This document shows positions 1 through 64,000 of a stretch of DNA of 64,000 nucleotides, piece by piece. Under the pieces are notes generated by a model. The model had not been told where the DNA came from. It was given only the letters and a program-made list of their open reading frames with translations, and searched no databases. The DNA comes from a bacterium. Lineage in GTDB: Bacteria; Patescibacteriota; Patescibacteriia; JAGPKW01. The stretch is from NCBI GenBank assembly GCA_021780535.1, contig JAJXYN010000011.1, forward strand, positions 15,295 to 79,294, given 5' to 3'. The translations under genes and the position numbers were made by a program. Positions within the stretch are counted from its first letter, which is position 1. Each line of letters starts with the position of its first letter.

Positions 1-2
1 TT

Positions 3-155
3 TTTTGGGAGTATTGGACTTATAACAAATTCTTTGTTAAAGTTTTGGGCTATAATATCAGCTTTTTTATTTATGATAATTGGATTATTTGTTGTTGGAT
101 ATGTTAGAAAAAGAATGAAAATAGAAAGCGAGAAAAACGATAAAATTGAATTTTA
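3..155 (+). CDS. 3' end of a hypothetical membrane protein (partial at window edge)
   Basis: Open frame from the window start to TAA at 153-155. The hydrophobic C-terminus is ...FWAIISAFLFMIIGLFVVGYVRKRMK. Confidence 0.3.
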
Positions 156-166
156 AGAAATAAATT

Positions 167-955
167 ATGAAACTTTCTTTGATTATTGTTGCTTACAACA
201 TGAAAGATCTCGTTTTTAAGCAAATTAGTCATCTACACAATATAAAAACCAATATTGATTATGAAGTTATTATTGTTGATAATGGATCAACGGATAATAT
301 TATAAGTATTTCATCAGATTTTTCTGATGTAAAATTTGTTTTGTCTAAAAATAATTTAGGATATTTTGGTGGAGCTAATTTGGGTGTAAAAGTTTCATCA
401 GGAGAGTATTTATTTATTTTAAATTCTGATATATTAGCCTCTGATTATTGTTTTGATGAACTTATAAATTTTATTGAAAATAATGAAAATATTGGCATAA
501 TAGCTCCAAAACTTATATATCCTGATGATAGAGGTGTTCAAAATTCTTGTTTTAGATTTCATAACATAATAACTCCAATTATTAGAAGAACTTTTTTAGG
601 AGAAACTAAATTTGGTATGTTTGAAAATAGTAAAATGCTAATGGAAGATTTTGATCATAATGATGTTATAGAATGTGATTGGATACTTGGGGCTGCTTTT
701 ATTATTAAAAAAGATTTTTTAAAAAGTATTGGAGGTTTTGATGAAAGATATTTTCTTTATTATGAAGATATGGATATATGTAAAACAACGTGGATAAATG
801 ATAAAAAAGTTGTTTATTATAATAAAACTTATATGATTCATGATCATGCTAGAAATTCTGCAAAAAATAAAACTTTTTTAGATTTTCTTAGAAATAAAAC
901 TTTAAAAATACATATTATATCTAGTATTAAGTATTTTTTTAAATTTATAATTTGA
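167..955 (+). CDS. family 2 glycosyltransferase (GT2)
   Basis: N-terminal LSLIIVAYN...VIIVDNGSTDN and DxD-type motifs are typical of the GT-A fold, and there is an ED motif near the C-terminus. Confidence 0.75.
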   Translation: MKLSLIIVAYNMKDLVFKQISHLHNIKTNIDYEVIIVDNGSTDNIISISSDFSDVKFVLSKNNLGYFGGANLGVKVSSGEYLFILNSDILASDYCFDELINFIENNENIGIIAPKLIYPDDRGVQNSCFRFHNIITPIIRRTFLGETKFGMFENSKMLMEDFDHNDVIECDWILGAAFIIKKDFLKSIGGFDERYFLYYEDMDICKTTWINDKKVVYYNKTYMIHDHARNSAKNKTFLDFLRNKTLKIHIISSIKYFFKFII

Positions 956-1011
956 TTTACGCATGTTTTTATGCTATAAATTATATTAACATTTTTTGTT
1001 CGGAGGGTTTG

Positions 1012-1278
1012 ATGGCTGTAATAGGTGTTACTGAAACCAAAAGACAAATCAAAGCATCTGTTGTTTTGTCAAATCTCAGCGCTTTTCTTGGATGGGGAGG
1101 TAATCCTTATGTTGAAACATTGAGATCGTTGGTAGTGCAGGATAGTTCTGGATATATAACCGAAACTTCAATTACTAATTTGAATTATAGAGTTACTGGT
1201 TATATTGATAGAGTTAAGGATATTAAGCATAAAAAACAACTTGAAAAATTTTCTAATTATTTAGATTGCGAAATCTAA
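1012..1278 (+). CDS. hypothetical small protein (89 aa)
   Basis: A GGAGG RBS sits 7 nt upstream of ATG 1012. GC is locally elevated and a strong intrinsic terminator follows. The ORF-track start at 952 is probably too far upstream. Confidence 0.4.
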   Translation: MAVIGVTETKRQIKASVVLSNLSAFLGWGGNPYVETLRSLVVQDSSGYITETSITNLNYRVTGYIDRVKDIKHKKQLEKFSNYLDCEI

Positions 1279-1291
1279 ATAATCTTTTAAT

Positions 1292-1318
1292 GCCACTATT
1301 TTGTGGCGTTTTTTATTT
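1292..1318 (+). terminator. rho-independent terminator
   Basis: Hairpin GCCAC-TATTTT-GTGGC followed by TTTTTT. Confidence 0.6.
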
Positions 1319-1404
1319 TTACTGACAACATTTATACTTATTTGACAAAATGATGAAAAAGTGTTAAATTCTGTTTATGATTTTAGTTTTATTGTTTTAA
1401 ATTT

Positions 1405-3408
1405 ATGACAAATTTTAGCAAAAAAGAATTAAGAAAATATATTCTTAGGAGCTTAATAGCGCTTGTTTCCTTTTGTTTTGTGTTATTAATAGCAATAAAC
1501 GCATATCCTATTGTTAAAATATATAACTTATCTAAATCTATAAAAACAAATTTAAATATATTCCAAACTCAATTAGAGAAGGGTGATATAAAAAATTCAT
1601 TAACCACTGCTAACTTAATAATTGGAAATTCTAAAGATTTAAGAAATAATATAAATAATCTAAAAATATTGAATTATTTACCACAGGTTAGCGATAATAT
1701 AAATTCAGTAGATAACTTATCAGAAATATTAACGTTATCTATCAATAGTTATATAGAAATATATCCAACTATAGAGAAAAATATAAATATTTTCACCAAA
1801 AAAGATAGTTCTAAAATTATATCATTGCCGAAAAATGAAAAAGCCCAAATAATAAGTAGTATAAGCAACTCCCAAGTTGCTATAAATAATATAGAAAAAA
1901 ATATTGTTAGGATAGTTTATTTAATTGATGAAAATAAAAATAATAAAAACATAGTAAAGCCAATAAAAGATGTTTGGAATAAGATAAATTCTCAATATTC
2001 AAACATTAAACTTTTGGAAAAATTTTTGCCGGTAATAAAATCCTTACCAGAAATACTTGGAAGCACAAATGATGCTAAATATTTATTATTATTTCAAAAT
2101 AATACAGAATTAAGACCAACTGGTGGATTTATTGGGACTTACGGGACCATAATGATTTCAAATGGTGAAATAGGGGAAGTCTTTACTGATAATGTTTATA
2201 ATTTAGATAGAGCATCTGCTTCTAGAGTAAAAATAGAACCACCAAAACCACTAAAAGATTATTTAAAAATTAGCAATTTATTTTTGAGAGATGCTAATTT
2301 TAATCCAGATTATGAAGAAAGTGCAAAATATATAGCCGATTTATATAAAAAAGAAAGTCAAAATCAATATCCTATAACAGGCGTAATTGCTATTACTCCA
2401 GATGTTTTACAATCTATTATTGGATATTTTGGAGAAGTTGAAGCTATGGGATTAAAATTTAATAAAGAAAACTCAACCGATTTATTAAATTACGAAACAA
2501 AATTTGGTTATTGGAAAGATAAAAACATGGATGTGAGCCAAAGAAAAATTATTATTCAAAAATTGGCTGATGTTATATTTAAAAAAATTAAATCTTTGTC
2601 GTTAAGCGACTTAAAAAACCTTGCTGGAGTTATTTCTGATAATTTAGATAAAAAACAAATGCTACTTTATTTTAGCAATAAAGATGCGCAAAATTTTATT
2701 GTTTCAAATAATTGGGGTGGTAAATTTTTAGATAGTACAAATTCTGATTATTTTTCTGTGATTGATACTAATGTTTTATCTGGGAAATCAGAACCTTATG
2801 TTGATAAGAATTTGGATTATGATTTAAAGATGGTTGGCAATGATTTGATTGCTACTTTAAGTTTAACTTATAGACTTAGATATGATGATTATCTTAAAAA
2901 TGGCATATATCAGGATAACCCAGGATATCTTCAAGAATACAAATCTTACACCAGAGTTTATGTACCAAGTGGGTCTTGGCTTAATTTTATACAAAAAAAT
3001 GATGATATAGCTACTAGAAATAATGTTGATTTTAAAGACGAAAACGGGAAAGCTTCTTTTGGATTTTATTTAACAGTGCCAAAAAATACAACTGTAACAT
3101 ATAAACTTGAATATAAATTACCAAAAGAATTAGCTGATAAATTTAAAAATAGTTATTCTTTGATATATCAAAAACAATCAGGCCTACATGGAAATAAATT
3201 AAATATCAACATTGATATAAACAAAACAATAAAATCATATACAATAACAGACCAAAATGATTTATTGATCAATTCTTATAATGATAAGTTTAATCTAAAT
3301 GGTTTTGCTGATAACGATAAGAAGATTAATATAAAATTTTATTCAGATTCAAATATGAGTTATTTAAAAGAAATAGTAAATAAAAATTATTTAACTCTCC
3401 TAAAATAA
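1405..3408 (+). CDS. DUF4012-like membrane-anchored extracytoplasmic protein (paralog 1)
   Basis: N-terminal TM helix, then a large domain with LRPTGGFIGTYG, RDANFNPDYEES and QYPITGVIAITPD motifs. About 55% identical to the next gene. The family assignment is from memory of DUF4012 proteins. Confidence 0.55.
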   Translation: MTNFSKKELRKYILRSLIALVSFCFVLLIAINAYPIVKIYNLSKSIKTNLNIFQTQLEKGDIKNSLTTANLIIGNSKDLRNNINNLKILNYLPQVSDNINSVDNLSEILTLSINSYIEIYPTIEKNINIFTKKDSSKIISLPKNEKAQIISSISNSQVAINNIEKNIVRIVYLIDENKNNKNIVKPIKDVWNKINSQYSNIKLLEKFLPVIKSLPEILGSTNDAKYLLLFQNNTELRPTGGFIGTYGTIMISNGEIGEVFTDNVYNLDRASASRVKIEPPKPLKDYLKISNLFLRDANFNPDYEESAKYIADLYKKESQNQYPITGVIAITPDVLQSIIGYFGEVEAMGLKFNKENSTDLLNYETKFGYWKDKNMDVSQRKIIIQKLADVIFKKIKSLSLSDLKNLAGVISDNLDKKQMLLYFSNKDAQNFIVSNNWGGKFLDSTNSDYFSVIDTNVLSGKSEPYVDKNLDYDLKMVGNDLIATLSLTYRLRYDDYLKNGIYQDNPGYLQEYKSYTRVYVPSGSWLNFIQKNDDIATRNNVDFKDENGKASFGFYLTVPKNTTVTYKLEYKLPKELADKFKNSYSLIYQKQSGLHGNKLNINIDINKTIKSYTITDQNDLLINSYNDKFNLNGFADNDKKINIKFYSDSNMSYLKEIVNKNYLTLLK

Positions 3409-3411
3409 TTT

Positions 3412-5433
3412 ATGATAAATATTAAAGATAAAAAATTCATAAAATATTCAATAATGGGATTTTTATCTCTTATTGGTTTTATTTTGCTTTTATCAATAAT
3501 ATTAAATATCATTCCTGCTTATAATATATATAAATTATCAAAATCAATACAACCAAATATAACTCTTTTAGAAATACAGTTTAATAAAAAAGATTTTGAT
3601 AATTTAAAAATTACTATAAAAAAAATTAATAACGATTCTATAACTTTAAAACAAAATTTAAATAATTTGAAAATCATTACAATAATCTCTCAAATTTCAA
3701 ATAATGTAGAATCTGCAAAAGCATTATCTGATATTGTAACATTGGCAACTGACAGTATTATTAAAGTTTATCCTGTGTTTGAAGAAGATTATTCCATACT
3801 TTATGATACTAGTAACGTGAAAATAATTTCTATGCCAAAAGAAAAAAAGGCAAAGATAATAGCTAGTATATATAAAATTCAACCAGACCTTGATGAAGTT
3901 AATAAAAATATAAATAAAGTTCTAGATTTAATAAAATCAAACAAAGATAATAAAGATACAATAAAACCTATACAAGATATTTGGAGTAAAATAAATTCTC
4001 AATATTCAAATGTAGAAAAAATTCAAAAAATTTTCCCATTAATTAAAGCTTTGCCTGATTTACTAGGAACCCCAAAAAATTCAAAATATTTATTTTTATT
4101 TGAAAATAATACAGAATTAAGGCCAACAGGTGGTTTTATAGGAAGTTATGGTATTGTTAATATTTCAGAAGGAAATATAGGGAGAGTATTTACTGATAAT
4201 ATTTACAATCTAGATAACGCTAATATTAATAGACTTAAAATAACACCACCAGAACCAATAAAAGAGCATCTTAATCAAAGTTACTTATATTTAAGAGATG
4301 CCAATTGGAATCCTGATTATGAGGAATCTGCAAATTATTTAGCAAACTTGTATAAAAAAGAAAGTAGAAATCAATATCCTATTACTGGAGTAATAGCTTT
4401 AACACCCTCTGCAATACAAGACATAATAGGATATTTTGGGGAAATAGATGTTATGGGAACAAAATTTAATAAAGAAAATGCTACTGATTTATTAAATTAT
4501 GAAACTAAATTTGCTTATTGGGAAACGAGAGGAATAAGTGAAAGTAAAAGAAAAATTATCATTCAAAAAATGGCTGATATTTTATTTGAAAAAATAAAAT
4601 CTTTATCTCTTTCTAAAATTAACGATATTGCTAATATTATTGCAAGCAATCTAGATAAAAAACAAATACTTTTGTATTTTAATAATAAAGATGCTGAACA
4701 ATTTGCTATTAATAATAATTGGGCTGGCAAAATGACTGCTAATAATAATTCTGATTATTTTGCTGTTGTTGATGCAAACTTATCATCAGGAAAATCAGAT
4801 CCTTATATAGATAGAAATATAGATTATGACTTGAGATATGTTAATAACGAATTAGTGGCTACTTTAAGCTTAACTTATAAACATAGATATGATGATTATA
4901 TAAAGAATACAATATATCAAGATAATTTAAGTTATGTTCAAGAATATAAATCATATACTAGAGTTTATGTCCCAGAAGGTTCAAAATTGAATTCTTTACA
5001 AATTGACGACAATCCTCCAAGTATAGATAATATTGATTTTAAAAACGAAAACGGAAAAACATCTTTTGGATTTTATATGGTTATCCCAAAAAATGAAACA
5101 GTAACTTATAAATTTGAATATATAATACCAAAAGAATTAGCTGATAAATTTAAAAAAGAATACTCTTTAATATATCAAAAACAGGCTGGTGTTTATTTTA
5201 ATAAAATCAATGTTAATATTGATTTAAATAAAGCGATTGAGTCTTATAGTATTTCTAATGATACCGGGTTAACATTTAATACTTACAATAAAAAAATAAA
5301 TTTTAATGGAACAACAAATAGTGATAGAACTATAGATGTGAAGTTTTATTCTAATTCTGATATTGGATATTTGCAAAATGTAATTAAAAAAAATTATTTA
5401 AGCTTTAGAAAAGAAACACCACTTGGAAACTAA
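3412..5433 (+). CDS. DUF4012-like membrane-anchored extracytoplasmic protein (paralog 2)
   Basis: Same architecture and motifs as paralog 1 (LRPTGGFIGSYG, RDANWNPDYEES, QYPITGVIALTPS). Starts 4 nt after paralog 1. Confidence 0.55.
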   Translation: MINIKDKKFIKYSIMGFLSLIGFILLLSIILNIIPAYNIYKLSKSIQPNITLLEIQFNKKDFDNLKITIKKINNDSITLKQNLNNLKIITIISQISNNVESAKALSDIVTLATDSIIKVYPVFEEDYSILYDTSNVKIISMPKEKKAKIIASIYKIQPDLDEVNKNINKVLDLIKSNKDNKDTIKPIQDIWSKINSQYSNVEKIQKIFPLIKALPDLLGTPKNSKYLFLFENNTELRPTGGFIGSYGIVNISEGNIGRVFTDNIYNLDNANINRLKITPPEPIKEHLNQSYLYLRDANWNPDYEESANYLANLYKKESRNQYPITGVIALTPSAIQDIIGYFGEIDVMGTKFNKENATDLLNYETKFAYWETRGISESKRKIIIQKMADILFEKIKSLSLSKINDIANIIASNLDKKQILLYFNNKDAEQFAINNNWAGKMTANNNSDYFAVVDANLSSGKSDPYIDRNIDYDLRYVNNELVATLSLTYKHRYDDYIKNTIYQDNLSYVQEYKSYTRVYVPEGSKLNSLQIDDNPPSIDNIDFKNENGKTSFGFYMVIPKNETVTYKFEYIIPKELADKFKKEYSLIYQKQAGVYFNKINVNIDLNKAIESYSISNDTGLTFNTYNKKINFNGTTNSDRTIDVKFYSNSDIGYLQNVIKKNYLSFRKETPLGN

Positions 5434-5480
5434 GGTGTTTTCTTTTTTGAAAAAATAGTATAAAATTTACTAACAATGCT

Positions 5481-5576
5481 AAATCTAGTTAATAATATTT
5501 TCTTTTCATGGTGTTCCGCTCAATTAAGATATCGTAAGAGCTTCACAAATGAATGAAAACATTATTAACTAGATTT
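5481..5576. repeat. about 95 bp palindromic element, copy 1 (conserved core, co-varying terminal arms)
   Basis: Core AATATTTTCTTTTCATGGTGTTCCGCTCAATTAAGATATC...GAGCTTCACAAATGAATGAAAACATTATT flanked by a 16 bp inverted repeat, AAATCTAGTTAATAAT paired with ATTATTAACTAGATTT. Confidence 0.6.
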
Positions 5577-5597
5577 ATATTAATTTTTTAATAATTT

Positions 5598-6686
5598 ATG
5601 ATAGATATTAATCAACTACAATTTTACAAAAATAGACTTTCTGAATTAGAGTCTAGCCTTTCTAACCCAGGAATTACTTCTAATTCTAAAAAAATAGAAG
5701 AAGTTTCTAGAGAATATAAAACTACAAAGGAAATTGTAGATGTTTTTTCTGATTATAAAAAATGCCTTGAAGATATAGATAGCACAAATGAAATTATTGG
5801 TTCTAGTGACGAATCTATGAAAATTATGGCCGAAGAAGAGTTAGTTCAATTAAATTCTAAATTTATTAATATTGAAAATCAATTAAAACTTTTACTTGTT
5901 CCAAACGATCCTAAAGATGATAAAAACGCTATTTTGGAAATTAGAGCTGGTGTAGGCGGAGATGAGGCTGAGCTTTTTGCTGGAGATCTTCTTCGTATGT
6001 ACACATTATATGCTCAAAGAAAAGGTTTAAAATTAGAAATTATTGATATTAGTAAGAATCCTCTTGGCGGAGTTAAAGAGGCTATTATTAAAGTTGCCGG
6101 AAACGGTGCTTATGGATTATTAAAATGGGAAAGTGGTGTTCATAGAGTTCAAAGAGTTCCTGAAACTGAAAAATCTGGTAGAGTTCACACTTCTGCTGCT
6201 ACTGTTGCTATTATGCCGGAAGCTGAAGAAACTGATATTAAAATAGAGGCTAAAGACCTTAGAATAGATACTTTTTGTTCTTCTGGAGCTGGGGGACAAT
6301 CTGTAAATACTACATATTCTGCTGTTAGAATTGTTCATATTCCATCTGGGCTAGTTGTGTCTTCTCAAGATGAAAGAAATCAAACTCAAAACAAAGAAAG
6401 AGCTATGATGGTTTTAAGATCTAGACTTTATGCTATGGAAGAAGAAAGGAAAGCTCAGGAAGAAAGAGATTTAAGAAAAGGGCAAGTTGGGACTGGTGGT
6501 AGAGGTGAAAAAATTAGAACTTATAATTTCCCTCAAGATAGAGTTACAGATCACAGAATTAAATTATCTCTACATGGCCTACCAGGAATACTTAATGGTA
6601 ATATAGATGAAATAATAAATGGGTTGAAAATTGCTAGCACTGAAAAAGATTTAACAAATGTTGGTAATAATGATGACGAGGAATAA
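5598..6686 (+). CDS. prfA: peptide chain release factor 1
   Basis: GGQ motif ([12 protein letters not shown]), an RF1-type PxT tripeptide (PET) in [14 protein letters not shown], and overall RF1 architecture. Confidence 0.9.
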
Positions 6687-6697
6687 TGTATTGAAAA

Positions 6698-6730
6698 AAA
6701 TCAAGATTTTATTATCTTGATTTTTTATTT
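6698..6730 (+). terminator. rho-independent terminator after prfA
   Basis: ATCAAGAT-TTTATT-ATCTTGAT hairpin followed by a T-run. Confidence 0.5.
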
Positions 6731-6742
6731 TTATAGTTACAT

Positions 6743-6839
6743 ATAATTTAATTAATAATATTTTCTTGTTCTGTGTTCCGCTCAATTGGGATATCAAACG
6801 AGCTTCACAACGAAACGAAAACATTATTAATTAAATTAT
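6743..6839. repeat. about 95 bp palindromic element, copy 2
   Basis: Same core as copy 1. The terminal arms differ in sequence (ATAATTTAATTAATAAT paired with ATTATTAATTAAATTAT) but stay complementary. Confidence 0.6.
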
Positions 6840-6861
6840 TTAAACTTTATACATTTCCATT

Positions 6862-6876
6862 TTTATGCTATAATAT
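6862..6876 (+). promoter_or_regulatory. extended -10 promoter (TGcTATAAT) for the M23 peptidase gene
   Basis: TTTATGCTATAATAT lies about 30 nt upstream of ATG 6905. Confidence 0.4.
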
Positions 6877-6904
6877 ACTTAATGATTTTTAACCAAAACA
6901 TTAA

Positions 6905-8179
6905 ATGGATAAATTTGAACTAAAAGCTTATTCTTTATTCTTTATTTTTGTTTTTGTTTTAATTCAACCATTATCTATATTTGCTGAAAGTTCTACTTAT
7001 TACCAAGAACAGATAAATAAATTAAAGCAACAAACGGCTGAAAAAAACGATGCTATAGCAGAAGCAAAGAAGAAGCAAGATGAATATCAGGCTATTATTG
7101 ATCAAAAAATAGAAGAAAAAACAACCCTAAAAAGCCAAAAAGAAGAAATACAAGGTCAAATTCTTAAAACAAAATTTGATATTATTGAAATTGAAAATTT
7201 AATAGAAAGAACTAATTTAGAAATTCAAACTTTAGATTTGGAAGTAATTCAAACAGAAAAAAATATTGAAGATCAAAAAATAAAAATTGCAGAACTTATA
7301 AAAATTATTTATAAAAATGATAGTAAGGGTATATTAGATGCTTTCTTTCTAAATGATTCCTTATCAGAGTTTTTTGATCAAATTAAATATACCGAATCTA
7401 TAAATAGTGGTCTATCTACTGCTTTAGATGATTACAAACAAAATAAAGAAGACTTAAAAAATAAAAAACAAGAACTTAGAGATAAAGCTTTAGAACTTGA
7501 TCAAAATAAAATGTCTCTTGAAAATAAAAAAGAAGATTTACAAAATGATCAAGATAGATTAGCAAACCTAATACAACAAACTCAAGGGCAAGAAGATAAA
7601 TTCCAGAGTATATTGGCCAGTCAGATTTTGCAGGAAAAATTAATGCAAGCTGAGATTGATCAAATTGAAAAAGACATTAATAGTGCTAATTCTAAATTCA
7701 GAACAGCAAAAGAAAGAGAAGCTATGGAAAAGAAACTTCTTGATATGGGTGGAGCTGTAAGTAATAATAGTCTTTCTTGGCCTGTACCATCAAGAGAAAT
7801 TTTAGCTTATTTTCATGACATACACTATCCGTTTAGAAAACAAATTGGTGAACATTCTGGTGTTGATATAAGAGCTAAGCAAGGTACACCTATATTGGCT
7901 CCTGCTGGTGGGTATGTCGCTATGGCAAAAGATAATGGATATGGTTATAGTTATATATTACTTGTGCATGCTAATGGTGTTTCTACTCTTTATGGACATG
8001 TTTCTGGATTTAATGTTGTTAATGATCAATATGTTAAACAAGGTGACGTAATTGGCTATACTGGTGCAACTCCAGGAACCCGTGGAGCTGGTCCATTTAC
8101 TACTGGAGCTCATTTACATTTTGAAGTTAGAGTTAATGGGATACCGGTTAATCCTTTGGAATATTTAAAGATTAAATAA
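6905..8179 (+). CDS. M23 family peptidoglycan metalloendopeptidase with N-terminal coiled coil
   Basis: Signal/TM segment, long coiled-coil region, and a C-terminal LytM/M23 domain (HSGVDI...GHVSG...GAHLHFEVRVNG). Confidence 0.8.
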   Translation: MDKFELKAYSLFFIFVFVLIQPLSIFAESSTYYQEQINKLKQQTAEKNDAIAEAKKKQDEYQAIIDQKIEEKTTLKSQKEEIQGQILKTKFDIIEIENLIERTNLEIQTLDLEVIQTEKNIEDQKIKIAELIKIIYKNDSKGILDAFFLNDSLSEFFDQIKYTESINSGLSTALDDYKQNKEDLKNKKQELRDKALELDQNKMSLENKKEDLQNDQDRLANLIQQTQGQEDKFQSILASQILQEKLMQAEIDQIEKDINSANSKFRTAKEREAMEKKLLDMGGAVSNNSLSWPVPSREILAYFHDIHYPFRKQIGEHSGVDIRAKQGTPILAPAGGYVAMAKDNGYGYSYILLVHANGVSTLYGHVSGFNVVNDQYVKQGDVIGYTGATPGTRGAGPFTTGAHLHFEVRVNGIPVNPLEYLKIK

Positions 8180-8343
8180 AAACAAATTTTAAAAACGAAG
8201 CATCAAAAAACATAATTAAAGAATTAACTAAAGAATAAAAAGTTTTGGCGTGATTGCCAGGATTTTTTATTTTGTTTAAATTGCTTTTTTTGTTTTGTTT
8301 TGATATTATTTTATTATTATTTAGATATTTAAAGAAGAAAAAT

Positions 8344-9642
8344 ATGGAAAGAATTTTTACAAAAGATTTGAAAAATAAAATTGGTGAAAAAGTTTTATTA
8401 AAAGGACATCTCCATAAGGTTAGAGATCTTGGTGGTCTTTGTTTTGGGGTTTTAAGAGATAAAGATGGTATTGTGCAAATTACTACGGAAGATAAAAATT
8501 CTGTTTTACTTAAATTAAAGAGAGAATCTGTTATTGAAGTTACTGGTGAAGTTAAAATTTGTGAAAAAGCTCCTAATGGAATTGAAGTTTATTTAGATTC
8601 AGCGACTTGTCTTGTGGAAGTTAAAGAAGATCTTCCTTTTGAAATAGATAAACCAGAAATCAATGCAAATCTTGATACTGTTTTAAATTTTAGATCAATA
8701 TCACTTAGAAATCTTAGAAATAGATCCATTTTTAAAATTCAAGCTGTTCTTTTGAAAGCTTTTAGAGACTATTTTGTAAAAAATGATTTTGTTGAAATTA
8801 ATACTTCAAAATTATCAGGGCATGCTACCGAGGGTGGAACTACTGTTTTTAAAGTTGAATATTTTGATAGATTTGCATATTTAGCTCAATCCCCACAATT
8901 TTATAAACAAATGATGGTTGGAGTATTTGAAAGAGTTTTTGAAACTAACTTTGTATATAGAGCAGAGGAACATAATACTTCAAGACATTTGAATGAATAT
9001 ATGAGTTTAGATGTTGAAATGGGTTATATTCAATCTGCAACAGATATAATGAAATTAGAGGAAGGCTTTTTGAAACATGCCATAGAGATGTTAAAAAATG
9101 AATGTACAGAGGATTTTGAAAGACTTAAAATTGATTTTGCAATTATTCCAGATTCTGGAATACCTATAATTAGATTTGATGAAGCTCAAAAAATCCTTGA
9201 TGAAAAATATGGACAACATTGTTATGGAGATCCTGATTTTGAACCAGAGCATGAAAAATTGTTAGGTAAATATGCAAAGGAAGAATTAGGTAGTGACTTT
9301 ATATTTATATCTAACTACCCGACAGTTAAAAGACCGATGTACACAATGATTGATCCTGATAATAAAGAATTTACTTTTGGCTTTGATTTGTTATTTAAAG
9401 GTTTAGAAATAACTTCTGGTGCTCAAAGAGAACATAGATATGAAGAATTGGTAAATAATATGAAAAATAAAGGATTAAATCCTGATGATTTTGAGGATTA
9501 TTTAAATCAATTTAAATATGGATTACCACCTCATGGTGGGTTTGCTATTGGACTTGAAAGACTTACTGCACAATTATTAAATATTTCTAATGTTAGAGAA
9601 ACTACATTATTACCTAGAGATTTAGATAGATTAACACCATAA
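8344..9642 (+). CDS. aspS: aspartyl-tRNA synthetase, archaeal/eukaryotic type (likely non-discriminating)
   Basis: Class IIb motifs: N-terminal OB fold, FRSISLRN, LAQSPQFYKQ, GLERL. ATG 8344 (MERIFTKDL...) is preferred over the TTG 8254 in the ORF track. gatCAB lies directly downstream. Confidence 0.8.
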   Translation: MERIFTKDLKNKIGEKVLLKGHLHKVRDLGGLCFGVLRDKDGIVQITTEDKNSVLLKLKRESVIEVTGEVKICEKAPNGIEVYLDSATCLVEVKEDLPFEIDKPEINANLDTVLNFRSISLRNLRNRSIFKIQAVLLKAFRDYFVKNDFVEINTSKLSGHATEGGTTVFKVEYFDRFAYLAQSPQFYKQMMVGVFERVFETNFVYRAEEHNTSRHLNEYMSLDVEMGYIQSATDIMKLEEGFLKHAIEMLKNECTEDFERLKIDFAIIPDSGIPIIRFDEAQKILDEKYGQHCYGDPDFEPEHEKLLGKYAKEELGSDFIFISNYPTVKRPMYTMIDPDNKEFTFGFDLLFKGLEITSGAQREHRYEELVNNMKNKGLNPDDFEDYLNQFKYGLPPHGGFAIGLERLTAQLLNISNVRETTLLPRDLDRLTP

Positions 9643-9645
9643 AAT

Positions 9646-9672
9646 ATTCGGCAGAAATGCCGATTTTTTTAA
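9646..9672 (+). terminator. rho-independent terminator after aspS
   Basis: TCGGCAGAAATGCCGA followed by TTTTTTT. Confidence 0.5.
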
Positions 9673-9731
9673 TTGATTTTTATTGAAAAATACGATAAAA
9701 TTTAAAAATAATATTACCTTAATATAAAAAA

Positions 9732-10022
9732 ATGCAAATAGTTGATGAAACTTCAATAAAACATATTGCTAAACTTTCTAAAATTGCTCTAAAAAATGAA
9801 GAAATTCCTGTTTTAGCTAAACAAATAGAACAAATTTTAGAATATGTTGAGCAACTTAATGAAATTCCAGATAATATAGCACCATTAGATAATCTAACTG
9901 GTAATTTTAATAAATTTAGAGAAGATGTTGTTGTTGATTTTAAAAATAAAGAGAAAATTATTTCTAATGCACCAAAAAGTAAAGATGGATTTATATTAGT
10001 ACCAAAGGTTTTGAATAATTAA
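9732..10022 (+). CDS. gatC: Asp/Glu-tRNA amidotransferase subunit C
   Basis: Size (96 aa), position ahead of gatA, and a GatC-like helical N-terminus. Confidence 0.75.
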   Translation: MQIVDETSIKHIAKLSKIALKNEEIPVLAKQIEQILEYVEQLNEIPDNIAPLDNLTGNFNKFREDVVVDFKNKEKIISNAPKSKDGFILVPKVLNN

Positions 10023-10031
10023 TTTATTAAA

Positions 10032-11444
10032 ATGAATTTAAAAGATTTAAATATAAAAAAAATACATAACTCATTTCTAAATAAGGAATATTCTTGTACT
10101 GATTTGATTAATAATTATTTTGAAAAAATTAACGAAATTAATTCTGATTATAATATCTACACTAGTTTAAATAAAGAAAATGCTTTAAATCAGGCTAAAA
10201 TTATTGATGAAAAGATTGCAAAAGGTGAAGTTTTAAGAAAACTTGATGGTATTCCTTTTTCTGTCAAAGACTCTATTTGTACATTGGAATGTAAATCTCA
10301 AGCAGGTTCTAATATTTTAAAAGGTTTTGAAGCTACTTATAATGCTACTGCTGTTGAAAAATTAATTAATGAAGGAGCTATTCTAATTGGAAAGACTAAT
10401 TGTGATTCTTTTGGTCATGGTTCTTCTACAAAAAATAGTGATTACGGAATTACAAAAAATCCATATTCTTTAGACCATGTTGCTGGTGGATCTTCTGGTG
10501 GTGCTGCAGCTTCTGTTGCTTTAAATACTTGTACTTTTGCAATAGGAGAAGATACTGGGGGTTCAATTAGAGAACCAGCTTCTTTTTGTGGTATTTATGG
10601 TTTAAAACCATCTTATGGGAGAGTATCAAGATATGGTGCTATAGCTTATGGTTCTAGCCTTGATACTATTGGGCCGCTAGCTAATAATATGCTAGATATT
10701 GAAATAGTCCAAAAAATTATTGAGGGATTAGACGAAAAAGATGCTACTACAATAGAAGATAAAAAAATTATAGAACTAGAAAATAAAACAGTGAAGAAAA
10801 TTGGAATTATTAAAGAATTTTTAGATAATGGGCTAGATTTACGAATTAGAGATTTATTTGATAAAAAATTAGAAGAATATGAAACCAATGGTTTTGAAAT
10901 TCAAGAATTTCATTTACCATCAACAAAATATGCTGTTGCTTCTTATTATTTAATAGCTTGTTCTGAAACCTCTTCTAATTTATCTAGGTTTGATGGTGTT
11001 AAATTTGGTTTTAGAGCCCCTAATGTTACAAAATTAGAAGACATGTATCTCCAAACAAAAGAATATGGATTTTCTTTTGAAACAAAGAAAAGAATAATTC
11101 TTGGAACGTATGCATTATCAGCTGGCTATGCTGATAAATATTATAAAAAAGCTTGCTCTGCTCGTAGTCTTATTAAACAAGAATTGGAAGATATTTTAAA
11201 AGAAGTTGATTTTATATTAACTCCAACGAGTCCTGTTCTACCTTATGAAATAAATCCAATAAAGGAAATAGATCCAATGACTGAATATCTTGCTGATATT
11301 TATACCGTGATTCCTAGCCTTGCTGGAGTTTGTTCATTAAATGTGCCTATCGGGTTTGTAGAGAAATTACCGGTTGGAATGCAGATTATTGGTGGTGTAT
11401 TAGATGAAAATAAAGTTATGGAATTCGCAAAAATACTTGGCTAA
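10032..11444 (+). CDS. gatA: Asp/Glu-tRNA amidotransferase subunit A (amidase)
   Basis: Amidase signature GGSSGGAAASVA and a Ser-cisSer-Lys-type core, 470 aa. Confidence 0.9.
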   Translation: MNLKDLNIKKIHNSFLNKEYSCTDLINNYFEKINEINSDYNIYTSLNKENALNQAKIIDEKIAKGEVLRKLDGIPFSVKDSICTLECKSQAGSNILKGFEATYNATAVEKLINEGAILIGKTNCDSFGHGSSTKNSDYGITKNPYSLDHVAGGSSGGAAASVALNTCTFAIGEDTGGSIREPASFCGIYGLKPSYGRVSRYGAIAYGSSLDTIGPLANNMLDIEIVQKIIEGLDEKDATTIEDKKIIELENKTVKKIGIIKEFLDNGLDLRIRDLFDKKLEEYETNGFEIQEFHLPSTKYAVASYYLIACSETSSNLSRFDGVKFGFRAPNVTKLEDMYLQTKEYGFSFETKKRIILGTYALSAGYADKYYKKACSARSLIKQELEDILKEVDFILTPTSPVLPYEINPIKEIDPMTEYLADIYTVIPSLAGVCSLNVPIGFVEKLPVGMQIIGGVLDENKVMEFAKILG

Positions 11445-11568
11445 TTGATTTTTGGTTTTATATTTATGTGATATAATAAATGCAGTAAAATGTTGATAGT
11501 TGTTTATTTAAATAATTTAATTAAACGATTGTTAACTATAATTATTTAACTTATTTAACTATTTTTAC

Positions 11569-12045
11569 ATGAATCCTCAATTTTTATATACAATTCTCTT
11601 TTTTGCTCCTTTTATTTTGTTAATAATATTAGGTTTTTTAATTGCTAAGAAACTTATTAAAATTGGATTATTTGTACTTATAATTGCTGTTGTACTTTTC
11701 TTTGGTTTTTCTATTAAAATATCTCCACTAGATTATTTCTTTAATTATCAACAAAACGTTGATGCAAAAAGTATAAATCTTGGAAAATATACAATTACTT
11801 TCGGTCAAACTCCTTCCAGTGATTTTTACCATTCTTACATAAAAATTTATGATAATGAAACAAAAAAAGAAAATACTATTGAATTAGATCCTAAATCTGG
11901 TAAATATTGGAATGTTCAAATTACAACAGAAGGGAATAATATTTGTTTTAATAGCTCCTCTACCAAATTGTTTTGTATAGATAAAAATCTTTGGAGTATT
12001 AGTTATAATAATATAAGCACAAACCTTAAAGATATAGTTAAATAA
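11569..12045 (+). CDS. hypothetical membrane protein inserted between gatA and gatB
   Basis: Two N-terminal TM helices; no recognisable domain. Confidence 0.4.
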   Translation: MNPQFLYTILFFAPFILLIILGFLIAKKLIKIGLFVLIIAVVLFFGFSIKISPLDYFFNYQQNVDAKSINLGKYTITFGQTPSSDFYHSYIKIYDNETKKENTIELDPKSGKYWNVQITTEGNNICFNSSSTKLFCIDKNLWSISYNNISTNLKDIVK

Positions 12046-12049
12046 AATT

Positions 12050-13564
12050 ATGAATAAGTATTCTACTATAATTGGTCTTGAAATTCATGTTCAACTTGAT
12101 ACTAAAACTAAATTATTTTGTTCTTGTGACAATGAGTCTTTTAATATTGGACCCAATGTAAATATTTGCCCCATTTGTTCTGGGCAACCAGGTACTCTCC
12201 CTGTTATAAACAAACAAGCTATTGATTATGCCATAAAAGCTGGTCTTGCTATGAATTGTGAAATAAATAAACATACAAAATGGGATAGAAAAAGTTATTT
12301 TTATCCTGATTTACCAAAAGGATATCAAATTTCTCAATATGACCAACCTATAGATATTGGTGGCTATATTGAGATTTTCCTTCCAGATAATATCAATACA
12401 ACTAATAATGGAAAAGAAATTTTAATTTCTAAAAAAATTAAACTTGAAAGAGCTCATCTTGAAGAAGATGCTGGTAAATCTATTCATGACAGGAGTATTG
12501 AATATACTTATTTAGATTATAATAGATGTGGAACTCCACTTCTTGAAATAGTTTCAAAACCTGATATGACTTCATCTATTGAAGCTGAGCTTTATGCTAG
12601 AGAAATAAGAAGAAGAATGAGATATACCGGAGTTTCTAAGTGTGACATGGAAAAAGGACACATGAGATTTGATATTAATGTTAATCTTAAAATTGAAGAT
12701 GAAGATGGAGAAAAATTTACTCCAATAGCGGAAGTTAAAAATCTTAATTCTTTTAGATCTCTTGTACGTGCTATTGAATTTGAAATAGTTAGACAAAAAG
12801 AAGAATTTGAAAAAACAGGAATTACTAAAAATGATAGTAATAAAACCACTAGACTTTGGAATGACAACAAAGGAATAACATCTCAAATGAGAACTAAAGA
12901 AGAGGCAGCTGACTATAGATATTTTCCAGATCCCGACATTACGCCAGTTATTATAAGTGATGATTGGATAGAAAATATTAGAAAAACATTGCCAGAAATG
13001 CCTTCCGCTAGATTTAATAAATATCTTAATCTTGGATTATCAAAAACTATTTCATATAGTGTTGTTGATAATATTACTTTGGCTAACTATTTAGATGACT
13101 GTCTAAATTTAATAGATCAAATGTCTAGTACTAAAATTATAGAAATTAAACAAGAATTTTTAAATTGGTTTGGTAGAGATTTACTATCTCAAATTAATCA
13201 ATCTAACGAAGAAGATGAAAATATTAATACAATTATAAAAATAACTAAAGAGGATTTTATTGGATTAATAGAGTTGGTTGTAAATAAAAAAATAACTAGA
13301 AATTTAGCAAAAGAATTTTTAATAGACATATGGGATAATAGTAAAACTTTAGAAGAATTAAAAATCACTATCCCTAATGAATCTATAAATATTGAAGAAG
13401 TAATAAATAAAATTATTTCTATTAATACCAACATGCTAGAACAATATAAGGCTGGTAATGAAAAAGTATTTAACGTATTCGTTGGGCTTACCATGAAAGA
13501 AACTAAAGGACTTATTGATCCTAAAGAAATCCAAGAGAAATTAAAAGAGATTTTAAATAAATAG
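12050..13564 (+). CDS. gatB: Asp/Glu-tRNA amidotransferase subunit B
   Basis: N-terminus MNKYSTIIGLEIHVQL...LFCSC and a GatB/YqeY C-terminal domain. Confidence 0.9.
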   Translation: MNKYSTIIGLEIHVQLDTKTKLFCSCDNESFNIGPNVNICPICSGQPGTLPVINKQAIDYAIKAGLAMNCEINKHTKWDRKSYFYPDLPKGYQISQYDQPIDIGGYIEIFLPDNINTTNNGKEILISKKIKLERAHLEEDAGKSIHDRSIEYTYLDYNRCGTPLLEIVSKPDMTSSIEAELYAREIRRRMRYTGVSKCDMEKGHMRFDINVNLKIEDEDGEKFTPIAEVKNLNSFRSLVRAIEFEIVRQKEEFEKTGITKNDSNKTTRLWNDNKGITSQMRTKEEAADYRYFPDPDITPVIISDDWIENIRKTLPEMPSARFNKYLNLGLSKTISYSVVDNITLANYLDDCLNLIDQMSSTKIIEIKQEFLNWFGRDLLSQINQSNEEDENINTIIKITKEDFIGLIELVVNKKITRNLAKEFLIDIWDNSKTLEELKITIPNESINIEEVINKIISINTNMLEQYKAGNEKVFNVFVGLTMKETKGLIDPKEIQEKLKEILNK

Positions 13565-13622
13565 ATTGTTACTATTACATAATTTTATCGTTGTAATAAA
13601 TATAATTATCTAAAATAATAAA

Positions 13623-14267
13623 ATGAAAAAAATATTTTTATTAATATTGCCCATATTCTTTATTTTTTCTTCTAATGTAGGTGCATTGGAAAAAAGAGCC
13701 TGCACCACGGATTATACACCTGTTTGTGGGGTTGACGGTGTTACTTATAGTAATACTTGCACGGCAAATAAAGTAAAAGTTGCTTACACTGGTGAGTGTA
13801 AGATTAAACCATGTACAAAAAGTTATGTACCAGTTTGTGGTTTGGTACAGATTGAATGTATAAAAGCTCCTTGTAATCCTATCTTTGAAACATTCACTAA
13901 TAAATGCGAACTAAATAAAATTAAATCTGCTAAATTAGCATATAAAGGTGAGTGTAAAGAAAAAATACTTGGACCAAGCAAAATAAAATATTATAAAAAT
14001 ATTACAAAATATGGAAACGATATTTTTGGAAATAAAAAAACTGATATTGAAATTCAAAATACAATCTATAATATAATAAAAAATTCGAAATCAGAGTGTG
14101 TCATTGGAGGCCAAAAAACTTTTAATAAAGTTGTAAACAAGGGTGATGATTTCCTAAGATTTGAAGGATCTACTACTAAAAAAGGATGCGGATTTGCATG
14201 TATTTATAAATTAGATACTAATACTATAGAATCTGGTTGGATGTGTACTGGACTTATTATCAAATAA
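13623..14267 (+). CDS. secreted protein with two Kazal-like inhibitor repeats
   Basis: Signal peptide, then CTTDYTPVCGVDGVTYSNTC...GEC and CTKSYVPVCG...TNKC...GEC, which match the Kazal core PVCGxDGxTYxNxC. Confidence 0.5.
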   Translation: MKKIFLLILPIFFIFSSNVGALEKRACTTDYTPVCGVDGVTYSNTCTANKVKVAYTGECKIKPCTKSYVPVCGLVQIECIKAPCNPIFETFTNKCELNKIKSAKLAYKGECKEKILGPSKIKYYKNITKYGNDIFGNKKTDIEIQNTIYNIIKNSKSECVIGGQKTFNKVVNKGDDFLRFEGSTTKKGCGFACIYKLDTNTIESGWMCTGLIIK

Positions 14268-14290
14268 ATAAGCTTATCAATAAAATAAAA

Positions 14291-14320
14291 AACTGATAAT
14301 TCATTCAGTTTTTTATTTTA
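14291..14320 (+). terminator. rho-independent terminator
   Basis: CTGATAATTCATTCAG hairpin followed by TTTTTTATTTT. Confidence 0.5.
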
Positions 14321-14396
14321 TTTTGTTGATATTTTTTTATTTTTTTGATATGATATTTCATACTTATCATATTTAAATTATTTTTATTCAAAAAAT

Positions 14397-14627
14397 ATGC
14401 ACATACAAGAAGATTGTCCAGTAAACCCGGAGTTTCGCGGGTCAGCAACATTAGGAGAAAGAGGTCAAATAGTTATTCCTTCTGAATTAAGAGCGGAACT
14501 TAATATAAATCCTGGGGATAAATTTATGTTTTTTAAGGTTTATAATAAAATTGTTTCTCTTATAAAAGCTGATGATATTGAAGAAATTCAAAATACTATG
14601 AAAAATTTATCTAAAATGACTAAATAA
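14397..14627 (+). CDS. AbrB/MazE/SpoVT-family small DNA-binding protein
   Basis: A swapped-hairpin-like segment ERGQIVIPSELRAELNINPGDK, 76 aa, directly upstream of the MATE gene. Confidence 0.5.
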   Translation: MHIQEDCPVNPEFRGSATLGERGQIVIPSELRAELNINPGDKFMFFKVYNKIVSLIKADDIEEIQNTMKNLSKMTK

Positions 14628-14631
14628 AATT

Positions 14632-16041
14632 ATGACGGAAATTAAAAATAAATCAATTACAAAATCCATATTAACAATTGCTGTGCCCATAGTTTTCGTT
14701 AATATTTTACAAGTTGCATATAGCTTGGTGGACACTTACTGGGTTGGAAAACTTGGTGCTAACGCCATTGCTTCTATATCTATTTCTTTCCCAATATTAT
14801 TTCTTATAATGGCTATCGCGAACGGTCTTACTGTTGCTGGGTCTGTTTTTGTTTCTCAATATAAAGGCAAAAATGATAAAGAAAATATAAGTAAATTTTC
14901 CGGACAAACGATGATAACTGTTACAGTATTGTCATTGATTTTATCTGTTGTAGGATTTTTTACATCTGTTCCATTATTAAAATTAATTGGTGCTGGCCCA
15001 GAAATTATTAATGACGCTGCTGGATATCTTCAAGTTTCTTGCCTTGGATTATCTTCTACTTTTATATTTTTTGTATTTCAATCAATAATGAGAGGTGTTG
15101 GAGAGGTTAAAAAAGCTACATATATCATGTTTCTTGGAGTTGTATTAAATTTTTTTATTGATCCTATTTTTATATTTGGAAATTTTGGAATTCATGCTAT
15201 GGGCGTTACTGGAAGTGCTGTTGCTACTATTATTTGTCAGATTGCTGGGTCTCTTATTGCTTTGTATTTTTTATTTTTTAATAAAAAAAATGAAATACAT
15301 ATTTCTGTTAAAAATTTAATCCCTGATTTTAAATTCATTAAACAAATATTCAAAATCGGATTACCATCATCAATGGAACAAATAATTAGATCCTCTGGAA
15401 TGATTTTAATGATGTTTTTGGTTACTGGATTTGGCACAATATTAACAGCTGCTTATGGACTTGGAACTAGAATGTTTAGTTTTGTAATCATACCAGCACT
15501 TGGTTTTATGATTGCTGTTTCCATTTTAGTTGGACAAAATATTGGCTCTGGCGACAAAAAAAGAGCGGAGGAGATTGCAAAAAAAGGCGCTATAATGGCT
15601 TTTTTAGCTTTAACTTTAATTAGTGTTATTTTCTTTGTTTTTGCAAAATTTATAATTCAGATGTTTATACAAGATGATTCAGCTGTTATAGATGTTAGTG
15701 TTAAATTTATGAGATTTTTATCTGTAACTTTTGGAATGATGGGAATATCCATGACTCTTATGGGTGCTTTTATGGGCTCTGGAAACACTGTAACTTCAAT
15801 GATTTTAACGACCTTCCAATTATTTATTAATTTTGTATTAGCATTAATATTATCTAAATTTACATCTCTTGGATATAATGGAATATTTTGGTCTTACCCA
15901 ATAGCAACATTTATAATGTTTATAATTGCTATAATTATATTTTTAAAAGGAGATTGGAAAAATAAAAAAATAACAGAAGAAATGAAAATAAAAGATACAG
16001 TAGAAGAAGAAACTCTTATTAGAGAATTTGCAGAAGAATAA
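14632..16041 (+). CDS. MATE family efflux transporter
   Basis: 12 TM helices with NorM/DinF-like repeats; 469 aa. Confidence 0.85.
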   Translation: MTEIKNKSITKSILTIAVPIVFVNILQVAYSLVDTYWVGKLGANAIASISISFPILFLIMAIANGLTVAGSVFVSQYKGKNDKENISKFSGQTMITVTVLSLILSVVGFFTSVPLLKLIGAGPEIINDAAGYLQVSCLGLSSTFIFFVFQSIMRGVGEVKKATYIMFLGVVLNFFIDPIFIFGNFGIHAMGVTGSAVATIICQIAGSLIALYFLFFNKKNEIHISVKNLIPDFKFIKQIFKIGLPSSMEQIIRSSGMILMMFLVTGFGTILTAAYGLGTRMFSFVIIPALGFMIAVSILVGQNIGSGDKKRAEEIAKKGAIMAFLALTLISVIFFVFAKFIIQMFIQDDSAVIDVSVKFMRFLSVTFGMMGISMTLMGAFMGSGNTVTSMILTTFQLFINFVLALILSKFTSLGYNGIFWSYPIATFIMFIIAIIIFLKGDWKNKKITEEMKIKDTVEEETLIREFAEE

Positions 16042-16082
16042 TAATTTAGCAAATAATGAGAATTAAAAATTAAAAATTAAAG

Positions 16083-17987
16083 ATGAAAAAAATATTTAAA
16101 ATAATAATACCAATAACGATAGTTCTCTTAATAATAAGTGGTATTGTTATTATTAGTAATAAAAATAAACAAAATATAAAAGATTATAAAATTGTTAAAG
16201 CCCAGATTGGCAACTTCTCTGATTATGTTGCAGCTGATGGTAAAGTTTCAGGAGAAAACCAAATATCAATAAAGCCAAAGATTACCGGAAATATTGATCA
16301 AATTTTAGTTAAAAATGGAGATAAAGTTAAAAAAGGCGATTTACTTGTAAAATTTGATACTACTGATATTGAAAAAACAGTTCAAAATGCTCAGATAGCC
16401 GTCGCTAACAGTAAAAACAATCTAGACAAAATCACAAAACCCGTAGATTCTTTAGCAAAAATTCAAGCAGAATTATCTTTGCAATCTGCAAAAGATAATT
16501 TAGAAAAATTAAAATTATCACAAACAATAACTTTGCAACAAGCAAAAGACGCTAGAGATAATGCAACTACCGCATTAGATAATTCTTATGATTCTGCTTT
16601 AAATAATATAGATTCATCATTTGCTGGTTTTGCAACAATAATAAATGATGCACAAAAAATTTTATATTTAACAGATACTATACAAAACCAAGACATAACA
16701 GGAAATTCAACTACAGATGCTAATTTATTAAAAGATCCATTATCTCTTTGGTCTGGAGAAATGCCAAAATATTGGAATGATTCTATAAATTCTATTACTT
16801 TTGATACTCCGGAAGATAAACAAAAAGCTCAAGATCTTGCAATAAGTGCCACATCAGCTTATAAAAGCGCGAAAAGTTTATACGATCAAAATGTTATAAC
16901 CTACAGAACATTGTCAAAATATTCAGATAAGCAAACTATTGAGAATTTTTTGCCTACTGCCATAGACACAGCTAAAAGTATATCAGAGTCCATGAGAGCA
17001 ATGAACAATCTTTACGATTATTGGATTACTTACAATAATGATAGAAAAAGAACATTATACTATAACATACCAGTTTATAATGTTACTTTAAAAACAGATA
17101 CATCTTCTTCTAGTGAGTATTTAACTAATCTTATAAGTGCTCAAACTGGTGTTTATGGTATAAATACTTTAAAAACTTCTTTGAATGATGCTCAAAATAA
17201 TTTAGATACACTTATACAAAATCAGCCACTTGATTTATCTTCTGCACAAACATCTTTACAAGCACAACAAGAAGCTTATGATAAATTAATTTCTGGTGCC
17301 GATAAACTAGATATAAAATCTTATCAAATAGCATTGCAACAAGCTAATGTATCATTAGCTACAGCTACTGACCAATTAGCTAATTATTATATAAAATCTC
17401 CGTTTGACGGTGTTGTTGGCGGTATAACTATTAGAGAATCAGACCTTGTAGCTGCAGGAACTCCTATAGTTAATATAATATCTGACAATAAAATAGTAGA
17501 AATAAATATAAACGAGAACGATACTGCTAAAATACAAGTTGGTCAAAAAGCTATAATAACTTTTGATGCTTTTGATGGTTTGCAAATTAATGGTGAGGTT
17601 GCTGAAATAGATTCCACTCCAAGTATAGACCAAACTAATGTTGTTAATTATAAAATTAAAATATCATTAAAAAATGATACTGATCAAAGTAAAAAATATT
17701 TTGATCTAATAAAAACTGGTATGAATTCTTCCGCAAAAATTATAACGAAAGAAAAAAACAATATACTACTTGTTGATAGTGGCGCTATAAATCAAAATGA
17801 TAGTGGTTATTATGTAGAAACTGTTAAAACCTATTCTAATGGAAAAGATGAAATATCACAAAAAAGCGTACAAATAGGATTGGTTGGCACTGACAACACA
17901 GAAATTATTTCTGGGATAGATAATGGCCAAAATGTTATTATTAGACAAAAGAAAAAATTAAACACAGGAATGAGTTTCGCAAATTAA
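16083..17987 (+). CDS. HlyD/MacA-type periplasmic adaptor (membrane fusion protein) with extended coiled coil
   Basis: N-terminal TM, a biotinyl/lipoyl-like hairpin (KPKITGNIDQILVKNGDKVKKGDLLVKFD), a long helical region and a C-terminal beta-barrel. Confidence 0.75.
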   Translation: MKKIFKIIIPITIVLLIISGIVIISNKNKQNIKDYKIVKAQIGNFSDYVAADGKVSGENQISIKPKITGNIDQILVKNGDKVKKGDLLVKFDTTDIEKTVQNAQIAVANSKNNLDKITKPVDSLAKIQAELSLQSAKDNLEKLKLSQTITLQQAKDARDNATTALDNSYDSALNNIDSSFAGFATIINDAQKILYLTDTIQNQDITGNSTTDANLLKDPLSLWSGEMPKYWNDSINSITFDTPEDKQKAQDLAISATSAYKSAKSLYDQNVITYRTLSKYSDKQTIENFLPTAIDTAKSISESMRAMNNLYDYWITYNNDRKRTLYYNIPVYNVTLKTDTSSSSEYLTNLISAQTGVYGINTLKTSLNDAQNNLDTLIQNQPLDLSSAQTSLQAQQEAYDKLISGADKLDIKSYQIALQQANVSLATATDQLANYYIKSPFDGVVGGITIRESDLVAAGTPIVNIISDNKIVEININENDTAKIQVGQKAIITFDAFDGLQINGEVAEIDSTPSIDQTNVVNYKIKISLKNDTDQSKKYFDLIKTGMNSSAKIITKEKNNILLVDSGAINQNDSGYYVETVKTYSNGKDEISQKSVQIGLVGTDNTEIISGIDNGQNVIIRQKKKLNTGMSFAN

Positions 17988-17992
17988 ATTAT

Positions 17993-18718
17993 ATGAATAA
18001 AAAAACTATAATTAAAATTGAAGATATCAAAAAAGATTTTGGCAAGGGCGATAATATTACGAAAGTCCTTAAGGGTATTTCTTTTGAAATAAAAGAAGGT
18101 GAATTTGTTGCTATTATTGGTAAATCTGGTTCCGGTAAATCAACTTTAATGAATATATTGGGAGCATTAGATACACCAACTTCTGGAAAATATTTTCTTG
18201 ACGGAAAAGATATTTCTAAAATGAAAGACAAACAGCTTGCCTCTATTAGACAAAAAAGAATAGGGTTTGTTTTCCAATCTTTTAACCTTTTAAATGGAGT
18301 ATCTGTTTTAAAAAATGTAATGATGCCTCTTATCTATAATAGTGAAATTCCTACACATCAAAGAAAAAATATTGCTCTTGCGGCGTTAGAAGATGTTGGC
18401 TTTGACATGGAAAGAATAAATAATAAACCAAATCAAATATCTGGTGGCCAAATGCAGAGAGTTGCTATTGCTAGATCGTTAATAAATAATCCTTCCATGA
18501 TTTTGGCTGATGAGCCAACTGGTAATTTAGATAGTAAAACGGAAGAAATAGTTTTAAATACTTTTGATGAATTAAATAAAAAACAAGGTGTTACTATTAT
18601 AATTATTACTCACGATGATTCTGTTGCTGAGCATGCTAATAGAATTATAAAAATACAAGATGGTGAAGTTATTGAAGATGCTCCTAGAGGAAAAAGTAAA
18701 ATAGAATTAAGAAAATAA
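17993..18718 (+). CDS. ABC transporter ATP-binding protein, MacB/LolD/FtsE type
   Basis: Walker A GKSGSGKST, ABC signature SGGQMQR, Walker B ILADEPT. Confidence 0.9.
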   Translation: MNKKTIIKIEDIKKDFGKGDNITKVLKGISFEIKEGEFVAIIGKSGSGKSTLMNILGALDTPTSGKYFLDGKDISKMKDKQLASIRQKRIGFVFQSFNLLNGVSVLKNVMMPLIYNSEIPTHQRKNIALAALEDVGFDMERINNKPNQISGGQMQRVAIARSLINNPSMILADEPTGNLDSKTEEIVLNTFDELNKKQGVTIIIITHDDSVAEHANRIIKIQDGEVIEDAPRGKSKIELRK

Positions 18719-18733
18719 ATCAAACTATAATTT

Positions 18734-19939
18734 ATGAGATTTTTAGATTTATTACAAGAAACTTATAGTTCTGTTACTGCTAAAAAGGGTCGTACTATCC
18801 TAACTATTTTAGGTATTGTCATTGGGATTACTTCTGTTACTGCTATTCTTACTATAGGCGAAGCTGCCCAAAAATCTATAAAAGGCGATGTTGAATCATT
18901 TGGTAACAATGTTTTATTTATAGATTTAGACCCAACTAAAATATCTGATTCTGGAAAAAATATAAACGGATTTACAAATGAAAATATATCAGCAATAAAA
19001 AAAATTTCTGGTGTTGATACAGACAATGTTTATAAATTAGATTCTGCTAATTATGATATTAAATACAAGAGAGATGACGCTATTTTTAATACCGTTGGCC
19101 TTGAATCTAATTTACAATATCAGGTGAAACTTGAAATTGACCAAGGGAAATTTTTTACAACCGAACAAGAAAGAAATGCACAAAAAGTTGCTATAATAGG
19201 GCCAGATGTTAAAGATGAATTTTTTAAAAATGAAACAGCTATAGGGAAAATTATAAAAATTAACGATACAAATTTTGAAGTTATTGGAGTTACAAAGAAA
19301 AAACAATTATCTATTCAAAATTTTAATAATATGATTTTTATGCCAATAACAACCATGGGTAATTATTTAACTGGCAGAAACGAAGCTTTGGAATTATGGG
19401 TGTATTTTAAGGATGGTTATGATGTTACTGATTTAAAAGATAATATTAAGCAAGCTTTATTTAAGAGCAGCGGATTAAAATATGACGGGATAGATTATTT
19501 TAAAATAACAAGCCAGGATGATGCTGTACAATTAACTAGTAATATTACTTCTATTTTTACATCACTACTTGCCGCAATTGCCGCAATATCACTTTTAGTC
19601 TCTGGTATTGGTATTATGAATATGATGCTTAGAATTGTTGCTGAAAGAACAAAAGAAATAGGTCTAAGAAAAGCTGTTGGTGCTACTACTTTTGAAATAA
19701 GTGTACAATTTTTAATGGAATCTATTGCATTAACATTACTTGGTGGAATTTTTGGAGTTGGACTTGGTGTTCTATTGTCTAATTTAGTTATACCATTAAT
19801 GAATTTAAAAGGTCTTATATCTATTAATGCAATAATGATAGCCTTCTTTGTTTCTAGCGCTATTGGAATAATATTTGGATTTTATCCAGCTAGGCGTGCT
19901 GCAAAAATGAATCCTATTGATGCATTAAGAATTGAATAA
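18734..19939 (+). CDS. ABC transporter permease, FtsX/MacB type
   Basis: One N-terminal TM, a large extracytoplasmic domain, and a C-terminal FtsX 3-TM domain. Confidence 0.8.
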   Translation: MRFLDLLQETYSSVTAKKGRTILTILGIVIGITSVTAILTIGEAAQKSIKGDVESFGNNVLFIDLDPTKISDSGKNINGFTNENISAIKKISGVDTDNVYKLDSANYDIKYKRDDAIFNTVGLESNLQYQVKLEIDQGKFFTTEQERNAQKVAIIGPDVKDEFFKNETAIGKIIKINDTNFEVIGVTKKKQLSIQNFNNMIFMPITTMGNYLTGRNEALELWVYFKDGYDVTDLKDNIKQALFKSSGLKYDGIDYFKITSQDDAVQLTSNITSIFTSLLAAIAAISLLVSGIGIMNMMLRIVAERTKEIGLRKAVGATTFEISVQFLMESIALTLLGGIFGVGLGVLLSNLVIPLMNLKGLISINAIMIAFFVSSAIGIIFGFYPARRAAKMNPIDALRIE

Positions 19940-19965
19940 AAGAATTTAAATTTTGACTATTTACT

Positions 19966-21177
19966 ATGAAATTTAGAGATTTAATTGATGAAACTATACA
20001 ATATCTTTTGGCTAATAAAACAAAAACTGTCTTAACAACTCTCGGTATTACTATTGGTATTATGTCTATTATTACTATGCTTTCTATTGGCAATGCTGCC
20101 AAAAAATCTCTTGAAAGCGATATTCAATCCATGGGAGCTAATGTGTTGCAGATACTTCCAAATTCTGAATTTATTAGAAGTGGTAAACAACAAATAAAAC
20201 TTTACACTGATCAGGATGTCAAAGATATAGCAAAACTACCAGAAGTTAGAGCTCCTTACGCATTAGATTCTGCTACATATAAGGTTGTTTATAAAAATAA
20301 CAAACAAGTTCTTATACTTATGGCCTCTAATTTAGAGTTTCATAATGAGTTAAAATCAGAAATTGAACAAGGAAGAGATTTTACTCAAGATGAAGTTGAT
20401 AATTATTCAAAAGTTATAACAATAGGTCCTGGAATTGCAAAAGATATGTTTGGTCAAAAAAATCCAGTTGGAGAATATTTAAAAATCAACAATACGTCTT
20501 TTAAAATAGTTGGGGTTAATAAATCTATAAAATTTGCCTTTGGTATTGCTAATTATGATAATAGAATCTTTATACCAATCACAACAATGCATAGATACTT
20601 ATTGGGAAGAAACGAATCTGGCTTTCTTTGGATACAATTACAAAAAGATGCCGATCCTTCTATAGCTAAAGATAAAATATATAATATATTAACGGAAAAT
20701 AGGGGATTGAAATCTGATTCTAAAATAAAATACTTTAAAATATTTAGTAGTGATGACTTAATGAAAACGATAGGAAATGTAACAAATATTTTTACAATAT
20801 TACTTGCTTCTATCGCTGGCATATCACTTGTTGTCGCTGGTATTGGTATTATGAATATGATGCTTACAACTGTAATGGAAAGAACAAAAGAAATAGGCCT
20901 AAGAAAAGCTGTTGGTGCTCAAGCTAATGATATATCCATTCAATTTTTAGTAGAATCTGTTGCTATTACTTTTATTGGTGGTTTTTTTGGTGTATTACTT
21001 GGAGTTGGTTTAGCAAATCTTGTTACGGGTGTATTTATGAAAATCAACAGTGGTGTTGATATTACATATATATTGTTTGCTTTTGTATTGTGTACTTTTA
21101 TAGGTATTGGTTTTGGATACTATCCTGCAAAAAGAGCTGCAAAATTAAATCCAATTGAGGCATTAAGATATGAATAA
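19966..21177 (+). CDS. ABC transporter permease, FtsX/MacB type (paralog)
   Basis: Same architecture as the preceding gene. Confidence 0.8.
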   Translation: MKFRDLIDETIQYLLANKTKTVLTTLGITIGIMSIITMLSIGNAAKKSLESDIQSMGANVLQILPNSEFIRSGKQQIKLYTDQDVKDIAKLPEVRAPYALDSATYKVVYKNNKQVLILMASNLEFHNELKSEIEQGRDFTQDEVDNYSKVITIGPGIAKDMFGQKNPVGEYLKINNTSFKIVGVNKSIKFAFGIANYDNRIFIPITTMHRYLLGRNESGFLWIQLQKDADPSIAKDKIYNILTENRGLKSDSKIKYFKIFSSDDLMKTIGNVTNIFTILLASIAGISLVVAGIGIMNMMLTTVMERTKEIGLRKAVGAQANDISIQFLVESVAITFIGGFFGVLLGVGLANLVTGVFMKINSGVDITYILFAFVLCTFIGIGFGYYPAKRAAKLNPIEALRYE

Positions 21178-21204
21178 AAATATTGTTTTTTCGTTGTTTT
21201 ACTG

Positions 21205-21222
21205 TATAATATAAGAACATTT
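21205..21222 (+). promoter_or_regulatory. extended -10 promoter (TGtATAAT) upstream of lepA
   Basis: TTACTGTATAATAT lies about 20 nt upstream of ATG 21239. Confidence 0.35.
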
Positions 21223-21238
21223 TGAATTATAAAGCTTT

Positions 21239-23032
21239 ATGAATCAACAACATATTAGAAATTTTTGTATTATTGCTCATATTGATCATGGTAAATCGAC
21301 TTTAGCCGATAGATTTTTGCAAATTACAAATACTGTTCCAGAAAGAAAAATGCAAGCTCAACTACTAGATAGTATGGAACTTGAAAGAGAAAGGGGTATT
21401 ACTATTAAACTTACTCCTGTAAATATGGACTATACCTATAACGGAGAGCTTTATAGACTTAATTTAATTGATACTCCTGGTCATATTGATTTTAATTATG
21501 AGGTTTCTAGATCTCTTGCTGCTTGTGAAGGGGCTATTTTAGTTGTTGATGCTACTCAAGGTGTTCAAGCTCAAACAGTTGCAAATCTTTATCTTGCCAT
21601 TGAACAAGGTCTTGAAATTATTCCTGTTATTAATAAAATAGATCTTCCAAACTCTGACATTGAAAGAGTTTCAAGAGAAATTATTCATTTGCTTGGATGT
21701 AAAAAAGAAGACATTATCCACGCTTCTGCTAAAACGGGTTTTGGTGTTGAGAATATTATTAATGCTGTTATAGAAAGAATTCCATCTCCAAAAGGTGAAA
21801 TTGAAAACGATAATACAAAAGCTCTTATATTTGATTCTAAATATGATAAATACCGCGGTGCTGTTATGTATATTAGAATTTTTAATGGATCACTTAAAAA
21901 GAGTGACTTAGTTAAATTGATTAATAAAAACACTCAAGCGGAAGTATTGGAAATTGGATTACTTCAACCTGATATGGTTTCAACAGGATCTCTTGAAACT
22001 GGACAAATTGGTTATTTGGTTACGAACATTAAAACTATCTCTGAAACTAAAGTCGGAGATACTATTACGTTACTTAAAAATGCACATGTAGAACCACTAC
22101 CTGGATATAAAAAGGTGAAACCTTTTGTATTTGCTGGAATATTTTGTAAAGATAGTTCTGAATTCAATATTTTAAGAGATGCTATGGAAGAAATAGTTCT
22201 ATCAGATAGTGCTATTGAATACGTTCCAGAAGCTAGTCATGGCCTTGGTTTTGGTTTTAGATGTGGATTTTTAGGGTTATTACATTTAGAAATTATCTCC
22301 GAAAGATTAACAAGAGAATATAATCTTGATTTAATAATAACTACTCCATCTGTTGAATATAAGGTTACATTAAAGGATGGGAAAGAAGAAGTTATTCATA
22401 GCCCACAAGAATTAAAAGATCCAAGTTTTACTGATTCTATTTTTGAACCATTTGTATCTTGCGAAATTATTGTTCAATCTGAATTTGTTGGACAAGTGAT
22501 GGAAATAATGCCAGAGTATTATGGTACTTATAAGAGTATGAGTTATATTGAAGAAACTAGGGTAATATTGAAATATGAAATGCCTCTTGCATCCATTCTT
22601 GTTGATTTTTATGATAAGTTAAAAAGCGTAAGTAAAGGATATGCTTCTTTAAGCTATGAATATTTAGATTTTAGAAAAGCTGACATAGTTAAATTAGATG
22701 TTGATGTTGCTGGAGATCCTGTAGATGCTTTATCTATACTAACTTATAGAGAAGATGCTTATAAACAAGGTAAAAGAATAGTTGAAAAATTAAAATCTGT
22801 ACTTTCTAGAGAGTCTTTTGAAATAAAACTTCAAGCATTAGTTGGAGGTAAAATTATAGCATCCGAAAGAATATCTGCTATGAGAAAAGATGTTTTAGCT
22901 AAAATGTCCGGTGGAGATTATACGAGAAAGTTAAAGCTTTTGCAGAAACAAAAAGAAGGAAAGAAAAAAATGATGGGCAAGGGAAGCGTTGATATACCTC
23001 ATTCTGTATTTCTAGAAATGCTAAAAAGATAA
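21239..23032 (+). CDS. lepA: translation elongation factor 4
   Basis: N-terminus IRNFCIIAHIDHGKSTLADR, G-domain motifs and a LepA C-terminal domain; 597 aa. Confidence 0.95.
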   Translation: MNQQHIRNFCIIAHIDHGKSTLADRFLQITNTVPERKMQAQLLDSMELERERGITIKLTPVNMDYTYNGELYRLNLIDTPGHIDFNYEVSRSLAACEGAILVVDATQGVQAQTVANLYLAIEQGLEIIPVINKIDLPNSDIERVSREIIHLLGCKKEDIIHASAKTGFGVENIINAVIERIPSPKGEIENDNTKALIFDSKYDKYRGAVMYIRIFNGSLKKSDLVKLINKNTQAEVLEIGLLQPDMVSTGSLETGQIGYLVTNIKTISETKVGDTITLLKNAHVEPLPGYKKVKPFVFAGIFCKDSSEFNILRDAMEEIVLSDSAIEYVPEASHGLGFGFRCGFLGLLHLEIISERLTREYNLDLIITTPSVEYKVTLKDGKEEVIHSPQELKDPSFTDSIFEPFVSCEIIVQSEFVGQVMEIMPEYYGTYKSMSYIEETRVILKYEMPLASILVDFYDKLKSVSKGYASLSYEYLDFRKADIVKLDVDVAGDPVDALSILTYREDAYKQGKRIVEKLKSVLSRESFEIKLQALVGGKIIASERISAMRKDVLAKMSGGDYTRKLKLLQKQKEGKKKMMGKGSVDIPHSVFLEMLKR

Positions 23033-23123
23033 AAAACTAACCATAATATTTTCTGTTCATATTGATTTTTCAAGTGAAAAGAGTATTATTAAATAATCTT
23101 ACAATTTCATGGAGGTACTTATA

Positions 23124-23403
23124 TATGTACATGGAAGAAGGTAGTGTAAAAGAAGACTGTTTAATGGTTTTTGTTCATCCGAACTGTTATTTGGCAGCTC
23201 GGAAAATTGGGAAAATTTTTTCTGAACTTGGTTTTGTCTTTAAGCATATTCAGCTTACTTGCGAGGGTAATGTCTTTAAAACATACCCAATGCCAGCTTA
23301 TGCGCTAAAAAGACTTAAACAAGATCCACAAAACAATGACGATTCTTTATTCCTGTCGTTTCATTCTGATAGAAACGGCTTTATTACTATAGACAAACGT
23401 TAG
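23124..23403 (+). CDS. hypothetical protein
   Basis: GGAGG RBS before ATG 23124 and a tandem hairpin terminator after it. No recognisable domain. The ORF-track start at 23062 is probably too long. Confidence 0.35.
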
Positions 23404-23426
23404 GTTTTCAAAAACCTAACAAAAAT

Positions 23427-23457
23427 CCACGAGAGATTATCTCGTGGTATTTTTATT
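23427..23457 (+). terminator. rho-independent terminator
   Basis: CCACGAGAGATTATCTCGTGG followed by TATTTTTATTT, preceded by a smaller hairpin AGGTTTTCAAAAACCT. Confidence 0.55.
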
Positions 23458-23672
23458 TAAAATAATAATTTATTTTAGAGTTGATATGATAGGCAATATA
23501 ACACCAAGCAACATTATTATTAATAAAGATGCCACTACAATGTATTTGATAGTCAATTTAACTTTTTTCATAGAAATAAATTATTAAAATTTAAAGTTAA
23601 TAGAAACATTATAGCAATAGTTAAAAATAAAAAACAGCTCCTTGAAAACAAGAAAGCTGTTGGTAAATTTCC

Positions 23673-24497
23673 CTAATACGAAGGTTCTATATAAAGACTT
23701 GCATACTTATAAAAATTGGCTCTCGGTATTACTATATTATCATTATCAGCCATATACATTGATTCTAGAATAGAATCTGCACTTTGCTTTAATGGTTCGG
23801 TGTATGTATTGTTGATTCTTATTACCGCATCACCAGTATCTGTCATCATTATAAAAGTAGCTCTAGCGAATATAATTGGTTTAGAAAATATCTTTTCTTC
23901 TTCATTAATCTGATATCCTAGCGCTAAGGCTTTTTTCTTCAACGATTCTATACCTTTACTATTCGCATATTTTGCAAAACTAACTTTTTTTATCGTCTTA
24001 AAACGTATTTCATCTTGCGGTTTGAACAATTTTACATATTCTGCCGCGAGATCATTTGTTTCTGCTTGTCTTTTAATGACATGCAAATACCTTTTTTCTA
24101 CAACTCGTTCCATTGGATTTTGTCTTTTGTCCATTAGAGAAAAAACTGATATGGTTTGATAACCGTTTTTATCATAACTTTTATCACCCTTTGGAGGCGG
24201 TTCAAACCCAGCACAATAAAACATTCCATTTTTTTCTGTAAATTTCGTCATTGTTTTGATTTTATATGAACCTTTATACATATAAAAATCAATAATTACA
24301 GTTGCGTTACCTTTTTCGTCTATACTTTTTACAATTCCAGAAGCATTCATGTCCTTCAATTCAAAACTAACAAGATCACCTTTTTCAACAACAACAGTAT
24401 TTGAAAGTGCATAACCAAACGCAGCAATAGCTAAAAAGAAAACAATAATAAAGAATATGAAAAAATGTATTTTTCTTTTCATATTATATCCTCCCAT
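23673..24497 (-). CDS. hypothetical membrane-anchored/secreted protein
   Basis: N-terminal signal anchor (FFIFFIIVFFLAIAAFGYALS); no domain recognised. Confidence 0.5.
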   Translation of the reverse strand: MGGYNMKRKIHFFIFFIIVFFLAIAAFGYALSNTVVVEKGDLVSFELKDMNASGIVKSIDEKGNATVIIDFYMYKGSYKIKTMTKFTEKNGMFYCAGFEPPPKGDKSYDKNGYQTISVFSLMDKRQNPMERVVEKRYLHVIKRQAETNDLAAEYVKLFKPQDEIRFKTIKKVSFAKYANSKGIESLKKKALALGYQINEEEKIFSKPIIFARATFIMMTDTGDAVIRINNTYTEPLKQSADSILESMYMADNDNIVIPRANFYKYASLYIEPSY

Positions 24498-24617
24498 AGG
24501 ATGAATTTATTTGGATTAAAACATATTTTAATGAATTTGTAAAGTTTATTTTATATTTTAATAATTTAATGTACAATATAAACATTAGAAATTGGTTTTA
24601 TTATTAAATTATTAAAA

Positions 24618-25241
24618 ATGAAAGAAATTATTAAAAATTTAAAAATTGATGAAAAAATTATAGTGGTAGTTAGAAAATATTTTTTATCTCTATTTAAAGA
24701 TATATTTATAACATTATTTATTTTAACTTTTTCTTTTGTGTCTTTATATTTTATAATGCAAATAAAAAATAATACCGTTTTTTTAAATACCGCCTTGGTT
24801 GCTTTTTGGTTTTGTTTAGTATTTGCAATTTTTTGGGGCGTAAGAACATTTTTTATTTGGACTTTTGATTCTTTAGTGGTTACTAATTATAGAATTTTTG
24901 ATATAACACAGACAAGTATTTTTAATAAAAATGTTACGGAAATAAACCTTAGAGATATTAAATCTATATCATTTACAAAAAATGGTATTATTAAAACTGT
25001 ATTTAATTTTGGAGATTTAAAAATAGAAACTGAAAATGCTGAAACTAATTTAGAAATCAATAATATTAAAGATCCTTTTGATATTCAACAATTAATAAAC
25101 GAAAGAAAAGAAAAATTAATACAAGACGAAGGACAAAAAGGAAAATTTGACAATTTAAGTGAAGAAGAACTTATAGGTCTTGCTTACAAATTAAAAGAAA
25201 AAATAGGAAGTGATAGATTAAACGATATTTTAAAAAGTTAG
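24618..25241 (+). CDS. membrane protein with bacterial PH (bPH_2/YdbT-like) domain
   Basis: Two TM helices followed by VVTNYRIFDITQTS...GDLKIETE, the typical bPH_2 pattern. Confidence 0.5.
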   Translation: MKEIIKNLKIDEKIIVVVRKYFLSLFKDIFITLFILTFSFVSLYFIMQIKNNTVFLNTALVAFWFCLVFAIFWGVRTFFIWTFDSLVVTNYRIFDITQTSIFNKNVTEINLRDIKSISFTKNGIIKTVFNFGDLKIETENAETNLEINNIKDPFDIQQLINERKEKLIQDEGQKGKFDNLSEEELIGLAYKLKEKIGSDRLNDILKS

Positions 25242-25292
25242 TTGAACCATATTTGAATGACAAAATAAACATATTATCGTATAATTACCATC

Positions 25293-25706
25293 ATGATAAA
25301 AGATCGTCAGGAGTCTTCCTTGAAATTTAAAAAACAAAAATATACTCTTAAAGTTTTCCTAGTTATAAGTCTAGTTGTTTTTTTGTTTGTTTTTGTTGGG
25401 GTTATTAATGTTTTGCTAAAAAATAAAAATGAAGAAAAAAATATAAATGATTTATATTCACAATCTGAGGATATTAAAAACAAAAATAATGAAATTAAAA
25501 ATCTAATAAAAAATTATAACGATGAAACAAGTAAAGAAAAAATGGCTAGAGAAGATTTAAACATGATGGCCGATGGTGAAAATGTTGTTGTTGTAAATGA
25601 TGGTAAAAAAGAAATTCAAATAAATAAAAAAAATGACATTATAAACAAAAACAAAAATATCTCTAATTATAATAAATGGATAAATTTCTTTTTTGGAAAA
25701 GAATAA
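25293..25706 (+). CDS. FtsB/DivIC-like septum formation initiator family protein
   Basis: N-terminal TM, coiled coil, then EKMAREDLNMMADGENVVVV, which resembles the DivIC/FtsB signature. Confidence 0.45.
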   Translation: MIKDRQESSLKFKKQKYTLKVFLVISLVVFLFVFVGVINVLLKNKNEEKNINDLYSQSEDIKNKNNEIKNLIKNYNDETSKEKMAREDLNMMADGENVVVVNDGKKEIQINKKNDIINKNKNISNYNKWINFFFGKE

Positions 25707-25718
25707 TATTAAATAAAA

Positions 25719-26714
25719 ATGGATAAGAAAGAATTAATTAAAAAAAGTTTTGATAAAATTAAAGAATTGTTAAGTAATAAATTATTTTTTAAATTTTTTG
25801 TATTTTTTTTGTTATTTATTGCTTTACTTATTTCAAATATGATTATTGAAAATAATATATATAAATCTAATGATAGATCATTTTTTGCTATAACTTATGC
25901 AAAAATAATGAATATGCCAGCGATAAAAATTAATGGCAATAAAGTATCATATGTTGATTATTTTAAATTTTATGATTATTTAAATAATTTTTACAAAAAA
26001 CAAAATGAAAATGAAAATAATAATACAACAATAAACCCAGAAGCTATTAAAAATGAAGTTACCTCTAAGCTTATAAAAAATTCTATTTTAGAAACATTAT
26101 CATTAAAATATAATATAAAGCCTACAGATAGGGAAGTTTTTGATGAAATTAAAAATCTTGACTATGAAACTGGTAGTATAGATGATACTGCAAAAATAAT
26201 AAAAGATACTTATAATATGTCTCTTGATGAATTTAAGAAAAATTTTATAGAACCTATTATAATAAAAAATAAATTAGATACTATAATATCTAATGATCCT
26301 ATTATAAATAAAGATAAAATTGAAAAAATAACTAATATTTATAATCAAATAAAAGCGTCAAATAATGCTGTAACCAAAAATAAACTTGGTCAAGAGATTG
26401 ATATGTTTTCTACATTAGCAAAAGAATTCAGCGAAGATAAGACATCATCTGAAGAATATGGGGACTTGGGGTGGTTATCTAGAGATTCTATGGAAGAATC
26501 TATAAAAAATGCTGCTTTTGCATTGAAAGATGGAGAGTATAGTGGCGTAATAAAATCTTCTAATGGTTATCATATTATTAAATTATTGGACAAAATAGAT
26601 ACAATAGATATTCCGAAAGTTAGAATTGCTCATATTTTTGTAAAATCTATGGATATTAATACGTATTTACAACAAGAAATAGATAGTGCAAAAATAAAGA
26701 TATACATTAAGTAG
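25719..26714 (+). CDS. parvulin-type peptidyl-prolyl cis-trans isomerase (PrsA/SurA-like)
   Basis: C-terminal PpiC domain (DLGWLSRDSMEESIKNAAFALKDGEYSGVIKSSNGYHIIKL) after an N-terminal TM and helical domain. Confidence 0.7.
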   Translation: MDKKELIKKSFDKIKELLSNKLFFKFFVFFLLFIALLISNMIIENNIYKSNDRSFFAITYAKIMNMPAIKINGNKVSYVDYFKFYDYLNNFYKKQNENENNNTTINPEAIKNEVTSKLIKNSILETLSLKYNIKPTDREVFDEIKNLDYETGSIDDTAKIIKDTYNMSLDEFKKNFIEPIIIKNKLDTIISNDPIINKDKIEKITNIYNQIKASNNAVTKNKLGQEIDMFSTLAKEFSEDKTSSEEYGDLGWLSRDSMEESIKNAAFALKDGEYSGVIKSSNGYHIIKLLDKIDTIDIPKVRIAHIFVKSMDINTYLQQEIDSAKIKIYIK

Positions 26715-26820
26715 CTATAAATAAACGAAAATATTATAATTAGATTTTATGTTGTTATATTTTCGTATTTATATTAATATTATATTTATTATTCTAGATA
26801 ATCATTAATTTGTTAATTTT

Positions 26821-27354
26821 ATGGATTTAAATTCTGAAAAAGTTAAATTTCAATCTGCTATTGATTTTTTAGTTAAAGAACTTTCTACTATTAGAACCGG
26901 GAGAGCATCTGTTAGCTTAGTTGAAGATATAAAAGTTGATGCTTATGGATCACTTATGCCACTTAAAAGTTGTGGTAATATTTCTATTCCAGAAGCTAGA
27001 CAAATATTAATAGATCCTTGGGATAAATCTCTTATAAAAGAAATAGAAAAAGCAATCATGGCGTCTAACATTGGTTTAAACCCTAATAGTGATGGATCTG
27101 TTCTTAGAATAAATTTACCAGAAATGACAGAAGACAAAAGAAAAGATTTACTAAAAGTTGTTGGTGTTAAATGTGAAAATTGTAGAATAGAAATAAGGAA
27201 AATAAGAGAAGAATTAAAAAATTCTATGAAAGACGAAAAAGATGAAGATTTAAAAAAATCTATTCTTGAAGATCTAGACAGTGTTACTAAAGAATTTAAT
27301 GAAAAGGTAGAGGAAATAAGAAAGAAAAAAGAAGAGGAAGTAATGACTGTGTAA
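26821..27354 (+). CDS. frr: ribosome recycling factor
   Basis: 177 aa; RRF-typical segments IRTGRASVSLVEDIKVDAYG and VLRINLPEMTEDKRKDL. Confidence 0.9.
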   Translation: MDLNSEKVKFQSAIDFLVKELSTIRTGRASVSLVEDIKVDAYGSLMPLKSCGNISIPEARQILIDPWDKSLIKEIEKAIMASNIGLNPNSDGSVLRINLPEMTEDKRKDLLKVVGVKCENCRIEIRKIREELKNSMKDEKDEDLKKSILEDLDSVTKEFNEKVEEIRKKKEEEVMTV

Positions 27355-27384
27355 AGATAAATTTTAAATTTTAAAATTATATTT

Positions 27385-28542
27385 ATGTTTCTAACTATTA
27401 TTGTTGTTCTATTAATAATATCATTCCTTGTTACTATCCATGAATTTGGTCACTATATTACTGCCAGAAAATTTGGAATGAAAGTTGAAGAATTTGCTAT
27501 TGGCATGGGCCCAATTATTTTTAAATATACTAGTAAAAAAACTGGAATACTTTATTCTATAAGAGCTATACTTATTGGTGGTTTCTGTAAAATAAAAGGA
27601 GAAGATGGTAACAGTGAAGAAGCGAATAAACTTAGTTCTCCCACAACGAACGAGGTTGTAGAAGAAAAAGATTCTCAACATCTTCCGGACAATGATTCTT
27701 TTGGATCTAAAAAAATATGGCAAAGAGCCGTGGTATTATCTGCTGGAGTATTTATGAATCTTGTTTTTGCTATTATTTTAATTTATGTTGGACTTGTTGT
27801 TGGGATGCCAGATATTGTAAACCCAAACCAAAATTATAATGGAGCCCAATTTTCAAATGAAAGAATGCTTATAAGATCTGTTTTGCCAGGATCTGCTGCC
27901 GAAAAAGCAGGTATTAAATCAGGAGATGATATTATAAGTGTAAACAACCAAAAAATAACAGACTTAGATTTATTAAATAAGACATTACAAACTTCTAATG
28001 GAGTAAATTTATTATTAAAAGATTCTTCTGGCAAAGAAAAACAAATTACAAGTCTTAACAAAGAATTTAATAAAAGTCTTAACAAAGAAGTATTTGGTAT
28101 AGATTTCGCAAAAGTAGCAGTTATAAGATATAATCCTATTCAAGCTATTCCAAAAACATTCCAAACAACAGGATTTTTTGTAACAGGAATGTTCCAAGGA
28201 TTGGGATCTATGATGGCTAGTATATTTTCTGGGCATGGACTTCCAGAAGGGTTATCTGGCCCAATAGGAATCACATTTATTACAGGAGAAGCTATAAAAC
28301 AAGGTTTTTCTTATGTATTATATATAATTGCTCAGATTTCTTTGAACTTAGCTATTATAAATATAATTCCTTTTCCAGCTCTTGATGGCGGAAGATTATT
28401 ATTCTTAGTTTTTGAAAAGATAAAAGGTGCCCCACTTAATGAAAAATTTGAATTAATAGCAAATGGAATTGGTTTTTTACTTTTAATGTTATTGCTTGTA
28501 ATTGTAACATTTAAAGATGTTGGAAATTATATTCTAAAATAA
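27385..28542 (+). CDS. rseP: RIP zinc metalloprotease (site-2 protease) RseP
   Basis: HEFGHY zinc motif in TM1, a PDZ domain, and a C-terminal LDGG motif. Confidence 0.85.
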   Translation: MFLTIIVVLLIISFLVTIHEFGHYITARKFGMKVEEFAIGMGPIIFKYTSKKTGILYSIRAILIGGFCKIKGEDGNSEEANKLSSPTTNEVVEEKDSQHLPDNDSFGSKKIWQRAVVLSAGVFMNLVFAIILIYVGLVVGMPDIVNPNQNYNGAQFSNERMLIRSVLPGSAAEKAGIKSGDDIISVNNQKITDLDLLNKTLQTSNGVNLLLKDSSGKEKQITSLNKEFNKSLNKEVFGIDFAKVAVIRYNPIQAIPKTFQTTGFFVTGMFQGLGSMMASIFSGHGLPEGLSGPIGITFITGEAIKQGFSYVLYIIAQISLNLAIINIIPFPALDGGRLLFLVFEKIKGAPLNEKFELIANGIGFLLLMLLLVIVTFKDVGNYILK

Positions 28543-28560
28543 AAAATAATTATTACGTTT

Positions 28561-29790
28561 ATGTTGTTATCAAAAATACTTTACAAGACACAAAAAAATT
28601 TACCAACTGATGAAATTTCATTAAATGCTAAACTTCTTTTGCAAGCTTGCTTTGTTAAAAAAGAAATTGCTGGAGTTTTTTCCTATTTATCATTAGGATT
28701 AAGAGTTATTTCTAAAATAGAAAAAATAGTTAGAGAAGAAATGAATGCAGTTGGTGGTCAAGAAATTCTTATGCCAGGATTAACACCAAAACAAAATTGG
28801 TTAGACACTGGAAGATGGGGTATGGATGTTCTATTTAAAACAACTGGGGTTACTGGAAGCGAATACGCACTAGGCGCTACTCATGAAGAAATGGTTACTC
28901 CTATTGCAAAACAATTTATAAATTCTTATAAAGACTTACCACTATCTCTTTACCAAATCCAAACGAAATTTAGAAACGAAGAACGTGCTAAATCTGGTAT
29001 TCTTAGATGTAGAGAATTTAAAATGAAAGATATGTATTCTTTTCATGAAACAGAAGAAGATTTTGAAATATATTATGAACAAGTAAAACAAGCTTATATT
29101 AATGTATATAATAGACTTGGAATAGGCGATAACACAATTGTAGCTGTTGCTGATGGTGGAGCTTTTACTAAAAAACTTTCTCATGAATTTCAAACATTTA
29201 CAGATGCAGGAGAAGATTTGATATATGTTTGCGAGAAATGTAACCTTGGTATGAACAAGGAAGTTATTGAAAAATTTGATTATTCTTGTAATGTTTGTGG
29301 AAATAAAGATTTAAAAACAAGAAAAGCAATAGAGGTTGGAAATATATTCTCATTAGAAACAAAATATTCTGAAGCTTTTGATTTAACATTCCAAGACAAG
29401 ACAGGGAATAAGAAAAATCCTATTATGGGATGTTATGGGATAGGAATAACCAGAATTATGGGTGCTATTGTAGAAGTTTCTCATGATGAAAATGGGATTA
29501 TATGGCCAGAATCTATTGCACCATTTGTATATCACATAGTTGCTCTAGGTAATTCTGAAAATGTATCAAATAAATCAAAGGAGATTTATAATAGTTTAAC
29601 TTCAAAAGGATTTGATGTATTACTTGATGATAGAGATGAATCTGCTGGAACAAAATTAAAAGATGCAGATCTAATTGGTTGCCCAAATATTATAATAATA
29701 GGTGATAGAAATTTGGCAGAAAATAAAATTGAATTTAAAACTAGAAAAGATAATAAAACAGAATTAAAAGATATTTCTGAAATTATATAG
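28561..29790 (+). CDS. proS: prolyl-tRNA synthetase, minimal bacterial type without INS editing domain
   Basis: N-terminus LPTDEISLNAKLLLQACFV...GGQEILMPGL, class II motifs, and a C-terminal anticodon-binding domain. Only 409 aa, with a CxxC...CxxC insert where INS would normally sit. Confidence 0.8.
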   Translation: MLLSKILYKTQKNLPTDEISLNAKLLLQACFVKKEIAGVFSYLSLGLRVISKIEKIVREEMNAVGGQEILMPGLTPKQNWLDTGRWGMDVLFKTTGVTGSEYALGATHEEMVTPIAKQFINSYKDLPLSLYQIQTKFRNEERAKSGILRCREFKMKDMYSFHETEEDFEIYYEQVKQAYINVYNRLGIGDNTIVAVADGGAFTKKLSHEFQTFTDAGEDLIYVCEKCNLGMNKEVIEKFDYSCNVCGNKDLKTRKAIEVGNIFSLETKYSEAFDLTFQDKTGNKKNPIMGCYGIGITRIMGAIVEVSHDENGIIWPESIAPFVYHIVALGNSENVSNKSKEIYNSLTSKGFDVLLDDRDESAGTKLKDADLIGCPNIIIIGDRNLAENKIEFKTRKDNKTELKDISEII

Positions 29791-29802
29791 TATAAATAAT
29801 AT

Positions 29803-29835
29803 TCTCCATATGGGGAATATTATTTTATTTTTCTA
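29803..29835 (+). terminator. putative terminator after proS
   Basis: Imperfect hairpin ATTCTCCATATGGGGAAT followed by an AT/T-rich run. Confidence 0.35.
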
Positions 29836-29927
29836 TTGTTGGCATATTTTAAATTGATTGTATTTTTCTCAAAATACATTACAATTTATGTGTAAAAATA
29901 TTAACTTTATAACTAATAACCGAACAA

Positions 29928-30953
29928 ATGTTTTTCTCAAATTTATTTAAACCACAAGGAATAGGAATAGATATAGGAACTGATAAAATAGTTGTTTATC
30001 TTGATAAAAAAGGAGTAGTTCTAAATGAACCTACTGTTATTTCTATTAATACAAAAAACAACCAAGTAATTGCTATAGGTCAAAAAGCAAAAGAAATGAT
30101 AGGAAGAGTTCCTAGCTATATTGATATTATAAAACCAATAGAAAATGGAGTTATATCAAACTTTGAAGCCACAGAGAAAATGATTGACTATTTTATGAAA
30201 AAAATCAGAAGAGATTATGGTAATTTTTTAAATTCTCAAGCATTAATTTCTATTCCACTTGATATTACTGAAGTTGAAAGAAAAGCTGTTAATGATGTAA
30301 TTCTTGCAACTGGTATTAAAAATATTTATACAATAGACAAATGTATAGCTACTGCCATAGGTAATAGATTGAAAATATTAGATTCCATAGGTAATTTTGT
30401 TGTAGAATTTGGTGCAGGAAGAACTGAAATAATCACAATATCTACTGGCGGTATAATGGCTTATAAATCTATACCTTTTGGAAGTAAGAGTATGGATCAA
30501 AATATTATTTCTTACATAAGAGATAAATTTAGTATATTAATAGGAGAAACTACTGCTGAAAATATAAAGAAAAATATTGGTACAGCCCTTGAAAATAAAG
30601 AAAAAAAAATAAAAGTTAAAGGCAGAGATCTTGCTACTGGAATGCCGAAAGAAGTTATTGTTACTAATATAGACATATCTAACGCTATTGATAAAAATAT
30701 AGAAACTATAGTTGCTAATATTGAGTTTGTACTTGAAGCAACACCACCTGAAATTTTAAATGATATATACGAAAAAGGCATTATTCTTTCTGGAGGCGGG
30801 TCTCTTATTGATGGTCTTAAAGAAAGAATATCTAAACAAACTAAAATTACTACTTATACCGCCGACGATCCTTCTATGAGTGTTATTAGGGGCATAGGAA
30901 TGATATTAGCAGACATGACAAAATATAAAGATATTTATACAAAAATGAACTAG
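29928..30953 (+). CDS. mreB: rod shape-determining actin-like protein MreB
   Basis: N-terminus GIDIGTDKIVVY, actin-fold phosphate and adenosine motifs, 341 aa. Confidence 0.9.
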   Translation: MFFSNLFKPQGIGIDIGTDKIVVYLDKKGVVLNEPTVISINTKNNQVIAIGQKAKEMIGRVPSYIDIIKPIENGVISNFEATEKMIDYFMKKIRRDYGNFLNSQALISIPLDITEVERKAVNDVILATGIKNIYTIDKCIATAIGNRLKILDSIGNFVVEFGAGRTEIITISTGGIMAYKSIPFGSKSMDQNIISYIRDKFSILIGETTAENIKKNIGTALENKEKKIKVKGRDLATGMPKEVIVTNIDISNAIDKNIETIVANIEFVLEATPPEILNDIYEKGIILSGGGSLIDGLKERISKQTKITTYTADDPSMSVIRGIGMILADMTKYKDIYTKMN

Positions 30954-30955
30954 AC

Positions 30956-31738
30956 ATGAAAAAAATTTTTTTAATTTTAGGTGTTATTATCCTTCTTACT
31001 TCTTTTGTGTTTTTGAAGTTTGATGTTTTTAGTTTTCCATCAAATTTTGTTAGAAGTATTTCTAATAACATTACTGCGAATTTAAATTCTATTTCTTCAT
31101 ATTCTAATGATAAAATAAGTATAATTTCTAATATTTCAAATATATTAAAAGAAAATGAGGCATTAAAAAATGAAAATGAAGATCTTATCTATAAAATTAA
31201 TTCTATTACTGAAAAAAATAAGGAAAATGAAATAGTAAATGAAAGTATGAATTTTGTTAAAAATTATAATTATAAATTTGCAAAAATACTAACTATAAAT
31301 AAAGAAATTGATAACACAATAACAATAAATATTGGCAAAAAAGATGGAATAGATGTCGGTTATCCTGTTATTTTTAAAAATGGTTTTTTAATTGGCAAAA
31401 TAAAACAAGTAAATGATAATTCTTCTGTGGTTTTATTAACAATAGATAAATCAAGCGAAGTTGCTGCTACGGTATCTGGGTATGATCATAGTATAGGCAT
31501 AATAAACGGAAATTATGGATTGAATTTTAAGCTTAATTATGTATCAATCAAAGAACCGATACGAAACGATGATGTTGTTGTTACAAGTGGTATAGAAAAT
31601 AATGTTCCTTCTGGATTAATAATAGGGAAAATCTCTAAAGTAGAATATAAACCATCAGATTTTTTTCAAGACGTGACGGTTTCACCAGTAATTCCTTTTG
31701 AAAACTTCAGAGTTGTTAGCGTAATAATGCCAAATTAA
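30956..31738 (+). CDS. mreC: rod shape-determining protein MreC
   Basis: N-terminal TM, coiled coil, and MreC beta-domains (GIDVGYPVIFKNGFLIGKIKQV). Confidence 0.75.
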   Translation: MKKIFLILGVIILLTSFVFLKFDVFSFPSNFVRSISNNITANLNSISSYSNDKISIISNISNILKENEALKNENEDLIYKINSITEKNKENEIVNESMNFVKNYNYKFAKILTINKEIDNTITINIGKKDGIDVGYPVIFKNGFLIGKIKQVNDNSSVVLLTIDKSSEVAATVSGYDHSIGIINGNYGLNFKLNYVSIKEPIRNDDVVVTSGIENNVPSGLIIGKISKVEYKPSDFFQDVTVSPVIPFENFRVVSVIMPN

Positions 31739-31795
31739 TATTAAAATATGTAAATATATATTTCTATTTTTTCATATTTTTATTAAAATCATTCT

Positions 31796-32341
31796 ATGAT
31801 TAATCTAATTTCAAAATTTAATAATTATTTTATTCTTTCGGTATTCTTATTGTCGGTTGTTGCTTTTCAGTTTGGTTTTTTAGATCCTTTTAATGCTCTA
31901 TATTTATCTTCTATAAATATTTTTTTAATAGTATCTATATTAGTGTGTGTAAGCACGAAAAATATTAAAAAAATAATAATTCCTATGTTTATAATAGCTT
32001 TTTTAAGTAGCATATATTCTAACTATAATATTTTTATATTAATTCCTACCTACTTATTTTCTGCAACTATAATATTTTATCTTAACAAAGGACCATTGTT
32101 TATAACTGATTATTATAGATTCATTATACTTGTTATATTATCTGTTATTATTTTTAAAGCTTTGTTTTATCTAATATTATTTTTATTTAACTATCTTTAT
32201 TATAAAAATATTATTATTCCAGAAATGAATTATGAATTTTTATTTTCTATTATTTTTGAAATTATTTATTCCATATTAATTTTATCTATTTTTAAGCCGG
32301 ATATTAAATATATTAATTATGAATTTTTGGTCGGAGATTGA
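31796..32341 (+). CDS. mreD: polytopic membrane protein, MreD-like by position
   Basis: 181 aa with 4-5 TM helices, lying between mreC and the PBP2 gene. The call is by synteny only. Confidence 0.4.
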   Translation: MINLISKFNNYFILSVFLLSVVAFQFGFLDPFNALYLSSINIFLIVSILVCVSTKNIKKIIIPMFIIAFLSSIYSNYNIFILIPTYLFSATIIFYLNKGPLFITDYYRFIILVILSVIIFKALFYLILFLFNYLYYKNIIIPEMNYEFLFSIIFEIIYSILILSIFKPDIKYINYEFLVGD

Positions 32342-34265
32342 AAATGTAACAACTAAAGATTCGGAGGTGCTAAATGAGAATATAGAAGACTATTCCGAGA
32401 GAAGTATAGAAGGCGATAATATAGCTCCATCGTCTGATAAGTTTTTATTTGCTAAAAATAAAATAAAAAAAGGAAAGGTGCTAGCATTTTTTATTTTTAC
32501 CTCATTTATTTTATTTGTATTAATTTCAAGAGTTTATCAATTACAAATAATAAAAAATAGTTACTATTCTGAGCTTTCTGATGGTAATAAAACTAGAAAT
32601 ATAGAAATAAAACCTCAAAGAGGAATAATTTTTGATAAAAATTTTAAAAAATTGGTGAATAATATCCCAATATATTATTTATATTATATTCCTTACGATG
32701 TTCCTAAAAAAGAAGACGAACTAAATAAATTAAAATATGAATTAAAATTAATATTAAATTTAGATGATAAAATATTAAATAAAATTAAATTTGCGAGATC
32801 TTATAAAAAAGTATTTTTGGTTGAGGTGGATGATTTAGATAAAATATCCAAAGTAAAATTAGATATAGAAAATACTAGCGGACTTCTTATTGAACCTTAT
32901 TTTATAAGGGAATATGAAAATTCTGATGTTCAATCTTTGTCTAGTATTATTGGATATGTTGGAAAATTAAATGATTCTGATATATCTAAATATCCAAATT
33001 ACAAATTAAATGATAATGTGGGTAAATATGGATTAGAATTATATTATGAAGATAAACTAAAAGGATCTTCTGGGGCTGAACAAATAGAAGTTAATAATGT
33101 TGGAAAAGAAATAAAAGTAACAAATGAAATAGCTCAACAACCTGGTAATAATTTAAAGTTATCTATTGATTATAATTTTCAAAAAAAAATAGAAGAAATA
33201 TTACAAACTACACTTACTAAAAATCATTTAAAGAGTGGCACTGTTATCGCAATGAATCCAAAAAATGGCGCTATTCTTGGGCTTGTTAGTCTTCCATCTT
33301 ATAATTCAAATGACTTTTCTTTTAAAAACTCTGATAAAATAAATGAGTATTTTACAAGTGAAGATAAGCCTCTTTTTAATAGGGCTATAGGTGGAAAATA
33401 TCCGCCAGCATCAACTTTTAAACTCATTATGGCTTCTGCTGGTCTTGAAGATGGCGTTATAAACACGAACACGATTATAAACGATCTTGGTAAAATTGTT
33501 GTTAAAAATAAATATGGCCTTAACGTAAGCTACACTTTTAAAGGTTGGGATCCTTATGGTCTTGGCAAAATGAATATTTATCATGCATTAGCTCAATCAT
33601 CAGATATTTATTTCTATTATGTTGGTGGTGGTTTTGGTGATTTCCGTGGACTTGGTATAGATAAAATGGTTGAATATTTTAAGAAATTTAAACTAGATCA
33701 AAAAACTGGCATAGATTTACCATACGAAGTGCCGGGTTTTATACCTACACCAGAGTGGAAAAATAGTACTAGAGATGAGATTTGGACTCTTGGTAATACT
33801 TATAATACATCTATTGGGCAAGGGGATTTGTTATTAACTCCTATGCAAATAGCTATGTACACTAGCTATTTTGCTAATAATGGCACTAGTTATGAGCCTA
33901 GGGTGGTTGATTCCATACTTGATGAGAATAATAATCTTGTTTCAAAAGTACAGGGGAATGTTTATTTATCTAATATTGTATCTCAAAATACTACTAAAAT
34001 TATTAGAGATTCTATGAAACTATGTGTTGATGACGCTAAAAATGGAACATGTAGAGGACTTAGATCTTTAAATATAGATGCTGCTGGTAAAACTGGTACT
34101 GCTGAAGTTGCAAATAAAACACAATTAAATGCTGTTTTTACTGGTTTTGCACCTTTTGATAATCCGGAAATTGTTGTTACTGTTCTTGTTGAAAATGGTG
34201 GGGAAGGATCTACTGTTGCACTTCCTATTGCTAGAGATGTACTTAAGGAATATTTTAAAAAATAA
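32319..34265 (+). CDS. mrdA: penicillin-binding protein 2 (elongasome transpeptidase)
   Basis: N-terminal TM and dimerisation domain; transpeptidase motifs STFK, SSD-like and KTGTA. Confidence 0.85.
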   Translation: MNFWSEIENVTTKDSEVLNENIEDYSERSIEGDNIAPSSDKFLFAKNKIKKGKVLAFFIFTSFILFVLISRVYQLQIIKNSYYSELSDGNKTRNIEIKPQRGIIFDKNFKKLVNNIPIYYLYYIPYDVPKKEDELNKLKYELKLILNLDDKILNKIKFARSYKKVFLVEVDDLDKISKVKLDIENTSGLLIEPYFIREYENSDVQSLSSIIGYVGKLNDSDISKYPNYKLNDNVGKYGLELYYEDKLKGSSGAEQIEVNNVGKEIKVTNEIAQQPGNNLKLSIDYNFQKKIEEILQTTLTKNHLKSGTVIAMNPKNGAILGLVSLPSYNSNDFSFKNSDKINEYFTSEDKPLFNRAIGGKYPPASTFKLIMASAGLEDGVINTNTIINDLGKIVVKNKYGLNVSYTFKGWDPYGLGKMNIYHALAQSSDIYFYYVGGGFGDFRGLGIDKMVEYFKKFKLDQKTGIDLPYEVPGFIPTPEWKNSTRDEIWTLGNTYNTSIGQGDLLLTPMQIAMYTSYFANNGTSYEPRVVDSILDENNNLVSKVQGNVYLSNIVSQNTTKIIRDSMKLCVDDAKNGTCRGLRSLNIDAAGKTGTAEVANKTQLNAVFTGFAPFDNPEIVVTVLVENGGEGSTVALPIARDVLKEYFKK

Positions 34266-34273
34266 ATTAATAA

Positions 34274-34368
34274 AAATTTAAATAATAATATTTTCTTTCC
34301 ATAGTGTTCCACTCAATTAAGATATCAAAGGAGTTCACAAATGAACGAAAATATTATTATTTAAGTTA
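34274..34368. repeat. about 95 bp palindromic element, copy 3
   Basis: Same core. It carries a G-to-A change (CCACTC) compensated by C-to-T on the opposite arm (GGAGT). Arms: AAATTTAAATAATAAT paired with ATTATTATTTAAGTT. Confidence 0.6.
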
Positions 34369-34437
34369 TAACCAGATTTGCATTTTTCATGCATTTATCA
34401 TAATATTATTTTATTAAAATAAACTAAAAATAAAGAT

Positions 34438-35829
34438 ATGCAAGATATTATTTCTATTGTTGGTACGGGATTTGTTGGGCTTACTACCGCTGCTGTATTT
34501 GCTAATGCTGGATATAGAACTTATACAATTGATACTGATGAAAATAAGATAAATACTATTAAATCAGGTAAATCTCCTTTTTATGAACCTGGTATTGATG
34601 GCTTTGTTGAGAGAGCTATTACTATTGGAAATCTTATTCCTACCACTTCATATTCTGAATCTATACCAAATTCTAATATTGTTTTTATTTGTGTTGGAAC
34701 TCCATCAAATGAAGATGGTAGTGTTGATTTAAAATATGTTTTTGAATCAGTTTCTTCTATTATAGAAAATGCAAATTCAGACTTAATTATAGTTCAAAAA
34801 TCTACCGTACCCGTTGAAACTGCTAGAAGACTAGAGAAAATGATTCAAGAAAAGAACAAAAAAAACATTAAGATAGATGTTGTATCTGCACCAGAATTCT
34901 TAAGAGAGGCGTCTGCTGTTTTTGATACTCTATTTTTTGACAGATTGGTTGTTGGTGCTAGAAATAATGAAGCTGCAAATAAAATTATAGAGATATATAA
35001 AAATGTTGACTCTTTTTCTAAGGTTATAAATTATGAAAAATTTATTGATTATGCTTTTAACAATACTAGTAAAAAATATTTAGATAATTTACCGCTTTTT
35101 GAAAAAAGAATACTTAGAACAAAGGTGGAGAGCGCTGAATTATTAAAAGTTACTGCTAATTCTTTCTTAGCAATGAAAATTTCTTTTGCTAATTCTATTG
35201 CTAGAATTTGTGATGAAACCGGGGCTATCTCAAAAGAGGTTATGGACGGTATTGGCATGGATTCTAGAATAGGAAGATCTTTTCTTTACCCTGGGCTTGG
35301 ATATAGTGGTGGGTGTTTTCCAAAAGATGTTTCTGGTATGATAAATACAGCAAATGAATATAATGTTGACTTTGGAATATTAGAAGAAGTAAAAAAAATT
35401 AATTCTGGACAAATTAATATTGTCGTAAATAAATTGAAAAGATTAATTGGAGAAAATTTAGAAGGCAAGAAGATTACAGTTCTTGGTTTATCTTTTAAGC
35501 CAGGCACTAGTGATATTAGAAAATCTCAATCTATTTATTTAATAAAAAGATTAATAAAACTTGGAACTATTGTAAATGCTTTTGATCCTAAGGCCACAGA
35601 TGAAGCTAAAAAAGAATTTAATGATAAGAATTTAAATTATATGAATTCTATAGAGTCTGCATGCCAATCATCTGATTGTGTTGTTATTGCAACAGAATGG
35701 AATGAATTTGTAAATTTTGATTATAACTCAATTAAAGAAACTTTAAATAATAAAAATATATTAGATTGTAGAAATTGTTTAAATAAAGATAAAATTACCG
35801 AATCTGGATTTAATTATATTGGATTTTAA
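34438..35829 (+). CDS. ugd: UDP-glucose 6-dehydrogenase
   Basis: N-terminal Rossmann fold IVGTGFVGLTTAAVF; UDPG/MGDP dehydrogenase central and C-terminal domains. Confidence 0.85.
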   Translation: MQDIISIVGTGFVGLTTAAVFANAGYRTYTIDTDENKINTIKSGKSPFYEPGIDGFVERAITIGNLIPTTSYSESIPNSNIVFICVGTPSNEDGSVDLKYVFESVSSIIENANSDLIIVQKSTVPVETARRLEKMIQEKNKKNIKIDVVSAPEFLREASAVFDTLFFDRLVVGARNNEAANKIIEIYKNVDSFSKVINYEKFIDYAFNNTSKKYLDNLPLFEKRILRTKVESAELLKVTANSFLAMKISFANSIARICDETGAISKEVMDGIGMDSRIGRSFLYPGLGYSGGCFPKDVSGMINTANEYNVDFGILEEVKKINSGQINIVVNKLKRLIGENLEGKKITVLGLSFKPGTSDIRKSQSIYLIKRLIKLGTIVNAFDPKATDEAKKEFNDKNLNYMNSIESACQSSDCVVIATEWNEFVNFDYNSIKETLNNKNILDCRNCLNKDKITESGFNYIGF

Positions 35830-35838
35830 TTTGTGTGG

Positions 35839-35864
35839 TAGGTGCAAGGCATACCTTGCACCTA
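35839..35864. repeat. GC-rich perfect palindrome (REP-like) that may serve as the ugd terminator
   Basis: TAGGTGCAAGG-CAT-ACCTTGCACCTA. Its arms resemble the palindrome inside the RAYT gene at 53554-53581. Confidence 0.45.
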
Positions 35865-35945
35865 TATATTAATGTTTTTTATTTACTTTTTTTATGATTT
35901 AATGTATTTTATATCAACAACAAACAAACTGGAGGACGACTAACT

Positions 35946-36815
35946 ATGTTTAACTACTTAATTGATATTAAAGATATTGATATTGATTTTTTAGTAGAAA
36001 TAATTGCTAGTATTGTTTCTTTCCCACCTTTTATGGAAAGATCGGATTTTTATCATCAAAATATAAATTCATCTGCTCGCGAAACTATTTTTATAGATCA
36101 TACGGTGGGAGTCGTAAATGAGTTTTATAAGAATACCGATCATGGTTTTGCTCATTCTGTTAATGTATATAATCGAGCTAAAAAAATAGCTGAAGACATT
36201 GCTATGCATGACCAAATGTTTAATGACATAAAAGACGAAACCATACACATTTTAAAATGGTCAGCAATTTTCCATGATATAAGCCGTTTTTATGGAAAGA
36301 ATAAAAACCGCGGGTTTATAAGTAAGGCACTCGTTGAAGATGTATTTTTTTACAAAAATGACCCAGCAAAAACAGCTATTTTTCTTTGCATAGAAAGACA
36401 TGATTGGTTCAATACTAGAATAGACGGAGAATTACCGGACAAATTTAAAAGAAATCCTATCGTTGATATATTTAGACTTGCTGACAAAACTTCCATTTCT
36501 CCACTTGATGAATTAAAAAGATATTATAAAACAGGAAAAAAATATAATACTATATTTTTTAACCCAAATATTCCTATTAGCAGAAGATTTGAATTCAAAG
36601 ATAATTTAAAAGAAAGGGATATGATTACATTTTTTCTTCTTATTTTTATAATGAATGAAAATAGTTTCTTTTTTAATGCTACTAGAAGAATTTATATGGA
36701 ATGGGCAATAAATAAAGAAGATTTAAAAAAATATATAGTAAAAGATCTTTGTGTAGCCGAAAATATTCCATTGAACCAAATTAGAATGATCAATGAGATT
36801 TTAAATATGGTATGA
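35946..36815 (+). CDS. HD-domain phosphohydrolase family protein
   Basis: H...HD pattern (FAHSVNVYN ... IFHDISRF). Confidence 0.5.
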   Translation: MFNYLIDIKDIDIDFLVEIIASIVSFPPFMERSDFYHQNINSSARETIFIDHTVGVVNEFYKNTDHGFAHSVNVYNRAKKIAEDIAMHDQMFNDIKDETIHILKWSAIFHDISRFYGKNKNRGFISKALVEDVFFYKNDPAKTAIFLCIERHDWFNTRIDGELPDKFKRNPIVDIFRLADKTSISPLDELKRYYKTGKKYNTIFFNPNIPISRRFEFKDNLKERDMITFFLLIFIMNENSFFFNATRRIYMEWAINKEDLKKYIVKDLCVAENIPLNQIRMINEILNMV

Positions 36816-36820
36816 AAAAT

Positions 36821-36858
36821 GGACACATTAGCTTTCGCTTTTGTGTCCTTATTTTTTT
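36821..36858 (+). terminator. rho-independent terminator
   Basis: GGACACA...TGTGTCC hairpin followed by a T-run. Confidence 0.45.
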
Positions 36859-36921
36859 AGATTGCATTAATTCGTTATATATCGTAATATTTAAATATTA
36901 TTAATACTATATTATTTTAAT

Positions 36922-37872
36922 ATGAAATTAATATCTATAATTATTCCAATATATAATGAGAAAGAGAATGTCCCTCTATTTTTTGAAGAATTCTTAAAAA
37001 TTAATGAACAATTAAAAGATAAATATTTATTTGAACTTCTTTTTATTAATGATGGCAGTTCTGATTCTTCTATTAATGAATTATACAAACTTGAAGATGA
37101 CAATAAAACTAATATCATTATTAAAACTTTAGATTTTGCCCGTAATTTTGGTAAAGAAATAGCATTAACTGCTGGAATAGAAAATGCAGATGGCGACGCT
37201 TGCTTGATGATAGATGCTGATTTACAACACCCCATAGAACTTATTCCTAATTTTATTAAAAAATGGGAAGAAGGTTTTGATGTCGTTATTGGTGTTAGAG
37301 AACATAACAAGGGCGAGGGAATTATAAAGAAAATGGGATCTAAGTTATATTATTCTGTAATGAATAGAATTTCTGATACTAAAATTATTCCTCGTGCTAC
37401 TGATTTTAGGATTATTGACAAATCTGTTATTGAATCTTTTCTAAAATTTACTGAAAGAAAAAGAATGACAAGGGCATTGATTGATTGGCTTGGTTTTAAA
37501 CGTGATTATATATATTTTAATGCTAACGAGAGAAAATTTGGAAAGGCTAGTTATGATGTTGTAAAATTAACAAAATTAGCTTTAAATAGTTTTATTAATC
37601 ATAGTCTTTTCCCACTTAAAATAGCTGGATATTTAGGTGCTCTTATTACTATTTTCTTTGGACCTCTTGGATTATTTATTTTTATTGGAAGATATTTTAC
37701 TCATAGTGATTTTGCTTTGAGTTTTACTGGATCTGCTTTACTTGCAATAGTTAATGCATTTTTAATTGGTATAGTTTTGAGTTCACTTGGACTTATAGCA
37801 TTATATATTGCTAATATTGAAAATGAAGTGAAAAATAGACCTCTTTATGTTGTTAGAAAAAGAAGAAAATAA
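36922..37872 (+). CDS. GT2 polyprenyl-phosphate sugar transferase (DPM1/ArnC-like)
   Basis: N-terminus ISIIIPIYNEKENV, DAD motif, and two C-terminal TM helices typical of ArnC/GtrB-like enzymes. Confidence 0.75.
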   Translation: MKLISIIIPIYNEKENVPLFFEEFLKINEQLKDKYLFELLFINDGSSDSSINELYKLEDDNKTNIIIKTLDFARNFGKEIALTAGIENADGDACLMIDADLQHPIELIPNFIKKWEEGFDVVIGVREHNKGEGIIKKMGSKLYYSVMNRISDTKIIPRATDFRIIDKSVIESFLKFTERKRMTRALIDWLGFKRDYIYFNANERKFGKASYDVVKLTKLALNSFINHSLFPLKIAGYLGALITIFFGPLGLFIFIGRYFTHSDFALSFTGSALLAIVNAFLIGIVLSSLGLIALYIANIENEVKNRPLYVVRKRRK

Positions 37873-37951
37873 GATATAATTTGACCTTATTAATTTAAAG
37901 TAGTAGCCTTATAGTTGTGCTATTGGCACTTTTCAAATTCAATTATTTTCT

Positions 37952-38491
37952 ATGGGAGGGACTATGCCTACGAAACTGGGTGATTTTGTTTACTCAATCA
38001 GAAGGAATTTTTTCTCACTGGCTATGATTTTTTATTTCATCTTTCAGTTCCCATTGTTTGTGTTTGTTGGAAATAATATTTATAAACTTTTTTTGCAAGG
38101 TGACAAAAGTAAAATAGTTTACGATATTTTTTATAATAATATAGCTTTTTATTTTATTGGACTTATATCAAGTCCAATGATAGTTGCATTTGCACTGTCT
38201 ATTCTCGTTGTTATCTGGTTTATAGCTTATGGTATTTATTCGCTAATTGGGTTAATACTAATAGGCATTTTTTATGAAGATATTGAATCAAATGCCAACA
38301 CTATTTTTGAAGTGATAAAATATGAACATTGGTTCAATAGCCAAGAAGTAGAGCCATCTATGATACATTCTTGGATAGAAAATGTCAGAATATTCAAAGC
38401 AGAAATTCTTAACAATAAATTGAAGAAAATGATTAAAGATATGGCACTTAGACATCTTGAACTAAAAAAAGCTTTTGTACAAAACCAGTAA
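37952..38491 (+). CDS. hypothetical membrane protein
   Basis: 3-4 TM helices; no recognisable domain. Confidence 0.4.
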   Translation: MGGTMPTKLGDFVYSIRRNFFSLAMIFYFIFQFPLFVFVGNNIYKLFLQGDKSKIVYDIFYNNIAFYFIGLISSPMIVAFALSILVVIWFIAYGIYSLIGLILIGIFYEDIESNANTIFEVIKYEHWFNSQEVEPSMIHSWIENVRIFKAEILNNKLKKMIKDMALRHLELKKAFVQNQ

Positions 38492-38519
38492 TAGGTAATA
38501 ACTATTATTGTAATTTCTT

Positions 38520-38546
38520 TGCCCCGCACAATGGGGCATTTTTTAT
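38520..38546 (+). terminator. rho-independent terminator
   Basis: GCCCCGCACAATGGGGC followed by ATTTTTT. Confidence 0.55.
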
Positions 38547-38576
38547 TAAACTAAAATATATATTTTAACGTTTTTT

Positions 38577-38634
38577 AATTTTATTGTGTAAAACTAGGCA
38601 AATAAATAATTTGACTGATACAATAAATTGACAA
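38577..38634 (+). repeat. partial copy (3' promoter part) of the accessory-cassette promoter repeat
   Basis: AATTTTATTGTGTAAAACTAGGCAAATAAATAATTTGACTGATACAAT. Confidence 0.5.
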
Positions 38635-38724
38635 AAATGAATACTATGATAAAATAATAATACTTACTATTGGTAGGGCATAGCTTAAGCGTTAGTACTT
38701 AATTCAGACCCCCAGATAAAAATA

Positions 38725-39228
38725 CTACGATTTTGTCGTAGTATTTTTGTTTTCTAAAAATTTACAATCATTTAAAAAAATTAAAAATTTATTAGGGGTA
38801 ACTGTTTTTAATAACATAGAAAGCTTTTTTCTATTTGGAATAATTAATTTATAAAATTTATTATTTGATATTAGATATTTAACAATGCAATCAAAATCAC
38901 CATCGCCAGTAACTACGATACATTTATTATAAATATTAAAATAAATCATAATATTTAAAATCATTAAAGAATCTACATTTCCTTTTATTTTACCATTATT
39001 ATTTATTAAAATATTTTTAAAAACTAAGATATAACCAATGTTTTTTAAATATTCATATAAATTTTTATTTTTCTCAATAAAGCCAATAAATAAAAACATT
39101 TTATTTGATTTATATTTTTCTTTAAGATAAATATAAAATCTTTGATAATCTAATTTCCAACCAAGTTCCAACACACCTAGATTTAAATTTTGATTATCTA
39201 TAAAAGTATAGATAATTTCTTTTTCCAT
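38725..39228 (-). CDS. NYN/LabA-like (PIN-like) domain protein
   Basis: The VVTGDGDFDCIVKYL motif is characteristic of the NYN domain. A bidirectional hairpin terminator lies at its 3' end. Confidence 0.6.
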   Translation of the reverse strand: MEKEIIYTFIDNQNLNLGVLELGWKLDYQRFYIYLKEKYKSNKMFLFIGFIEKNKNLYEYLKNIGYILVFKNILINNNGKIKGNVDSLMILNIMIYFNIYNKCIVVTGDGDFDCIVKYLISNNKFYKLIIPNRKKLSMLLKTVTPNKFLIFLNDCKFLENKNTTTKS

Positions 39229-39262
39229 GTTTTGTTTTAAAATTAAACTATTACAAACATAT

Positions 39263-39389
39263 CAAACACTAAAACATGCAACATTAATTTCTATATTAAT
39301 TCTTTATTAATATTCCTAAATTTTGTTTTATATTAAATATTAATTTTATTGTGCAAAACTAGACAAATAAATAATTTGGCTGATACAAT
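39263..39389 (+). repeat. accessory-cassette promoter repeat, copy A
   Basis: CAAACACTAAAACAT...ATTAATTCTTTATTAATATT...AATTTTATTGTGCAAAACTAGACAAATAAATAATTTGGCTGATACAAT. Shared with 43538-43680 and 44287-44406, and more distantly 53893-53965. Confidence 0.55.
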
Positions 39390-39449
39390 TTATTGATTTT
39401 CGTGAAAAATGGGCGTAGAATTTGATATAAGATTTTTAATAAAATATAA

Positions 39450-40394
39450 ATGGCAAAAAAAATATTAGTTACAGGTGGAGCTGGTTTTGTTGGGTCACAT
39501 TTATGTAAAAGATTATTAGATGAAGGCAATGAGGTTGTTTGTTTGGATAATTTACAAACTTGTAGCAAAGAAAATATAAACGAATTATCATCTAATCCTA
39601 ATTTTACATTTGTATTACATGATGTAACTATTCCTTTTTGGACTAGGGTAGATGAAATTTATAATTTAGCTTGCCCGGCATCTCCTATTCATTATCAATT
39701 TAATCCTGTTAAAACTACTAAGACTTCTGTAATGGGTGCTATTAATATGTTAGATCTAGCTAGAGATAATAATGCCAGAATATTACAATCTTCTACTTCT
39801 GAAATTTATGGTGATCCTATGATTCATCCTCAACCAGAATCTTATTGGGGGAATGTAAATACCATAGGTATAAGATCTTGTTATGATGAAGGCAAAAGAT
39901 GCGCTGAAACTTTATTTTTTGACTACAATAGACAATTTAATACTAAAATTAGAGTTATAAGAATATTTAATACCTATGGTCCAAAAATGGCAGAGAATGA
40001 TGGAAGAGTTGTTTCTAATTTTATTATGCAGGCGCTTAAAAATGAAGATATAACAATATTTGGGACAGGTGATCAAACTAGATCGTTTCAATATATTGAT
40101 GATTTGATAGATGGAATGATTAAAATGATGAATAATGATAGAGATTTTATAGGTCCGGTAAATATTGGCAATCCTAATGAATTTACAATGAAAGAATTAG
40201 CGGAACTAATATTGAAATTAATTCCAGAAAGTAAAAGTAAAATAATTTTCAAAGACCTCCCACAAGATGATCCAAAACAGAGAAAACCTGTTATAGATCT
40301 AGCTAAAGAAAAATTAAATTGGGAACCAAAAATTAAATTAGAAGATGGTTTAAAGAAAACTATTGAATATTTTAGAGAAAAAATAAAAAAATAG
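39450..40394 (+). CDS. UDP-glucuronate decarboxylase (UDP-xylose synthase)
   Basis: GGAGFVGSH Rossmann fold, YxxxK catalytic pair, and a UXS-like [15 protein letters not shown] segment. Fits with ugd upstream. Confidence 0.8.
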
Positions 40395-40395
40395 A

Positions 40396-41394
40396 ATGAT
40401 TAAATATTCTTTTATAATTCCAGTAAAAGAAATAAATAATTACATCAAAGAATCTATTCCTAAAATATTAGAAATAGAAAGAAATGATTATGAAATTATC
40501 ATTTATCCAGATGAGATAGATAATAATTTTAATTCTCAAAAAACTAAACAAATAGCATCTGGTAATTGTGGACCAGCAGAAAAAAGAAGTTTAGCAATAA
40601 ATGATGCAAATGGAGAAATATTAGTATTTATTGATGATGATGCATATCCAGAAAAAAATTTACTAGATTTATTAGATAAAGATTTTGAGGATAAAAATAT
40701 TGTTGCTGTTGGTGGCCCAGCCATTACTCCAAGAAACGACGACTTTTGGCAGAAAGTTTCTGGTGCTGTATTTTTAAGCTCTATATCTGGTGGGAATCCT
40801 GAAAGATATATTTCTACTGGGAAGAAAAAATTTGTTAATGATTGGCCTTCTGTTAACCTATCTGTCAGAAAAAACGCATTTATTACTGTAAATGGATTTA
40901 ATAGTAAATACTGGCCAGGTGAAGATACTTTATTTTGTTTAGATTTATTAAAAAAAACTAATGGTAAAATATTATATGATCCCGATTTAATAGTTTATCA
41001 TCATAGAAGAAGTGGGTTTAAAAGACATTTAAAACAAATTGGACAATATGGATTACATAGGGGATTTTTTGCAAAAAAATATCCAGAAACATCTTTTAAA
41101 TTGAAATATTTTATACCTAGTATTTTTTTTGTGTTTGTCGTAAGTAGTATATTTTCTATATTTTTTAGTAATCTTTTATTGATTTTATATGGTATTGGGT
41201 ATATTTTATATATAGTTGCATTGATAAAAGCATTTTTAGATATTTATAAATACGAAACAAATATATTAATATGTATTAACGCTGCTTACTATATATTTTT
41301 TACTCATTTAATATATGGTTTTAACTTTATTAAAGGTTTTCTATTTACTAATGAATTAAAGAGTAAATTACGATCTACTGAATTAAAAAATTAA
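40396..41394 (+). CDS. GT2 glycosyltransferase with C-terminal transmembrane region
   Basis: GT-A N-terminus (FIIPVKE, DDD) and about 4 C-terminal TM helices. Confidence 0.7.
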   Translation: MIKYSFIIPVKEINNYIKESIPKILEIERNDYEIIIYPDEIDNNFNSQKTKQIASGNCGPAEKRSLAINDANGEILVFIDDDAYPEKNLLDLLDKDFEDKNIVAVGGPAITPRNDDFWQKVSGAVFLSSISGGNPERYISTGKKKFVNDWPSVNLSVRKNAFITVNGFNSKYWPGEDTLFCLDLLKKTNGKILYDPDLIVYHHRRSGFKRHLKQIGQYGLHRGFFAKKYPETSFKLKYFIPSIFFVFVVSSIFSIFFSNLLLILYGIGYILYIVALIKAFLDIYKYETNILICINAAYYIFFTHLIYGFNFIKGFLFTNELKSKLRSTELKN

Positions 41395-41403
41395 TCTACC
41401 AAA

Positions 41404-42924
41404 ATGAAAATAGCAATTTCTTATCCATCGTTAGAATCGGAAAAAGGTGTAGCATTACTTGGACAAAATCGTCAGTTCCAATGGTTTAATAGTCCTACTT
41501 ATATTTATCCTGTAATCCCGGCTTACACAGCAACATTATTAAAGCAAAATGGTTATGATGTTTTTTGGGATGATGGTATAGCTGAAGGATTGAATTATGA
41601 ATCTTGGAAAGAAAGATTTTTGAAAGAAAGTCCTGATGTTGTTATTTTTGAATCAAAAACCCCAGTGATAAAAAGACATTGGAGAATTATTAATGAATTA
41701 AAAGAATTAAGACCTGAAATAAAAATAATTTTAGTAGGTGATCATGTTACCGCATTCCCAGAAGAGAGTTTAAGATATTCTAAGGTTGATTATGTTTTAT
41801 CTGGTGGTGATTATGATTTTGGTGCTTTAAATTTAGTTAATTTTTTAGAAAATAAAGCTAATTTAGAGCCTGGTTGGTATTTTAGAGAATCCGGGGAATG
41901 GAATAAAGATTTGGAAAATGAAGACATTAATTGGGTTGATGGTGGCTTTGATAATTTAGTTATTAAAAATACTGGGGTAAAACAAGATTATCATCTACAC
42001 AACCTTGATACTCTTCCGATAGTTGATAGAGAATTAACTAAATGGAAATTGTACGCATTTAAAAATGGTAACTTTAAATACACTCCTGGTACATACATGA
42101 TGAGTGGTAGGGATTGTTGGTGGGGAAGATGTGCTTTTTGTTCTTGGACTACTTTATTCCCTGGAGCTAATTTTAGAACTAGATCTGCAAAATTAGCATT
42201 AGAAGAAGTTGGGCATTTGATAGATTTAGGTATTAAAGAAATCATGGAGGATTCTGGGTCTTTACCTATTGGACAATGGCTTATTGATTTTTGCAATGGA
42301 ATGATAGAAAAAGGATATAATACTAAAATTACGATGAGTTGTAATATGAGAATTAATGGTATTAAAGATCCTGAAACTTGGAAATTAATGAAGAAAGCTG
42401 GCTTTAGATTTGTTTTATTTGGTTTAGAATCCGCTAATCAAGAGACTTTAGACAGAATTGAAAAAAATCTTAAAATTGAAGAAATTGAACCTGGCCTTAA
42501 AATGTGTGAAAATGCTGGTTTAGAACCTCATATTACTACTATGATTGGTTACCCATGGGAAAAATATGGAGACGCTAAAAAAACTGTTGATTTAGCTAAA
42601 GATTTATTCAAAAAAGGGTATGTTGATACTTTGCAAGCTACTGTATTAATTCCTTATCCTGGCACGCCTTTATATAAATATTGTAAAGAAAATAATCTTT
42701 TGAATTTTAATGATTATGACAGATTTGACCAAAGAGAACAGGTTATGAAATGTGAATTAACTACTGAAAACGTTAAAGAATTAACTCAAGATTTATATAA
42801 GTCGTTTATTACTCCTAAATTTATTTTAAAGAAAGTCTTAAGTATAAGAAGTTTTGATGATGTAAAGTTTTTGTTCAAGGCTGCTTTTAAAGTTTTAGGA
42901 CATTTAATGGATTTTAAGAAATAA
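41404..42924 (+). CDS. B12-binding-domain radical SAM protein
   Basis: N-terminal cobalamin-binding-like Rossmann domain; cysteine cluster CWWGRCAFC (Cx4Cx2C) in a radical SAM core. Confidence 0.6.
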   Translation: MKIAISYPSLESEKGVALLGQNRQFQWFNSPTYIYPVIPAYTATLLKQNGYDVFWDDGIAEGLNYESWKERFLKESPDVVIFESKTPVIKRHWRIINELKELRPEIKIILVGDHVTAFPEESLRYSKVDYVLSGGDYDFGALNLVNFLENKANLEPGWYFRESGEWNKDLENEDINWVDGGFDNLVIKNTGVKQDYHLHNLDTLPIVDRELTKWKLYAFKNGNFKYTPGTYMMSGRDCWWGRCAFCSWTTLFPGANFRTRSAKLALEEVGHLIDLGIKEIMEDSGSLPIGQWLIDFCNGMIEKGYNTKITMSCNMRINGIKDPETWKLMKKAGFRFVLFGLESANQETLDRIEKNLKIEEIEPGLKMCENAGLEPHITTMIGYPWEKYGDAKKTVDLAKDLFKKGYVDTLQATVLIPYPGTPLYKYCKENNLLNFNDYDRFDQREQVMKCELTTENVKELTQDLYKSFITPKFILKKVLSIRSFDDVKFLFKAAFKVLGHLMDFKK

Positions 42925-43022
42925 TTTGACGAGATATTCTATTCTATGATATTATTTTAATATCACCATGATAGAGCATGTTTTTGGCTCCAATATTTGT
43001 CCAAAAAATACTCTCTATTAAT

Positions 43023-43048
43023 AAAAAACACCTTAACTGGTGCTTTTT
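43023..43048. terminator. bidirectional hairpin terminator
   Basis: AAAAACACCTTAACTGGTGCTTTTT, with A-run and T-run flanks on either side. Confidence 0.5.
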
Positions 43049-43119
43049 AATTTTAAAACTGAAAAATTCAAATTTAAAAACAATTTTAAAATCTAAATTT
43101 TAAAACATATAAAACATAG

Positions 43120-43476
43120 TTACTTAAGATTGTTGAATATCTTTGATAATATTAAATTTATTTCTCTTGCTTCTTTCCAGAATATTCTTAATTTTTCTTT
43201 ATTATCATCTTCATAATTAACTAGTATTTCTATCCAATATTCTGTTTCTTTCGCTTCTTTTCTTGATATTGCTATTTTGTTTCTAAAATCTTTTTTAGAA
43301 CAGCTATTATTAGCTTCTATATAGTTTGCACCAATAGAAGTTGAACATCTAAATAATTGATTTAATAAGGAATCTAAATCTTTATTAATATATTTATTTT
43401 CTTTTCTAATTTCTTTAATAAACAATATCAAATCTTTAATAAATAATTTAATTCTATCTTCAAGATCATATTTCAT
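43120..43476 (-). CDS. four-helix-bundle protein (23S rRNA IVS protein / Avd-like family)
   Basis: STSIGANYIEA...SKKDFRNKIAISRKEAKETEYWIEIL matches the TIGR02436-type four-helix-bundle family. Confidence 0.7.
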   Translation of the reverse strand: MKYDLEDRIKLFIKDLILFIKEIRKENKYINKDLDSLLNQLFRCSTSIGANYIEANNSCSKKDFRNKIAISRKEAKETEYWIEILVNYEDDNKEKLRIFWKEAREINLILSKIFNNLK

Positions 43477-43537
43477 AGTATTTGTTTTAAAATTTAAATT
43501 TTAATATTTAGATTTGTTTTGAATTTTGGTTTTTTTA

Positions 43538-43680
43538 GTTTTAAAATTTCTACTATACCAAACACTAAAACATACAACATTAATTTCCATATTAATTCTT
43601 TATTAATATTTTTAAATTTTGTTTTATATTAAATGTTAATTTTATTGTGCAAAACTAGATAAATAAATAATTTGACGAAT
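43538..43680 (+). repeat. accessory-cassette promoter repeat, copy B
   Basis: GTTTTAAAATTTCTACTATACCAAACACTAAAACATACAACATTAATTTCCATATTAATTCTTTATTAATATTTTTAAATTTTGTTTTATATTAAATGTTAATTTTATTGTGCAAAACTAGATAAATAAATAATTTGACG. Confidence 0.6.
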
Positions 43681-43699
43681 TTTTAGAATTTGATATAAT
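43672..43699 (+). promoter_or_regulatory. sigma70-like promoter TTGACG-16-TATAAT
   Basis: TTGACGAATTTTTAGAATTTGATATAAT. The same TAGAATTTGATATAA box recurs at 39415-39430. Confidence 0.45.
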
Positions 43700-43702
43700 A
43701 TT

Positions 43703-43868
43703 TAATATAAATTCCTTCGGGACTACAAAGATGTTTAACATCTTTGGGAAAAAGCTTTTATTGAATTATGTCCATAAAAGTTTACAACAATGGCTTCGGC
43801 CCTCCCTCTAGTTAATTCTAGTAGGGTAAAAATTGAAAAACTACGCAATTAATTTGCGTAGTTTTTCT
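43703..43868 (+). ncRNA. candidate small RNA (promoter-to-terminator unit) converging on the MazF-like gene
   Basis: Starts downstream of the 43672 promoter. Contains CCTTCGGG and the perfect hairpin CAAAGATG-TTTA-ACATCTTTG, and ends at terminator hairpin CTACGCAATTAATTTGCGTAG plus T-run. Confidence 0.25.
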
Positions 43869-44233
43869 TTTATTATTTTGAAATCTTCTATTTTTATATA
43901 TCCATTTAAATATTTTAATCTTTTACTATCTATTATTCTCAATTGTGATAACATTGCTGTACTTTCTATGTCTTTTATATAATTAAACTTATGATAGAAT
44001 TTATTTTCTTGTTTTTTTGATGAAGTTAATGGTATTCCAAAAAATAATCTATCATTAAATTTTTTTAATATTAAAACTGGTCTCAAAAATGATTTATTAT
44101 CACCATTTTGTTCAAAACCTATGTTTAACCCTAAAAAACAAAACCAAATTTCTCTTTCATGAAAAAATACATTATGTTCTTTTTTATTTAACTCTGATTT
44201 TTTATTGTGCCAATTTAAAATTTCTTTTTCCAT
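43841..44233 (-). CDS. MazF/PemK-family toxin-like protein (orphan)
   Basis: REIWFCFLGLNIGFEQNG...RPVLILKK...IPLTS...SQLRIIDSKRL parallels Kid/PemK (EIWLVSLDPTAGHEQQGTRPVLIV...VPVTS...RTID). Confidence 0.65.
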   Translation of the reverse strand: MEKEILNWHNKKSELNKKEHNVFFHEREIWFCFLGLNIGFEQNGDNKSFLRPVLILKKFNDRLFFGIPLTSSKKQENKFYHKFNYIKDIESTAMLSQLRIIDSKRLKYLNGYIKIEDFKIIKEKLRKLIA

Positions 44234-44286
44234 GTTTATTTAGTTTTAGTTTCTTTGTACTTCGAAGCTTTAGCGAAGAAGTATCA

Positions 44287-44406
44287 GTTTTAAAATTTCT
44301 ACTATACCAAACACTAAAACATACGACATTAATTTTTATATTAATTCTTTATTAATATTTTTAAATTTTGTTTTATTCTAGTTAATATCCAAATTGTGCA
44401 TAAAAG
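44287..44406 (+). repeat. accessory-cassette promoter repeat, copy C
   Basis: The 5' two-thirds are near-identical to copy B; the 3' part diverges. Confidence 0.55.
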
Positions 44407-44474
44407 ATAATTAACATTGATTTTATAATTAAATAAGGGTAGAATTTCTGTATTGATTTTTTTAAAGAATAAAA

Positions 44475-45371
44475 ATGAATAACTCTTTAGTTTCTGTTAC
44501 TATTACAACTAAAAATGAAGAGAAGAATATAGAAAATTGTATTAAATCAATATTTGGACAAACTTATAAAAATATTGAAATTATTGTAGTTGATAATAAT
44601 TCTTCTGATAAAACAAAAGAAATTGCATTAAAATATACAGATAAAGTTTTTGACAAAGGGCCTGAAAGGTCTGCTCAAAGAAATTATGGAATGATAGAAA
44701 AAAGCAATGGGGAATATGCTATGTTTATTGATGCGGACATGATTTTATCACCTGATGTTATAGAAAATTGTATTAAATTAACAGAAACTGAAAACATTGA
44801 TGCATTATGGATTCCTGAAATAGTTCTTGGAAATAATTTCTTTTCAAAATGTAGAAGATTTGAAAGAACTTTTTATAATGGAACAGTGATAGACGGAGCT
44901 AGATTTTTTAAAAAAAGTTCTTTTATTGAAGTTGGCGGTTTTGATATAACTATGAGTGGACCAGAGGATTGGGATATTGATAAAAAGCTAAAAGCTAAAA
45001 ATTTTAAATTAAAACTTTTAGAGACTGACGTATTAAATAAGAATAGTTGGGTATTGTATGAGTTCATAAAAGAAAGGGGTGTTAATTCTAATAAATATGG
45101 TTCTGTTATATATCATAATGAAGCTGACTTTAATCTTAAAAAGTATTTGAATAAAAAGGGATATTATGCTAAAAGTTTTGATGGATATATTAGTAAATGG
45201 GGTAAAGATGATAATGATATAAAAAAGCAATTTGGATTGAGTTATAGATATTTTGGTGTTTTTCTTGGAAATGGTAAATGGAAAAGATTATTATCTCATC
45301 CGATATTAGCTATTGGAATGTATTTTTTGAGATTTTTAGTTGGTGTTAGTTTTTTAATTAATAAAAAGTAA
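44475..45371 (+). CDS. GT2 glycosyltransferase
   Basis: N-terminus VSVTITTKNEEKNI...IEIIVVDNNSSD, a DAD motif and GT-A fold. Confidence 0.7.
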   Translation: MNNSLVSVTITTKNEEKNIENCIKSIFGQTYKNIEIIVVDNNSSDKTKEIALKYTDKVFDKGPERSAQRNYGMIEKSNGEYAMFIDADMILSPDVIENCIKLTETENIDALWIPEIVLGNNFFSKCRRFERTFYNGTVIDGARFFKKSSFIEVGGFDITMSGPEDWDIDKKLKAKNFKLKLLETDVLNKNSWVLYEFIKERGVNSNKYGSVIYHNEADFNLKKYLNKKGYYAKSFDGYISKWGKDDNDIKKQFGLSYRYFGVFLGNGKWKRLLSHPILAIGMYFLRFLVGVSFLINKK

Positions 45372-46400
45372 ATGAATAATCAATTTGATTTAAAATTTAG
45401 TATATTAATACCGACATATAAAGGTGCTGGCTTAATAAAAGAAACATTGGAAAGTATATTATCTCAAAGTTTTTATAATTATGAGATAATAATTCAAGAA
45501 GATGCATCTGACGATAATATAGAAGATGTTATAAAAAATTATAATGATAGTAGAATAAAATTTTTTAAAAATAATAAAAATTTAGGATATTCTATAAATT
45601 TAGAAGAAGGTAGAAAACATTGTACTGGAGATATAATATATTTAATGGGGCAAGATGATATTTTGGCAGAGAGTGCATTAATAAATACGTATAATGTATT
45701 TATAGAACATGATGATGTAGGTGCTGTTACTAGGCCATATTATTGGTTTGATAAAGATATAAAAATACCAGTTAGAGCTAAAAAACAATTAAATAGCAAA
45801 AAAGATGAAATTATAAAAATTGATGATGATATAGAAAAAATTATAAATGTATTTGAAACATTAGATCAACTTTCAGGATTGGCTTACAGAGTAAAATTTA
45901 TGGATATAGGATTTCATCCAGATTGTTTTCCTTGCCATATTTATCCATTCGCATCAATCTTTAAAAAACACTCTATAGCATTTCTTAAAGACTACACTAT
46001 TGCTGTAAGAATAAGTAGTAGTCAAACAAGAAATATATCTTCTATATATGAAAGATCTCCAATGCTTAGCTGGATAGACATGTTTAATAATGTTTTCAAA
46101 GAAGATAAATTCATAAAAACAAAAGATAAATGTATTAAAAATTTTGTTACTATAAATTATATTGGTCTTGTCCAGTTAAGAAATTATGCAAGATATTTTT
46201 TGTTTTTAAGAGAATCTTGGTATTTAATTAAATATCATTGGCAAAATATTTTTAATATAAAATATTGGTTTTTTGCTTTAGGGTGTGCTATTATGCCAGC
46301 AAAATTATTAATACCATTAGTTGATTGGTATAAAAATAAAATAAATTCTGCTAATTTAAAATATATAAAGTTTAATTATAAATTTAAACATAATGAATAA
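45372..46400 (+). CDS. GT2 glycosyltransferase
   Basis: N-terminus FSILIPTYKGAGLI...YEIIIQEDASDDN and a DD motif. Confidence 0.65.
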   Translation: MNNQFDLKFSILIPTYKGAGLIKETLESILSQSFYNYEIIIQEDASDDNIEDVIKNYNDSRIKFFKNNKNLGYSINLEEGRKHCTGDIIYLMGQDDILAESALINTYNVFIEHDDVGAVTRPYYWFDKDIKIPVRAKKQLNSKKDEIIKIDDDIEKIINVFETLDQLSGLAYRVKFMDIGFHPDCFPCHIYPFASIFKKHSIAFLKDYTIAVRISSSQTRNISSIYERSPMLSWIDMFNNVFKEDKFIKTKDKCIKNFVTINYIGLVQLRNYARYFLFLRESWYLIKYHWQNIFNIKYWFFALGCAIMPAKLLIPLVDWYKNKINSANLKYIKFNYKFKHNE

Positions 46401-47070
46401 AATTATAACTTATTTACATAATTATCCTTTTTTTACTAAAATTTTTCATACTTTAAATTATTGTTTAAAAAATGAGTTAAAAGATTGCCAAACTGTATTA
46501 GATTTGGGTTGTGGTCCTGATTCTCCTTTAAAATATTGTAAAAATATTAAATATAGTGTCGGCGTTGAAGGTTTTGAACCATATCTAGAGAAATCAAAAT
46601 CTAACAATATACATTCTGAATATATTTCAAAAAATATAATGGAATTAGATTTTCCAGAAAACTCATTTGATGCCGTTATTATGATAGAAGTATTAGAACA
46701 TTTACCAGAAAATGTTGGTTATGAAATTGTTAAAAAAATGGAAAAATGGGCAAAAAAGAAAATTATTATATCATCACCAAATGGTTTTATAAATCAAAAA
46801 GAAGTGGATAACAACCCACTACAAAAACACTTATCTGGTTGGGATTATAAAAAAATGGAAAAATTAGGTTTTAAATGTTATGGGTTAGCTGGTTTTAAAT
46901 TTCTAAGACAAGAAGTACAAAACGATACAATGAGTAACAATTTATTAACATCAATAAGATTTAAACCTAAAGCTTTTTGGTTTATTATTGCTACTTTAAG
47001 TCAAATTTTTACCTATCATTTCTCCGGATTAGCATTTGAATTGTTTAGCGTTAAAAAATTAAAAAAATAA
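46393..47070 (+). CDS. class I SAM-dependent methyltransferase
   Basis: Motif I VLDLGCGPDSPL and post-I acidic residue; overlaps the previous gene by 8 nt. Confidence 0.65.
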   Translation: MNKIITYLHNYPFFTKIFHTLNYCLKNELKDCQTVLDLGCGPDSPLKYCKNIKYSVGVEGFEPYLEKSKSNNIHSEYISKNIMELDFPENSFDAVIMIEVLEHLPENVGYEIVKKMEKWAKKKIIISSPNGFINQKEVDNNPLQKHLSGWDYKKMEKLGFKCYGLAGFKFLRQEVQNDTMSNNLLTSIRFKPKAFWFIIATLSQIFTYHFSGLAFELFSVKKLKK

Positions 47071-47071
47071 T

Positions 47072-47776
47072 ATGAAGTTTTTTAGAAAGTATTTTTTGTA
47101 TTTATTGGAATTAAGCACTAAGAAAAATTTAAGAAATATAATAGATTTTTTAGATAAAAAAGAATCTTGTAATTTTCTAGATTTAGGATGTAATGACGGT
47201 GTTGTTACTTTAAATTTTGCTAAAAAAATAGAAACTAAAAATATATATGGCGTTGAAATTGTTGATAACGCAATTGCCATTGCTGAAAGTAATGGAATTA
47301 AGGTTTTTAAAGCTGATTTAAATTTAAAATTACCATTCGAGGATTCTTATTTTTATTTTATAACAGCTAATCAGGTTATAGAGCATCTTAATAATACGGA
47401 TAATTTTATTTCTGAGATACATAGAATTTTAAAGCCCGGTGGATATGCTATTATTAGTACGGAAAATCTTGCTAGTTGGCATAATATTTTTTCTTTATTA
47501 CTTGGATTTCAACCATTTAGTATTACTAATTATTCAAATAAGGGTGTAATAGGTAATCCTTTTTCTTTATGGAAACAAAACAAATACGATGACAATACTC
47601 TTTCTTGGCAACATCAAAAAATATTTTCGTATTTTGGATTAAAAGATTTATTTATTAAAAATGGATTTTCTGTAATAGCTATTAAGACTAGTGGATATTA
47701 TCCTTTACCTGGTTTCTTTTCTGATATAGACAAAATACATGGTCATTGGCTAACGATAAAAGTGCAAAAATTATAA
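47072..47776 (+). CDS. class I SAM-dependent methyltransferase
   Basis: Motif I FLDLGCNDG, motif II ITANQVIEHL, and LKPGGYAII. Confidence 0.7.
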   Translation: MKFFRKYFLYLLELSTKKNLRNIIDFLDKKESCNFLDLGCNDGVVTLNFAKKIETKNIYGVEIVDNAIAIAESNGIKVFKADLNLKLPFEDSYFYFITANQVIEHLNNTDNFISEIHRILKPGGYAIISTENLASWHNIFSLLLGFQPFSITNYSNKGVIGNPFSLWKQNKYDDNTLSWQHQKIFSYFGLKDLFIKNGFSVIAIKTSGYYPLPGFFSDIDKIHGHWLTIKVQKL

Positions 47777-47800
47777 TATAATCTAATAAAATTTAAATTT

Positions 47801-48337
47801 ATGAATATTTTTTTTAAAATTATATTATTCATAATTTCTATTCCAGCGAGATTAAAAGGAATGAAATTTGGAGTAAATAGTTATATTTTGCCAGGATATG
47901 ATGTGTTATTTAATCAAATGAAAAACATAAATTTAAGTAATAATGTTGTTATTGGAAGAAATGCATGGATTCAAACCATAGAAAATGGGGAAATAATTAT
48001 CAATAACAATACTCATATAGGTAGGAATGTTGTAATTTCTTCTAGGGGTAATATAGTAATAGGAAATGAATGTATGATATCTTATTTTGTTTCAATTTTA
48101 GACCATAATCATGATTTTTACAATATTAATAAATCCCCAATTTTTAGCGGGTTAACTAACCCCAAAAATATTTCAATAGGCGATAAAACTTTTATTGGAG
48201 CTCATTCTTTTATAATGCCTGGCGTTAAATTAGGGAAAAATTGCGTTGTTGGTGCTAATAGTGTAGTAACCAAAAGCTTTGAAGATTATAGTATTATAGC
48301 TGGAAATCCAGCAGTTTTAATAAAAAAAATAGTTTAA
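47801..48337 (+). CDS. hexapeptide-repeat (left-handed beta-helix) acetyltransferase
   Basis: Repeated [LIV]GxxxxI hexapeptides ([34 protein letters not shown]), as in maltose/galactoside O-acetyltransferases. Confidence 0.75.
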
Positions 48338-48340
48338 TGT

Positions 48341-49234
48341 ATGAATAAAAAAATTTCAGTAATTATAGTTACTTATAATAGAAAAAATGACGTAGACTTA
48401 TGTTTACAGTCTATTTTTAATAGTACATATAATAATTATGAAATTATTGTTGTTGATAATGCGTCTGAAGACGACACGGTTATGTTTTTAGAAAATAAAT
48501 ATTCTAATAGCATAAACTTAATAAAAAGCCCAGTAAATTTAAATGCTGGGGGTGGTAGAAATTTGGGAGCGAAAAATGCTAGTGGAGATTATTTTTTGTT
48601 TATAGATAGTGATAATGTTATAGATTTTAATATGATAAATGAATTATATTTAGAAATTGAGAAAGGTAATAATTGTGGGATGATAGGGCCATTGATGTAT
48701 TATTATGAAAAAAAAAATATTATATGGTTATCTTTTGCCAATATAAATATGTGGACTAGTAAGTCAAAATATGAAGGGAATCTTGAAGAAGACAAGGGGC
48801 AATATAATCTTGTTAGAGAAACTGGCCATTTGCCTAATGTTTTTATGGTTAGAAAAAATATTTGGGAATTGGTTAATGGGATAGATGAAATATATGGAAT
48901 TATGTACGAAGAATCAGATTTAGCTGAAAAAATAAAAAAAATTGGATATAAAATATTAATAACTCCAAAAGCAAAAACATATCACAATACTCCTATGTCT
49001 TATAGCAAAGATTTGGAGTTTAATAATAAAAGATTTTATTATACAACTAGAAATAGAATAATATTTATGAGAAAAAATGCGACAAAAATACAATTATTTG
49101 TTTTTTATTCGATATTTATGCATGTTTTAAATTTTTATTATTTTATAAATATACTTAAATTTGGGAAATTAAATATAATTTCAACTTTTTTTTCAGCAAT
49201 TAAAGATGGTGTAACCATAAAAATAGAAAAATAA
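48341..49234 (+). CDS. GT2 glycosyltransferase
   Basis: N-terminus ISVIIVTYNRKNDV...YEIIVVDNASEDDT and a DSD motif. Confidence 0.75.
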   Translation: MNKKISVIIVTYNRKNDVDLCLQSIFNSTYNNYEIIVVDNASEDDTVMFLENKYSNSINLIKSPVNLNAGGGRNLGAKNASGDYFLFIDSDNVIDFNMINELYLEIEKGNNCGMIGPLMYYYEKKNIIWLSFANINMWTSKSKYEGNLEEDKGQYNLVRETGHLPNVFMVRKNIWELVNGIDEIYGIMYEESDLAEKIKKIGYKILITPKAKTYHNTPMSYSKDLEFNNKRFYYTTRNRIIFMRKNATKIQLFVFYSIFMHVLNFYYFINILKFGKLNIISTFFSAIKDGVTIKIEK

Positions 49235-49246
49235 GTAAAAAATAAT

Positions 49247-51889
49247 ATGATGTTTTATAAAAAAATTAATTTAAAAAAAATACTTATATTTATTGTATGC
49301 TTTTTTGTAATATTTCTATCAAGATGGAAATTATTTTTAAATAGTGGAGTAATAGGCCATAATTGGGATTGGTCAATACCATTATTGAAAAGTTCTAATT
49401 TAGAATTATTTAACCAAGGGAAATATATTTGGAATACTTTTTTTCTTGGCGTTTCGGATATTTTTTTTAGATTTTGGAATTTTTATTTGCATTTTTTAGG
49501 AATATTTTTAGGTGGTGAATTTTTATCTAAATTCATTATATTTTTTATATTAAGTTGTGGATTTTTGTCGTTTTATTTTTTTATAAAATTTTTTATAAAA
49601 AAAGTAATCAATTTTGATTATAATAAAGAAAAAGAGGATTATTTATTGTTCATAATCCCATCATTGTTATATGTTTTAAATCCTTTTATTTTTAATGATA
49701 TTATATCAGGAAGTCTTATATATCTTATAGCGTACTCCTTATTACCATTAACTTTACTATTTTTTATAAAATATATATATACTAATAAATTTAAAAATGT
49801 TATATATTTTTCATTTGTAATATTTTTTGTTTCTGGATCAACCCAAATGTATATATTTTCTATTATTTTATGCTTTTCTTTTTTAATTTATTATTTTTTT
49901 AACAAAAAATCTATATTAAATGGATTTAAAATTTTTTCTTTTTCTCTTTTAATAATTTCTATTCTGTTAATTCCTTTGTTATATAATAGTATTAATTTAC
50001 AAAAAACTACTTATTCTAAAAGAGCTAGTGCTAATACTGCAGTTCAAAAATACAGTAATCAGTTTTTAAATACACAACAAAACATATTAAGATCTTTTAC
50101 CTTGGAATCTTTTTTAGATAGAAACATTTTTTCGCATTTTTTAATTATACCATATTATTTTATATTTTATTGTTCTATTTTTTTATTAATAATAATAAGT
50201 ATATTTTTTGTTATTAATAACAAAAAATTAAGTAAAAAAAATATTATATTTGTTTTGCTATCATTTATTATCTCCATAACCGTTGTATCAATTTCTAAAA
50301 ATCCAATTACGGGTAATATGTTTCTATGGTTAATGGATAATTTTATCCCAGCAAGAGCTTTTAGCACAACTTATCATCTTGTATTTTTCTCAACATTTTC
50401 AACCTGTTTATTAATTAGCTTTGCTTTATTAAATCAAAACAAAAAATACTATGCTGTATTTATTGTTTTAATCATGTTAATTAATATTCAAGTTTTTGTA
50501 TTTGGAGATAATGGCATAAATATTTTAAAAAATCAAAAAAGAGATAGCATTGATCAATATTATCCAAACAATGAATTTATAAAATATTCCCTAGCTACTA
50601 ATCTAAAAAAACTTGATTATAGAATGTTATCAATACCAATGTCATATTCTCCTTATTATTTAAAAACAAAAAATCAAAACTATGGACAAGGCGGAGACCC
50701 TGATTTATTAACATTAAAACCATCAACATTTGAAAATTTTGTAAACACATCATACGTACTAGAAAAGGATTTGTTATATAATAAAAACGTAAATAATAAT
50801 TTATATTCATTATTTAATTTTAGAGATTTTATAATTAAAACTGATGTTGTCAGTAATTTTTCAAATTATAAAAATGATTATGATTACTCAAAATTAATTA
50901 AAAAATTTGAAAACAATATGCTATTTAAATCAAAATATTTTAATAATGGTGAATTTAATATTTTTCTTCAACACTTCTACACCCCCCAAACTATCATAAA
51001 ATCATCTCAAAATATCAGCGTATTGCCAGATATTGTTTCTCAAAATGATTATAACATTCGTTCTGCTACTTATTTTTCTGATAATACTTACAATGCTGAC
51101 GATAAATCTGTTTTTAACCCTAACGCTATTACGAAGACTGAAGTTAAAAATACTCCTACTATTGAATTTAAAAAAGTTAATCCTACTAAATATAAAGTTA
51201 TTATTCATGATGCAACTTCTGAATTTCCATTGATATTCTCTGAATCGTTCCATGATGGGTGGAAAGCATATTTAACTTCATCAAATAATTTAAAAACTGA
51301 AAAAACCAAAATTCAAAACGAGGAAATATTAAAAAATTATAAAATATTGGATGGGAATAGTGATGATCAAGCTTCTATTGACGAACTTAAGAGTTATATT
51401 GATAAAGGCTATATTTCTTCTTTGGGTGATTTGAAACAAAAAAATATTAAACATGTTAAATGGGATAATAATAAAGAGGTTTTTGATTATAATGAACCTT
51501 ATAAGATAGACTTTATTTCTAAAGATTTTAACGGCACTATTCAAAACGATAATCTTGACAGTGGCCATTTCTATGAAACTTGGTCAAAAACTCCTATTAG
51601 CGACTCTAATCATTCTATGGTTAATGGTTATGCTAATTCTTGGAATATTGATCCTAATAGTATTTGCAATAATAATTCTAAATGCACTAAGAATGCTGAT
51701 GGTAGTTATGACATGGAATTTACTATTGAATTTTGGCCTCAAAGATTATTCTATCTTGGTTTAATAATTTCCGGTACTACACTAATCGGTTGTATTGTTT
51801 ATTTGATTGTTGATGGTGTTAAAAATAAGAAAAAGAAAGAAGAAGAAAAAGAAAATAATAATCATGACCTAATTTCATATTTTGATTAA
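49247..51889 (+). CDS. large polytopic membrane protein (about 13 TM) with C-terminal extracytoplasmic domain
   Basis: 880 aa; N-terminal multi-TM region followed by a roughly 450 aa soluble domain. The architecture resembles GT-C-type glycosyltransferases or polymerases (inference only). Confidence 0.45.
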   Translation: MMFYKKINLKKILIFIVCFFVIFLSRWKLFLNSGVIGHNWDWSIPLLKSSNLELFNQGKYIWNTFFLGVSDIFFRFWNFYLHFLGIFLGGEFLSKFIIFFILSCGFLSFYFFIKFFIKKVINFDYNKEKEDYLLFIIPSLLYVLNPFIFNDIISGSLIYLIAYSLLPLTLLFFIKYIYTNKFKNVIYFSFVIFFVSGSTQMYIFSIILCFSFLIYYFFNKKSILNGFKIFSFSLLIISILLIPLLYNSINLQKTTYSKRASANTAVQKYSNQFLNTQQNILRSFTLESFLDRNIFSHFLIIPYYFIFYCSIFLLIIISIFFVINNKKLSKKNIIFVLLSFIISITVVSISKNPITGNMFLWLMDNFIPARAFSTTYHLVFFSTFSTCLLISFALLNQNKKYYAVFIVLIMLINIQVFVFGDNGINILKNQKRDSIDQYYPNNEFIKYSLATNLKKLDYRMLSIPMSYSPYYLKTKNQNYGQGGDPDLLTLKPSTFENFVNTSYVLEKDLLYNKNVNNNLYSLFNFRDFIIKTDVVSNFSNYKNDYDYSKLIKKFENNMLFKSKYFNNGEFNIFLQHFYTPQTIIKSSQNISVLPDIVSQNDYNIRSATYFSDNTYNADDKSVFNPNAITKTEVKNTPTIEFKKVNPTKYKVIIHDATSEFPLIFSESFHDGWKAYLTSSNNLKTEKTKIQNEEILKNYKILDGNSDDQASIDELKSYIDKGYISSLGDLKQKNIKHVKWDNNKEVFDYNEPYKIDFISKDFNGTIQNDNLDSGHFYETWSKTPISDSNHSMVNGYANSWNIDPNSICNNNSKCTKNADGSYDMEFTIEFWPQRLFYLGLIISGTTLIGCIVYLIVDGVKNKKKKEEEKENNNHDLISYFD

Positions 51890-51891
51890 AT

Positions 51892-52010
51892 GCTTTTTTA
51901 TAAAATAGGGTAGAGATACTCTATTTTAGTTTAATTCTTTAGTTTTTTAGTTTTGAATTTTATTTTTATTTGACGTATTATTATTTTTTGATATAATTTA
52001 AATAATAACG
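51892..52010 (+). repeat. direct repeat DR1 (terminator-like hairpin plus TTGACG-16-TATAAT promoter)
   Basis: Near-identical to 52741-52859: CTTTTTTATAAAATAGGGTAGAGATACTCTATTTTAGTTTAATT...TTTATTTGACG(T/G)ATTATTATTTTTTGATATAATTTAAATAA. Confidence 0.65.
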
Positions 52011-52098
52011 AGACGCCCGGGACAAATTCCAGGGGAAAAGATATTTCGTAAGATTTATCTACTGGGCTGTCTGGCCACCTTTGATGGTGGCTTTTTTA
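52004..52098 (+). ncRNA. candidate roughly 95 nt small RNA, cis-antisense to the 3' end of the DUF3800 gene
   Basis: TTGACG (51970-51975) and TATAAT (51992-51997) with a 16 nt spacer. Then a GC-rich segment CGAGACGCCCGGGACAAATTCCAGGGG...CTGGGCTGTCTGG ending in terminator GGCCACC-TTTGA-TGGTGGC plus TTTTTT. Confidence 0.3.
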
Positions 52099-52654
52099 GT
52101 TCTATAACTTTATATTTTAATATTTTTTTTAATATAATATTTAAATCATTGTCTAATTTATTTTCATTATCAAAATAATATCTAAAAAAACCTGCGATAT
52201 AATCAGCAATTTTTATACCTATAGAATTATTATCTTTTATGGTTCTTATTTTACTTATAGATACATTTCTATCTCTAAAGTATTTTTTAATTTTTCTATC
52301 ATATTTTTTGGATTTTTTACCATCAATAAAAACATAATTATTCTTATCATTTTCAATAAAATCAATTAAAGAGCTTTCTAATTCTTTTTCTTGATTTATT
52401 GGGTTTATTAATATTTTTATTTTAAAATTTACTTTTTGATCTGCTATTTCTTGTAAAACTCTTTTCTTAACATTCCAATTATCCTCACTCCAATGAAATG
52501 ATTTGATTTTTAATATCTTTTCTAAATCAATAATTATCTTTTCTATAAAAACATAATTATCTTCATTTATAAACACAAAAGCAAAACACGAATACTTTAT
52601 ATCTTTATTTACACCAGATTCATCTATAAATATATAAGTTTTTTCTTTTTCCAT
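52055..52654 (-). CDS. DUF3800 domain protein
   Basis: N-terminal YIFIDESG and C-terminal IKIADYIAG motifs are typical of DUF3800. The last 13 codons read through the GC-rich + strand terminator hairpin. Confidence 0.6.
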   Translation of the reverse strand: MEKEKTYIFIDESGVNKDIKYSCFAFVFINEDNYVFIEKIIIDLEKILKIKSFHWSEDNWNVKKRVLQEIADQKVNFKIKILINPINQEKELESSLIDFIENDKNNYVFIDGKKSKKYDRKIKKYFRDRNVSISKIRTIKDNNSIGIKIADYIAGFFRYYFDNENKLDNDLNIILKKILKYKVIELKKPPSKVARQPSR

Positions 52655-52740
52655 TTTTTATAATTAATCATTAATCTATTTATTATAGACTACTTATTAA
52701 TAAATGGCTAATATTAGAATATTAATTAAGAATTAATTAA

Positions 52741-52859
52741 CTTTTTTATAAAATAGGGTAGAGATACTCTATTTTAGTTTAATTTTTTAGTTTTTTAGTT
52801 TTGAATTTTATTTTTATTTGACGGATTATTATTTTTTGATATAATTTAAATAACAATGC
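52741..52859 (+). repeat. direct repeat DR2 (copy of DR1)
   Basis: Its TTGACG-16-TATAAT promoter fires antisense into the 3' end of the second MazF-like gene and is followed by CCTTCGGG. Confidence 0.65.
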
Positions 52860-52936
52860 CTTCGGGCCCCGAGATTTCAATATTTATTTATTGATTTCGC
52901 ATATATAAAAGCAGTCAGAAATGGCTGATTTTATAT

Positions 52937-53323
52937 TTAAAACATTAACTCTCTTAGTCTTTCTTTTAATAGGGCAAAATCATCTTTTGATATATATCCT
53001 ATTTTTCTATCTATTCTTTTTGAATCTATTAATCTTATTTGAGAAAGAATTGCAAATGATTTTTTATTTAAAAATACAAATTCAAAATGATATTTATCTT
53101 TATTAACTTTACTCGTAAGTGGAATACAGACAAAAATTCTATTATTAAATTTTTTTAAAATTAAAACTGGCCTTTCAAATTCAAAACCACCACCATTTTG
53201 TTCAAAACCTATATTTTTACCTAGATTAACAAAACAAATTTCTCTTTCTTTATAGAACACTATTTTATCCTTATCTTCTATTTTCTTTTTTAGACTATTC
53301 CATTTATCAAATTCTTTTTCCAT
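52937..53323 (-). CDS. MazF/PemK-family toxin-like protein (orphan paralog)
   Basis: Paralog of 43841-44233 (EREICFVNLGKNIGFEQNG...RPVLILKK...IPLTS...SQIRLIDSKRI). Its 5' leader and first four codons are identical to those of the DUF3800 gene. Confidence 0.65.
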   Translation of the reverse strand: MEKEFDKWNSLKKKIEDKDKIVFYKEREICFVNLGKNIGFEQNGGGFEFERPVLILKKFNNRIFVCIPLTSKVNKDKYHFEFVFLNKKSFAILSQIRLIDSKRIDRKIGYISKDDFALLKERLRELMF

Positions 53324-53344
53324 TTTTTATAATTAATCATTAAT

Positions 53345-53842
53345 CTATTTATTATTTCTATCCCCATTCCACATTTTTGGATTATTGATAATATAACGTT
53401 TTATTTTTAAATATTCTATTTCGTTACGAATTATATGATCATGAAATGATTTTTGCCATTTGAAATAATATGGTTTTATTTTATTGATTTCACGGGATGC
53501 AGACGATTTAAATAAACCAATGATTAATGATAATAATTGATTATTACGTTCCCGTAGGTGCCAGATTAATCTGGCACCTACATCACAATTTTTATTTATT
53601 TCAAAAATAAAATGTAAATGATTCGGCATTATACAATATTCATGTATTATTATTGTTTTATGAAAATTTTCTATATTTAATATTTTATTTTTCACAATTA
53701 TACCAATATTGTTTAAAATCATTTTATCGTTTTCAATATTTCCAAAATATGGATATCTATCACCAGTGCATATTGTAATAAAATAAAATCCATTATTTGA
53801 ATAATTCCATTTATTCCATCTGTTATTCTTATTTTGATACAT
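53345..53842 (-). mobile_element. IS200-like Y1 (HUH) transposase of the REP-associated tyrosine transposase (RAYT) type
   Basis: HUH motif MPNHLHFIF, GLFKSSASREIN, and C-terminal FKWQKSFHDHIIRNEIEYLKIKRYIINNP (WQ..FHDH.IR.E...YI..NP, the RAYT signature). A 28 bp perfect palindrome sits inside the ORF at 53554-53581. Confidence 0.7.
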
Positions 53843-53892
53843 ATTTTATTTAAACATTTTTTAACCAAATAAATATATCAAAATACTAAATA

Positions 53893-53965
53893 TTCTATAT
53901 TAATATTTCTATTAATTTTAGATTAATATTTCTAAATTTTGTTTTATCTTAAGTATTAATTTTAT
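53893..53965 (+). repeat. accessory-cassette promoter repeat, diverged copy D
   Basis: TTCTATATTAATATTTCTATTAATTTTAGATTAATATTTCTAAATTTTGTTTTATCTTAAGTATTAATTTTATTGTGTAAAAAG. Confidence 0.4.
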
Positions 53966-54123
53966 TGTGTAAAAAGATTTATCTTTGTTAAAATTTCGAC
54001 TGATGAAGTATGACGGTAATATTCTATTTTATTTTTATTTGACGGATTATTATTTTTTGATGAAATTTTTTTATTTATATTACGTAATATATAATTATAC
54101 AACCTAATACCAATGGAGGGGTT

Positions 54124-54534
54124 ATGTTGAACATATCCAAGCATTTTTACAATAACCACAAAGTTTTTTCTTCATTTGTTATTTTTATTATACTTGTTAT
54201 TTGTTTATATTATATTGGAAGACTTTATATATCTACCCATAATAACTCTTTTTTAAATAATAATATCATTCTAGCAAGCAAAAATTCTATTGAATTGTTT
54301 TTTGCATATTTCACTACTGGTCTTATCATATCTATCAATTTTGTTTTAACAATATTTATAGTTTATAAACTTTATAATATTTTTATTGAAATATCACACA
54401 ATGTTGATAAAAAAATAAAAATAATAGAAAATGACATGGGCTCAACAAAAGCTGAATTAGAGATGGAGTTTATGGCATATATTCTTATATTATTTGCTTC
54501 TTCTTTATCATTATTTTTTCTATTTTTTGGATAA
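54124..54534 (+). CDS. hypothetical small membrane protein
   Basis: GGAGGGG RBS and 3 TM helices. A decayed copy of the DR promoter (TTGACGG...TGATGAAAT) lies upstream. Confidence 0.4.
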   Translation: MLNISKHFYNNHKVFSSFVIFIILVICLYYIGRLYISTHNNSFLNNNIILASKNSIELFFAYFTTGLIISINFVLTIFIVYKLYNIFIEISHNVDKKIKIIENDMGSTKAELEMEFMAYILILFASSLSLFFLFFG

Positions 54535-54648
54535 ACTCATATTTATGTTGTACAAAAAATAGTTGCCCATATTTGTTATGGGCATTTTTATTTTAAAATA
54601 AAAAAAGACGCCATTGTTATTGGCGTCATCTGTTAAATCCTTACGGGT

Positions 54649-54822
54649 TTAATCCCTTCGGATTCCGTGTTCTTCAAAGGCGTCAAACGGCTTGAAATCC
54701 GTTTCGATCGTCTGGTTGGCCCCGTTGTCGCCGTCAATGTTTGCCGGCGCAGGCTTTGCGCTTTCGTCTTTTTTTTCCGTTTTGGACACTTTGTCCCTGT
54801 CCCTGTTCATAGTGATCATTGA
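54649..54822 (-). CDS. small acidic, low-complexity protein encoded in a GC-rich mini-island (57 aa)
   Basis: GGGAGGTG RBS before ATG 54822 and an intrinsic terminator 54601-54630 on the minus strand. Local GC is far above the genome background. The ORF-track start at 54885 is probably too long. Confidence 0.35.
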   Translation of the reverse strand, partial: SMITMNRDRDKVSKTEKKDESAKPAPANIDGDNGANQTIETDFKPFDAFEEHGIRRD

Positions 54823-55063
54823 CACCTCCCAAAAAAAGATGAATATCAGTATAACAGCGAATTTGTTTAAATGCAATAGTGCCAATTTTTTAAAAATGAT
54901 ATTATTGCTTTATTTTTATACACAATTATTTTATTTTCCTATTTTAGATATTATATTTATATATTAATTAGATTTTAATTTGTTTGTTAATTATCAATTA
55001 ATTTGATTAATTTTATTATAAATATTAGAATTAGATTTATTCTTAATCAATTTTTGGTATGTA

Positions 55064-56739
55064 TGGACAAATTGAAGAAAATATTTTTTAGATATAATCA
55101 CTGGTTTTTATATATAGCTATTATTTTTATTATTTTCCCAATTATTTTTAAAGATGGCTATGTTTTTTTGTCTGATTATGTTTTTGCTAACTATTCTGGA
55201 TTTAATCCTAATAATTTTTATATTTTTTCATTTCTTATTGAAATTTTATCTAAAATTTTTAGTCTTGCCTTTATTGGTAGATTATTTATATTATTATCAT
55301 TAATTGTGTCTATAATTGGTGCTAAATCTATTGTACAAAACTTTATTTCAAACAAATGGATTGTTTTTGTTGTTTCTTTATTTGGACTAATTAACCCTTT
55401 CGTTTATGATAGAACTATGTATGGACAGGTTGGGGTTGTTATTGCTTATGGATTTTTAATGCTTGGTACTGGATTTTTGTTTAATATTTTATTTAACAAA
55501 AAAAATATAATTAAAAACATAATAATATCATCTTTATTCTTTGGACTATCTATTGCTTTTGCATTACATTTTATATTTTTCTCTGCATTAATATTATTAT
55601 CTTTCTTGATTTTATTTATTATTAATAAAACATTAGATAAAAAAACGCTAATAATATCATCTTTGTTAATATTATTTGTTATAATATTATTTAATTTTAG
55701 TATTATTTCTGGACTATTTAATAAAAATAATTCTTCTATTAATTTTGTTGATAATAGTATTACAACAAAGGACTTACAAGCTTTTGCAACTTCTGGTAAG
55801 TATGGATTTGGAGCTTTTTATAATGTTTTATCTATGTCTGGTTTTTGGGGGAAAGATCAATTTAGATATACTGACTTAACTAAAAATAGTTTTATTTGGA
55901 ATTTTAGTTTTGTTATTGTTTTTTGTTTGTTTATTTATGGTTTTATTAAATCTTTTAAATATTTTAAAGAAAAAAATATTAAATATGCTTCTTATATTTT
56001 TGGATCTGTATTTTTATTAGCGTTGATATTAGCTATTGGCATTAAAGCACCTATTGTAAAAAATATTTCTGAATTTTTATTTAATTATTTGCCGTTTTAC
56101 AAAGGGCTTAGAGAATCACAGAAGTGGGTGAGTGCTTTAAATATTGCTTATATTATATTTATATCTATTGGTATAGAGAAATTACTTGAATATAAAACTT
56201 TAAAAAATAAATATAACAAAATAGCATTTTTATTATTTGTATCTTTTATTTTTATACTAAGAGCTCCACTAATGCTTTTTGCTTTTAACAACCAAATAGA
56301 ATTAAAAAATTACCCAAAAGATTGGTATGATGTTGATAAAATAATATCTAATGAATCTGGTTGCAAATATAATACATTATTTTTGCCATGGCACATGTAT
56401 ATGAATTTTAAATTTATTAATGAAAAAAATATTACTAGAGGGGTAGTGGCAAATCCTGCTCATAATTTTTTTAAGTGTAATACTATTGTTGGAACAAATA
56501 TGGAATGGGGTGGTATATATGATAATAGTGGTGATCCTATGGGTAATGATATTTTAAATAATTTTTTAAAAAAGAATGGAATTGGTGCTAAAGACGTTTT
56601 AGATAGATATAATATTAAATATGTTATACTGGCTAAAGAGGTGGATTATAATAATTATCTATCTTTACAAGCATTGAGCTATTTACAATTGAGACGAGAA
56701 ACTGCTAATCTATACCTATTTAAAGTCATAGATGATTAA
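55064..56739 (+). CDS. large polytopic membrane protein (at least 12 TM)
   Basis: The ATG 55064 start (MDKLKKIFF...) is preferred over the TTG 55003. The whole protein is strongly hydrophobic. It may be a GT-C/YfhO-like glycosyltransferase or polymerase (inference). Confidence 0.45.
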
Positions 56740-58429
56740 ACCCAATAAAAAAAATATTTTAATAGTTCTAATTTTTTCAATAATTATACTTGTTGGATCT
56801 GTGTTTTTATTTTTACTTTTTCAAGAAAAATCTAGTCTAATTTCTTATTCTGATAATAAAAAAGAGGTTAGAGTAAATATATTTGACAAACTTTCTAAGA
56901 AAAATATTAAACAAATATATTTATCAAGTAATGATCCTAAAAATTTTGTATTAAACAGAAGTATAAACGAAAATACTGATGTATTATTTACTTATAACAA
57001 AGAAAAAAAGAAAGTTGATATTTCTACTATTGATGATGAAATACAAATAAACGGGCAAACTCAATCTGGTTTAGGCTTATTATTAAAAGAAATAGATGCT
57101 AATATTGGAGATACATTAACATTTGGTAGTAACACTTTAGATGTAACTGAAAATTTAAAAAGTGTTTTTAAAATTAAAGATTTTATAGATGGCTTGAAAC
57201 TTCAACAAAATGCGAATTCAGACAATGAAAAGAATTTATTAGAAAATCAAAATTATTCTTTTGAAAATGGCTTATGGAGTAAAACTGTTGATGTTTGTGC
57301 GAAACAAAATGATAATAACAGTGTTGTCTCACAATCTTTATCTAATGATTGTACTGATGGTAAACAATGTTTACTTATATCATCTAAGAATAATACGGGT
57401 TGTGTTAGTAATTTTTTCACAGTTGAATTAAAAAAAGATTATAATTACAAAATATCTTTTGATTATAAACAAACCGTTGAAAATTCTGCATCTTCTATTT
57501 TGTTTATATTAATAGGAAAAGATGGCCAAAATTATTATTTTACATCAAATCTATCTTCAACAGATTATTTCAAGAGTTTTGTATATAATTTTAACACCAC
57601 ACAAGATATTGCTGGTGTTATTGTTAAATTTAATGTTACAGGAGATAATGGCAAAGAAAGTTCTGTGATTTTTGATAATCTAAAAATAACTAGCAACTCT
57701 ACAAATAGAACTATTGAGATAAAAAAAGATGATATTATAAAAGATCATCTTCTCTATGAAGTTGGTCTAAAAAACGATTTAAATGAGTTTAAAGCTATAC
57801 CAAAAACGGATTCCGAAATGTCTTCTAATGATTTTGACTATTTTTTAACTTTTGAAAATAAATATCAAAATTCTTACTTTATTAAAAGAATAGATATTCA
57901 AGAAAAAATATTTAGATCATCTAAATATTTTATAGTAGTATCTTCGCTTATAACTATTATGTCTTTAGTTTATTTATTAAAAGAATTAATAGTAAAATAT
58001 TTTGAAATAATTATCTTTGGATTATTGTTATCTTTTAAAAAAATATTATATTTTTTTAAAATTTTGTTAAACTATCCTAGCAAAAAGATAAATGAAATTA
58101 AAAATGAAAAACCTTTATTTATTATTTTAAAAATATTAACTTTTGTTATTATTTTTGGATTTTATTTATACAATTCACTATCAAATAAAAAAGAAATAAA
58201 TATTTTATCTGCTATTGCTCTATTTTACGGTATTAATTCTGTATTATTTGTAATAGAAAGTAGAGTATCGGCTTTTTTTGCGCTTATATATTTAGCGCTT
58301 TGCCCTGTTTTATTAATAATGAAAAAAGATGCTGTTGCTGAAAATATGGCAGTGCAAGCATATTATTTTTTGGTTATTACGGTAATTACTCAAATTAGAG
58401 AGAATAGAAAAGAAGAAAACAAAAACTGA
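56732..58429 (+). CDS. hypothetical membrane protein with central beta-rich extracytoplasmic domain
   Basis: N-terminal TM, a roughly 350 aa soluble region with a CBM-like segment, and C-terminal TM helices. Confidence 0.45.
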   Translation: MIKPNKKNILIVLIFSIIILVGSVFLFLLFQEKSSLISYSDNKKEVRVNIFDKLSKKNIKQIYLSSNDPKNFVLNRSINENTDVLFTYNKEKKKVDISTIDDEIQINGQTQSGLGLLLKEIDANIGDTLTFGSNTLDVTENLKSVFKIKDFIDGLKLQQNANSDNEKNLLENQNYSFENGLWSKTVDVCAKQNDNNSVVSQSLSNDCTDGKQCLLISSKNNTGCVSNFFTVELKKDYNYKISFDYKQTVENSASSILFILIGKDGQNYYFTSNLSSTDYFKSFVYNFNTTQDIAGVIVKFNVTGDNGKESSVIFDNLKITSNSTNRTIEIKKDDIIKDHLLYEVGLKNDLNEFKAIPKTDSEMSSNDFDYFLTFENKYQNSYFIKRIDIQEKIFRSSKYFIVVSSLITIMSLVYLLKELIVKYFEIIIFGLLLSFKKILYFFKILLNYPSKKINEIKNEKPLFIILKILTFVIIFGFYLYNSLSNKKEINILSAIALFYGINSVLFVIESRVSAFFALIYLALCPVLLIMKKDAVAENMAVQAYYFLVITVITQIRENRKEENKN

Positions 58430-58458
58430 AAAATTCAAAACAATTTTTCAGTTTTTTA
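58426..58458 (+). terminator. rho-independent terminator
   Basis: CTGAAAAATTCAAAACAATTTTTCAG followed by TTTTTT. Confidence 0.5.
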
Positions 58459-58473
58459 GTTTTAAAATTATTT

Positions 58474-59478
58474 ATGCTAAAAAAATTATTCTCTAAAATT
58501 AAGATTAAAACATTAATTGAGATATTTCTCGGCATTTCTCTTCTTTTTATTCCTTTTTTTGTTAATTATTTTAAAACTCCTGCTAATTTTAATTTTACTA
58601 ATAATTCTGATGAACAAATTTTTGTTTTACCAGATTCTAAAGAAGAACCTATTTTAAACCTACTTGATAAAGCAACAAATTCTATTGATATTACTATATA
58701 TCTTTTATCTGATAGAAAAATTATAGAAAAAATAAAAGAATTAAAAAAGAAAAATATTAATATAAGAATTATTTTAGAGAAAACTCCTTTTGGTGGCGGA
58801 TCGGGAAATTATAAAGTTTTTAATGAGCTCCTAAATATTGGTATAAATATAAAATATTCTGATCCTAGATTTGCATTAACTCATGCGAAATATATTGTAA
58901 TTGATAAAAAAGAAGCTTTTATAATGACTTCTAATCTTACTTATTCTGGACTTAATAATGATAGAGATTTTATATTTTATACTTCTGATAATAATATTAT
59001 AAATGAACTAAATAATATTTTTGAAAATGACTTTAATTATAAAAAATATAAATCAAAATTAGACAATCTTGTTGTTAGCCCAGATAATTCTAGAAATAAA
59101 ATTGAGAGCCTTATCAATTCTGCTACTAAATCTATTTATTTATATGGTGAAAATATCGGTGACAATGAAATTGAAAATTTATTAATTAAAAAGTCTAAAG
59201 AAGGAGTGAATATTAAATTGATTCTGCCAGATAATATTGGTCTTGAAAATAATATTCCTGTAATAAATAAACTAAAAGATGCTGGCATTGAAATAAAAAA
59301 TCTAAAAAAACCTTATCAACATGCGAAAATATTAATAATAAATAATTCTGTTATGTATTTAGGTTCTGTTAATTTTTCTACTTATTCTATGGATAGAAAT
59401 AGGGAGGTGGGTGTTATCAGTTTAAATAGGGACTCTATTGATAAGGTTTCTGACACCTTTAATAATGATTTAAAATAA
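58474..59478 (+). CDS. phospholipase D-family protein (two HKD motifs), membrane-anchored/secreted
   Basis: Signal anchor and two HxK(x)4D motifs (LTHAKYIVIDKKEAFIMTSNL and YQHAKILIINNSVMYLGSVNF). Confidence 0.7.
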   Translation: MLKKLFSKIKIKTLIEIFLGISLLFIPFFVNYFKTPANFNFTNNSDEQIFVLPDSKEEPILNLLDKATNSIDITIYLLSDRKIIEKIKELKKKNINIRIILEKTPFGGGSGNYKVFNELLNIGINIKYSDPRFALTHAKYIVIDKKEAFIMTSNLTYSGLNNDRDFIFYTSDNNIINELNNIFENDFNYKKYKSKLDNLVVSPDNSRNKIESLINSATKSIYLYGENIGDNEIENLLIKKSKEGVNIKLILPDNIGLENNIPVINKLKDAGIEIKNLKKPYQHAKILIINNSVMYLGSVNFSTYSMDRNREVGVISLNRDSIDKVSDTFNNDLK

Positions 59479-59509
59479 GCCATTTTTTTATAATTTATAG
59501 CCGTACTAT

Positions 59510-59538
59510 TGACAAAAGTTTATATATGTGTTATCATC
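59510..59538 (+). promoter_or_regulatory. near-consensus sigma70 promoter TTGACA-17-TATCAT driving the GC-rich island
   Basis: TTGACAAAAGTTTATATATGTGTTATCAT. Confidence 0.45.
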
Positions 59539-59544
59539 TTCATT

Positions 59545-60249
59545 ACCAAGATAAGGAATGAGCGAATTCCTCAGCATGAAGTTGCGGATTCCCATTCTGA
59601 ATCTCTGGCGGCGATCCACATCCTAGTGGTTAGCGCCGAAGAACATCCCGCCCCAAACCGCATCGGGGCAGAAAAAACAAACGGAGGTGAAACAGAATGC
59701 ACTGGTTCGAACGTTGTGGGGAAGACCCCCACTCAGCTAGCAACCGCTAGCTTCTCCAACCATCGACATCCTCGGGCATCTTCGTGTGGCCGACGATCTG
59801 CTGCCGCCCCGCCAAAAAATCCTTTTCTACAATGAAAAGGGGTTGGTCAAGTTGGTCGTCACCCACACATCTATTCCTTTTCCGGCCCCTTGCTCCTCCC
59901 CGCAAGAGGCACGACCGGAGGAAGGATCTCTAGATCCCCCTAACGCGTTCCATCGCGAGCGCCCAAAATAGCCCATGAGTCATCGACCTTGTCTGGCTCT
60001 AGGTGGGCTTCTCCCCGTACGCGTCTCCTTATTGGGCCTGTGGCATATCGCCTGGCCCTACGGGACGCCCAAGAACGGGTTGAGATTCGGGCGCAACTTC
60101 CGCGCCAGCCGTGGGGGATCTCAACGCCTTCCTGCTATGGTAAAAGCAGGACATTGATTCGTCAATGCAAACTCTTATCCGGTAAGTCCCGGAACACGTA
60201 AGAGAGTTACCCCCCGATATTCAAATGAGTATCGGGGCTCTTTTTATTT
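59545..60249 (+). other. roughly 700 nt GC-rich island with many local hairpins; candidate large structured ncRNA or horizontally acquired fragment
   Basis: GC is far above the flanks. It has its own promoter and the terminator 60212-60249. Stem-loops include GGAATGAGCGAATTCC, GCCCCAAACCGCATCGGGGC, AGCTAGCAACCGCTAGCT, CCTTTTCTACAATGAAAAGG, GGATCTCTAGATCC, GTTGAGAT...ATCTCAAC and CCTGCTATGGTAAAAGCAGG. Only short overlapping ORFs in several frames. Confidence 0.35.
60212..60249 (+). terminator. rho-independent terminator closing the GC-rich island
   Basis: CCCCGATATTCAAATGAGTATCGGGG followed by CTCTTTTTATTT. Confidence 0.55.
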
Positions 60250-60308
60250 ATTTGATTTTTTTATAAAAATATGTTTTAATATCTAGTAATATTATTTCTA
60301 TATTTAGT

Positions 60309-60400
60309 ATAAATTTACAATAATATTTTCTTTTCATAGTGTTCCGCTCAATTAATTTCAAATGAGCTCACAAATGAACGAAAAGATTATTATAAATTTA
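60309..60400. repeat. about 95 bp palindromic element, copy 4
   Basis: Same core. Arms ATAAATTTACAATAAT paired with ATTATTATAAATTTAT. Flanked by a 9 bp direct repeat TATTTAGTA (60301-60309 and 60401-60409). Confidence 0.6.
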
Positions 60401-60435
60401 TATTTAGTAATTAATTTTAAAATAACTTTAAATAA

Positions 60436-61554
60436 ATGCGAATTGGTATTGATGCTAGAATGTTAGGCGAGAGAGGTATTGGCCGTTATATTGAACAGCT
60501 TATTTTAAATTTGGAAAAACAAGATGTAGAAAACCAATATTATATTTTTTTGAATAAAAATAGCTTTGATAAATATGAACCTAGAGCTTTTAATTTTAAT
60601 AAGGTTTTAGCTGATTATAAATGGTATGGCATTGCTGAACAATTAAAATTTCCTGGATTATTAAAAAAATATAAGCTTGATCTTGTACATTTTCCTCATT
60701 TTAATGTTCCTATTTTCTATAATAAACCTTTTGTTGTTACAATCCATGATCTTATAGCTTTAAAATTCCCAACAACTAGAGCCACTACTCTTGGGCCATT
60801 CCAATATGCTGTTAAAAATTTTTTTTCTAAGTTTGTAATTGTCCATGCTGTTAAGAAAGCAAAAAAAATTATAGCCATTTCTGATTTTACTAAAAATGAT
60901 TTGATGGAATTTTTTAAATTTAATAAAAAACAAGAAAATAAAATAAAAGTTATATACGAAGGGGTTACTAAATTGGACAATGATTCTCAAATTAAGATTC
61001 ATACATCTGAATTTATAGATAAGAACCCACAATTTTTTGGATATGATTTTATTCTTTATATTGGATCTGCTTATCCTCACAAAAATCTTGATAAATTATG
61101 TGAAGCTTTTAAGAGTATAAATGATTTAAAATTGGTATTGGTTGGAAAAGAAGATTATTTTTATAATAAACTAAAAGAAGAATATAAAGATTTAATAAAT
61201 AATAAAATATTTTTAACTGGATATTTAGATGATAAAGAGCTATTAGGCCTTATAAATAAAGCTAAATTTTATATATTTCCATCTCTTTATGAAGGCTTTG
61301 GTTTACCTCCACTTGAAGTTATGCAATATGGCCTTCCTGTTCTTTCTTCTTATTCTTCTTGTTTGCCAGAAATACTTAGAGATTGTGCTGAATATTTTGA
61401 TGCCACAGATACAAATGAAATTATTTCATCTATAAATAAATTAAAAAATAACGAAAATAAACTTAAAGATCTTTCTATAAAGGAGCCATTGTTTGTTAAA
61501 AGATATCAATGGGCTGAATGTATTAGAGAAACTTTGAGTATTTATAAAAATTAA
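60436..61554 (+). CDS. GT4 (group 1) glycosyltransferase
   Basis: C-terminal EGFGLPPLEVMQYGLPVLSS and a GT-B fold. Confidence 0.8.
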   Translation: MRIGIDARMLGERGIGRYIEQLILNLEKQDVENQYYIFLNKNSFDKYEPRAFNFNKVLADYKWYGIAEQLKFPGLLKKYKLDLVHFPHFNVPIFYNKPFVVTIHDLIALKFPTTRATTLGPFQYAVKNFFSKFVIVHAVKKAKKIIAISDFTKNDLMEFFKFNKKQENKIKVIYEGVTKLDNDSQIKIHTSEFIDKNPQFFGYDFILYIGSAYPHKNLDKLCEAFKSINDLKLVLVGKEDYFYNKLKEEYKDLINNKIFLTGYLDDKELLGLINKAKFYIFPSLYEGFGLPPLEVMQYGLPVLSSYSSCLPEILRDCAEYFDATDTNEIISSINKLKNNENKLKDLSIKEPLFVKRYQWAECIRETLSIYKN

Positions 61555-61563
61555 TAAAATTTT

Positions 61564-62307
61564 ATGAAAGGAATTATTCTTGCTGGTGGGAATGGAACAA
61601 GACTTTCTCCTCTTACAAAAGTTACGAGCAAACAGCTTCTCCCAATTTACAACAAACCAATGATTTATTATCCTTTATACACTTTGCTTTCTGCTGGTAT
61701 AAAAGAAATTTTAATAATTGTTTCAAATGATAGACCTGGGGATTTTATGAGATTATTAGGCTCTGGAAAAGAATTTGGAGCTAAATTTACTTACGAAATA
61801 CAAGATAAAGCCAATGGCTTGCCTGAGGCATTTGTTATTGGTGAAGATTTTATGGATAATGAAAATGTTGCAATGATACTTGGAGATAATATTTTTGAAG
61901 ATGATTTTTCTTCTGCTATAAAAAACTTTAAAAGTGGTGGAAAAATTTTTGTTAAAGAAGTGTCAGACCCTGAGAGATTTGGTATTGCAGAGTTTGATAA
62001 TAATGGGAATGTTATACGTATAGAAGAAAAACCTAAACAACCAAAAAGTAATTATGCTATTACTGGTTTATACATATATGATCCTAGAGTTTGTAAATTC
62101 GCAAAAGAGCTAAAACCAACATGGAGACCAGAAACTGATATTACAGATCTTCATAATAAATATTTGGAATTAGGAGAATTATCCGTAGAAAAGGTAAGTG
62201 GTGAATGGATAGATGCTGGGACTTTTGAGACTTTGTTTAAAGCGACTGAACTTGCTAGGAAGAAATTCCATGATATGAATAGATGGGATTTTATAATGAA
62301 AAAATAA
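61564..62307 (+). CDS. sugar-1-phosphate nucleotidyltransferase (RmlA/GalU-like, short form)
   Basis: N-terminus MKGIILAGGNGTRLSPLT...KQLLPIYNKPMIYYPL. Confidence 0.8.
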   Translation: MKGIILAGGNGTRLSPLTKVTSKQLLPIYNKPMIYYPLYTLLSAGIKEILIIVSNDRPGDFMRLLGSGKEFGAKFTYEIQDKANGLPEAFVIGEDFMDNENVAMILGDNIFEDDFSSAIKNFKSGGKIFVKEVSDPERFGIAEFDNNGNVIRIEEKPKQPKSNYAITGLYIYDPRVCKFAKELKPTWRPETDITDLHNKYLELGELSVEKVSGEWIDAGTFETLFKATELARKKFHDMNRWDFIMKK

Positions 62308-62336
62308 AAATATCCTCAAAAAATTGAGGATATTTT

Positions 62337-63656
62337 TTATTGAAGATTTAAATTTGAAATTATATTTTTCCCTTTATCTTTATAAACAACAAATACTGAT
62401 TTATTATCAAAAGATATAACTTTACTGATATTATTTTTATTAGAAATAATATCTAATTCATTAACATTATCACCAATATTTATAAGCTTAATATCATTTT
62501 CTAAAATCAATATTGCATAATTTTTAGAGTAGAAATCTATATCTAATATTTTTTGACTATATCTTGTTGTAAATTTAACACTTTTTTCTTTTCTATCATA
62601 AACATTAAATTCATAATCATTCCAAGATATTATATAGTTTTTATCTATTTTTATATTCTTTCCTGTGATTTTTGTATAATCATTTTTGAAATCTTTAAAA
62701 ATATAAAATGAGTTATTATTGTTAGACAATACAAATTCACCATCTAAATAAAGAATGTCTTGTACATCATCCACTCCTAAATCATCATAAGAATAAACAA
62801 ATCCACTACTTAAATTTTTTTCTATAATTGATGTGTTTTTGATATAAAATATATTATCATTTACATAAACTAAATTATTTTTTTCAAATTGATCATCAAT
62901 AAGCTTAACTGTGTTTGACTGTAAATCCATGCTGTATATAGATTTTCCAGATTTAATAATTATTTCATAGTCATTAAATTCGTTCCAATAAATATTATCT
63001 ATATTTTTTACAAAATTGTCTAAATTTATGAGCCTATCACTGCTTATGTTATTAAATATTGGAATCATGTTTATATCTAAAATAAACAACTTGTCTTCCA
63101 TGTTTATTAATAACTTCGTATTCCGTCTTGACCAAGATATTTTTTTAATTTGTTTACTTGTAGAATAAACATTAAATTCTTCTTTTGTTAAAACGTCGTA
63201 TATAAATATGTTATTTAATTTTGTTTCAGTATTATATCTTACATAAGATATATATTTATTATCACTTGAATAGTAAGTGTTTTCACCAAATTCATTAGCT
63301 GGCGATAGTTCTATATCTTTTAAAACCAAGTCGTAATTAACGAATGATGTTATGGATGGAGTTATTTCAACCTTTTGCTCCCATTCTTTGTACCCATTTT
63401 TTACAAGTTTTAAATTATATTCTCCTGGAGTTAATTGATTTACTATTGCTGGTGTTTTTTGATTGATTTTTTTATCATTTAGATATATCTCTGTCTTGTT
63501 TGGATTTGTATTTATATACAGACTACCTGTCTGTATAAGTCTAAAATTTTTAAAATCTATCCTGTACCCACTATAAACTATAAGCGTGAGAGCTGTTACT
63601 GATATAGACAGTGTTGTAAACAGAAAAACACTGACTAATCTTAGTTTTTTATTCAT
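62337..63656 (-). CDS. secreted/membrane-anchored protein with PEGA-like domain
   Basis: N-terminal signal anchor. PEGA-like segment NPNKTEIYLNDKKINQKTPAIVNQLTPGEYNLKLVKNGYKEWEQKVEI. The rest is beta-rich and uncharacterised. Confidence 0.45.
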   Translation of the reverse strand: MNKKLRLVSVFLFTTLSISVTALTLIVYSGYRIDFKNFRLIQTGSLYINTNPNKTEIYLNDKKINQKTPAIVNQLTPGEYNLKLVKNGYKEWEQKVEITPSITSFVNYDLVLKDIELSPANEFGENTYYSSDNKYISYVRYNTETKLNNIFIYDVLTKEEFNVYSTSKQIKKISWSRRNTKLLINMEDKLFILDINMIPIFNNISSDRLINLDNFVKNIDNIYWNEFNDYEIIIKSGKSIYSMDLQSNTVKLIDDQFEKNNLVYVNDNIFYIKNTSIIEKNLSSGFVYSYDDLGVDDVQDILYLDGEFVLSNNNNSFYIFKDFKNDYTKITGKNIKIDKNYIISWNDYEFNVYDRKEKSVKFTTRYSQKILDIDFYSKNYAILILENDIKLINIGDNVNELDIISNKNNISKVISFDNKSVFVVYKDKGKNIISNLNLQ

Positions 63657-63779
63657 AAATAATTGTTATTTTATCTAATAGAATATACAATATATTAGGT
63701 AAAAAAGCAACCCAATAAGGCAATAGAATAAGAACCGCTTTCGGCGGATGAGAATAAATAAGAATTTTTTAAATATATT

Positions 63780-64000
63780 ATGACTATTAAATATAAAATT
63801 ATTTACACTAAACGTAAAAGCTTAGCAATTATTATTAAAAACGATGGCGAAGTTCATGTTAGAGCCCCAAAACACAAATTTTTTGATAGTTCTAAAATAG
63901 AAGAATTTGTTTATAGTAAAAAAGAGTGGATAGCTACTAATGTTGATAAAATGAAAAAGAACGCAAAAGAGAAAAAACCAGAGATGTCACCGAAAGAAAG
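63780..64000 (+). CDS. 5' part of a YgjP/DUF45-like metal-dependent hydrolase (partial at window edge)
   Basis: N-terminus MTIKYKIIYTKRKSLAIIIKNDGEVHVRAPKHKF...KKEWI matches the DUF45 N-terminal pattern. Confidence 0.4.
   Translation, partial: MTIKYKIIYTKRKSLAIIIKNDGEVHVRAPKHKFFDSSKIEEFVYSKKEWIATNVDKMKKNAKEKKPEMSPKE

Follow-up and report, generated by a model that had tools for sequence, protein, structure and literature searches.

The gene at 53345..53842 of the 64,000-nucleotide stretch of DNA analysed here (hereafter, the window) probably encodes a RAYT (TnpA_REP) of subclass 2.4, or Group 4, and the perfect 28-bp palindrome inside its reading frame is, on the same reading, a copy of the enzyme's cognate 'double-foot' REP that is carried as a tolerated passenger. 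An in-frame REP inside the gene is a published hallmark of TnpA_REP subclass 2.4 that has been known since 2018, and the earlier note's description of a REP within the transposase gene as unusual accordingly falls. In the original classification (Quentin, Siguier, Chandler, Fichant 2018, BMC Genomics 19:475), subclass 2.4 is equated with Bertels' RAYT Group 4 and is characterized by the motifs NH[IFV]H, WQ and YIxNNP, by a highly variable insertion between beta3 and alphaC, and by 'double foot' REPs, with 5' GT[AG]G and 3' C[TC]AC, which lie in frame within the tnpAREP genes (PMC6006769). Group 4 has been reported from Cyanobacteria, Chlorobia, Caldilineae and other classes (Bertels et al. 2017, PMC5581495), and in-frame GTAG REPs have been described in unrelated genes (Di Nocera et al. 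2013, PMC3733652). No later publication on subclass 2.4 or on double-foot REPs came up in a literature search. Beyond the published picture, we observed that the repeats occupy phases 0 and 1 only, that identical 28-mers recur in proteins that are about 50% identical, and that the centre of the repeat is itself palindromic.

Several independent comparisons identify the product of this gene, at the level of sequence and predicted structure, as a RAYT-type Y1 HUH enzyme, that is, a domesticated single-stranded DNA transposase (Table 1). The protein matches Pfam PF01797 (Y1_Tnp) with 26.5 bits, above the cut-off of 23, and its best and only NCBIfam match is NF047646 (REP-associated tyrosine transposase), with 65.5 bits, below the equivalog cut-off of 80. 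The only PDB match to a profile of 51 homologs is E. coli TnpA_REP (4ER8), and the same structure (4er8_A) is the top Foldseek match (E 2.8e-6) to the alignment-based AlphaFold2 model (pLDDT 87, pTM 0.81), with further matches to 2vjv_A and 2xma_B, the IS608 and ISDra2 TnpA structures (E to 1e-5). These results bear out the earlier assignment of the gene to the RAYTs, which had been made from the HUH and tyrosine motifs. All columns that are invariant among the 51 aligned homologs, including Y150, I151 and N154, are present in the window protein, which carries the Y---NP signature of TnpA_REP class 2 as YIINNP at residues 150-155; N154, at Y+4, corresponds to the residue that serves E. coli TnpA_REP as its third metal ligand (PMC6006769). 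Because H75, H77, W129, Y150 and N154 are all among the invariant residues, the enzyme looks intact.

Table 1. Features of the RAYT gene and of the REP-like elements in the window (positions are those of the window; ".", no strand assigned)
Feature	Position	Strand	Evidence
RAYT / TnpA_REP gene, probable subclass 2.4, 165 aa, apparently intact	53345..53842	-	ORF, Pfam, NCBIfam, alignment, AlphaFold2, Foldseek
HUH motif H75-L76-H77, predicted metal-binding catalytic motif	53612..53620	-	CAT TTA CAT; H75 and H77 invariant (51 homologs)
W129-Q130, WQ motif conserved in REP-associated subclasses	53453..53458	-	W129 invariant, Q130 nearly so (51 homologs)
Y150-I-I-N-N-P155, predicted catalytic tyrosine motif YIxNNP	53378..53395	-	TAT ATT ATC AAT AAT CCA
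In-frame 'double-foot' REP, perfect 28-bp palindrome GTAG-GTGCCAGATTAATCTGGCAC-CTAC	53554..53581	.	sequence, stem scan, folding
Free-standing GTAG-footed hairpin, 11-bp stem, 4-nt loop, 3' end CTAT not CTAC	35838..35865	+	

More than 7,900 proteins match the window protein. The nearest relatives are encoded in metagenome contigs, and the named, more distant homologs come mostly from Patescibacteria MAGs. The window holds a single RAYT copy, whereas two paralogs (P0004 and P0007) are found on a 549-kb contig of a relative (ERZ21831265:ctg81933l). A contig that codes for one of the ORFs of the window is part of assembly GCA_021833805.1. With respect to the subclass, the protein, judged by its motifs, fits subclass 2.4 in WQ, in YIxNNP and in the variable insertion between the HUH strand and helix alphaC, and its REP agrees with those of the subclass in the 5' GT[AG]G and 3' C[TC]AC ends, in keeping the frame, in lying in a peripheral loop, in the low number of copies within the 64 kb and in scattered taxonomic distribution. 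The window departs from the subclass in the leucine of the HUH motif (NHLH as opposed to the published NH[IFV]H), in the 26% GC of the host and in the lack of a flanking extragenic REP. The first of these departures, together with the NCBIfam score under the equivalog cut-off, counts against the explanation that we favour.

The palindrome itself (GTAGGTGCCAGATTAATCTGGCACCTAC at 53554-53581) is perfect over all 28 bp, every base of the centre being paired by symmetry. The earlier note had reported such a palindrome inside the reading frame, and its coordinates proved exact. GC-containing stems were searched for directly, a general repeat search being swamped by AT-rich low-complexity inverted repeats, and only six GC-containing hairpins were found in all 64 kb of the window, in which the GC content is 25.9%; no other 28 bp of the region are as rich in GC as the REP. 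From base composition, the number of 14-bp perfect stems with at least 7 G/C pairs expected per window is 1.8e-5, which places the palindrome far from chance and argues against coincidence. As single-stranded DNA, the element is predicted to fold with -13.7 kcal/mol (z -6.2). Searches of Rfam with this hairpin and with the second one at 35838-35865 identified no family for either, and a literature search on the sequence strings returned primer lists only.

Within the gene, the palindrome begins at codon position 1 of V88 and encodes VGARLIWHL and the first base of R97, so that GTAG...CTAC is read in phase 0, free of stop codons. In the AlphaFold2 model, pLDDT values below 50 are confined to residues 89-92, within a modelled coil (83-96) that connects the HUH strand (75-82) to a long helix (97-122), and the palindrome-coded residues 88-97 form the sole internal low-confidence loop. 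In the alignment to the profile of 51 homologs, this stretch is a gap in 4ER8, and every aligned homolog contains a block of variable length and sequence right after the HUH motif, in which strings of the type VGxxx..SLQ recur. The segment is thus absent from 4ER8 and variable among homologs, in agreement with the suggestion of the earlier note that the repeat is an insertion that preserved the frame.

Comparison of the relatives indicates that the DNA of this segment is conserved whereas the peptide is not. The closest genes might seem to suggest the opposite: all four encode VGAR-x-IWHLR, as would be expected if this peptide were conserved for protein function and the palindrome were a by-product. 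In the DNA alignment of the four genes, 26 of the 28 palindrome positions are invariant, and the flanks are indel-rich and poorly conserved. An identical 28-mer (28/28 bases) lies at the same place in L205, the protein of which is 54% identical to that of the window; in L201 and L203 (62% and 64% protein identity, respectively), the 28-mer differs in the central dinucleotide alone and dyad symmetry is kept, the central dinucleotide in the clade of the window being TA, AT or GC. Across the wider family, 15 genes have the start of GTAG in phase 0 and 9 have it in phase 1; no gene has it in phase 2, where TAG, a stop codon, would be read. The palindrome being read in phase 0 or phase 1, the peptide differs, and the products of the two phases are unrelated (VGTGRDLSLQ and VETHGRASLQ as opposed to GRDRSRPVPT and CRDVACNVST). 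Moreover, identical 28-mers occur in different phases in L008 and L040, the core proteins of which are 56% identical, and in L015 and L025 (51%). The phase data already refute both coincidence and conservation of VGARLIWHLR for its own sake: the peptide takes the form VGxG..SLQ, VETxx.SLQ or RDxxxxVST depending on the phase, while the palindrome persists in the DNA, and the segment is modelled as a low-confidence loop. We therefore regard this alternative as hardly credible. For annotation, 'VGxx...SLQ' and 'RDxxxxVST' peptides are to be taken as translated REPs and not as protein motifs.

Identical 28-bp REPs were also noticed in RAYT genes of different phyla, for example, Chloroflexota and Bacteroidales (L056/L075; L015/L025; L008/L040), in proteins that are only about 50% identical and sometimes in a different phase. 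From these sequence comparisons, it seems that the repeat either evolves at a lower rate than its enzyme or is transferred from one lineage to another.

The palindrome is a recurrent feature of the family. Out of 500 or more genomic loci found, we collected 80 from many phyla and searched the stretch from the HUH to the WQ motif; a gene model could be recognised in 73. Of these 73 genes, 35, spread over many phyla, contain in this segment a perfect, GC-containing palindrome no shorter than 10 bp, usually in the form GTAGRGAC-N12-GTCYCTAC, exactly 28 bp long and located in the same loop after the HUH motif. The density of palindromes in the HUH-WQ segment is 2.74 per kb compared to 0.081 per kb outside ORFs, an approximately 34-fold enrichment. 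Exactly 28 nt is the length of 50 of the 57 double-foot elements, and 46 of the 57 have no unpaired centre. Among the distinct 28-mers with paired outer 12 bases, the central tetranucleotide is self-complementary in 32 of 34, against a chance expectation of 1 in 16. In other respects, the segment is variable. About half of the homologs contain no intact palindrome or only a decayed half (for example, ...CTAC), the distance to the HUH motif varies between 19 and 111 nt, and the number of copies per gene between 0 and 3. Two or three in-frame copies or tandem half-copies were found in L006, L071, L074 and L201, which fits a dynamic repeat. In L201, in-frame tandem left-half copies (GATGTAGGTGC...) at 10230-10370 precede the full palindrome and are translated as VGAMDNDMGVMDNDVGAVCNDVGAICNDVGARYIWHLR. 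L074 has half-copy arrays of a similar kind, and the proteins L070 and P0005 contain peptide repeats, likewise in frame, that are related to them.

A self-complementary centre is unable to pair in a hairpin, and passive insertion leaves it unexplained; a perfect palindrome offers the same hairpin on either strand, and in duplex form it might be recognised by a symmetric dimer. Conceivably, the element might be a double-stranded operator or recognition site of such a dimer, for example, a regulator or a component of a restriction-modification system, unrelated to hairpin formation or to the RAYT. The perfect dyad, which extends over the central 4 nt in nearly all distinct 28-mers, and the fixed length of 28 bp are compatible with this possibility. 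It is nevertheless very improbable, given that the foot of the element is the GTAG typical of REPs, that the element accompanies RAYT genes in different phyla and is concentrated at the ends of these genes, and that no candidate binding protein is conserved beside it. Furthermore, the inner 12 nt vary by lineage yet stay complementary, which is easier to reconcile with a structural requirement than with a protein-binding site of fixed sequence.

Among the copies outside the gene, 22 of 49 are located within 250 bp of the ends of the ORF. Copies that adjoin the gene and are identical or nearly identical were found upstream in L025 and L031, on both sides in L030 and, twice, downstream in L075, whereas the four extra copies in L026 (Microcystis) differ from the intragenic one by a compensated change of a G:C pair to an A:T pair. 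Among the close relatives of the window gene, the same 28-mer occurs both inside the gene and free-standing: in L203, 28 bp upstream of the start codon, and in L201, 6 kb downstream. The 28-bp palindrome thus behaves, in sequence comparisons, as the cognate repeat of the RAYT, as the earlier note had surmised. A second, different double-foot REP (GTAGGGGCGCATTGCAATGCGCCCCTAC) was observed in L203 at 9670-9697, inside the 3' end of dprA (DNA_processg_A), just upstream of the RAYT gene; as it differs from the REP in the RAYT gene, two REP types are present in one genome.

The same body of data bears on the principal alternative to the passenger reading, namely, that the intragenic REP is a selected cis-acting site. 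Such selection could take either of two forms. The hairpin, in the gene or in the transcript, might be bound or nicked by the RAYT encoded there, or it might slow down expression, with the level of the enzyme being self-limited as a result; or else, the intragenic REP might serve as a protected 'master copy' through which substrate and enzyme stay physically linked. Passive insertion does not easily explain why the intragenic site is the most consistently occupied REP position. The same loop is filled in about half of a very diverse set of homologs, and the intragenic copy, the most consistently present REP of the locus, is at many loci the sole one in a range of about 5 kb; neither in the window nor in L205 was any other perfect copy seen. 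Selection on the DNA would also be in line with the identity of the 28-mers at 54% protein identity and, across phases, at 51-56%, and the length fixed at 28 bp, combined with a self-complementary centre that a hairpin does not need, speaks for a cis site or a master copy. There is a precedent for the control of expression by hairpins in IS200 transposases (PMC3733652). Against a selected site, about half of the homologs lack the intact palindrome or retain half of it in decayed form, its distance from the HUH motif and its copy number within the gene vary widely, tandem half-copies occur, and free copies of identical sequence are found in non-coding DNA. On balance, we consider selection for a cis-acting function unlikely, albeit the most serious of the alternatives.

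Returning to the window, the one other element that resembles the intragenic REP is the intergenic hairpin at 35838-35865, which reads G-TAGGTGCAAGG-CATA-CCTTGCACCTA-T and lies 9 nt past the stop of the UDP-glucose dehydrogenase ORF (34438..35829), upstream of an HD-domain ORF. The earlier note had pointed to the likeness between the two palindromes, and it holds: both share the GTAGGTGC...GCACCTA arms, although the inner stems differ, and the pattern TAGGTGC-N-GCACCTA occurs twice in the window compared to 0.00 times in 100 dinucleotide shuffles. Both elements start with GTAG, as required in the 20-40 bp GTAG-type REP family (Di Nocera 2013), and the predicted folding energy of the hairpin as single-stranded DNA is -12.5 kcal/mol (z -5.1). 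We take it to be a probable diverged member of the REP family to which the intragenic element belongs. Its distance from the gene (17.7 kb) and its different inner stem, in the only related hairpin of the window, weigh against the explanation favoured here. No extragenic GTAG hairpin was found within 1 kb of the RAYT gene, the one at 35838-35865 being the nearest, and the REPtron arrangement is therefore incomplete in the window; the 6-7 kb contigs found when extending the ends of the window contain no GTAG palindromes.

Other readings of these repeats were considered and rejected. The hairpin at 35838 was ruled out as a terminator, its stem being followed by no T tract. The earlier idea of REPINs also had to be abandoned, each of the two elements being a single compact double-foot palindrome with no nearby partner, as opposed to an inverted pair of REPs with a spacer. 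For the exact GTAGGTGC octamers at 13677 and 45717, no convincing second arm could be made out, and both were set aside as chance occurrences or decayed remnants; at 13677-13710, GTAGGTGC is followed 17 nt on by GCACCAC, which may be a remnant of a decayed REP or chance. The four other GC-containing perfect hairpins of the window (43835-43867; 60212-60237; 23427-23447; 54607-54627), the longest of which is GAAAAACTACGCAA-TTAAT-TTGCGTAGTTTTTC with a 14-bp stem, are not GTAG-footed and may be terminators. A scan of metagenomes for GTAGGTGC-N(4-24)-GCACCTAC retrieved 120 stretches from unrelated, mostly GC-rich contigs and is no measure of copy number in the host; none of the 120 contained the sequence of the window, and a RAYT-like ORF was found near only one. 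In one GC-rich metagenome contig (L179, positions 1-370), seven tandem 51-bp units each carry a GTAGGTGCA-AAAG-TGCACCTAC hairpin. A CRISPR was ruled out in this case, the sequence between the hairpins being repeated as well, which makes the array a tandem repeat.

The neighbourhood of the gene contains several features that we record here in their own right. A PemK/MazF-like toxin ORF (52937-53323, minus strand; PF02452, 48.3 bits), with no obvious antitoxin ORF seen, lies 21 bp past the RAYT stop on the same strand, and in L203 a PemK gene is located three genes upstream of the RAYT ortholog. At 52005-52076 on the plus strand, the Rfam DUF3800-II RNA motif (RF02961) scores 64.5 bits compared to a gathering score of 43.2; it lies on the strand opposite to a DUF3800 ORF (52055..52654, minus strand) and overlaps the 3' end of that ORF.

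Taking the passenger reading as the working explanation, the origin and persistence of the intragenic copy can be envisaged as follows. When the DNA becomes single-stranded during replication, the repeat would be extruded as a hairpin with a 12-bp stem and a 4-nt loop and, the palindrome being perfect, either strand would extrude the same hairpin. The enzyme would recognise the GTAG foot and the stem, and would cut and rejoin the DNA via Tyr150 and the HUH-bound metal, by analogy with IS608 and with E. coli TnpA_REP, in which the GTAG foot is essential for recognition and cleavage (PMC3479197, PMC8266576). REP copies accumulate preferentially beside the gene, as the locus counts show, and a copy that landed between the HUH strand and the long helix, the loop where the repeats are indeed located, would be translated as a disordered linker of about 10 residues that the protein presumably tolerates. 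With phases 0 and 1 open and phase 2 stopped by TAG, only in-frame, stop-free copies in this one permissive loop would survive. Uniformity of the intragenic copy would then be maintained by RAYT recognition or by conversion from other copies, and not by selection on the peptide.

This arrangement shares features with several other known systems and differs from each of them. The window enzyme appears to have the same fold as E. coli TnpA_REP (REPtron, 4ER8), and its repeat likewise has GTAG at the foot of the hairpin. The E. coli REPs, however, possess a single unpaired GTAG foot, a bulged stem and a loop, and are extragenic, flanking the gene, whereas in the window GTAG pairs with CTAC in a perfect palindrome, one copy is intragenic, and the protein, unlike 4ER8, has a REP-coded loop. 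As in the REPIN-RAYT system of Pseudomonas (Bertels and Rainey 2011, PMC3116915), an apparently domesticated single-copy Y1 transposase coexists with short palindromic repeats, but the Pseudomonas REPINs consist of two inverted REPs with a spacer and are extragenic and present in hundreds of copies (PMC3116915), in contrast to the compact 28-bp palindrome of the window, which forms no doublet and has two related copies in 64 kb. The GTAG-type REP family (Di Nocera 2013) is described as high-copy, dispersed and mostly extragenic, and the 64 kb of the window hold the two related copies. A further parallel is found in the intragenic REPs and Rickettsia palindromic elements (PMC3733652), in-frame insertions that are translated as extra surface residues, and L203 likewise has a double-foot REP within the 3' end of dprA; the published cases are scattered over unrelated genes, whereas here the host gene encodes the presumed mobilising enzyme and the same loop is used family-wide. 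Finally, the Y1 HUH fold and, by analogy, action on single-stranded DNA hairpins relate the enzyme to the TnpA of IS200/IS605 elements (IS608, ISDra2); the multicopy state, the subterminal hairpins at both ends and the adjacent tnpB of these elements were not seen in the window.

Taken together, these results make the window a clear case of a curiosity that is on record but not widely known, namely, a domesticated transposase whose gene carries, in frame, a copy of the repeat that the enzyme presumably mobilises, and they extend the subclass to a very AT-rich genome that is probably Patescibacteria-like. The confinement of the repeat to phases 0 and 1, the identity of palindromes in proteins that are about 50% identical and the palindromic centre all bear on whether the internal copy has a function. 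Should that copy turn out to be a cis site or a master copy, a single gene would unite the enzyme with its substrate, and selection acting on the DNA would preserve the combination. The site might then allow the RAYT to limit itself, or both strands to be processed symmetrically, and would offer a handle on the unsolved role of RAYTs and REPs.

Follow-up and report, generated by a model that had tools for sequence, protein, structure and literature searches.

Among the RNAs described so far in bacteria, the closest counterparts of the locus analysed here are OLE (RF01071), GOLLD, ROOL, HEARO and raiA, which are stand-alone, structured RNAs of several hundred nucleotides that extend from a promoter to a terminator, and which stand out as GC-rich intergenic islands with A-rich loops in AT-rich genomes. 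The island that we have studied in the window, by which we mean the whole 64-kb stretch of DNA that was analysed, resembles them in all of these respects. However, those RNAs have a fairly constant architecture and are found in many genera, whereas the island RNA varies from 270 to 970 nt among close relatives and was found in seven lineages and at a single locus. We propose that the island most probably encodes a structured, stand-alone non-coding RNA, about 700 nt in length, from an undescribed family that is restricted to a small clade of very AT-rich Patescibacteria.

Other well-known RNAs offer more distant parallels. A conserved core combined with lineage-specific expansions is seen in RNase P RNA, in rRNA with its expansion segments and in the “flexible scaffold” of the yeast telomerase RNA, and, like these RNAs and tmRNA, the island RNA has a core that is conserved by covariation and folded inserts that vary rapidly. 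The analogy is one of evolutionary pattern and not of homology, since there is no sequence, structure or known partner in common with RNase P RNA, tmRNA, rRNA or telomerase RNA. Likewise, the modular sRNAs that serve as protein sponges (CsrB/RsmZ, CrcZ and 6S/Ms1) have a strong promoter and a terminator of their own, consist of several hairpins in a row and differ in length among relatives. Unlike CsrB/RsmZ and CrcZ, the island RNA contains no internal repeats, and neither a GGA nor a CA-rich motif recurs in its loops; unlike 6S RNA it does not form a single long hairpin with a central bubble.

The island is located between a PLD-like gene and a GT4 gene, the latter followed by rfbA, with GT4 and rfbA downstream of the RNA and on the same strand. 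Nothing at the locus points to a partner of the RNA, and no conserved RNA-binding protein or RNA-related gene was found nearby. Accessory genes around the locus include those for an IS200-like transposase, MazF and DUF3800. The original prediction placed a jump in GC content at 59545-60240, which is evident in the profile over 200-nt windows, where the GC fraction rises from 0.23-0.25 to 0.46-0.60 over approximately 59500-60200 and then falls to 0.23. The genome background, which had been put at 30%, is lower, with an overall GC content of 25.9% across the window. The island itself (59540-60250) has a GC content of 56-60% against the background of 26%, and C exceeds G in its base usage. In 100-nt windows with a cutoff of 45% GC, just two stretches were longer than about 110 nt, namely 59527-60247 and 54606-54845. 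The second of these, situated about 5 kb upstream in a small accessory region, had been taken as support for the uptake of foreign DNA, but it corresponds to a separate orphan gene for 56 amino acids on the minus strand and has no sequence in common with the RNA. The features of the RNA gene and its surroundings are listed in the table.

Table. Features assigned to the RNA gene and its immediate surroundings, with positions in the window.
Feature	Positions	Strand	Basis
Sigma-70-type promoter, extended -10 (TG-n-TATCAT)	59509-59537	+	Scan and conservation
Conserved 5' module: P1 region and enclosed hairpin AGGAAU/AUUCCU; starts ACCAAGAUAAGGAAU	59545-59608	+	Similarity, folds
Lineage-specific GC-rich central segment, ~520 nt, independently folding hairpin domains	59609-60131	+	Folds, comparison
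P3 hairpin CCUGC, loop UAUGGUAAAA, GCAGG	60132-60151	+	Covariation
P4 hairpin CAUUGA (loop UUCG) UCAAUG	60153-60168	+	Covariation
P5 stem AACUCUU/GAGAGUU enclosing P5a	60171-60209	+	Covariation
P5a hairpin UCCGG (loop UAAGUC) CCGGA	60179-60194	+	Inside P5
Intrinsic terminator, 11-bp G+C-rich stem (60212-60237) followed by a U-run	60212-60249	+	Predicted
Conserved AT-rich block TTGATTTTTTTATAAAAATATGTTTTAATAT outside the RNA, probable GT4-rfbA operon promoter	60253-60282	+	Conservation

A search of related genomes recovered homologs with covarying helices in six other lineages (L002, L019, L004, L005, L010 and L013), at the same site, on the same strand and with the same promoter and terminator. 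The RNAs in L020 and L021 are identical to the one in L019, and L011 also carries the L010 RNA; there are thus seven distinct sequences, all at one locus and in one narrow clade. The homologs range from about 270 to 970 nt, a 3.6-fold difference, around a family core of about 270 nt, with the short members being 270-360 nt long. The central segment accounts for approximately 16 nt in L013, the shortest member, with a GC content of 32%, and for 110 nt in L005, 190 nt in L002 and L019 and 690 nt in L004. The window copy is long because of its own lineage-specific GC-rich central segment. A blastn comparison between the interiors of the homologs gave no similarity. Internal duplication was dropped as the origin of the expansion, since no direct or internal repeats were found in the island.

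A covariance model built for the family gave one plus-strand match per RNA-bearing locus and recovered the L010 RNA, which had been left out of the model, at the correct place, whereas no match was obtained in the loci that lack the RNA or elsewhere in the 64-kb window. An element of about 190 nt in L009 with P1/P2-like features only, and the corresponding gap in L006, were not counted as members since the covariance model found no 3' module in either. Relatives with PLD and GT4 neighbors but without the RNA were also identified (L017, L008, L018 and L014/L015). In such relatives, which are slightly more distant than the carriers, the site holds no RNA gene, and the RNA must therefore be dispensable or encoded elsewhere in those genomes. 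A genome scan with the PLD alignment gave four loci, one of which has the RNA, and among the matches listed when metagenomes were scanned for the GT4 promoter block, the L004 genome was the only one. A contig with a 99% identical PLD-like protein (P0002) is identical to the window RNA but ends 60 nt into it, and is thus uninformative about microdiversity in the interior. The divergent ORF of 71-91 amino acids present in relatives was considered as a partner of the RNA in a type I toxin-antitoxin system, an idea that was dropped since the RNA and the ORF occur independently.

One of the two options in the original prediction was an unclassified structured RNA of a size comparable to OLE, GOLLD or ROOL, adjacent to a secreted PLD-family enzyme. 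The first part of this option is borne out by the homologs, the promoter and terminator, the compensatory changes and the lack of Rfam matches and coding signals. The fixed size of about 700 nt is not, and the proximity to the PLD gene is incidental, since PLD and GT4 genes are arranged in the same way in relatives that do not have the RNA.

The layout of the family consists of P1 at the extreme 5' end and a long P2, then the variable center, and thereafter P3, P4, P5 with P5a, and the terminator. The 5' module of the window copy is similar in sequence to the 5' ends of the RNAs in L005, L004 and L002. P1 was predicted independently in single-sequence folds of L013, L010, L005 and L009, and its inner pairs covary. 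In the window copy, P1 is predicted to form between CCAAGAU (59546-59552) and AUCU-C-UGG (59601-59608). The P2 that is conserved in the relatives (GUARAGUC...GACUUUAC) is not recognizable in this copy, which has a different GC-rich hairpin just after the 5' module (59609-59640), and the ancestral P1 partner has two mismatches. The lack of P2 and these mismatches suggest that the 5' module of the window copy may be rewired or partly degenerate. A k-turn in the internal loop of P2 was dropped, since the bulge has a size of 2 nt and the loop is different in L013, leaving at most a weak lead. Pairing of the P3 loop with the 5' end in a pseudoknot was likewise abandoned since the 5' ACCA is invariant and the loop varies, so that there is no covariation. 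The long-range pairing initially suggested between GTTGAGAT (60080-60087) and ATCTCAAC (60119-60126) turned out to be a local stem with a span of about 40 nt inside the central segment.

Strong covariation, with compensatory changes, maintains the helices of the two end modules. Two of the five pairs in P3 have changed on both sides, in addition to G.U variants; the stem is UCCGC/GCGGA in L010 and the loop consensus is yAUrGnAAA. P4 has six pairs, of which two show a double change, one from C-G to U-A and the other from U-A to C-G, and its stem is ACUGGU/ACCAGU in L010. In P5, all seven pairs change on both sides across the six sequences, with every cell paired, while P5a is invariant wherever it is present. 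Plain MAFFT alignments of the modules were structurally inconsistent, and a hand-made alignment of the helices with trimmed loops was used instead. When the P3-P4-P5 core was trimmed and compared over six sequences, 99.1% of the cells were paired and 11 of the 18 pairs had changed on both sides, values that are biased toward the proposed structure by the manual alignment and by the trimming of the variable loops for the tool-based count. None of 500 shuffles scored as high, and slid controls were 27-47% paired. Counted manually over eight helices, 265 of 267 pairs were standard pairs and 22 of 45 positions showed a compensatory change. The eight G.U pairs included in this count support the plus strand because they would be A.C mismatches on the opposite strand.

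The closely related pair L002 and L019 made it possible to follow changes in the variable interior. The two RNAs differ by 29 substitutions, and 7-8 changed pairs are kept, three of them via double changes. One of these double-change pairs spans 55 nt within the variable interior. Only 1-3 pairs are broken, compared to 7.7 ± 2.0 expected if the substitutions were placed randomly. No homolog of the central segment of the window copy exists in the relatives, and for this segment a constraint on the fold is extrapolated from the L002/L019 pair.

We also considered the possibility that the ends represent an ordinary small RNA gene and that the GC-rich center is a selfish or foreign insert, such as a divergent group I-type intron, a mobile element or captured DNA, which was inserted independently in different lineages where the 5' module meets the 3' module. 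The interiors are dissimilar and differ several-fold in length between the window copy, L004, L002 and L005, which would be consistent with such insertions, as would the minute center of the AT-rich L013 RNA and the transposase and other accessory genes nearby. Furthermore, group I introns are common in structured RNA genes of Patescibacteria, and RF00028 misses some of the divergent ones (PMC13011429). These introns are similar to the center of the island RNA in being GC-richer structured inserts in RNA genes of reduced, AT-rich genomes (PMC13011429). However, neither group I nor group II introns (RF00028, RF00029) gave a match at E <= 10, no exon-like host RNA could be recognized, and the inserts of 16-690 nt share no core, whereas an intron common to them would show a conserved one. 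A group I core requires more than 110-190 nt, which is the full size of the interiors in L005 and L002. Repeats, terminal inverted repeats or a second copy were not found within the 64 kb, nor was a donor found among phages, plasmids and viral contigs. Finally, the compensatory double change that keeps the 55-nt-range helix in the L002/L019 interior argues against an insert. We consider an insertion of this kind distinctly improbable and favor the hypothesis that the center is part of the RNA.

The limits of the transcription unit are defined by the predicted promoter and terminator. The near-consensus promoter proposed at the 5' edge is placed here at TTGACA (59509-59514) and TATCAT (59532-59537), separated by a 17-nt spacer, and matches the consensus at 11 of 12 positions with a TG upstream. 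It is the top one of 11 promoter-like sites in 1.8 kb, where 7.1 are expected, and the match alone would therefore be weak evidence. The real argument for the promoter comes from comparison, as it is conserved in every homolog: TTGACAAA...TATCAT is present at an equal distance from the conserved 5' ACC in L002, L004, L005 and L019, and the -10 element is TATAAT in L010 and TATTAT in L013. Transcription would accordingly start at about 59542-59545. The intrinsic terminator suggested at the 3' edge is likewise predicted here, with its 11-bp stem and T-run, and occurs at the matching place in every homolog, although with a different stem sequence in each. The AT-rich block TTGATTTTTTTATAAAAATATGTTTTAATAT follows the terminator in L004, L005, L010 and L013, and with a few base differences in L019. 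The same block is located directly upstream of the GT4 gene in L017, which lacks the RNA, and is probably the promoter of the GT4-rfbA operon. Its position after the terminator and its presence in L017 indicate that the RNA is a separate transcription unit.

This arrangement bears on the hypothesis that the GT4-rfbA operon for cell-envelope sugars is preceded by a long leader acting in cis, namely the island, which could function as an attenuator, a riboswitch or an element for processive antitermination, with the terminator gating read-through. The location directly upstream of the operon, on the same strand and with a terminator at the end, is what such a leader would have, and the 5' module of the relatives can adopt two mutually exclusive pairings, GUAGAGU/ACUUUAC as a local hairpin or an extended P2. 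However, the promoter-like block separates the terminator from GT4 and is kept in L017, and the same operon is present without the RNA in L008, L017 and L018. Nor does any conserved alternative pairing overlap with the terminator stem, the 3.6-fold length range is unlike that of known riboswitches, and no cis-regulatory family in Rfam was matched. A leader function is on these grounds highly improbable, and we regard the island as the gene of a stand-alone RNA.

The island contains short and overlapping ORFs only, none of which gave a match in Pfam. There was no codon-phase signal (p = 0.28), and the longest stop-free run is 97 codons, as compared to 102 ± 25 in shuffled sequences, in agreement with the original prediction that it holds no convincing protein. 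A HMMER search with the 96-aa ORF against 1.84 billion representative proteins gave one match, which was rejected as an artefact since a 27.7-bit match had been counted eight times in a tandem-repeat protein. Micro-ORFs with a Shine-Dalgarno sequence (M-T/H-W...) were dropped since their positions are not conserved and they are missing from L002 and L005. With a minimum free energy of -280.8 kcal/mol, the island is more stable than its dinucleotide shuffles (-228 ± 9.5 kcal/mol, z = -5.5). Since the minus strand scores z = -6.0, the strand cannot be identified by folding energy alone. All of the homologs fold better than their own shuffles, with z-scores of -2.3 to -7.9. In the window copy, the paired bases are G/C-rich, whereas A makes up 38% of the unpaired ones and G 7%, and according to the predicted folds it is the G-C-rich helices of the central segment that make this copy GC-rich.

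Still more improbable than a leader is that the island represents the dead remains of high-GC DNA that was acquired horizontally, with sites that resemble a promoter and a terminator by chance. The extreme composition with its excess of C over G, the second GC-rich unit 5 kb upstream and an interior without homologs in the relatives might be interpreted in this way. But the ends, the promoter and the terminator are common to six related lineages at the same site, and a folding z-score of -5.5 would not be expected for a gene fragment. In addition, the island has no codon periodicity, an ORF length at the level of chance and no Pfam match, and the sole match of the 96-aa ORF among the representative proteins is the repeat artefact. 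No match was obtained when the interiors of the window copy and of L004 were searched with blastn against phages and plasmids, or when viral contigs were scanned for exact patterns (the P4 motif and two interior 21-mers). The second option in the original prediction, an origin in a high-GC donor, is thus left without a match to DNA in these collections or to protein families, and the ends have been inherited in the clade. This option is also unsupported because compensatory changes have kept the interior structure in the sister lineages. The case shows that even an extreme rise in GC content within an AT-rich genome is not necessarily a sign of foreign DNA.

With Rfam 15 at the gathering threshold, the only match in the whole window was to DUF3800-II at 52005-52076. 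At E <= 10, the window copy, L005 and L013 gave chance-level matches only (such as mir-448, U6 and tracrRNA), and none to the RNase P RNA models (RF00010/RF00011). The models for OLE, GOLLD, ROOL, HEARO and raiA were not matched, nor was that of any other Rfam 15 family. A TIGR or CRISPR-like guide array was rejected, since there are no direct repeats and the neighbors are the PLD-like, GT4 and RfbA genes. ARAGORN identified no tmRNA in the window and no tRNA at the island, and a tmRNA was rejected on this basis, in the absence of an Rfam match and with an intrinsic terminator at the 3' end of the RNA. There is next to no probability that the island is a very divergent housekeeping RNA (RNase P RNA, tmRNA, SRP RNA or 6S RNA), even if the strong near-consensus promoter is typical of stable RNA genes, the short members are in the size range of RNase P RNA and tmRNA, and GUAAAGUCC and GGUAAGA loosely resemble conserved regions in RNase P RNA, since no Rfam family was matched in the three copies, the gene is missing at the site in close relatives, and the strings that recall RNase P do not form a P4 helix but local pairings, namely P2, P5a and P5. 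Of the strings that the original prediction had called only loosely RNase P-like, GGTAAGTCCCGG (60182-60193) corresponds to the P5a hairpin and GTAAGAG (60199-60205) to a part of the 3' strand of P5.

As a stand-alone RNA, the molecule would act in trans, probably as a scaffold, and not as a leader of GT4. The core of the function would lie in the conserved end modules, which most likely offer a platform to which a partner, either a protein or an RNA, can bind. The central part would be an expansion segment whose sequence may change freely as long as it remains folded. A more speculative hypothesis, which we put forward tentatively and think unlikely, is that the RNA is a young and fast-evolving “display” scaffold, in which the end modules dock a partner and the GC-rich center is a lineage-specific cargo that is replaced at the pace of species divergence. 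Such a cargo may for example act as a decoy or sponge that captures a factor of the host, of a phage or of the cell itself, or form a structural domain that assembles with its own kind. If so, a large RNA would have been born and be growing fast in a bacterial genome that is otherwise strongly reducing, which would be unusual.

The tiny genomes of the Patescibacteria have little spare DNA, and an RNA gene of 270-970 nt that is maintained with a strong predicted promoter is therefore likely to do something. The 3.6-fold spread in length with constant end modules represents a natural experiment on the growth of large structured RNAs, in which the form of about 270 nt in L013 offers biochemical studies a ready definition of the minimal core.

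From sequence, we identify the GC-rich locus between the PLD-like gene and GT4 as an expanded, GC-rich member of a putative new clade-restricted family of structured noncoding RNAs. The element is conserved, separately bounded, noncoding and structured; its end modules are shared between lineages, and its centre is plastic. GC content in 200-nt windows rises from 0.23-0.25 to 0.46-0.60 over approximately 59500-60200 and then falls back to 0.23, and only two stretches longer than approximately 110 nt reach at least 45% GC in 100-nt windows (59527-60247 and 54606-54845). The island, its near-consensus promoter at the 5' edge and its terminator at the 3' edge, the latter two predicted, are thus as first described, and the overall GC content of the window is 25.9%, not the 30% originally given for the genome. 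The plus strand of the island folds at -280.8 kcal/mol, compared with -228 ± 9.5 in dinucleotide shuffles (z = -5.5); since the minus strand scores z = -6.0, folding energy is no guide to the strand. Every homolog also folds better than its shuffles (z -2.3 to -7.9). In the window, L004, L002 and L005, A makes up 38-48% and G 7-10% of the unpaired bases, and paired bases are rich in G and C, the usual pattern in folded functional RNAs.

Contigs from relatives were retrieved through the PLD-like and GT4 neighbors. Six further lineages have an element of this kind between the two genes, in each case on the same strand, with the same promoter (TTGACAAA...TATCAT) upstream and a terminator downstream. 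No RNA was found at this site in the loci L017, L008, L018 and L014/L015, and L006 has an unrelated gap of 299 nt. A short unit in L009 may represent the RNA in a reduced or an ancestral state. Among the lineages examined, all whose GT4 is at least 80% identical to that of the window carry the RNA and none at 75% or below does, consistent with either recent acquisition of the RNA or its loss in L017. The record of L013 (CAZHKK010000013.1) is titled "uncultured Gammaproteobacteria bacterium"; because the locus has 22% GC and agrees gene for gene with the Patescibacteria loci, this title probably reflects a mistake in binning or naming. Contigs from several assemblies (L003, L022, L023, L024) stop within the RNA gene, L002 stops just past it, and sample ERZ27249838 holds two variants (L002, L021), which points to strain-level heterogeneity or coverage bias at the locus.

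Features of the RNA locus, its homologs and the neighboring region
Feature	Locus	Position	Strand	Description
RNA	window	~59545-60249	+	~711 nt, 56% GC
RNA	L004			~970 nt
RNA	L002			~440 nt
RNA	L019			~440 nt; close variant of L002; L020 and L021 carry identical copies
RNA	L005			~360 nt
RNA	L010			~360 nt; also in L011
RNA	L013			~270 nt, 32% GC
Short unit	L009	2612-2800	+	~190 nt; promoter, terminator, P1/P2-like hairpins; without 3' module (P3-P5)
Predicted promoter	window	TTGACA 59509-59514; TG-n-TATCAT 59532-59537	+	17-nt spacing; 11 of 12 consensus positions
P3	window	60132-60151	+	folds and comparison
P4	window	60153-60168	+	folds and comparison
P5	window	60171-60177 with 60203-60209	+	folds and comparison
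P5a	window	60179-60194	+	folds and comparison
Predicted intrinsic terminator	window	60212-60237 (stem)	+	11-bp stem, then T-run; sequence scan
AT-rich block TTGATTTTTTTATAAAAATATGTTTTAAT	window	60253-60282	+	TTGATT, 16 nt, TG-n-TTTAAT; 3' of terminator
71-91-aa ORF	L002	7024-7278	-	no Pfam match
71-91-aa ORF	L004	7044-7259	-	no Pfam match
71-91-aa ORF	L005	2467-2694	-	no Pfam match
71-91-aa ORF	L019	2070-2345	-	no Pfam match
71-91-aa ORF	L017	1075-1290	-	no Pfam match
Second GC-rich island	window	54606-54845	-	~48% GC; 56-aa ORF 54649-54819
DUF3800-II RNA (RF02961)	window	52005-52076	+	64.5 bits
MazF/PemK-type toxin gene and adjoining weak IS200-like Y1 transposase match	window	52937-53323 and 53345-53842	-	domain matches

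Single-sequence folds and comparison give a common order of helices P1 and P2 (5' module), a variable segment, then P3, P4, P5 enclosing P5a, and the terminator (3' module). P1 pairs ACC...GAU at the extreme 5' end with AUC...GGU around a variable hairpin; P2, a long hairpin, has the sequence GUARAGUC-CYGA-ACUUUAC ... GUAAAGU-RA-GACUUUAC in L005, L004, L002, L019 and L013. The variable segment measures approximately 16 nt in L013, 110 in L005, 190 in L002/L019, 520 in the window and 690 in L004. The first ~65 nt of the window copy are common to the relatives; the conserved P2 is not recognizable in it, and its ancestral P1 partner has two mismatches, with CCAAGAU and AUCU-C-UGG as a predicted alternative. 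The supposed long-range pairing of GTTGAGAT with ATCTCAAC turned out to be a local stem within the variable segment. Inside the window RNA (59683-59750, plus strand), a perfect GGAGGTG Shine-Dalgarno sequence lies 7 nt before the ATG of a 17-codon ORF (MHWFERCGEDPHSASNR), and similarly preceded mini-ORFs occur in L004 (MTWT, MTWI) and L010 (MTWMSEFP); their positions are not conserved, and they may reflect chance or a dual function.

In a gap-free alignment of the P3-P4-P5 core from six sequences, with variable loops trimmed, 99.1% of the cells are standard pairs and 11 of the 18 pairs have changed on both sides, values reached in none of 500 shuffles. Pairing falls to 27-47% when partners are slid by 1-3 columns, and P5 is compensated at all seven pairs. 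Eight helices were also counted by hand, with L010 and L009 added wherever they could be aligned; this gave 265 standard pairs out of 267, compensatory change at 22 of 45 positions and eight G.U pairs. The alignment is hand-fitted, and its bias toward the proposed structure is lessened, not removed, by the controls and by independent single-sequence folds. Together with the promoter and terminator, the G.U pairs favor the plus strand as the putative RNA strand. A covariance model of the core matched each RNA-bearing locus once, on the plus strand, and returned no match in loci lacking the RNA or in the rest of the window; L010, which was left out of the model, was located at the correct place (18.7 bits, E = 0.07). 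Conserved relatives with covariation, which the original prediction had suggested looking for, thus exist in six lineages, and its first option, an unclassified structured RNA, is upheld by this covariation, by the conserved signals and by the lack of an Rfam match.

The interiors of the homologs share no detectable similarity and contain no internal repeats. The close variants L002 and L019 occur together in one sample, L019 there as its identical copy L021, and differ by 29 substitutions. Whichever of the two sequences supplies the predicted structure, 7-8 changed pairs remain paired, three by double change, one of which turns G-C into A-U in a helix spanning 55 nt within the variable part. 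Only 1-3 pairs are broken, compared with 7.7 ± 2.0 expected from random placement of these substitutions. Because of these kept pairs, the A-rich unpaired bases and the folding relative to shuffles, the interior resembles an RNA kept folded by selection, rather than neutral filler or part of a former gene. The constraint is extrapolated to the interior of the window copy itself, since no close homolog of that interior was retrieved; the sole near-identical contig stops 60 nt into the RNA gene. A selfish insertion or intron inside a small RNA gene would also give a variable centre, and RF00028 misses some Patescibacteria introns (PMC13011429). We consider this unlikely: the inserts have no common core, some measure just 110-190 nt, neither repeats nor second copies occur, and compensatory changes fall within the interior itself.

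Dead foreign DNA, corresponding to the high-GC donor of the original prediction, is contradicted by the conserved ends and signals, the strong folding, and the absence of a donor or coding trace: blastn of the island against phage and plasmid collections found no match, its short, overlapping ORFs have no Pfam match, base composition shows no dependence on codon phase (p = 0.28), and stop-free runs reach at most 97 codons, compared with 102 ± 25 in shuffles. The early impression that the island encodes no convincing protein therefore holds. The one match of a 96-aa ORF among 1.84 billion representative proteins, to a tandem TIG-repeat protein, was rejected as an artefact, the same 27.7-bit match having been summed eight times over the repeats.

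A leader of the downstream GT4-rfbA operon is contradicted by relatives without the RNA and by a predicted promoter block between RNA and GT4. This AT-rich block is more conserved across relatives than the RNA itself and lies directly upstream of GT4 also in the RNA-less L017; it is probably the GT4-rfbA promoter, and the RNA would therefore be a separate transcription unit. A divergent housekeeping RNA is contradicted by its patchy presence, by look-alike motifs that pair locally (the "RNase P-like" strings are P5a and the 3' strand of P5) and by three Rfam scans and ARAGORN: the only Rfam 15 match in the window at gathering thresholds is the DUF3800-II RNA, a permissive scan (E ≤ 10) of 59400-60350 gave chance-level matches only, and ARAGORN found neither tRNA nor tmRNA. 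Literature searches found no description of this family.

We favor a structured RNA that would be strongly transcribed, end at its own terminator and act in trans. The functional core probably lies in the end modules, which may serve, for instance, to bind a protein or RNA partner, and the centre is probably an expansion segment. RNase P RNA, the expansion segments of rRNA and the flexible scaffold of yeast telomerase RNA resemble it in evolutionary pattern. A large RNA with a strong predicted promoter and a fast-growing folded centre is notable for a reduced Patescibacteria genome, an importance tempered by the narrow distribution found so far. None of the neighboring genes, which encode two large proteins without clear domains, the PLD-like protein, GT4, RfbA and a PEGA-domain protein, suggests a partner candidate. 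The 71-91-aa ORF between the PLD-like gene and the RNA is divergently transcribed relative to the RNA, is missing from the window, L010 and L013 and is found in the RNA-less L017; the spacer therefore readily gains and loses small genes.

The second GC-rich island, once taken to support foreign-DNA uptake, is a separate minus-strand ORF, unrelated to the RNA and without bearing on its origin. The ORF is preceded by a strong ribosome-binding site (GGAGGTG) and has its own promoter (TTGCAT-17-TATACT) and terminator, all predicted from sequence; its protein has no Pfam match and no relatives among 5.8 billion proteins. This island folds only modestly (z = -2.1) and may be an import; no GC-rich counterpart was seen in L002 and L004, the two relatives whose loci cover the site. 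It adjoins the DUF3800 gene, the toxin gene and the weak transposase match, which form a small accessory or mobile region approximately 6 kb upstream of the RNA. Within this region, the plus-strand DUF3800-II RNA overlaps the 3' end of the minus-strand DUF3800-domain gene (52055-52654), which may be an unusual arrangement for this motif.
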